A stretch of DNA of 10,377 bases, from IMG/VR virus record IMGVR_UViG_2690316246_000004; one strand, given 5' to 3'. A program made the translations under genes and the position numbers. This stretch comes from a virus. Its lineage: Duplodnaviria; Heunggongvirae; Uroviricota; Caudoviricetes. How positions within the stretch are numbered: position 1 is the stretch's first letter; the number at the start of each line of letters is the position of its first letter. Of the stretch, positions 1 to 10,377 are shown one piece after another. The notes beneath the pieces are model-generated. The model searched no databases. It saw only the letters and a program-made list of their open reading frames with translations, and was not told the DNA's origin.

Positions 1-372
1 GAAGGAGTGTCCGTTAAACTCAGGCTACCTCAGTCTGCTGATTTGAGTCGCTACAGTGGCACGGTGGTTAACCGTCCGACGTTTTTTGCTTTTGCAAAAG
101 GCGCGGGTGTGATGGGGGAAGCGGGACCTGAAGCCATTCTGCCACTGCGTCGCGGTGCTGATGGTAAGCTGGGGGGTGTGGCGGATACTGGTGGTTCAGG
201 CATGGTGATGTTTGCCCCGCAGTACAACATTGAGATCAATAACGATGGCACGAACGGGCAGATAGGTCCGGCTGCCCTGAAGGTGGTTTATGACCTCGGG
301 AAAAAAGCGGCCGCGGACTTTATGCAACAGCAGGCCCGTGATGGTGGCCGGTTAAGTGGAGCATACCGGTAA
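1..372 (+). CDS. H: Tail tape-measure protein (lambda gpH-like), C-terminal fragment; 5' end lies outside the window
   Basis: Open frame from the window edge to TAA at 370-372, whose last base is the first base of the M start codon (TAATG). Position immediately upstream of M/L/K/I/J matches lambda gene order. Identity is from synteny and recalled similarity, not a search. Confidence 0.8.
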   Translation, partial: EGVSVKLRLPQSADLSRYSGTVVNRPTFFAFAKGAGVMGEAGPEAILPLRRGADGKLGGVADTGGSGMVMFAPQYNIEINNDGTNGQIGPAALKVVYDLGKKAAADFMQQQARDGGRLSGAYR

Positions 373-701
373 TGGAGACGTTTCACTGGAAAGTGCGCCC
401 GGATATGAATGTGGTATCAGAGCCGAAAGTGGTGACAGTGAAGCTGGGCGATGGTTATGAACAGCGTCGTGCGGCGGGACTGAATAACCAGTTGTCGACT
501 TACAGCGTGAAGATACGTGTTCGTAAAGGTGAACACCCATTTTTAAAAGCCTTTCTGGAACGGCACGGTGGCGTCCGCGCATTTCAGTGGACGCCACCTT
601 ATGACTGGAAGCCGATCAGGGTGGTTTGTCGTAAATGGTCGGCAAGCGTGGGGGCGTTGTGGGTAACCATAACGGCAGATTTTGAACAGGTCGTGGCATA
701 G
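372..701 (+). CDS. M: Minor tail protein M (lambda gpM-like), 109 aa
   Basis: ATG at 372 overlapping the H stop; length equals lambda gpM; sits between H and L as in lambda. Confidence 0.9.
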   Translation: METFHWKVRPDMNVVSEPKVVTVKLGDGYEQRRAAGLNNQLSTYSVKIRVRKGEHPFLKAFLERHGGVRAFQWTPPYDWKPIRVVCRKWSASVGALWVTITADFEQVVA

Positions 702-710
702 GAGGCTCTG

Positions 711-1409
711 ATGCAGGATATTCCACAGGAAACACATCATGAGACGACACGCCTCACTCAGTCAGCCCAGGTGGTGCTCTGGGAAATCGATCTGACAGAG
801 GTCGGTGGTGAACGTTATTTTTTCTGTAATGAGCAGAACGAAAAAGGTGAGCCGGTTACCTGGCAGGGGCGGCAGTATCAGGCATACCCCATTCAGGGGA
901 CGGGATTTGAACTGAACGGCAAGGGCAGTGCTGCCCGTCCGACACTGACGGTTTCTAACCTGCACGGAATGGTCACCGGGATGGCGGAAGACCTGCAGAG
1001 TCTGGTCGGCGGAACGGTGGTCAGGCGTAAGGTTTACGCCCGTTTTCTGGATGCGGTGAACTTCGTCAACGGAAACAGCGACGCCGATCCGGAACAGGAG
1101 GTGATCAGCCGCTGGCGCATCGAGCAGTGCAGCGAACTGAGCGCGGTCAGTGCCTCTTTTGTGCTGGCCACACCAACGGAGACGGATGGCGCGGTTTTCC
1201 CGGGGCGTATCATGCTGGCGAATACCTGTATGTGGACTTACCGTTCTGATGAGTGTGGTTACACGGGCAGGGCAGTGGCTGACGAGTTCGACAAACCAAC
1301 GACGGATATCCGGAAGGACAAATGCAGCAAGTGTATGCGCGGGTGTGAGTTGCGCAACAATACCGGTAATTTCGGCGGTTTCCTTTCCATCAATAAACTT
1401 TCTCAGTAA
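711..1409 (+). CDS. L: Minor tail protein L (lambda gpL-like), 232 aa, with C-terminal cysteine cluster
   Basis: GGAGG at 701-705 precedes ATG 711. Length equals lambda gpL. C-terminal motif C-x8-C...C-x2-C-x3-C (nt ~1227-1346) fits the Fe-S cluster-binding gpL family. Confidence 0.92.
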   Translation: MQDIPQETHHETTRLTQSAQVVLWEIDLTEVGGERYFFCNEQNEKGEPVTWQGRQYQAYPIQGTGFELNGKGSAARPTLTVSNLHGMVTGMAEDLQSLVGGTVVRRKVYARFLDAVNFVNGNSDADPEQEVISRWRIEQCSELSAVSASFVLATPTETDGAVFPGRIMLANTCMWTYRSDECGYTGRAVADEFDKPTTDIRKDKCSKCMRGCELRNNTGNFGGFLSINKLSQ

Positions 1410-1413
1410 ATCC

Positions 1414-2157
1414 ATGACACAGACAGAATCAGCGATTCTGGCGCACGCCCGGCGATGTGCGCCAGCGGAGTCGTGTGGCTTCGTGGTAAGAACGCCGGAG
1501 GGAGACAGGTATCTTCCCAGCGAGAATATCTCCGGTGAGCCGGAGGAACGGTTCCGGATGGCTCCGGAGGACTGGCTGCGGGCACAAATGCAGGGTGAGA
1601 TTGTGGCGCTGGTCCACAGTCATCCCGGTGGTCTGCCCTGGCTGAGTGAGGCTGACCGGCGGCTGCAGGTGCAGAGTGATTTGCCGTGGTGGCTGGTCTG
1701 CCGGGGGGCGATTCACAAGTTCCGCTGTGTGCCACATCTTACCGGGCGGCGCTTTGAGCACGGGGTGACGGACTGTTACACGCTGTTCCGGGATGCTTAT
1801 CATCTGGCAGGGATTGAGATGCCGGATTTTCATCGCGGGGATGACTGGTGGCGTAACGGTCAGAATCTCTATCTTGACAATATGGAGGTGACGGGTTTTT
1901 ACCGTGTCGCACTGACAGAGGCACAGCCGGGCGATGTGCTGCTGTGCTGTTTTGGTTCATCGGTGCCGAATCATGCCGCCATTTACTGCGGTGACGGCGG
2001 GCTGCTGCACCATATTCCTGAACAACTGAGCAAACGAGAGAGGTACACCGACAAATGGCAGCGACGCACACACTCCCTCTGGCGTCACCGGGCATGGCGC
2101 GCATCTGCCTTTACGGGGATTTACAACGATTTGGTCGCCGCATCGACCTTCGTGTGA
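1414..2157 (+). CDS. K: Tail tip assembly protein K (allele 1), 247 aa, JAB/MPN (JAMM) plus NlpC/P60 domains
   Basis: ATG 1414 lies 4 nt after the L stop. JAMM motif H-S-H-x7-S-x2-D (HSHPGGLPWLSEAD) at nt 1615-1656. NlpC/P60-like Cys (GVTDCYTLF, nt ~1774) and His (VPNHAAIY). The C-terminal 199 aa correspond to lambda K as I recall its classical annotation. Confidence 0.9.
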   Translation: MTQTESAILAHARRCAPAESCGFVVRTPEGDRYLPSENISGEPEERFRMAPEDWLRAQMQGEIVALVHSHPGGLPWLSEADRRLQVQSDLPWWLVCRGAIHKFRCVPHLTGRRFEHGVTDCYTLFRDAYHLAGIEMPDFHRGDDWWRNGQNLYLDNMEVTGFYRVALTEAQPGDVLLCCFGSSVPNHAAIYCGDGGLLHHIPEQLSKRERYTDKWQRRTHSLWRHRAWRASAFTGIYNDLVAASTFV

Positions 2158-2242
2158 AAACGGGGGCTGAAGCCATCCGGGCACTGGCCACACAGCTCCC
2201 GGCGTTTCGTCAGAAACTGAGTGACGGCTGGTATCAGGTGCG
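2055..2242 (+). CDS. I: Tail assembly protein I, 5' fragment (62 codons), cut off by the N-run
   Basis: Starts MAATHTLPLASPGMARICLYGDL..., identical to the starts of the complete I copies at 2822 and 4395. Overlaps the K 3' end out of frame, as in lambda. Ends at the gap. Confidence 0.75.
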
Positions 2243-2253
2243 NNNNNNNNNNN
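2243..2253. other. Run of 11 N (scaffold gap / unresolved join)
   Basis: Ns in the sequence. The flanks are discontinuous: I codon 62 upstream, mid-K downstream. Confidence 0.99.
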
Positions 2254-2924
2254 TAAGAACGCCGGAGGGGGAAAGATATTTCCCCTGCGTGAATATCTCC
2301 GGTGAGCCGGAGGCGTATTTCCGTATGTCGCCGGAAGACTGGCTGCAGGCAGAGATGCAGGGTGAGATTGTGGCGCTGGTCCACAGTCATCCCGGTGGTC
2401 TGCCCTGGCTGAGTGAGGCCGACCGGCGGCTGCAGGTGCAGAGTGATTTGCCGTGGTGGCTGGTCTGCCGGGGGGCGATTCACAAGTTCCGCTGTGTGCC
2501 ACATCTTACCGGGCGGCGCTTTGAGCACGGGGTGACGGACTGTTACACGCTGTTCCGGGATGCTTACCATCTGGCGGGGATTGAGATGCCGGATTTTCAT
2601 CGTGAGGATGACTGGTGGCGTCACGGTCAGAATCTCTATCTGGATAATCTGGAGGCCACAGGGCTGTATCAGGTGCCGTTGTCAGCGGCGCAGCCGGGCG
2701 ATGTGCTGCTGTGCTGTTTTGGTTCATCGGTGCCGAATCATGCCGCCATTTACTGTGGTGACGGCGAGCTGCTGCACCATATTCCTGAACAACTGAGCAA
2801 ACGAGAGAGGTATACCGACAAATGGCAGCGACGCACACACTCCCTCTGGCGTCACCGGGCATGGCGCGCATCTGCCTTTACGGGGATTTACAACGATTTG
2901 GTCGCCGCATCGACCTTCGTGTGA
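2254..2924 (+). CDS. K: Tail tip assembly protein K (allele 2), 5'-truncated at the gap
   Basis: Resumes at the position equivalent to nt ~1487 of K allele 1 (RTPEGERYFPCVNISGEPEAYFRMSPEDW...). Contains the same JAMM and NlpC/P60 motifs. TGA at 2922-2924. Confidence 0.8.
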
Positions 2925-3463
2925 AAACGGGGGCTGAAGCCATCCGGGCACTGGCCACACAGCTCCCGGCGTTTCGTCAGAAACTGAGTGACGGCTGGTA
3001 TCAGGTGCGCATTGCCGGGCGTGATGCAGGTGAAACCGAATTGTCTGCCCGTCTTAATGAGCCGCTGGCAAATGGTGCAGTGATCCACATAGTACCGCGT
3101 CTGGTGGGAGCTAAAAGTGGCGGTGTGTTTCAGGCGGTGCTGGGGGCGGCTGTTATGGCGGTTGCTATATGGATGCCGGGGGTAGGAATTATGGCGAGTA
3201 ATCTGCTGTTTTCTCTCGGTGCCAGTATGACGCTTGGCGGTGTTGCACAGATGCTGGCACCGAAAGCCAGAACTCCCCGTACACAGACAACGGATAACGG
3301 TAAGCAGAACACGTATTTCTCGTCACTGGATAACATGGTTGCCCAGGGCAATGTTCTGCCCGTTCTGTACGGTGAAATGCGCGTGGGGTCACGTGTGGTT
3401 TCTCAGGAGATCAGCACGGCAGACGAAGGGGATGGTGGTCAGGTTGTGGTGATTGGTCGCTGA
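2822..3463 (+). CDS. I: Tail assembly protein I (allele 2), 213 aa, ubiquitin-like N-domain ending in Gly-Gly
   Basis: Complete ORF overlapping the K 3' end by 103 nt out of frame. Diglycine at residues 100-101 (nt 3119-3124). Glycine-rich hydrophobic middle; C-terminus GEMRVGSRVVSQEISTADEGDGGQVVVIGR is shared with the allele-3 copy. Confidence 0.88.
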   Translation: MAATHTLPLASPGMARICLYGDLQRFGRRIDLRVKTGAEAIRALATQLPAFRQKLSDGWYQVRIAGRDAGETELSARLNEPLANGAVIHIVPRLVGAKSGGVFQAVLGAAVMAVAIWMPGVGIMASNLLFSLGASMTLGGVAQMLAPKARTPRTQTTDNGKQNTYFSSLDNMVAQGNVLPVLYGEMRVGSRVVSQEISTADEGDGGQVVVIGR

Positions 3464-3481
3464 TGCAAAATGTTTTATGTG

Positions 3482-3510
3482 AAACCGCCTGCGGGCGGTT
3501 TTGTCGTTTA
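3482..3510 (+). terminator. Stem-loop with U-rich tail in the I-J intergenic region (candidate weak terminator or RNA-stability hairpin)
   Basis: aaaccgcc-tgcg-ggcggttt is a perfect 8-bp stem, followed by tgtcgttt. Lies 14 nt upstream of the J start. Confidence 0.35.
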
Positions 3511-3523
3511 TGGAGCGTGAGGA

Positions 3524-3880
3524 ATGGGTAAAGGCAGCAGTAAGGGGCATACCCCGCGCGAAGCGAAGGACAACCTGAAATCCACGCAGTTGCTGAGTGT
3601 GATTGATGCCATCAGCGAAGGGCCGGTTGACGGTCCGGTGGATGGATTAAAAAGCGTGCTGCTGAACGGTACGCCGGTCCTGGACAGCGAGGGGAAGACA
3701 AACTTTTCCGGTGTTACGGTGGTGTTCCGTGCAGGTGAGCAGGAGCAGACACCGCCGGAGGGTTTTGAATCCTCCGGCTCCGAGACGGTGCTGGGTACGG
3801 AAGTGAAATATGACACGCCGATCACCCGGACCATCACGTCGGCAAACATCGACCGTCTGCGCCTGACCTTCGGTGTGCAG
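3524..3880 (+). CDS. J: Host specificity / central tail fibre protein J, 5' fragment (119 codons), cut off by a single N
   Basis: MGKGSSKGHTPREAKDNLKSTQLLSVIDAISEGPV... matches the J start seen again at 5127. Bases 3632-3880 are identical to 5927-6175. Confidence 0.8.
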
Positions 3881-3881
3881 N
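3881..3881. other. Single N marking a discontinuity (J 5' region joins directly to mid-K)
   Basis: N in the sequence. Upstream is J codon 119; downstream is K at the position equivalent to nt 2309. Confidence 0.95.
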
Positions 3882-4497
3882 GGAGGCGTATTTCCGTATG
3901 TCGCCGGAAGACTGGCTGCAGGCAGAGATGCAGGGTGAGATTGTGGCACTGGTCCACAGCCACCCCGGTGGTCTGCCCTGGCTGAGTGAGGCCGACCGGC
4001 GGCTGCAGGTGCAGAGTGATTTGCCGTGGTGGCTGGTCTGCCGGGGGGCGATTCACAAGTTCCGCTGTGTGCCACATCTTACCGGGCGGCGCTTTGAGCA
4101 CGGGGTGACGGACTGTTACACGCTGTTCCGGGATGCTTACCATCTGGCGGGGATTGAGATGCCGGATTTTCATCGTGAGGATGACTGGTGGCGTCACGGT
4201 CAGAATCTCTATCTGGATAATCTGGAGGCCACAGGGCTGTATCAGGTGCCGTTGTCAGCGGCGCAGCCGGGCGATGTGCTGCTGTGCTGTTTTGGTTCAT
4301 CGGTGCCGAATCATGCCGCCATTTACTGTGGTGACGGCGAGCTGCTGCACCATATTCCTGAACAACTGAGCAAACGAGAGAGGTATACCGACAAATGGCA
4401 GCGACGCACACACTCCCTCTGGCGTCACCGGGCATGGCACGCATCTGCCTTTACGGGGATTTGCAACGATTTGGCCGCCGCATCGACCTTCGTGTGA
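3882..4497 (+). CDS. K: Tail tip assembly protein K (allele 3), 5'-truncated at the N
   Basis: Same frame and motifs as allele 2, with synonymous nucleotide differences and a divergent C-terminus (WHASAFTGICNDLAAASTFV). The ORF-track start at 3898 is an internal Met. Confidence 0.8.
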
Positions 4498-5066
4498 AAA
4501 CGGGTGCCGAAGCCATCCGGGCGATGGCCACACAGCTCCCTGCGTTTCGTCAGAAGCTGAGCGACGGCTGGTATCAGGTGCGTATTGCCGGGCAGGATGT
4601 TAGCACGTCCGGATTAACGGCACAGTTACATGAGGCTCTGCCTGACGGCGCTGTGATTCATATTGTTCCCAGAGTCGCCGGGGCCAAGTCAGGTGGTGTA
4701 TTCCAGATTGTCCTGGGAGCAGCCGCCATTGCCGGATCATTCTTTACCGCCGGAGCCACCCTTGCAGCATGGGGGGCTGCCATTGGTGCCGGTGGTATGA
4801 CCGGCATTCTGTTTTCTCTCGGTGCCAGTATGGTGCTCGGCGGTGTGGCTCAGATGCTGGCACCGAAAGCCAGAACTCCCCGCACACAGACAACGGATAA
4901 CGGTAAGCAGAACACCTATTTCTCCTCACTGGATAACATGGTTGCCCAGGGCAATGTTATGCCTGTTCTGTATGGTGAAATGCGCGTGGGGTCACGTGTG
5001 GTATCTCAGGAGATCAGCACGGCAGACGAAGGGGACGGTGGTCAGGTTGTGGTGATTGGTCGCTGA
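4395..5066 (+). CDS. I: Tail assembly protein I (allele 3), 223 aa
   Basis: Complete ORF, same length as lambda gpI, overlapping K by 103 nt. Differs from allele 2 by a 10-residue indel in the glycine-rich hydrophobic segment. Confidence 0.9.
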   Translation: MAATHTLPLASPGMARICLYGDLQRFGRRIDLRVKTGAEAIRAMATQLPAFRQKLSDGWYQVRIAGQDVSTSGLTAQLHEALPDGAVIHIVPRVAGAKSGGVFQIVLGAAAIAGSFFTAGATLAAWGAAIGAGGMTGILFSLGASMVLGGVAQMLAPKARTPRTQTTDNGKQNTYFSSLDNMVAQGNVMPVLYGEMRVGSRVVSQEISTADEGDGGQVVVIGR

Positions 5067-5126
5067 TGCAAAATGTTTTATGTGAAATCGCCTCCGGGCG
5101 GTTTTATCGTTTATGGAGCATGACGA

Positions 5127-5915
5127 ATGGGTAAAGGCAGCAGTAAGGGGCATACCCCGCGCGAAGCGAAGGACAACCTGAAGTCCACGCAGCTGCTGAG
5201 TGTGATCGATGCCATCAGCGAAGGGCCGGTTGAAGGTCCGGTGGATGGATTAAAAAGCGTGCTGCTGAACAGTACGCCGGTGCTGGACAGTGAGGGGAAT
5301 ACCAACATCTCCGGCGTCACGGTGGTGTTCCGGGCAGGTGAGCAGGAGCAGTCACCGCCGGAGGGATTTGAATCCTCCGGCTCCGAGACGGTGCTGGGTA
5401 CGGAAGTGAAATATGACACGCCGATCACCCGGACCATCACGTCGGCAAACATTGACCGACTGCGTTTTACCTTCGGTGTACAGGCACTGGTGGAAACCAC
5501 CTCAAAGGGAGACAGGAATCCGTCTGAAGTTCGCCTGCTGGTTCAGATACAGCGTAACGGTGGCTGGGTGACGGAAAAAGACATCACCATTAAGGGCAAA
5601 ACCACTTCGCAGTATCTGGCCTCGGTGGTGGTGGGTAACCTGCCGCCGCGCCCGTTTAATATCCGGATGCGCAGGATGACACCGGACAGCACCACAGACC
5701 AGCTGCAGAACAAAACGCTCTGGTCGTCGTACACCGAAATCATCGATGTGAAACAGTGCTACCCGAACACGGCACTGGTCGGCGTACAGGTGGATTCGGA
5801 GCAGTTCGGCAGCCAGCAGGTGAGCCGTAATTATCATCTTCGCGGGCGCATTCTGCAGGTGCCGTCGAACTATAACCCGCAGACGCGGCAATACAGCGGT
5901 ATCTGGGACGGAACG
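5127..5915 (+). CDS. J: Host specificity protein J (allele 3), 5' fragment (263 codons), cut off by the N-run
   Basis: Same start as 3524, with substitutions ([17 protein letters not shown] versus [17 protein letters not shown]). Ends at the gap at a position equivalent to nt 6605 of the downstream J. Confidence 0.85.
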
Positions 5916-5926
5916 NNNNNNNNNNN
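5916..5926. other. Run of 11 N (scaffold gap / unresolved join)
   Basis: Ns in the sequence. Upstream is J codon 263; downstream restarts at J codon ~37. Confidence 0.99.
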
Positions 5927-8900
5927 GGTCCGGTGGATGGATTAAAAAGCGTGCTGCTGAACGGTACGCCGGTCCTGGACAGCGAGGGGAAGACAAACTT
6001 TTCCGGTGTTACGGTGGTGTTCCGTGCAGGTGAGCAGGAGCAGACACCGCCGGAGGGTTTTGAATCCTCCGGCTCCGAGACGGTGCTGGGTACGGAAGTG
6101 AAATATGACACGCCGATCACCCGGACCATCACGTCGGCAAACATCGACCGTCTGCGCCTGACCTTCGGTGTGCAGGCACTGGTGGAAACCACCTCAAAGG
6201 GTGACCGGAATCCGTCGGAAGTCCGCCTGCTGGTTCAGATACAGCGTAACGGTGGCTGGGTGACGGAAAAAGACATCACCATTAAGGGCAAAACCACTTC
6301 GCAGTATCTGGCCTCGGTGGTGGTGGGTAACCTGCCGCCGCGCCCGTTTAATATCCGGATGCGCAGGATGACACCGGACAGCACCACAGACCAGCTGCAG
6401 AACAAAACGCTCTGGTCGTCGTACACCGAAATCATCGATGTGAAACAGTGCTACCCGAACACGGCGCTGGTCGGCGTGCAGGTGGATTCAGAGCAGTTCG
6501 GTAACCAGCAGGTGAGTCGCAATTATCATCTTCGCGGGCGCATTCTGCAGGTGCCGTCGAACTATAACCCGCAGACGCGGCAATACAGCGGTATCTGGGA
6601 CGGAACGCTTAAGCCAGCATACAGCAACAACATGGCCTGGTGTCTGTGGGACATGCTCACTCATCCGCGCTACGGCATGGGGAAACGTCTTGGTGCGGCA
6701 GATGTGGACAAATGGGCGCTGTATGTCATCGGCCAGTACTGCGACCAGTCAGTGACGGACGGATTTGGCGGCACGGAGCCGCGCATCACCTGTAACTCTT
6801 ACCTGACCACACAGCGTAAGGCGTGGGATGTTCTCAGTGATTTCTGCTCGGCGATGCGCTGTATGCCGGTATGGAACGGACAGATGCTGACGTTCGTGCA
6901 GGACCGACCGTCGGATAAGGTGTGGACCTATAACCGCAGTAATGTGGTGATGCCGGACGATGGCGCGCCGTTCCGCTACAGCTTCAGCGCCCTGAAGGAC
7001 CGCCATAATGCCGTTGAGGTGAACTGGATTGACCCGGATAACGGCTGGGAGACGGCGACAGAGCTTGTGGAGGATACGCAGGCCATTGCCCGTTACGGTC
7101 GTAATGTCACGAAGATGGATGCCTTTGGCTGTACCAGCCGGGGGCAGGCACACCGCGCCGGGCTGTGGCTGATTAAAACGGAACTGCTGGAAACGCAGAC
7201 CGTGGACTTCAGCGTGGGCGCAGAAGGGCTTCGCCATGTACCGGGTGATGTCATTGAAATCTGCGATGATGATTATGCCGGTATCAGCACCGGTGGTCGC
7301 GTACTGGCGGTGAACAGCCAGACCCGGACGCTGACGCTCGACCGTGAAATCACGCTGCCGTCCTCCGGTACCACGCTGATAAGCCTGGTTGACGGAAGTG
7401 GCAATCCGGTCAGCGTGGAGGTCCAGTCCGTCACCGACGGCGTGAAGGTGAAAGTGAGCCGGGTTCCTGACGGCGTTGCAGAATACAGCGTGTGGGGGCT
7501 GAAGCTGCCGACGCTGCACCAGCGATTGTTCCGCTGCGTGAGTATCCGTGAGAACGACGACGGCACGTATGCCATCACCGCCGTGCAGCATGTGCCGGAA
7601 AAAGAGGCCATCGTGGATAACGGGGCACACTTTGACGGTGACCGGCGCGGCACGGTGAATGGTGTCACGCCGCCAGCGGTGCAGCACCTGACTGCCGAAG
7701 TCACCGCAGACAGCGGGGAATATCAGGTGCTGGCGCGATGGGACACGCCGAAGGTGGTGAAGGGTGTGAGCTTCCTGCTTCGCCTGACCGTGGCAGCGGA
7801 CGACGGCAGTGAGCGGCTGGTCAGCACAGCCAGGACGACGGAAACCACATACCGCTTCAGGCAGCTGGCGCTGGGGAATTACAGTCTGACAGTCCGGGCG
7901 GTAAATGCCCGGGGGCAGCAGGGCGATCCGGCGTCGGTATCGTTCCGGATTGCCGCACCGGCAGCGCTGTCGCGGATTGAGCTGACGCCGGGCTATTTTC
8001 AGATAACCGCCACGCCGCATCTTGCGGTTTATGATCCGACGGTACAGTTTGAGTTCTGGTTCTCGGAAAAGCGGATTGCGGATATCAGGCAGGTTGAAAC
8101 CACAGCACGCTATCTTGGCACGGCGCTGTACTGGATAGCCGCCAGTATCAATATCAGGCCGGGCCATGATTATTATTTTTACGTTCGCAGTGTGAACACC
8201 GTTGGCAAATCGGCATTTGTGGAGGCCATCGGTCGGGCGAGCGATGATGCAGAAGGTTATCTGAATTTTTATAAAGGGTTGATCAATAAAACGCATCTCG
8301 GCAAGGAGTTGTGGACGCAGATTGATAACGGTCAGCTTGCGCCGGACCTGACTGAAATCAGGACGTCCATTACGAATGTCAGCAATGAAATCACGCAAAC
8401 CGTCAATAAAAAACTGGAAAATCAGAGTGCTGCAATCCAGCAGATACAGAAAGTTCAGGTTGATACAAATAATAACCTGAACAGCATGTGGGCTGTGAAG
8501 CTGCAACAGATGAAGGACGGACGCCTTTATATTGCGGGTATCGGTGCCGGTATTGAGAATACGCCAGCAGGAATGCAGAGTCAGGTGCTGCTGGCGGCAG
8601 ACAGGATTGCGATGATTAATCCTGCGAATGGCAACACAAAGCCGATGTTTGTTGGTCAGGGCGATCAGATATTCATGAACGACGTGTTCCTGAAATGCCT
8701 GACGGCTCCGACCATTACCAGCGGCGGTAATCCTCCGGCATTTTCCCTGACACCTGGCGGACGGCTGACGGCGAAAAATGCCGATATCAGCGGTAACGTG
8801 AACGCGAACTCCGGGACGCTCAACAACGTCACGATTAATAAGAACTGTCGGGTTCTGGGAAAATTGTCCGCGAACCAGATTGAAGGCGATCTCGTTAAAA

Positions 8901-9298
8901 CAGTGGGCAAACCTTTCCCACGGGACTCCCGGGCACCGGAGAGGTGGCCATCAGGGACCATTACCGTCAGGGTTTATGACGATCAGCCGTTTGATCGGCA
9001 AATTGTTATTCCCGCGGTGGCGTTTCGCGGTGCTAAACATGAGCGGAAGAATAACAATATTTATTCGTCATGCCGCCTGATAGTGAAGAAAAACGGTGCT
9101 GAAATTTATAACCGAACGACCCTGGATAATACGCTGATATATACGGGTGTTATTGATATGCCTGCCGGTCACGGTCACATGACGCTGGAGTTTTCTGTAT
9201 CGGCATGGCTGGTAAATGGCTGGTATCCCACAGCAAGTATCAGCGATTTGCTGGTTGTGGTGATGAAGAAAGCCACTGCAGGCATCACGATTAGCTGA
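5927..9298 (+). CDS. J: Host specificity / central tail fibre protein J, 5'-truncated by the gap (codon ~37 to stop); lambda-like C-terminal receptor-binding region
   Basis: Continuous 1123-codon frame. First 249 nt identical to 3632-3880. C-terminus ...[44 protein letters not shown] closely resembles my recollection of the lambda gpJ C-terminus (LamB-binding domain). The ORF-track start at 5933 is a GTG inside the protein. Confidence 0.9.
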
Positions 9299-9317
9299 AT
9301 TTTATAACCCAGATACG

Positions 9318-9343
9318 GGCACCAGAAATGGTGCCTTTTTTAT
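9318..9343 (+). terminator. Rho-independent terminator downstream of J
   Basis: ggcacc-agaaat-ggtgcc stem-loop followed by TTTTTTATT, about 20 nt after the J stop. Confidence 0.6.
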
Positions 9344-9365
9344 TGCAGAAAAGCGAGAGGTAATT

Positions 9366-9965
9366 ATGCGTAAAGTTTGTGCAGCCATTTTGTCCGCAGC
9401 CATTTGCCTGGCCGTATCCGGTGCGCCTGCATGGGCGTCTGAACATCAGTCCACGCTGAGCGCCGGGTATCTTCAGACCCATACTGATATGCCAGGCAGC
9501 GATGACCTGAAGGGCATTAACGTGAAATACCGTTATGAGTTTACGGACACGCTGGGGCTGATTACGTCATTCAGTTATGCCAACGCTGAAGATGAGCAAA
9601 AAACGCATTACAGCGATACCCGCTGGCATGAGGATTCCGTGCGTAACCGCTGGTTCAGCGTGATGGCGGGGCCGTCTGTGCGCGTGAATGAATGGTTCAG
9701 CGCGTATGCGATGGCGGGCGTGGCTTACAGCCGTGTGTCGACCTTCTCCGGGGATTATCTCCGCGTAACTGACAACAAGGGGAAAACGCACGATGTGCTG
9801 ACCGGAAGTGATGGCGGTCGCCACAGCAACACGTCTCTGGCGTGGGGGGCTGGCGTGCAGTTTAACCCGACCGAATCCGTGGCCATTGACCTTGCTTATG
9901 AAGGTTCCGGCAGTGGTGACTGGCGCACTGACGGTTTCATCGTGGGTGTCGGTTATAAGTTCTGA
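9366..9965 (+). CDS. lom: Lom outer-membrane protein (Ail/Lom/OmpX beta-barrel family), 199 aa
   Basis: GAGAGG RBS before ATG 9366. Signal-peptide-like N-terminus (MRKVCAAILSAAICLAVSGAPAWA, then SEHQ). Alternating beta-strand pattern; C-terminus GVGYKF ends in Phe, typical of outer-membrane beta-barrels. Position after J as in lambda. Confidence 0.9.
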   Translation: MRKVCAAILSAAICLAVSGAPAWASEHQSTLSAGYLQTHTDMPGSDDLKGINVKYRYEFTDTLGLITSFSYANAEDEQKTHYSDTRWHEDSVRNRWFSVMAGPSVRVNEWFSAYAMAGVAYSRVSTFSGDYLRVTDNKGKTHDVLTGSDGGRHSNTSLAWGAGVQFNPTESVAIDLAYEGSGSGDWRTDGFIVGVGYKF

Positions 9966-9992
9966 TTAGCCAGGTAACACAGTGTTATGACT

Positions 9993-10017
9993 GCCCGCTG
10001 GTTCAGGCGGGCTTTTT
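9993..10017 (+). terminator. Rho-independent terminator downstream of lom
   Basis: gcccgc-tggttcag-gcgggc stem followed by TTTTT; located between the lom stop and the stf start. Confidence 0.55.
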
Positions 10018-10028
10018 GTGGGGTGAAT

Positions 10029-10355
10029 ATGGCAGTAAAGATTTCAGGTGTACTGAAAGATGGGGCGGGTAAACCTGTCGTAAATTGTGCGATTGAACTG
10101 CGGGCCAGAAGAACCAGTCCGACCGTTGTGGCACACGTTGTTGCCACTTGCGTGACGGACAATAACGGTGCTTATGTGATTGAGGCTGAGCCGGGGTATT
10201 ACGAGGTTGCGCTTCACTGTAACGGCTGGCAGCCAACCCGTGTCGGGGATATTGATGTGGCACCGACTGATGCACCGGGGACACTGAACGCGTTTCTGAA
10301 TGCACCAAAGGATGGTGATTTACGTCCGGAGGTGATGAAGTGTCAGCGCCAGTGA
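10029..10355 (+). CDS. stf: Side tail fibre protein N-terminal domain homologue (lambda Stf-like), 108-aa ORF
   Basis: MAVKISGVLKDG... matches the lambda Stf N-terminus as recalled. The ORF stops at TGA 10353-10355, and the other two frames also stop within about 10 nt. I prefer ATG 10029 over the upstream ATG 9987, which lies inside the terminator stem. Confidence 0.6.
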   Translation: MAVKISGVLKDGAGKPVVNCAIELRARRTSPTVVAHVVATCVTDNNGAYVIEAEPGYYEVALHCNGWQPTRVGDIDVAPTDAPGTLNAFLNAPKDGDLRPEVMKCQRQ

Positions 10356-10377
10356 TATAAGACGGTAATTCGCCATT

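Follow-up and report, generated by a model that had tools for sequence, protein, structure and literature searches.

The question raised by this locus is whether three copies of the tail gene K in a row record three or more recombining lambdoid prophages, as the original prediction held, or whether their arrangement arose in assembly. The window, the whole stretch of 10,377 nt that was analysed, is a scaffold of four pieces (A, B, C and D) separated by N runs at 2243-2253, 3881 and 5916-5926. One N run stands at each of three discontinuities and none occurs elsewhere in the window. By piece, the gene order is H'-M-L-K-I', 'K-I-J', 'K-I-J' and 'J-lom-stf', and each piece restarts earlier in the lambda tail order. 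The N runs within the region were absent from the account given with the original prediction. The features along the window, with the alleles assigned to A-type and C-type, are as follows.

1-33, no strand: end of an IS-derived repeat, opening the scaffold on the left; these first 33 nt recur at several places in finished Shigella sonnei loci
7-372, forward: 3' remnant of H, the tape-measure gene (matched Escherichia coli annotation 'phage tail tape measure protein')
372-701, forward: minor tail protein M (Pfam PF05939, E = 5.7e-39)
711-1409, forward: minor tail protein L (Pfam PF05100, E = 8.3e-97)
1414-2157, forward: K copy 1, complete, 247 aa, A-type (Pfam Prok-JAB and NlpC/P60; exact protein in finished S. 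sonnei genomes)
2055-2242, forward: 5' fragment of I, whose ORF runs into N run 1; identical to 2822-3009 of piece B
2243-2253, no strand: N run 1, 11 N, joining piece A to piece B, after which the gene order steps back 756 nt
2254-2924, forward: K copy 2, 5'-truncated, without about 24 codons (Pfam NlpC/P60 and partial JAB)
2822-3463, forward: I, 213 aa, A-type (exact protein in the same finished locus as K copy 1)
3524-3880, forward: 5' fragment of J, A-type, its last 249 nt duplicated at the start of piece D
3881, no strand: N run 2, a single N, joining piece B to piece C
3882-4497, forward: K copy 3, 5'-truncated, without about 43 codons, C-type (piece C matches L013/L114/L115; JAB domain truncated by Pfam)
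4395-5066, forward: I, 223 aa, C-type (exact protein in CP023645 at 1.27 Mb)
5127-5915, forward: 5' fragment of J, C-type, with A-type states at 5606-5729 and 5876
5916-5926, no strand: N run 3, 11 N, joining piece C to piece D, after which the position in J steps back 681 nt
5927-9298, forward: J without its first 36 codons, A/D-type (Pfam GpJ domains; 99.2-99.7 % to finished loci)
9366-9965, forward: lom, Ail/Lom outer-membrane protein, intact (Pfam PF06316, E = 4e-129, full length)
10029-10340, forward: N-terminal part of stf, the side tail fibre gene, interrupted (Pfam PF08400)
10341-10377, no strand: end of an IS insertion, closing the scaffold on the right; in finished locus L005, IS21-type transposase genes come next

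Comparison with finished genomes accounted for each piece. Joining piece A (2242 nt), 3010-3880 of piece B (871 nt) and 6176-10377 of piece D (4202 nt) gives 7315 nt, which is the length of an IS-bounded locus present in finished S. sonnei genomes as a single collinear copy in the order M-L-K-I-J-lom. Identity to the finished locus was 99.91 % for piece A and up to 99.66 % for piece D, and the 3' 1067 nt of piece B (2814-3880) were 100 % identical to L008 and related loci. Piece C was 99.7 % identical to L013, L114 and L115. A single finished genome, CP023645, carries both parental modules about 680 kb apart, the A-type as L002/L008 and the C-type as L114, and its C-type I sits within a complete lambda-like head-tail cluster. 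Against these two parents, none of the four pieces had a private site among about 1500 informative sites. The K alleles are >90 % identical and would fall into one 90 % cluster, so that clustered protein databases could not tell exact alleles apart.

The module has the gene order of the lambda tail-tip module, M-L-K-I-J-lom-stf, and its domains (Phage_min_tail, Phage_tail_L, Prok-JAB with NlpC/P60, Lambda_tail_I, GpJ, Ail_Lom and phage_tail_N). K copy 1 shows the architecture of lambda gpK, with PF14464 (E = 5.5e-14) and PF00877 (E = 1.2e-11) in a gene between L and I. In contrast to lambda, the module is here a degraded prophage remnant: an IS interrupts H and an IS21-type element interrupts stf, and finished S. 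sonnei genomes show both insertions too. The H remnant, an ORF of 127 aa, adjoins an IS in the finished loci, and at the other side the likeness to the intact stf of L007 ends at window position 10340. E. coli prophage matches to the window begin only at query position 30-31, and a repeat at 8138-8619 of L002/L006 overlaps the window start, at 8588. The window ends thus reach 33 and 37 nt into IS repeats; ends lying slightly inside such repeats are usual for draft contigs.

The pieces overlap one another in content. The end of piece A aligned with the start of piece B over 756 nt at 93.8 % identity, and the end of piece C with the start of piece D over 681 nt at 95.7 %. The last 249 nt of piece B are repeated exactly at the start of piece D (3632-3880 and 5927-6175, 100 %), with piece C in between. 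K copies 2 and 3 are cut mid-codon and start directly after an N run, which marks them as contig ends rather than genes of a real array, and it is because of these gaps that their JAB domains are truncated. ORFs at the joins are chimeric or frame-broken; one of 289 aa at 2055-2924 is a fusion of I' and K across N run 1.

Independent sequences did not contain the joins. No HSP spanned any of the three junctions in 93 natural loci, and none of the junctions was present in 122 natural loci. The junction 2 pattern, with any base allowed at the N, was not found in the viral, genome or metagenome collections, the search engine having been confirmed to match a literal N. In complete E. coli genomes the junction halves occurred as separate pieces with spans of 757 and 681 nt, the normal collinear distance. 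The number of pieces and the record span served as the criterion here; a count at ≥80 % query coverage was discarded, as pieces ≤600 nt apart get joined. Exact look-ups of scaffold-specific ORFs recovered no scaffold-type arrangement, and that of a 199-aa ORF matched ordinary collinear modules only, with an internal Met called as the start.

A genuine tandem partial triplication of K-I-J' in the source chromosome was therefore rejected and we regard it as extremely improbable, given N runs at all three junctions, copies cut mid-codon with chimeric or broken reading frames, an end of piece B that repeats the start of piece D across piece C, and junctions seen nowhere else. Apart from the bare order of sequence in the window, it could draw on S. 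sonnei 75/02, in which the module is genuinely duplicated in two A-type copies, albeit with a period of 9.4 kb. Two K copies in one locus were found in 1 of the 122 natural loci, 9417 nt apart.

With N-delimited jumps in gene order, an exact rebuild of the finished locus, junctions absent elsewhere and both parental modules in one finished genome, all of them observed directly, the three K copies in a row are very probably a scaffolding artefact. A gap that separates duplicated copies is known to be typical of false duplications in assemblies (PMC9516828), and in the window an N gap lies between the copies, the finished assembly has a single collinear copy and the junctions are missing from independent sequences. 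As in that study, diverged copies stand side by side across a gap and yield spurious extra or truncated genes. The false duplications described there involve two haplotypes of a diploid, whereas here the copies would be paralogous prophage modules of a haploid bacterial genome. As a very probable assembly artefact, the juxtaposition of the K copies says nothing on genome structure.

As to the kind of assembler error, we infer the following course. The window would be an entire scaffold of a draft built from short reads of a S. sonnei-type genome, and its true content is probably one IS-bounded lambdoid tail remnant (H'-M-L-K-I-J-lom-stf', 7315 bp in finished genomes). The same genome would also carry at least one other lambda-like prophage with a tail module 90-97 % identical. 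From this repeat family the assembler may have yielded several overlapping contigs, which the scaffolder would then have strung in series with N spacers, neither merging nor separating them. The outcome would be a false triplication of K, duplication of I and of the 5' end of J, and K copies 2 and 3 cut at gaps. An attempt to derive the assembler's k from how far piece ends lie from the nearest variable sites was dropped, the distances being inconsistent.

The pieces might instead come from different strains in a mixed sample, such as a metagenome or a contaminated culture. Of 5,426 complete E. coli genomes, 4,400 contained lambdoid tail modules, with a median of 3 places per genome, and mixtures would readily give contigs of this kind. 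However, two loci of one finished genome account for all pieces with no private sites, the IS insertions that border the scaffold are those present in S. sonnei, and the metagenome collection did not contain the junction pattern, which together leave this explanation improbable.

While the arrangement is very probably artefactual, the divergence among the K copies is not random. Over the 691 nt common to all three, copies 1 and 2 differed at 35 sites, copies 1 and 3 at 48, and copies 2 and 3 at 13. The informative sites formed the pattern a7 c3 a28 c10, or 4 runs where about 20 were expected, and none of 200,000 permutations was as extreme; no site was private to copy 2. The patchwork described in the original prediction is thus real and does not reflect uniform divergence. 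Its details were also borne out, as all quoted peptide strings occur in the listed ORFs, copies 1 and 2 are identical over 2047-2242 (the 3' end of K and the 5' end of I), and copy 3 equals copy 2 mid-gene save for 3 synonymous sites, departing from it from the equivalent of 2099 onward and strongly in I.

Finished genomes likewise show A-type and C-type K and I diverging in blocks, and this is hence a real recombination mosaic. A trio of natural loci free of N was strongly mosaic (152 runs against 314 expected; 0 of 20,000 permutations), and both parental sequences, L002/L008 and L114, were identified together in CP023645. The differences in blocks between the types are best explained by past homologous recombination among lambdoid phages, a known process, and the earlier attribution of the patchwork to co-resident lambdoid phages agrees with these observations. 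Pervasive mosaicism and recombination between prophages of this group have been reported (Juhala et al. 2000; Asadulghani et al. 2009) and are reviewed in PMC6379469. The same alternation of identical and diverged blocks within and between genes, with co-resident prophages as partners, is known there; nothing essential is different here, and K, I and J of S. sonnei are another instance.

The number of prophages is a separate matter. Two or more co-resident lambdoid tail modules do exist. The copies must stem from different templates, and these are likely to be lambdoid prophages that share one genome, as in CP023645. To this extent the original interpretation is supported, but only two templates, A-type and C-type, have been demonstrated.

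The count turns on whether piece B is a third locus or a chimera made in assembly. Its 1627 nt are a perfect two-parent mosaic of the other two sequences, with 0 private sites. K copy 2 is C-type to 2813, except for an A-type patch at 2375-2390, and A-type from 2866; the main switch falls inside 52 nt that are identical in both parents (2814-2865). The sequences at the two switch points occur locally in nature, the 130-mer at 2766-2895 in 79 viral contigs and the 101-mer at 2340-2440 in 21. A B-specific 101-mer recovered no source record from the genome contig collection. Piece B as a whole had no match above 97.2 % in the 5,426 complete E. coli genomes and none above 97.1 % in the 122 loci, and the best natural match to its K part was 99.1 %.

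It is possible, at somewhat less than an even chance, that there are three real and separate tail modules, that copy 2 is a genuine third locus and that the original count of prophages was right, with the scaffold still an artefact. Such a locus could, for example, be a second A-type remnant with the 5' two-thirds of its K gene converted by a C-type prophage. The three K sequences do differ, the switch-point haplotypes exist in viral contigs, and S. sonnei 75/02 carries other lambdoid prophages besides its two A-type copies, among 23 predicted prophage regions. Conversion between modules also occurs in the lineage, as a C-type patch in J (7879-8107) sets the finished L005 and L002 apart. Against this stand the lack of any match above about 97 % for piece B as a whole, the value of only 99.1 % for its K part, and the lack of private sites, which a chimeric contig would show as well.

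At close to even chance, piece B and the small patches in pieces A, C and D are instead products of the assembler, which would have switched paths or popped bubbles between two paralogous modules in its graph, with two templates only. This is consistent with the absence of private sites from all four pieces and with the position of the main switch in a stretch shared by both parents. Where the pieces depart from the finished parents, they do so mostly at isolated SNPs or in short clusters with identical flanks (1734/1740; 5606-5729; 7036; 7156), at which both window copies show the same state, and some of the fine-scale patches could be bubble popping rather than biology. However, the A-type patch at 2375-2390 has just 20 and 29 identical bases on its two sides, and a switch in the graph would therefore need a small k. 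In J of piece D, C-type patches lie at 7036, 7156, 7518-7526, 7687-7693 and 7954-8107, and the last shares its right boundary with the finished L005, which suggests that it was inherited.

A bolder reading, which we consider unlikely, is that the degraded IS-bounded remnant and the intact lambda-like prophage about 680 kb away swap short tracts so often that gene conversion explains all divergence of the source strain from CP023645 at these loci; copy 2 would then be a real, recently converted third K locus. Its basis is that about 9.3 kb contain no private point difference but >40 converted sites, some of them in patches within the host-range gene J. Should the fine-scale patches be real, gene conversion between the defective prophage and the intact one could be quantified here on a small scale, with the receptor-binding protein J among the genes affected.

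The main value of these results lies in caution, as gene counts, 'tandem duplications' and chimeric ORFs taken from the scaffold would be false, and N runs, the single N included, need to be screened for before repeats are interpreted. For biology, the locus adds one more case of a mosaic, recombining lambdoid tail module in an IS-rich Shigella genome to what is already established. At DNA level, the tail module was about 96 % identical to phages 434 and mEp460 and to lambda-like phages.

The window carries the lambda tail-gene series, all on the + strand in its ORF listing, with three K-like stretches ending at 2157, 2924 and 4497, and every peptide string quoted for three K copies in the original prediction was found in it. 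The assigned genes were as follows.

M, + strand: Pfam PF05939
L, + strand: Pfam PF05100
K, + strand: Pfam Prok-JAB and NlpC/P60
I, + strand: Pfam PF06805
J, + strand: Pfam GpJ domains
Lom, 9366-9965: Pfam PF06316, Ail/Lom outer-membrane protein family
Stf N-terminus, 10029-10377 region, + strand: Pfam PF08400

The lom gene (9366-9965) was intact, at 199 aa, despite the IS-degraded prophage around it. The stf gene (in 10029-10377) was interrupted after ~104 codons; its match to the intact stf of comparison locus L007 stops at 10340, and the last 37 nt come from an inserted element, with IS21-type istA/istB following in finished locus L005. A multi-copy IS end makes up positions 1-33. Both edges (33 nt left, 37 nt right) therefore lie in IS repeats, and the window is an entire draft scaffold with a repeat at either end.

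N runs were present in the window DNA only at 2243-2253 (11 N), 3881 (1 N) and 5916-5926 (11 N), with runs of X in the translations. Divided at the Ns, the window falls into four pieces, A to D. Gene order steps back at every new piece relative to the end of the preceding one. The final 756 nt of piece A and the initial 756 nt of piece B were 93.8% identical, the start of piece C pairs with B from 2309, and the final 681 nt of C and initial 681 nt of piece D were 95.7% identical. The final 249 nt of B were 100% identical to the initial 249 nt of D, although C intervenes. K copies 2 and 3 each start directly 3' of an N run, lacking ~24 and ~43 codons, respectively. The ORFs that cross N are artificial chimeras, and spurious proteins are to be expected from automatic annotation of this scaffold, as ORFs read through the N runs.

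2055-2924: I'-N-K fusion ORF, 289 aa, across an N run
3524-3985: J'-N-out-of-frame K ORF, across the N
5127-5945: J'-N-J' ORF, across an N run

None of 514 HSPs spanned a junction when three junction queries were compared with 93 natural loci. The B/C junction, with any base allowed at the N, was not found in IMG/VR, GTDB representative genomes or JGI metagenomes by a pattern search that also matched a literal N. The A/B and C/D query halves matched complete E. coli genomes as two pieces, with spans of 757 and 681 nt, the normal collinear distances. Two K copies were seen in only 1 of 122 natural loci, 9417 nt apart. A gap between duplicated copies is a recognised hallmark of false duplication (PMC9516828). 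As the junctions were unseen in natural loci and collections and gaps separate the copies, the tandem layout of three K copies is very probably a scaffolding artefact.

Several finished genomes (4.8-4.9 Mb, IS-rich) encode, at one shared locus, proteins identical to K copy 1 and to the 213-aa I protein of B; gene order at this locus is an ordinary single M-L-K-I-J-lom. These genomes include Shigella sonnei 75/02 (CP019689), FDAARGOS_90 (CP014099) and 2015C-3794 (CP022455) (PMC5447701, PMC8627651). Identity to this locus was 99.91% for A, 100% for B 2814-3880 and 99.2-99.7% for D; A, B 3010-3880 and D 6176-10377 together make 7315 nt, exactly the finished-locus length. We term this IS-bounded remnant A-type. 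Piece C was 99.7% identical to three other loci (L013, L114 and L115), and its exact 223-aa I protein was found in CP023645 at ~1.27 Mb, within a complete lambda-like head-tail cluster (C-type); an A-type locus lies at ~1.95 Mb on the same chromosome. All sites differing between the two CP023645 loci were classified in each piece.

Piece A, 1-2242: A-type, with C-type states at 1734 and 1740
Piece B, 2254-3880: C-type 2270-2354; A-type 2375-2390; C-type 2420-2813; A-type 2866-3877
Piece C, 3882-5915: C-type, with A-type states at 5606-5729 and 5876
Piece D, 5927-10377: A-type apart from C-type patches at 7036, 7156, 7518-7526, 7687-7693 and 7954-8107

At each classified site, the state matched one of the two parents, and none of the four pieces had a private difference. 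Two co-resident templates are thereby demonstrated, in line with part of the original prediction, which had proposed three or more lambdoid prophages; a third template would be copy 2, if it is a real locus. Over the 691 nt common to the three K copies, pairwise differences were 35 (A-B), 48 (A-C) and 13 (B-C), and the informative sites ran a7-c3-a28-c10, none private to copy 2. The predicted patchwork is real and non-random, because these sites form 4 runs against ~20 expected, a value reached in 0 of 200,000 permutations.

Copy 2 may be a real third locus, a possibility to which we give somewhat less than an even chance. The switch-region haplotypes of B occur naturally, in 79 and 21 viral contigs; J of finished L005 differs from that of L002 (CP023645) by a C-type patch at 7879-8107 that has its right boundary in common with a D patch; and S. 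sonnei 75/02 has two A-type copies. No sequence more than ~97% identical to the complete B haplotype turned up anywhere searched. This, and the absence of sites private to B, fits a chimeric contig, to which we give slightly less than an even chance; the deviations from the parents are lone SNPs or short clusters, of a kind homogenised by assemblers.

A-type and C-type K/I ranged from 64% to 100% identity across 50-nt windows, and the same block structure was seen between loci within one finished genome. A natural, N-free locus trio was also strongly mosaic (152 runs against 314 expected; 0 of 20,000 permutations). That lambdoid phages are mosaic, and that prophages sharing a host recombine, has long been known (PMC6379469, a review that cites Juhala 2000 and Asadulghani 2009), and the mosaicism here is already-known lambdoid biology. 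The patchwork first noticed is confirmed and its interpretation partly supported; the tandem arrangement is very probably an artefact.

The tail modules were ~96% identical to phages 434, mEp460 and lambda-like phages. They are ubiquitous, with matches in ~4,400 of the 5,426 complete E. coli genomes searched; the median number of matching places per genome was 3 and the maximum 17. In S. sonnei 75/02, 23 prophage regions are predicted, several of which are lambdoid, and the matched locus lies in pp20/pp21. In its locus L006 (CP019689), 6873-11327 and 16290-20744 form a genuine IS-H'-M-L-K-I duplication of at least 4.4 kb (99.955% identity) with a period of 9417 nt in the finished genome; 75/02 therefore has two nearby A-type K genes. 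The second copy of this segment is absent from CP023645 (L002). Between L005 and L002, the J patch spans ~230 nt, one genome having the J states of the C-type prophage, which suggests natural gene conversion between remnant and intact prophage within the Ig-like region of J. In a draft-contig relative of the C-type locus (L014/L116, AAUYHQ010000006), Mu-type com/mom genes at ~4957-5848 immediately precede a tape-measure gene shortened at its 5' end, indicating that a different upstream module has been joined to the same tail-tip genes.

Follow-up and report, generated by a model that had tools for sequence, protein, structure and literature searches.

An apparent triple K-I-J array in a lambda-like prophage tail module is most probably an assembly artefact

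The window, meaning the whole stretch of 10,377 nucleotides that was analysed (IMG/VR record IMGVR_UViG_2690316246_000004), carries the tail-tip genes of a lambda-like prophage, among which M, L, K (JAB and NlpC/P60), the multi-domain J, I and Lom all score above the Pfam gathering threshold. Its only non-ACGT bases are 11 Ns at 2243-2253, a single N at 3881 and 11 Ns at 5916-5926, precisely where the original prediction had placed them, and these runs divide the window into four segments, S1 to S4. Two alleles of the module, A and B, are represented in the segments; both are lambda-like tail-tip modules, with a mutual identity of 88-96%. The features are:

1-2242, plus strand: segment S1, allele A (Pfam, alignment and A/B site typing)
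7-372, plus strand: C-terminal remnant of the tape-measure gene (S1)
372-701, plus strand: M (S1; Pfam)
711-1409, plus strand: L (S1; Pfam)
1414-2157, plus strand: K, 247 aa, with JAB and NlpC/P60 domains (S1; Pfam)
2055-2242, plus strand: I codons 1-62, broken off at 2242 (S1)
2243-2253, no strand: first N-run, 11 N, very probably a misjoin leading from I codon 62 back to K codon 25
2254-3880, plus strand: segment S2, an A/B mosaic (site typing and alignment)
2256-2924, plus strand: K codons 26-247, with a truncated JAB domain (S2; Pfam)
2814-3009, plus strand: S1/S2 merge point, an exact 196-nt overlap with S1 2047-2242
2822-3463, plus strand: I, whole (S2)
3524-3880, plus strand: J codons 1-119 (S2)
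3881, no strand: single N, very probably a misjoin leading from J codon 119 back to K codon 43
3882-5915, plus strand: segment S3, allele B (N-free B loci and site typing)
Ending at 4497, plus strand: K codons 44-247 (S3)
4395-5066, plus strand: I, whole (S3)
5127-5915, plus strand: J codons 1-263 (S3)
5916-5926, no strand: third N-run, 11 N, very probably a misjoin leading from J codon 263 back to J codon 37
5927-10377, plus strand: segment S4, for the most part allele A (Pfam, alignment and site typing)
5927-9298, plus strand: J codons 37-1159, stop at 9298 (S4)
9366-9965, plus strand: lom (S4; Pfam)
9987-10355, plus strand: truncated N-terminus of the side tail fibre (S4)

Mapping of the genes reproduced exactly the codons at which the sequence had been said to stop (I 62, J 119 and J 263) and, for the last segment, to restart (J ~37). 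The other two restarts, earlier described as mid-K, do fall within K, but the word is loose: K has 247 codons, and the restarts lie at about codon 25 and codon 43. Their position appears central only when an over-long ORF of 335 aa (1150-2157) is read as K. Three ORFs run across the N-runs (2055-2924, an I::K fusion; 3524-3985; and 5127-5945), and these are by-products of the joins, as had been proposed for the I-K and J-K fusions. An exact-protein look-up with the J ORF that follows the gap found no record. GC content and skew are both smooth across all the joins, with no composition anomaly at any of them.

Comparison of the segments with each other gave identities of 93.8% for S1 and S2 (over 756 nt), 92.4% for S1 and S3, 90.2% for S2 and S3, with a strongly divergent C-terminal half of I, and 95.7% for S3 and S4 (over 681 nt). 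The repeated blocks had been described as distinct alleles and not identical copies, which agrees with this overall range of 90-96%, but does not extend to two perfect matches: the end of S2 (3632-3880) is identical to the start of S4 (5927-6175) over 249 nt, and the end of S1 is identical to S2 2814-3009 over 196 nt. Because of these exact overlaps, three of the four segments can be merged. We also considered whether the k-mer size or the assembler could be read from the stretches shared at contig ends, and rejected this, since their lengths (196, 87, 66, 36, 16 and 249 nt) disagree and fit no one k-mer size.

The relationship of the segments to contiguous DNA was established against L073, a sister contig free of Ns, and against ten closed chromosomes of 4.6-4.9 Mb (L074-L083). 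S1 is identical to the sister contig at 2242 of 2242 positions, beyond which that contig continues directly through I and J, and it is 99.9% identical to the closed chromosomes (L074 9291-11532). From 2814 to 3880, its 3' two-thirds, S2 agrees at 100% with this continuation and with the ten closed genomes, and S4 matches both at 99.2%. The segments are thus non-collinear or overlapping relative to single-copy references: on L074 the sequence steps back at every N-run, by 756, about 1572 and 681 nt in turn, as expected from the earlier statement that the sequence restarts upstream after every run. Every discontinuity coincides with Ns, and real bases cross none of the three, again as had been stated. 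When 2243-3009 and 3881-6175 are deleted, the merged path (S1 + 3010-3880 + 6176-10377) is 7315 nt long, which is exactly the length of the reference module (L074 9291-16605), and none of its genes is interrupted: besides K it encodes M (109 aa), L (232 aa), I (213 aa), J (1159 aa), Lom (199 aa) and Stf-N (122 aa). Each of the ten closed chromosomes has a single IS-flanked M-L-K-I-J-lom-stf' module. Chromosomes matching at 99-100% are IS-rich, and several of their accessions are presumably Shigella sonnei; among complete E. coli genomes the best identity is only ~97%. One accession, CP102341, appears in one paper, only as the origin of a class 2 integron integrase.

Taken as given, the sequence does contain real direct repeats, arranged head-to-tail and 0.7-1.6 kb long, and the junctions are hidden from inspection under Ns. 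It could therefore be read as a genuine tandem amplification, with K'-I-J' present three times and the junctions left unread by the assembler. We regard this as extremely improbable. A recent amplification would give identical units, whereas the copies diverge to the extent noted above and each has its counterpart in a natural allele at a locus of its own; likewise, a tandem array has one breakpoint, whereas the three junctions here all differ in theirs. The exact segment overlaps of 196 and 249 nt are typical of unmerged contigs. Furthermore, K-I-J is single-copy in the ten closed chromosomes and in three N-free sister contigs, and nearly always so in phage records (275 places in 266 records). 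A search of 2.9 million viral contigs for any of the three junctions with 0-30 bridging real bases returned no matches, nor did the literal junction with 11 wildcards, whereas in a control each junction flank alone was present in between 10 and 59 of 73 loci retrieved from viral contigs. Bases for the tandem junctions are thus absent from the window, where only Ns stand, from the contigs and from the closed relatives.

Sister scaffolds show the same kind of defect elsewhere. Non-collinear joins made with a single N occur at other positions in L007, L010, L032, L047 and L060, and the two B pieces on either side of an N in L047 have 170 nt in common. The original prediction had attributed the window to concatenated contigs or a mis-traversed repeat graph, an origin that is probably correct, being supported by the collinearity with closed genomes, the merged path, the native context of B, these sister joins and the absent bridges.

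The two alleles have distinct native settings, and the segments stem from distinct repeat copies, each with its own context. In closed genomes allele A is a defective, IS-bounded remnant of the form H'-M-L-K-I-J-lom-stf', in which the tape-measure gene is reduced to its last ~121 codons with an IS element adjacent, and the side tail fibre breaks off after ~122 codons. S3, on the other hand, is 99.7% identical to and collinear with allele B in the N-free loci L052, L053, L029, L084 and L086, and the B loci are intact lambda-like prophages with an ordinary single K-I-J. An exact 60-mer query from the I gene of S3 had 53 matches in viral contigs, the window not being among them, and 0 in genome contigs. 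In complete E. coli genomes with a match, lambdoid tail modules occupy a median of 3 and a maximum of 17 places, and the best S1-like and S2-like matches fall at separate loci on the same E. coli chromosome.

It may be asked whether A and B come from one genome at all. The joins could be artefactual and the sample nonetheless mixed or contaminated, with two strains carrying one module each. No closed chromosome was seen to carry both alleles, and the context of the modules varies by strain: a Com/Mom block directly adjoins the B module in L085, while in L081 it sits a few kb upstream of the A module, with other genes and a gap without called genes in between. We nevertheless consider a mixed sample improbable. 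Sister isolate scaffolds hold both alleles (L007, and UViG 2690316210_000007, which comprises L047 and L058), some of them (L010, L047) have a third allele besides, and a genome usually has several lambdoid modules. From the presence of both alleles in these isolate scaffolds we infer that A and B reside in one genome.

Typing of the A/B-informative sites revealed a mosaic structure in all segments but the first, where the sites are A-type with two exceptions. S2 is B-type at 2270-2354, A-type at 2375-2390, B-type at 2420-2813 and A-type at 2866-3877; its 5' part (2254-2813) is 99.5% identical to allele B, and the best full-length match to S2 reaches 98.4%. S3 has six A-type sites, at 5606-5729 and 5876. 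B-type patches in S4 lie at 7036, 7156, 7518-7526, 7687-7693, 7954-8107 and 9404-9407, and S4 differs from all A loci at the same positions (99.2% to each). Nearly all departures from pure A or pure B in S2, S3 and S4 are switches to the other allele; a site that is neither occurs once in S4 (6817) and not at all in S2 or S3. The original prediction of several near-identical modules was right about multiple sources, but two main alleles suffice, S2, S3 and S4 being A/B mosaics.

Part of this mosaicism might be real, with the N joins alone as artefacts, S2 representing a third, recombinant module or the J patch at 7954-8107 in S4 a gene conversion. Mosaicism is natural in lambdoid tail genes, sister scaffolds do contain third alleles (L010, 90-95% identical to A and B; L047), and the patch is a clean block of 29 consecutive informative sites. 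Against this, neither the S2 combination nor the S4 patch is present in any of the 86 related loci, and the A patch at 2375-2390, just three sites within B sequence and flanked by 20-29 identical bases, is of the kind that bubble-switching in a repeat graph yields. On balance, some real mosaicism of this kind seems rather unlikely. The fuller version, in which gene conversion from a co-resident lambda-like prophage gave J the ~150-nt block at 7954-8107 and several lesser patches, perhaps alongside a third K-I-J module of the S2 type, we hold to be unlikely too, and slightly more doubtful. Were it true, the window would be a snapshot of tail-gene exchange under way between prophages sharing one chromosome, with the host-specificity gene, J, as the recipient.

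We therefore favour, with a probability of roughly 0.93, the reading that the K-I-J array is an artefact of assembly or scaffolding, that the true A locus is single-copy, and that S3, like the 5' part of S2, is a stray piece of B. The source genome would be an IS-rich chromosome of the Escherichia/Shigella type with at least two lambda-like tail-tip modules, 88-96% identical, and the assembler, whose behaviour we likewise infer, would have been unable to phase modules A and B through their common stretches. The outcome would be four overlapping contigs, in part chimeric, which were presumably set end to end by their start position on the module with spacers of 11, 1 and 11 Ns. On this reading the merged path described above would be the true A locus, with each gene present once, and the stray B pieces would be native elsewhere in the genome. 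An invertible or cassette array for switching host range was also considered and rejected: a Pfam scan found no recombinase domain in any ORF, and the inverted repeats are short (19-27 nt) and 70-85% complementary, consistent with chance.

The apparent triple repeat is most probably no real biological feature, and what lies here would be one ordinary defective lambda-like tail module. The significance of the case is one of data hygiene, with no biological importance of its own: protein catalogues and prophage or viral collections would take in as real the fusion ORFs (I::K and J::K), the truncated copies of K and J and the apparent triplication, and the same defect is present in several IMG/VR entries of sister assemblies, namely the five scaffolds with misjoins listed above. 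Before a duplication, a fusion or a novel architecture is claimed from the prophage tail regions of draft scaffolds, any short N-run in them, even a single N, should accordingly be suspected of marking a misjoin.

Set beside known systems, the window resembles repeat-induced misassembly in having a gap at every discontinuity, negative implied gap sizes, exact overlaps between neighbours, a consensus chimeric between copies and the same behaviour elsewhere in sister assemblies; no departure from that pattern was seen in the window sequence. With genuine tandem amplification it shares the head-to-tail direct repeats of 0.7-1.6 kb, but differs from it in its non-identical units, its non-uniform and unsequenced junctions and the lack of repeats in closed relatives. 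Compared with the phage lambda tail-tip module (M, L, K, I, J, lom, stf), module A of the closed genomes is defective, its tape-measure and side tail fibre genes being cut; nevertheless, once the redundant pieces are removed, the merged path restores the gene order of lambda along with its Pfam domains, and S3 is ~96% identical at the DNA level to phages 434 and lambda.

Ambiguous bases in the window are confined to exactly three runs (11 N at 2243-2253, one at 3881 and 11 at 5916-5926), which delimit four segments, S1 to S4. Pfam scans and the ORF list identified the genes as a lambda-type tail-tip module, J among them, and the K-I-J repeats are genuinely present in the sequence as given:

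1-2242, S1, ending after I codon 62
7-372, C-terminal remnant of the tape-measure gene
372-701, M
711-1409, L
1414-2157, K (JAB + NlpC/P60)
from 2055, I
2254-3880, S2, beginning again at K codon 25/26 and ending after J codon 119
3882-5915, S3, beginning again at K codon 43/44 and ending after J codon 263
5927-10377, S4, beginning again at J codon 37
9366-9965, Lom
9987-10355, truncated N-terminus of the side tail fibre

The original prediction gave the I and J boundaries exactly, while its "mid-K" restarts were loose. Read from the ATG at 2055, I shares 103 nt with the end of K (2055-2157), and gene callers place its start differently in closed genomes, yielding 213, 200 or 180 aa. An antisense ORF of 585 aa (6749-8506, minus strand) lies wholly within J and is most likely a shadow ORF of the kind that long, strongly codon-biased genes produce, not a true gene.

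Among E. coli complete genomes, the best identity to the window was only ~97%, and the best S1-like and S2-like matches lay at different loci within one chromosome. Several tail-tip modules per chromosome are normal in this species, with a median of 3 places and a maximum of 17. From IMG/VR we collected 73 related loci by exact-pattern scans, including an N-free sister contig (L073, 7358 nt) that holds S1 at 2242/2242 positions and runs on collinearly through I and J. S2 is 100% identical to this contig over 2814-3880, its differences being confined to its 5' part, and S4 is 99.2% identical. Looking up exact matches to the L protein yielded ten closed, IS-rich chromosomes of 4.6-4.9 Mb, each with a single M-L-K-I-J-lom module (allele A) and IS elements on either side. 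The window maps to 9291-16605 of one of these, L074, and at the N-runs the position on L074 steps back by 756, about 1572 and 681 nt in turn, which bears out the earlier claim that the runs separate non-collinear segments. Joining S1, 3010-3880 and 6176-10377 gives 7315 nt, exactly the length of the L074 interval, with intact M (109 aa), L (232), K, I (213), J (1159), Lom (199) and Stf-N (122); this path differs from the sister contig at 38 positions, every one in J.

The module in the closed chromosomes is a defective remnant (window 1-372 and 9987-10377; L074 7577-9260 and 16997-18134). The tape-measure gene is reduced to its final ~121 codons, adjoining an IS3-family element, and the side tail fibre stops short after ~122 codons, a second IS following ~400 nt further on. 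The upstream IS ends roughly 30-100 nt from window position 1 (L074 9291).

Pairwise comparison of the copies gave identities of 93.8% for S1/S2 (over 756 nt), 92.4% for S1/S3, 90.2% for S2/S3, where the C-terminal half of I is highly divergent, and 95.7% for S3/S4 (over 681 nt). The original description of distinct alleles rather than identical copies missed exact overlaps: S2 3632-3880 equals S4 5927-6175 (249 nt), S2 2814-3009 equals the final 196 nt of S1, S2 2309-2374 the initial 66 nt of S3, and S4 6521-6607 the final 87 nt of S3. On account of these overlaps, S1, S2 and S4 behave like overlapping contigs left unmerged.

A second allele, B, matches S3 at 99.7% identity with no gap or N; it resides in complete lambda-like prophages that carry capsid, tail tube, tape measure, M, L, K, I, J, stf and tfa (for example L084-L086, one of them a closed chromosome, L052, L053 and L029). 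Using L074 as the A reference and L084 as the B reference, we typed every site at which they differ. S1 is A throughout except for two B-type sites, 1734 and 1740; S2 is B at 2270-2354, A at 2375-2390, B at 2420-2813 and A at 2866-3877; S3 is B except for A-type sites at 5606-5729 and 5876; and S4 is A with B-type patches, the largest (7954-8107) spanning 29 consecutive informative sites. In S2 and S3 every site fits A or B, and S4 has a single exception (6817), so the entire window can be written as a walk switching between two resident alleles. Such a walk is what a repeat graph holding two unphaseable copies of 90-96% identity would put out. Alleles A and B may instead stem from a mixed sample, though sister isolate scaffolds holding both favour co-residence.

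Within S2, the B-type K part (2254-2813) carries a three-site A-type island (2375, 2387 and 2390) edged by merely 20-29 identical bases, and from 2814 onward the segment is 100% A; this combination was found in none of the 86 related loci. Further B-type patches in S4 lie at 7036, 7156, 7518-7526, 7687-7693 and 9404-9407. At the S4 patch positions the ten closed genomes and the sister contigs all have A-type bases, and the B-type bases in the host-specificity gene J of S4 reflect either a chimeric consensus or real gene conversion. Some mosaic patches may be real conversions.

A real tandem amplification would require three independent events, each with a breakpoint of its own and each concealed under Ns, as well as divergent rather than identical units, each equal to a separately located allele; we consider it very improbable. 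Across 2.9 million viral contigs, the right flank of each of the three junctions was never found 0-30 bases after its left flank, and a search with a fixed 11-base gap returned nothing either. The single flanks are each present in 10-59 of the 73 fetched viral-contig loci; in the references each right flank is found upstream of the left one or else on the other allele. The joins show no anomaly in composition, which stays smooth across them. A cassette or inversion system was also considered and rejected, there being no recombinase and no meaningful inverted repeats.

Five related IMG/VR entries, from sister isolate assemblies, likewise have single Ns linking non-collinear or overlapping lambdoid tail pieces, at other coordinates. 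L007 (N at 5497) is A as far as the start of I and B from the end of H thereafter; L010 (N at 3113) is B as far as mid-I and then a third allele from L; L047 has three Ns (8199, 9658 and 11532), the B pieces flanking one of them overlapping by 170 nt; and L032 (N at 8215) and L060 (N at 898) behave similarly. Since junction positions vary between sister assemblies, the structure is not heritable. Single-N misjoins are systematic in this isolate batch and inflate its apparent tail-gene duplications and fusions. The third allele (L010 3114-6446; L047 2531-8198) is about 90% identical to A and 95% or 79-89% to B, and the number of lambdoid tail modules in the sister genomes is probably three or more.

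The closed single-copy genomes, the 7315-nt path and the allele typing together support, by comparison with other assemblies, the proposal that the array arose from concatenated contigs or a mis-traversed repeat graph, and we put the probability that it is an artefact rather than a real feature at about 93%. Its main use is to caution about prophage regions joined by Ns, both in draft scaffolds and in the viral catalogues built from them.

A SASA/DUF1378/DUF826/Com/Mom block directly adjoins a truncated B-type tape-measure gene in L085, a B-type locus (1-3848), whereas in the closed chromosome L081 (301-4602) it is followed downstream by a Q-antiterminator region, then a gap without called genes and then the A module. 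This difference in position suggests that prophages within the lineage have undergone rearrangement or recombination with one another. Phages 434 and lambda match the S3 allele at ~96% identity, and in both of them, as in every allele-B prophage examined, K-I-J is single.

Follow-up and report, generated by a model that had tools for sequence, protein, structure and literature searches.

The window, a stretch of 10,377 nucleotides from the IMG/VR virus record IMGVR_UViG_2690316246_000004, is composed of four contigs (A to D) that are separated by N runs (Table 1), and the segment borders drawn by an earlier note on this DNA coincide with these N runs. All four contigs cover overlapping stretches of one lambda-type tail module (H'-M-L-K-I-J-lom-stf'). 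Contig A matches the Pfam families Phage_min_tail, Phage_tail_L and Prok-JAB plus NLPC_P60, and its counterparts in finished genomes are annotated as tape measure, minor tail L, C40 peptidase and tail assembly protein. Contig B matches Lambda_tail_I, and contig D matches FNIII-A_GpJ, Phage-tail_3, Ig_J, Phage_Tail_Tip, Ig_GpJ_C, Ail_Lom and phage_tail_N. The assignments of M, L, K (JAB and NlpC/P60), I, J, Lom and the Stf N-terminus all lie above the Pfam gathering cut-offs; the H fragment has no Pfam match and is named from finished-genome annotation. The canonical order is kept in each contig and in the merged sequence of B and D: the start of I lies within the 3' end of K, and J comes after I. 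When the overlaps between the contigs are taken into account, both the gene order and every domain family agree with those of the tail-tip region of phage lambda and lambdoid phages (M-L-K-I-J, lom, stf).

Table 1. Contigs, gaps, shared tracts and insertion-element ends in the window
Feature	Coordinates	Strand	Description
IS600-type (IS3 family) terminal ~32 bp	1..32	.	Inserted in tape-measure gene; left scaffold end
Contig A	1..2242	+	H 3' end 7-372, M 372-701, L 711-1409, complete K allele A 1414-2157, first 62 codons of I 2055-2242
A tail / B overlap	2047..2242	+	196 bp identical to B 2814-3009; second possible join, A into B
Scaffold gap A/B	2243..2253	.	11 N; sequence restarts 756 bp back in gene K
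Contig B	2254..3880	+	K allele B from codon ~25 2254-2924, I allele B 2822-3463 (213 aa), first 119 codons of J 3524-3880
B tail / D head overlap	3632..3880	+	Identical to 5927-6175 (249/249)
Scaffold gap B/C	3881..3881	.	Single N; restart in mid-K, C 3882 corresponding to B 2309
Contig C	3882..5915	+	Partial K allele C 3882-4497, I allele C 4395-5066 (223 aa), first 263 codons of J 5127-5915
Scaffold gap C/D	5916..5926	.	11 N; restart 681 bp back in J
Contig D	5927..10377	+	J codon 37 to stop 5927-9298, lom 9366-9965, stf 5' part 9987-10340
IS21-family terminal 37 bp	10341..10377	.	Truncates stf; right scaffold end

In contrast to the lambda tail-tip module, the module in the window is degraded, with H cut by an IS600 end and stf by an IS21-family end. 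On the left, contig A is matched by finished genomes only from base 30-31 onward. A 59-mer of this end, extended from a related locus (L098, described below), finds 100% matches in 3169 of 5426 E. coli genomes, at up to 43 places per genome, and one of the records places it just beyond a broken transposase ORF amid IS600 and IS30 fragments. From the context of this fragment nest, we infer that the left-end element is IS600. On the right, the finished-genome match to the merged B and D sequence stops at window position 10340, and the stf frame runs into IS sequence beyond this base. The corresponding 53-mer, also extended from L098, has 100% matches in many records, mostly plasmids, and is located about 50 bp upstream of the istA start in the IS21-like element of pCFSAN029787_01.

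After each N run, the sequence jumps back into genes that have already been covered, by 756, about 1570 and 681 bp at the A/B, B/C and C/D junctions, respectively. The window thereby contains three K alleles and two alleles of I and of the 5' part of J. In phage genomes, by contrast, K-I-J was found at 272 places in 266 records, almost always once per record. Therefore, the window represents pieces of several phage segments rather than one. The lengths of the overlaps (249, 196 and 87 bp), of the gaps (11, 1 and 11 N) and of the IS ends (32 and 37 bp) yield no consistent k-mer or read-length signature, and an attempt to deduce the assembler from them was abandoned on this ground.

Contig C carries a distinct, lambda/434-like allele. 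It is 90% identical to contig B, with indels in I, and positions 5235-5915 are 95.7% identical to D 5927-6607. The differences that the earlier note had listed between B and C are all present: 3 of 204 aligned K residues differ in addition to further synonymous changes, 6 of the 119 N-terminal J residues are substituted, and the I proteins differ by a net 10 residues (213 versus 223 amino acids), with a divergent middle. Contig C is 96.4% identical to phage 434 and 96.2% to a lambda variant (96.2-96.5% across phage 434 and lambda variants), and 99.4-99.7% identical to the IMG/VR loci L109, L121, L111, L120, L114 and L106. In these loci, which come from other isolates, the allele belongs to a different tail module, whose M-L region is about 86% identical to A and whose J is about 93.5% identical to D. 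The proposal that C derives from a separate, closely related prophage is thus borne out with respect to the distinct allele and its different module elsewhere, and the two alleles probably belong to co-resident prophages.

The earlier note had further proposed that B and D can be merged into one continuous locus through an identical overlap. The identity of 3632-3880 and 5927-6175 is exact and ends at both contig ends so that it cannot be extended, and the middle copy (5235-5483) differs from each 249-mer at 18 positions. A perfect match of 249 bp cannot be a chance similarity between unrelated DNA. However, different alleles in the window also share perfect tracts of similar length (475 bp for B/C, 242 bp for C/D and 196 bp for A/B), and the 249-bp identity alone is thus no proof that B and D come from one molecule; we rejected it as the sole argument for a single locus. 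Merged B and D align without a gap and in one piece, at 97.9% across 5790 bp, to a locus of the finished E. coli genome NZ_CP065615.1 in which H-M-L-K-I-J-lom-stf each occur once, and the merge restores an uninterrupted J of 3480 nt, which equals the length of the annotated gpJ in that genome. Four independent IMG/VR contigs contain the exact 249-mer. In all four, the preceding 600 bp equal B, and the 600 bp downstream agree with D at 600/600 positions in L054 and L098 and at 586/600 in L096; L054 and L098, which are independent contigs, span the B/D join without a break. In relatives, each contig end is followed by the bases that stand at the homologous position in the neighbouring contig: the last 25 bases of B are followed by GCACTG, as in D 6176-6181, in 32 of 32 loci that carry them, and the last 25 bases of A by CATTGC, as in B 3010-3015, in 31 of 31 fetched loci.

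Which K allele is connected to this J? Contig A supplies a third one, as A 1487-2242 differs from B 2254-3009 at 47 positions in 756 bp (93.8% identity). Neither this allele nor the 196-bp identity of A to B appears in the earlier note. L098 (IMGVR_UViG_2675903357_000001), a 7358-bp single contig from another draft genome, matches A at 100% over 2242 bp, continues with B 3010-3880 without a mismatch and then follows D at 99.2%, and its tail locus is bounded by the same IS600 and IS21 junctions as the window ends. Unlike the window, L098 is uninterrupted and has one K-I-J, without the 5' allele of B and without the C allele. Because L098 runs from A through the 3' part of B into D between the same IS ends, the real locus here most likely consists of A, B 3010-3880 and D, in the order IS600, H-M-L-K(A)-I-J-lom-stf (with H and stf truncated), IS21. 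The K allele physically joined to D would then be that of A. The merge of B and D accordingly stands with respect to collinearity, the intact J and the flanks of the 249-mer, but L098 joins A's K rather than B's K to D, and no relative was found that joins the K region of B to D. The locus that owns D is at least that of A and may also be that of B. Contig D is 99.2% identical to both L098 and L054. Its differences from L098 comprise 32 base changes and two 1-bp indels, and because most of them cluster in a single patch between 7954 and 8107, two copies could be blended in D itself.

We propose that the window is a mis-chained scaffold from an E. coli/Shigella-type draft genome with several lambda-type prophages or prophage remnants, and we consider it very probable that the tandem layout is an artefact. 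In such a short-read draft assembly, the tail-tip genes K, I and J would be present in at least three closely related mosaic copies. Reads could not have been threaded through these copies, which would leave four partial contigs, and the scaffolder would then have chained A, B, C and D via N runs despite their coverage of the same genes. B 2254-2813 would represent the K gene of a second copy that is identical to the first from 2814 on, and C would represent the 5' K-I-J segment from a third copy of lambda/434 type; contig C and the 5' part of B thus probably stem from further prophage copies. Fragmentation of short-read assemblies by homologous lambdoid prophages is described in the literature for O157:H7 and other E. 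coli (PMC7175801, PMC10925052). The window resembles this known fragmentation in that the structural genes are ~90-98% identical and the breaks lie inside them and at IS ends, but it differs from the usual outcome because the allelic contigs are chained head to tail in one scaffold and mimic a tandem repeat. The IMG/VR scaffolds L047, L105, L107 and L119 also contain tail-gene alleles chained through Ns. The closest complete E. coli genomes are 97.9% (B and D), 97.6% (C) and 97.3% (A) identical, and none is closer.

We infer that the copies were co-resident in one genome. Alternatively, the alleles could stem from different cells, through a mixed or contaminated culture or a multi-strain E. 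coli bin in which strain variants of one prophage locus were merged. Three of the six inner contig ends (the 3' ends of A and C and the 5' end of D) adjoin allele-variable sites, as would be expected in a bubble-rich graph. Nevertheless, divergence of 4-10% with indels is usual between different prophages but not between strain variants of a single one, and in finished single-strain E. coli genomes the median number of K-I-J loci is already 3, with a maximum of 14. Related IMG/VR scaffolds, whose isolate status is presumed from their identifiers, also share the pattern, and we regard a mixture of cells as improbable. Somewhat less probable still is an origin from only two copies, of A type and C type, in which case contig B would be an assembly chimera that passes from one to the other where their sequences are identical. 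Within B 2309-3009 (701 bp), all 52 variable sites equal A or C and none is private to B; they form four alternating blocks (C-like, A-like, C-like and A-like), and the last switch falls in a 52-bp tract common to A, B and C that a small-k de Bruijn graph could cross. However, two of the switches flank a 16-bp A-like block, and the shared tracts in which they fall measure only 20 and 29 bp; no A-type or C-type read would hold this combination, and the usual k-mer sizes would not switch there. A 101-mer over the first switch (through 2375) is exact in three IMG/VR contigs, and a 100-mer over the last switch is found in 96 metagenome contigs; thus, both junction combinations exist in nature. B 2254-2308, moreover, differs from A at seven sites. 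The short switch tracts and the occurrence of both tested junctions in independent contigs led us to judge a chimeric origin of B unlikely.

A genuine tandem, partly overlapping K-I-J' triplication in one prophage, with the Ns as masked or uncalled bases, would account for the direct arrangement of the copies in the same orientation, and a second scaffold, L047, shows a B-like and then a C-like order. However, all three junctions between the repeat copies coincide with N runs and none lies in called sequence. Such a triplication would fuse J codon 119 to mid-K and J codon 263 to J codon 37, producing truncated genes. Among 223 fetched related loci (1.85 Mb), the three junctions are absent except in L047, where the junction is also an N, and the best matches in finished genomes each align in one piece without gaps. 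In addition, the B/C-type join of L047 is displaced relative to that of the window, with its J-side contig extending 20 bp further and its K-side contig starting 12 bp earlier. Because this junction lies at other bases, it was not inherited. We therefore reject a real tandem duplication, which is the most improbable of these readings by far, and retain the mis-chained scaffold as the explanation of the layout.

Any ORF called across an N run (for example, 2055-2924, 3524-3985 and 5127-5945) is artefactual, and tail-gene counts, tandem-repeat calls and prophage boundaries drawn from this scaffold would be wrong. The practical value of the observation concerns data quality: given the allele chains in L047, L105, L107 and L119, users of IMG/VR should expect chimeric 'viral genomes' among its entries. 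The underlying biology is ordinary, as E. coli/Shigella genomes are well known to hold several mosaic lambdoid tail modules.

The patchwork in the K gene of contig B could, in principle, record recent gene conversion between tail modules co-resident in this genome. We regard this reading as doubtful; if it is true, the isolate would be a snapshot of ongoing prophage-prophage recombination. Among public sequences, none exceeds 98.4% identity to B over its full length, and B is 94.8% identical to PhiR49_1 and 94.5% identical to mEp332.

What does the apparent repeat structure of this scaffold represent? In a self-comparison of the window, the sequence past each N run steps back into genes that have already been covered: A 1487-2242 aligns with B 2254-3009 at 93.8% identity (47 mismatches), B 2309-3880 with C 3882-5483 at about 90% with indels, and C 5235-5915 with D 5927-6607 at 95.7% (29 mismatches). 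All junctions between copies are N runs, and these junctions would truncate J and K. Across 223 related loci totalling 1.85 Mb, the only one with such a junction is L047, an IMG/VR locus whose junction also contains N and whose contig ends are displaced by 20 and 12 bp relative to the window. Moreover, K-I-J is almost always single in phage genomes (272 places in 266 records), and in finished E. coli genomes the median number of such places is three, with a maximum of 14. N-joined chains of tail-gene alleles also occur in the IMG/VR scaffolds L105, L107 and L119, and published work names homologous lambdoid prophages as the chief reason why short-read assemblies of E. coli are fragmented (PMC7175801, PMC10925052). 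Thus, the apparent repeats are an artefact of scaffolding, and the genes beneath them are lambdoid tail genes of an ordinary and well-known multi-copy kind. The mechanically listed ORFs 2055-2924, 3524-3985 and 5127-5945, which cross the N gaps, are artefactual fusions of pieces of different contigs. Single-N joins of overlapping allelic tail-gene copies are found in the IMG/VR entries L047, L105, L107 and L119 (three in L119), and chimeric scaffolds of this kind recur in the database. One single N is also present in the IMG/VR locus L115.

Features of the scaffold, in window coordinates
Feature	Position	Remarks
Contig A	1-2242	
Contig B	2254-3880	
Contig C	3882-5915	
Contig D	5927-10377	
N run, A/B border	2243-2253	11 N
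N run, B/C border	3881	1 N
N run, C/D border	5916-5926	11 N
IS terminus, left	1-32	multi-copy element, putatively IS600-type (IS3 family); interrupts tape-measure gene H
M	372-701	Pfam
L	711-1409	Pfam
K (in A)	1414-2157	Pfam JAB + NlpC/P60
I (in B)	2822-3463	Pfam
I (in C)	4395-5066	Pfam
J (in D)	5927-9298	Pfam, full domain set
Lom	9366-9965	Pfam
Side tail fibre, N-terminal domain	9987 onward	Pfam
IS terminus, right	10341-10377	last 37 bases, IS21-family; truncates stf

The earlier note had proposed that B and D constitute one locus and that C is the allele of another prophage, an interpretation that is supported in part. The overlap on which it relied is exact, with 0 mismatches over the 249 bases of 3632-3880 (B tail) and 5927-6175 (D head), each of which differs from C 5235-5483 at 18 positions. 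The differences that it described between B and C were likewise recovered in K (3 of 204 residues, along with synonymous substitutions), I (213 aa in B versus 223 aa in C) and J (6 of 119 N-terminal residues). However, the overlap alone is no proof of a join because tracts of perfect identity also link different alleles in the window, over 475 bp (B/C), 242 bp (C/D) and 196 bp (A/B). The join is nevertheless biologically sensible, given that the merged B+D sequence (5829 bp) forms a single ungapped alignment at 97.9% identity to the finished E. coli genome NZ_CP065615.1 and restores an open J frame of 3480 nt, the length of gpJ in that genome. The exact 249-mer was found in four IMG/VR contigs, where the upstream 600 bp matches B in 4/4 and the downstream 600 bp matches D in L054 and L098 (600/600). 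Furthermore, the last 25 bases of B continue into the next bases of D in all 32 loci that carry them, and the B-like contig of L047 extends 20 bp beyond the end of B with bases identical to D 6176-6195.

The locus containing D most likely includes A. The complete K of A differs from that of B at 47/756 bases and is therefore a third allele, which the earlier note overlooked; its region 1487-2242 is 93.1% identical to C. The last 196 bp of A (2047-2242) match B 2814-3009 without mismatch, and B 2254-2813 is the K of another copy that is identical from 2814 on. In L098 (IMGVR_UViG_2675903357_000001), an unbroken contig of 7358 bp that comes from a different draft genome, A is matched at 100% over 2242 bp, B 3010-3880 is mismatch-free and D is 99.2% identical, and these segments are contiguous between the same IS junctions, both window ends recurring as ends of L098. 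The IS-bounded locus is thus most likely A + B(3010-3880) + D, in which we infer the K allele joined to D. In L098, L096 and L028, it is an A-type K that runs on into the I-J region of B and D, and the K region of B was not found joined to D in any relative. About 24 of 32 base differences and two 1-bp indels between D and L098/L054 lie within a ~150-bp J patch (7954-8107), which may reflect either genuine recombination or two J copies that were blended during assembly.

Contig C is a lambda/434-like allele, with identities of 96.4% to phage 434 and 96.2% to one lambda variant, and is 99.4-99.7% identical to six IMG/VR loci (L109, L121, L111, L120, L114 and L106). The C-type allele is embedded there in a different module, with M-L ~86% identical to A and J ~93.5% identical to D, which supports its assignment to a separate prophage.

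For contig B, the best reading is a real allele with the mosaic make-up that is usual in lambdoid phages. Over 2309-3009, all 52 variable sites match A or C, with no private variants, in the order C-like, A-like (2375-2390), C-like and A-like (from 2866); such alternation is what recombination or gene conversion between lambdoid tail modules leaves behind. It is unlikely that B is an assembly chimera, since two switch tracts span just 20 and 29 bp, 3 IMG/VR contigs contain a 101-mer across the first switch and 96 metagenome contigs contain a 100-mer across the last. The nearest phages to B are PhiR49_1 (94.8%) and mEp332 (94.5%).

Both scaffold ends are insertion-sequence termini, one interrupting H and the other cutting stf down to a 122-aa ORF that runs on into the IS. 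This marks the tail module as the degraded remnant of a prophage, in a host that is rich in IS and possibly Shigella/EIEC-like. The best matches to the window are E. coli strains, in one of which ipaH adjoins the prophage. Judging from sequence, the host would be E. coli or a Shigella/EIEC-like organism, the latter fitting a scaffold bounded by IS at its ends. We infer that the copies are co-resident in one genome, and their copy numbers likewise.

In finished E. coli, the annotated order, present once per locus, is tape measure, tail protein, L, C40 peptidase, tail assembly protein, gpJ, Lom and tail fibre. The G+C content falls from ~0.60 to ~0.48 in the distal third of J (8001-8750), where the tail-tip fibre region precedes the receptor-binding domain, and a second time near the J-lom junction (9001-9500), which suggests an evolutionary origin other than that of the remaining J. 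By eye only, GC-rich hairpins with T runs after I (3466-3520), J (9300-9350) and lom (9968-9985) look like intrinsic terminators.
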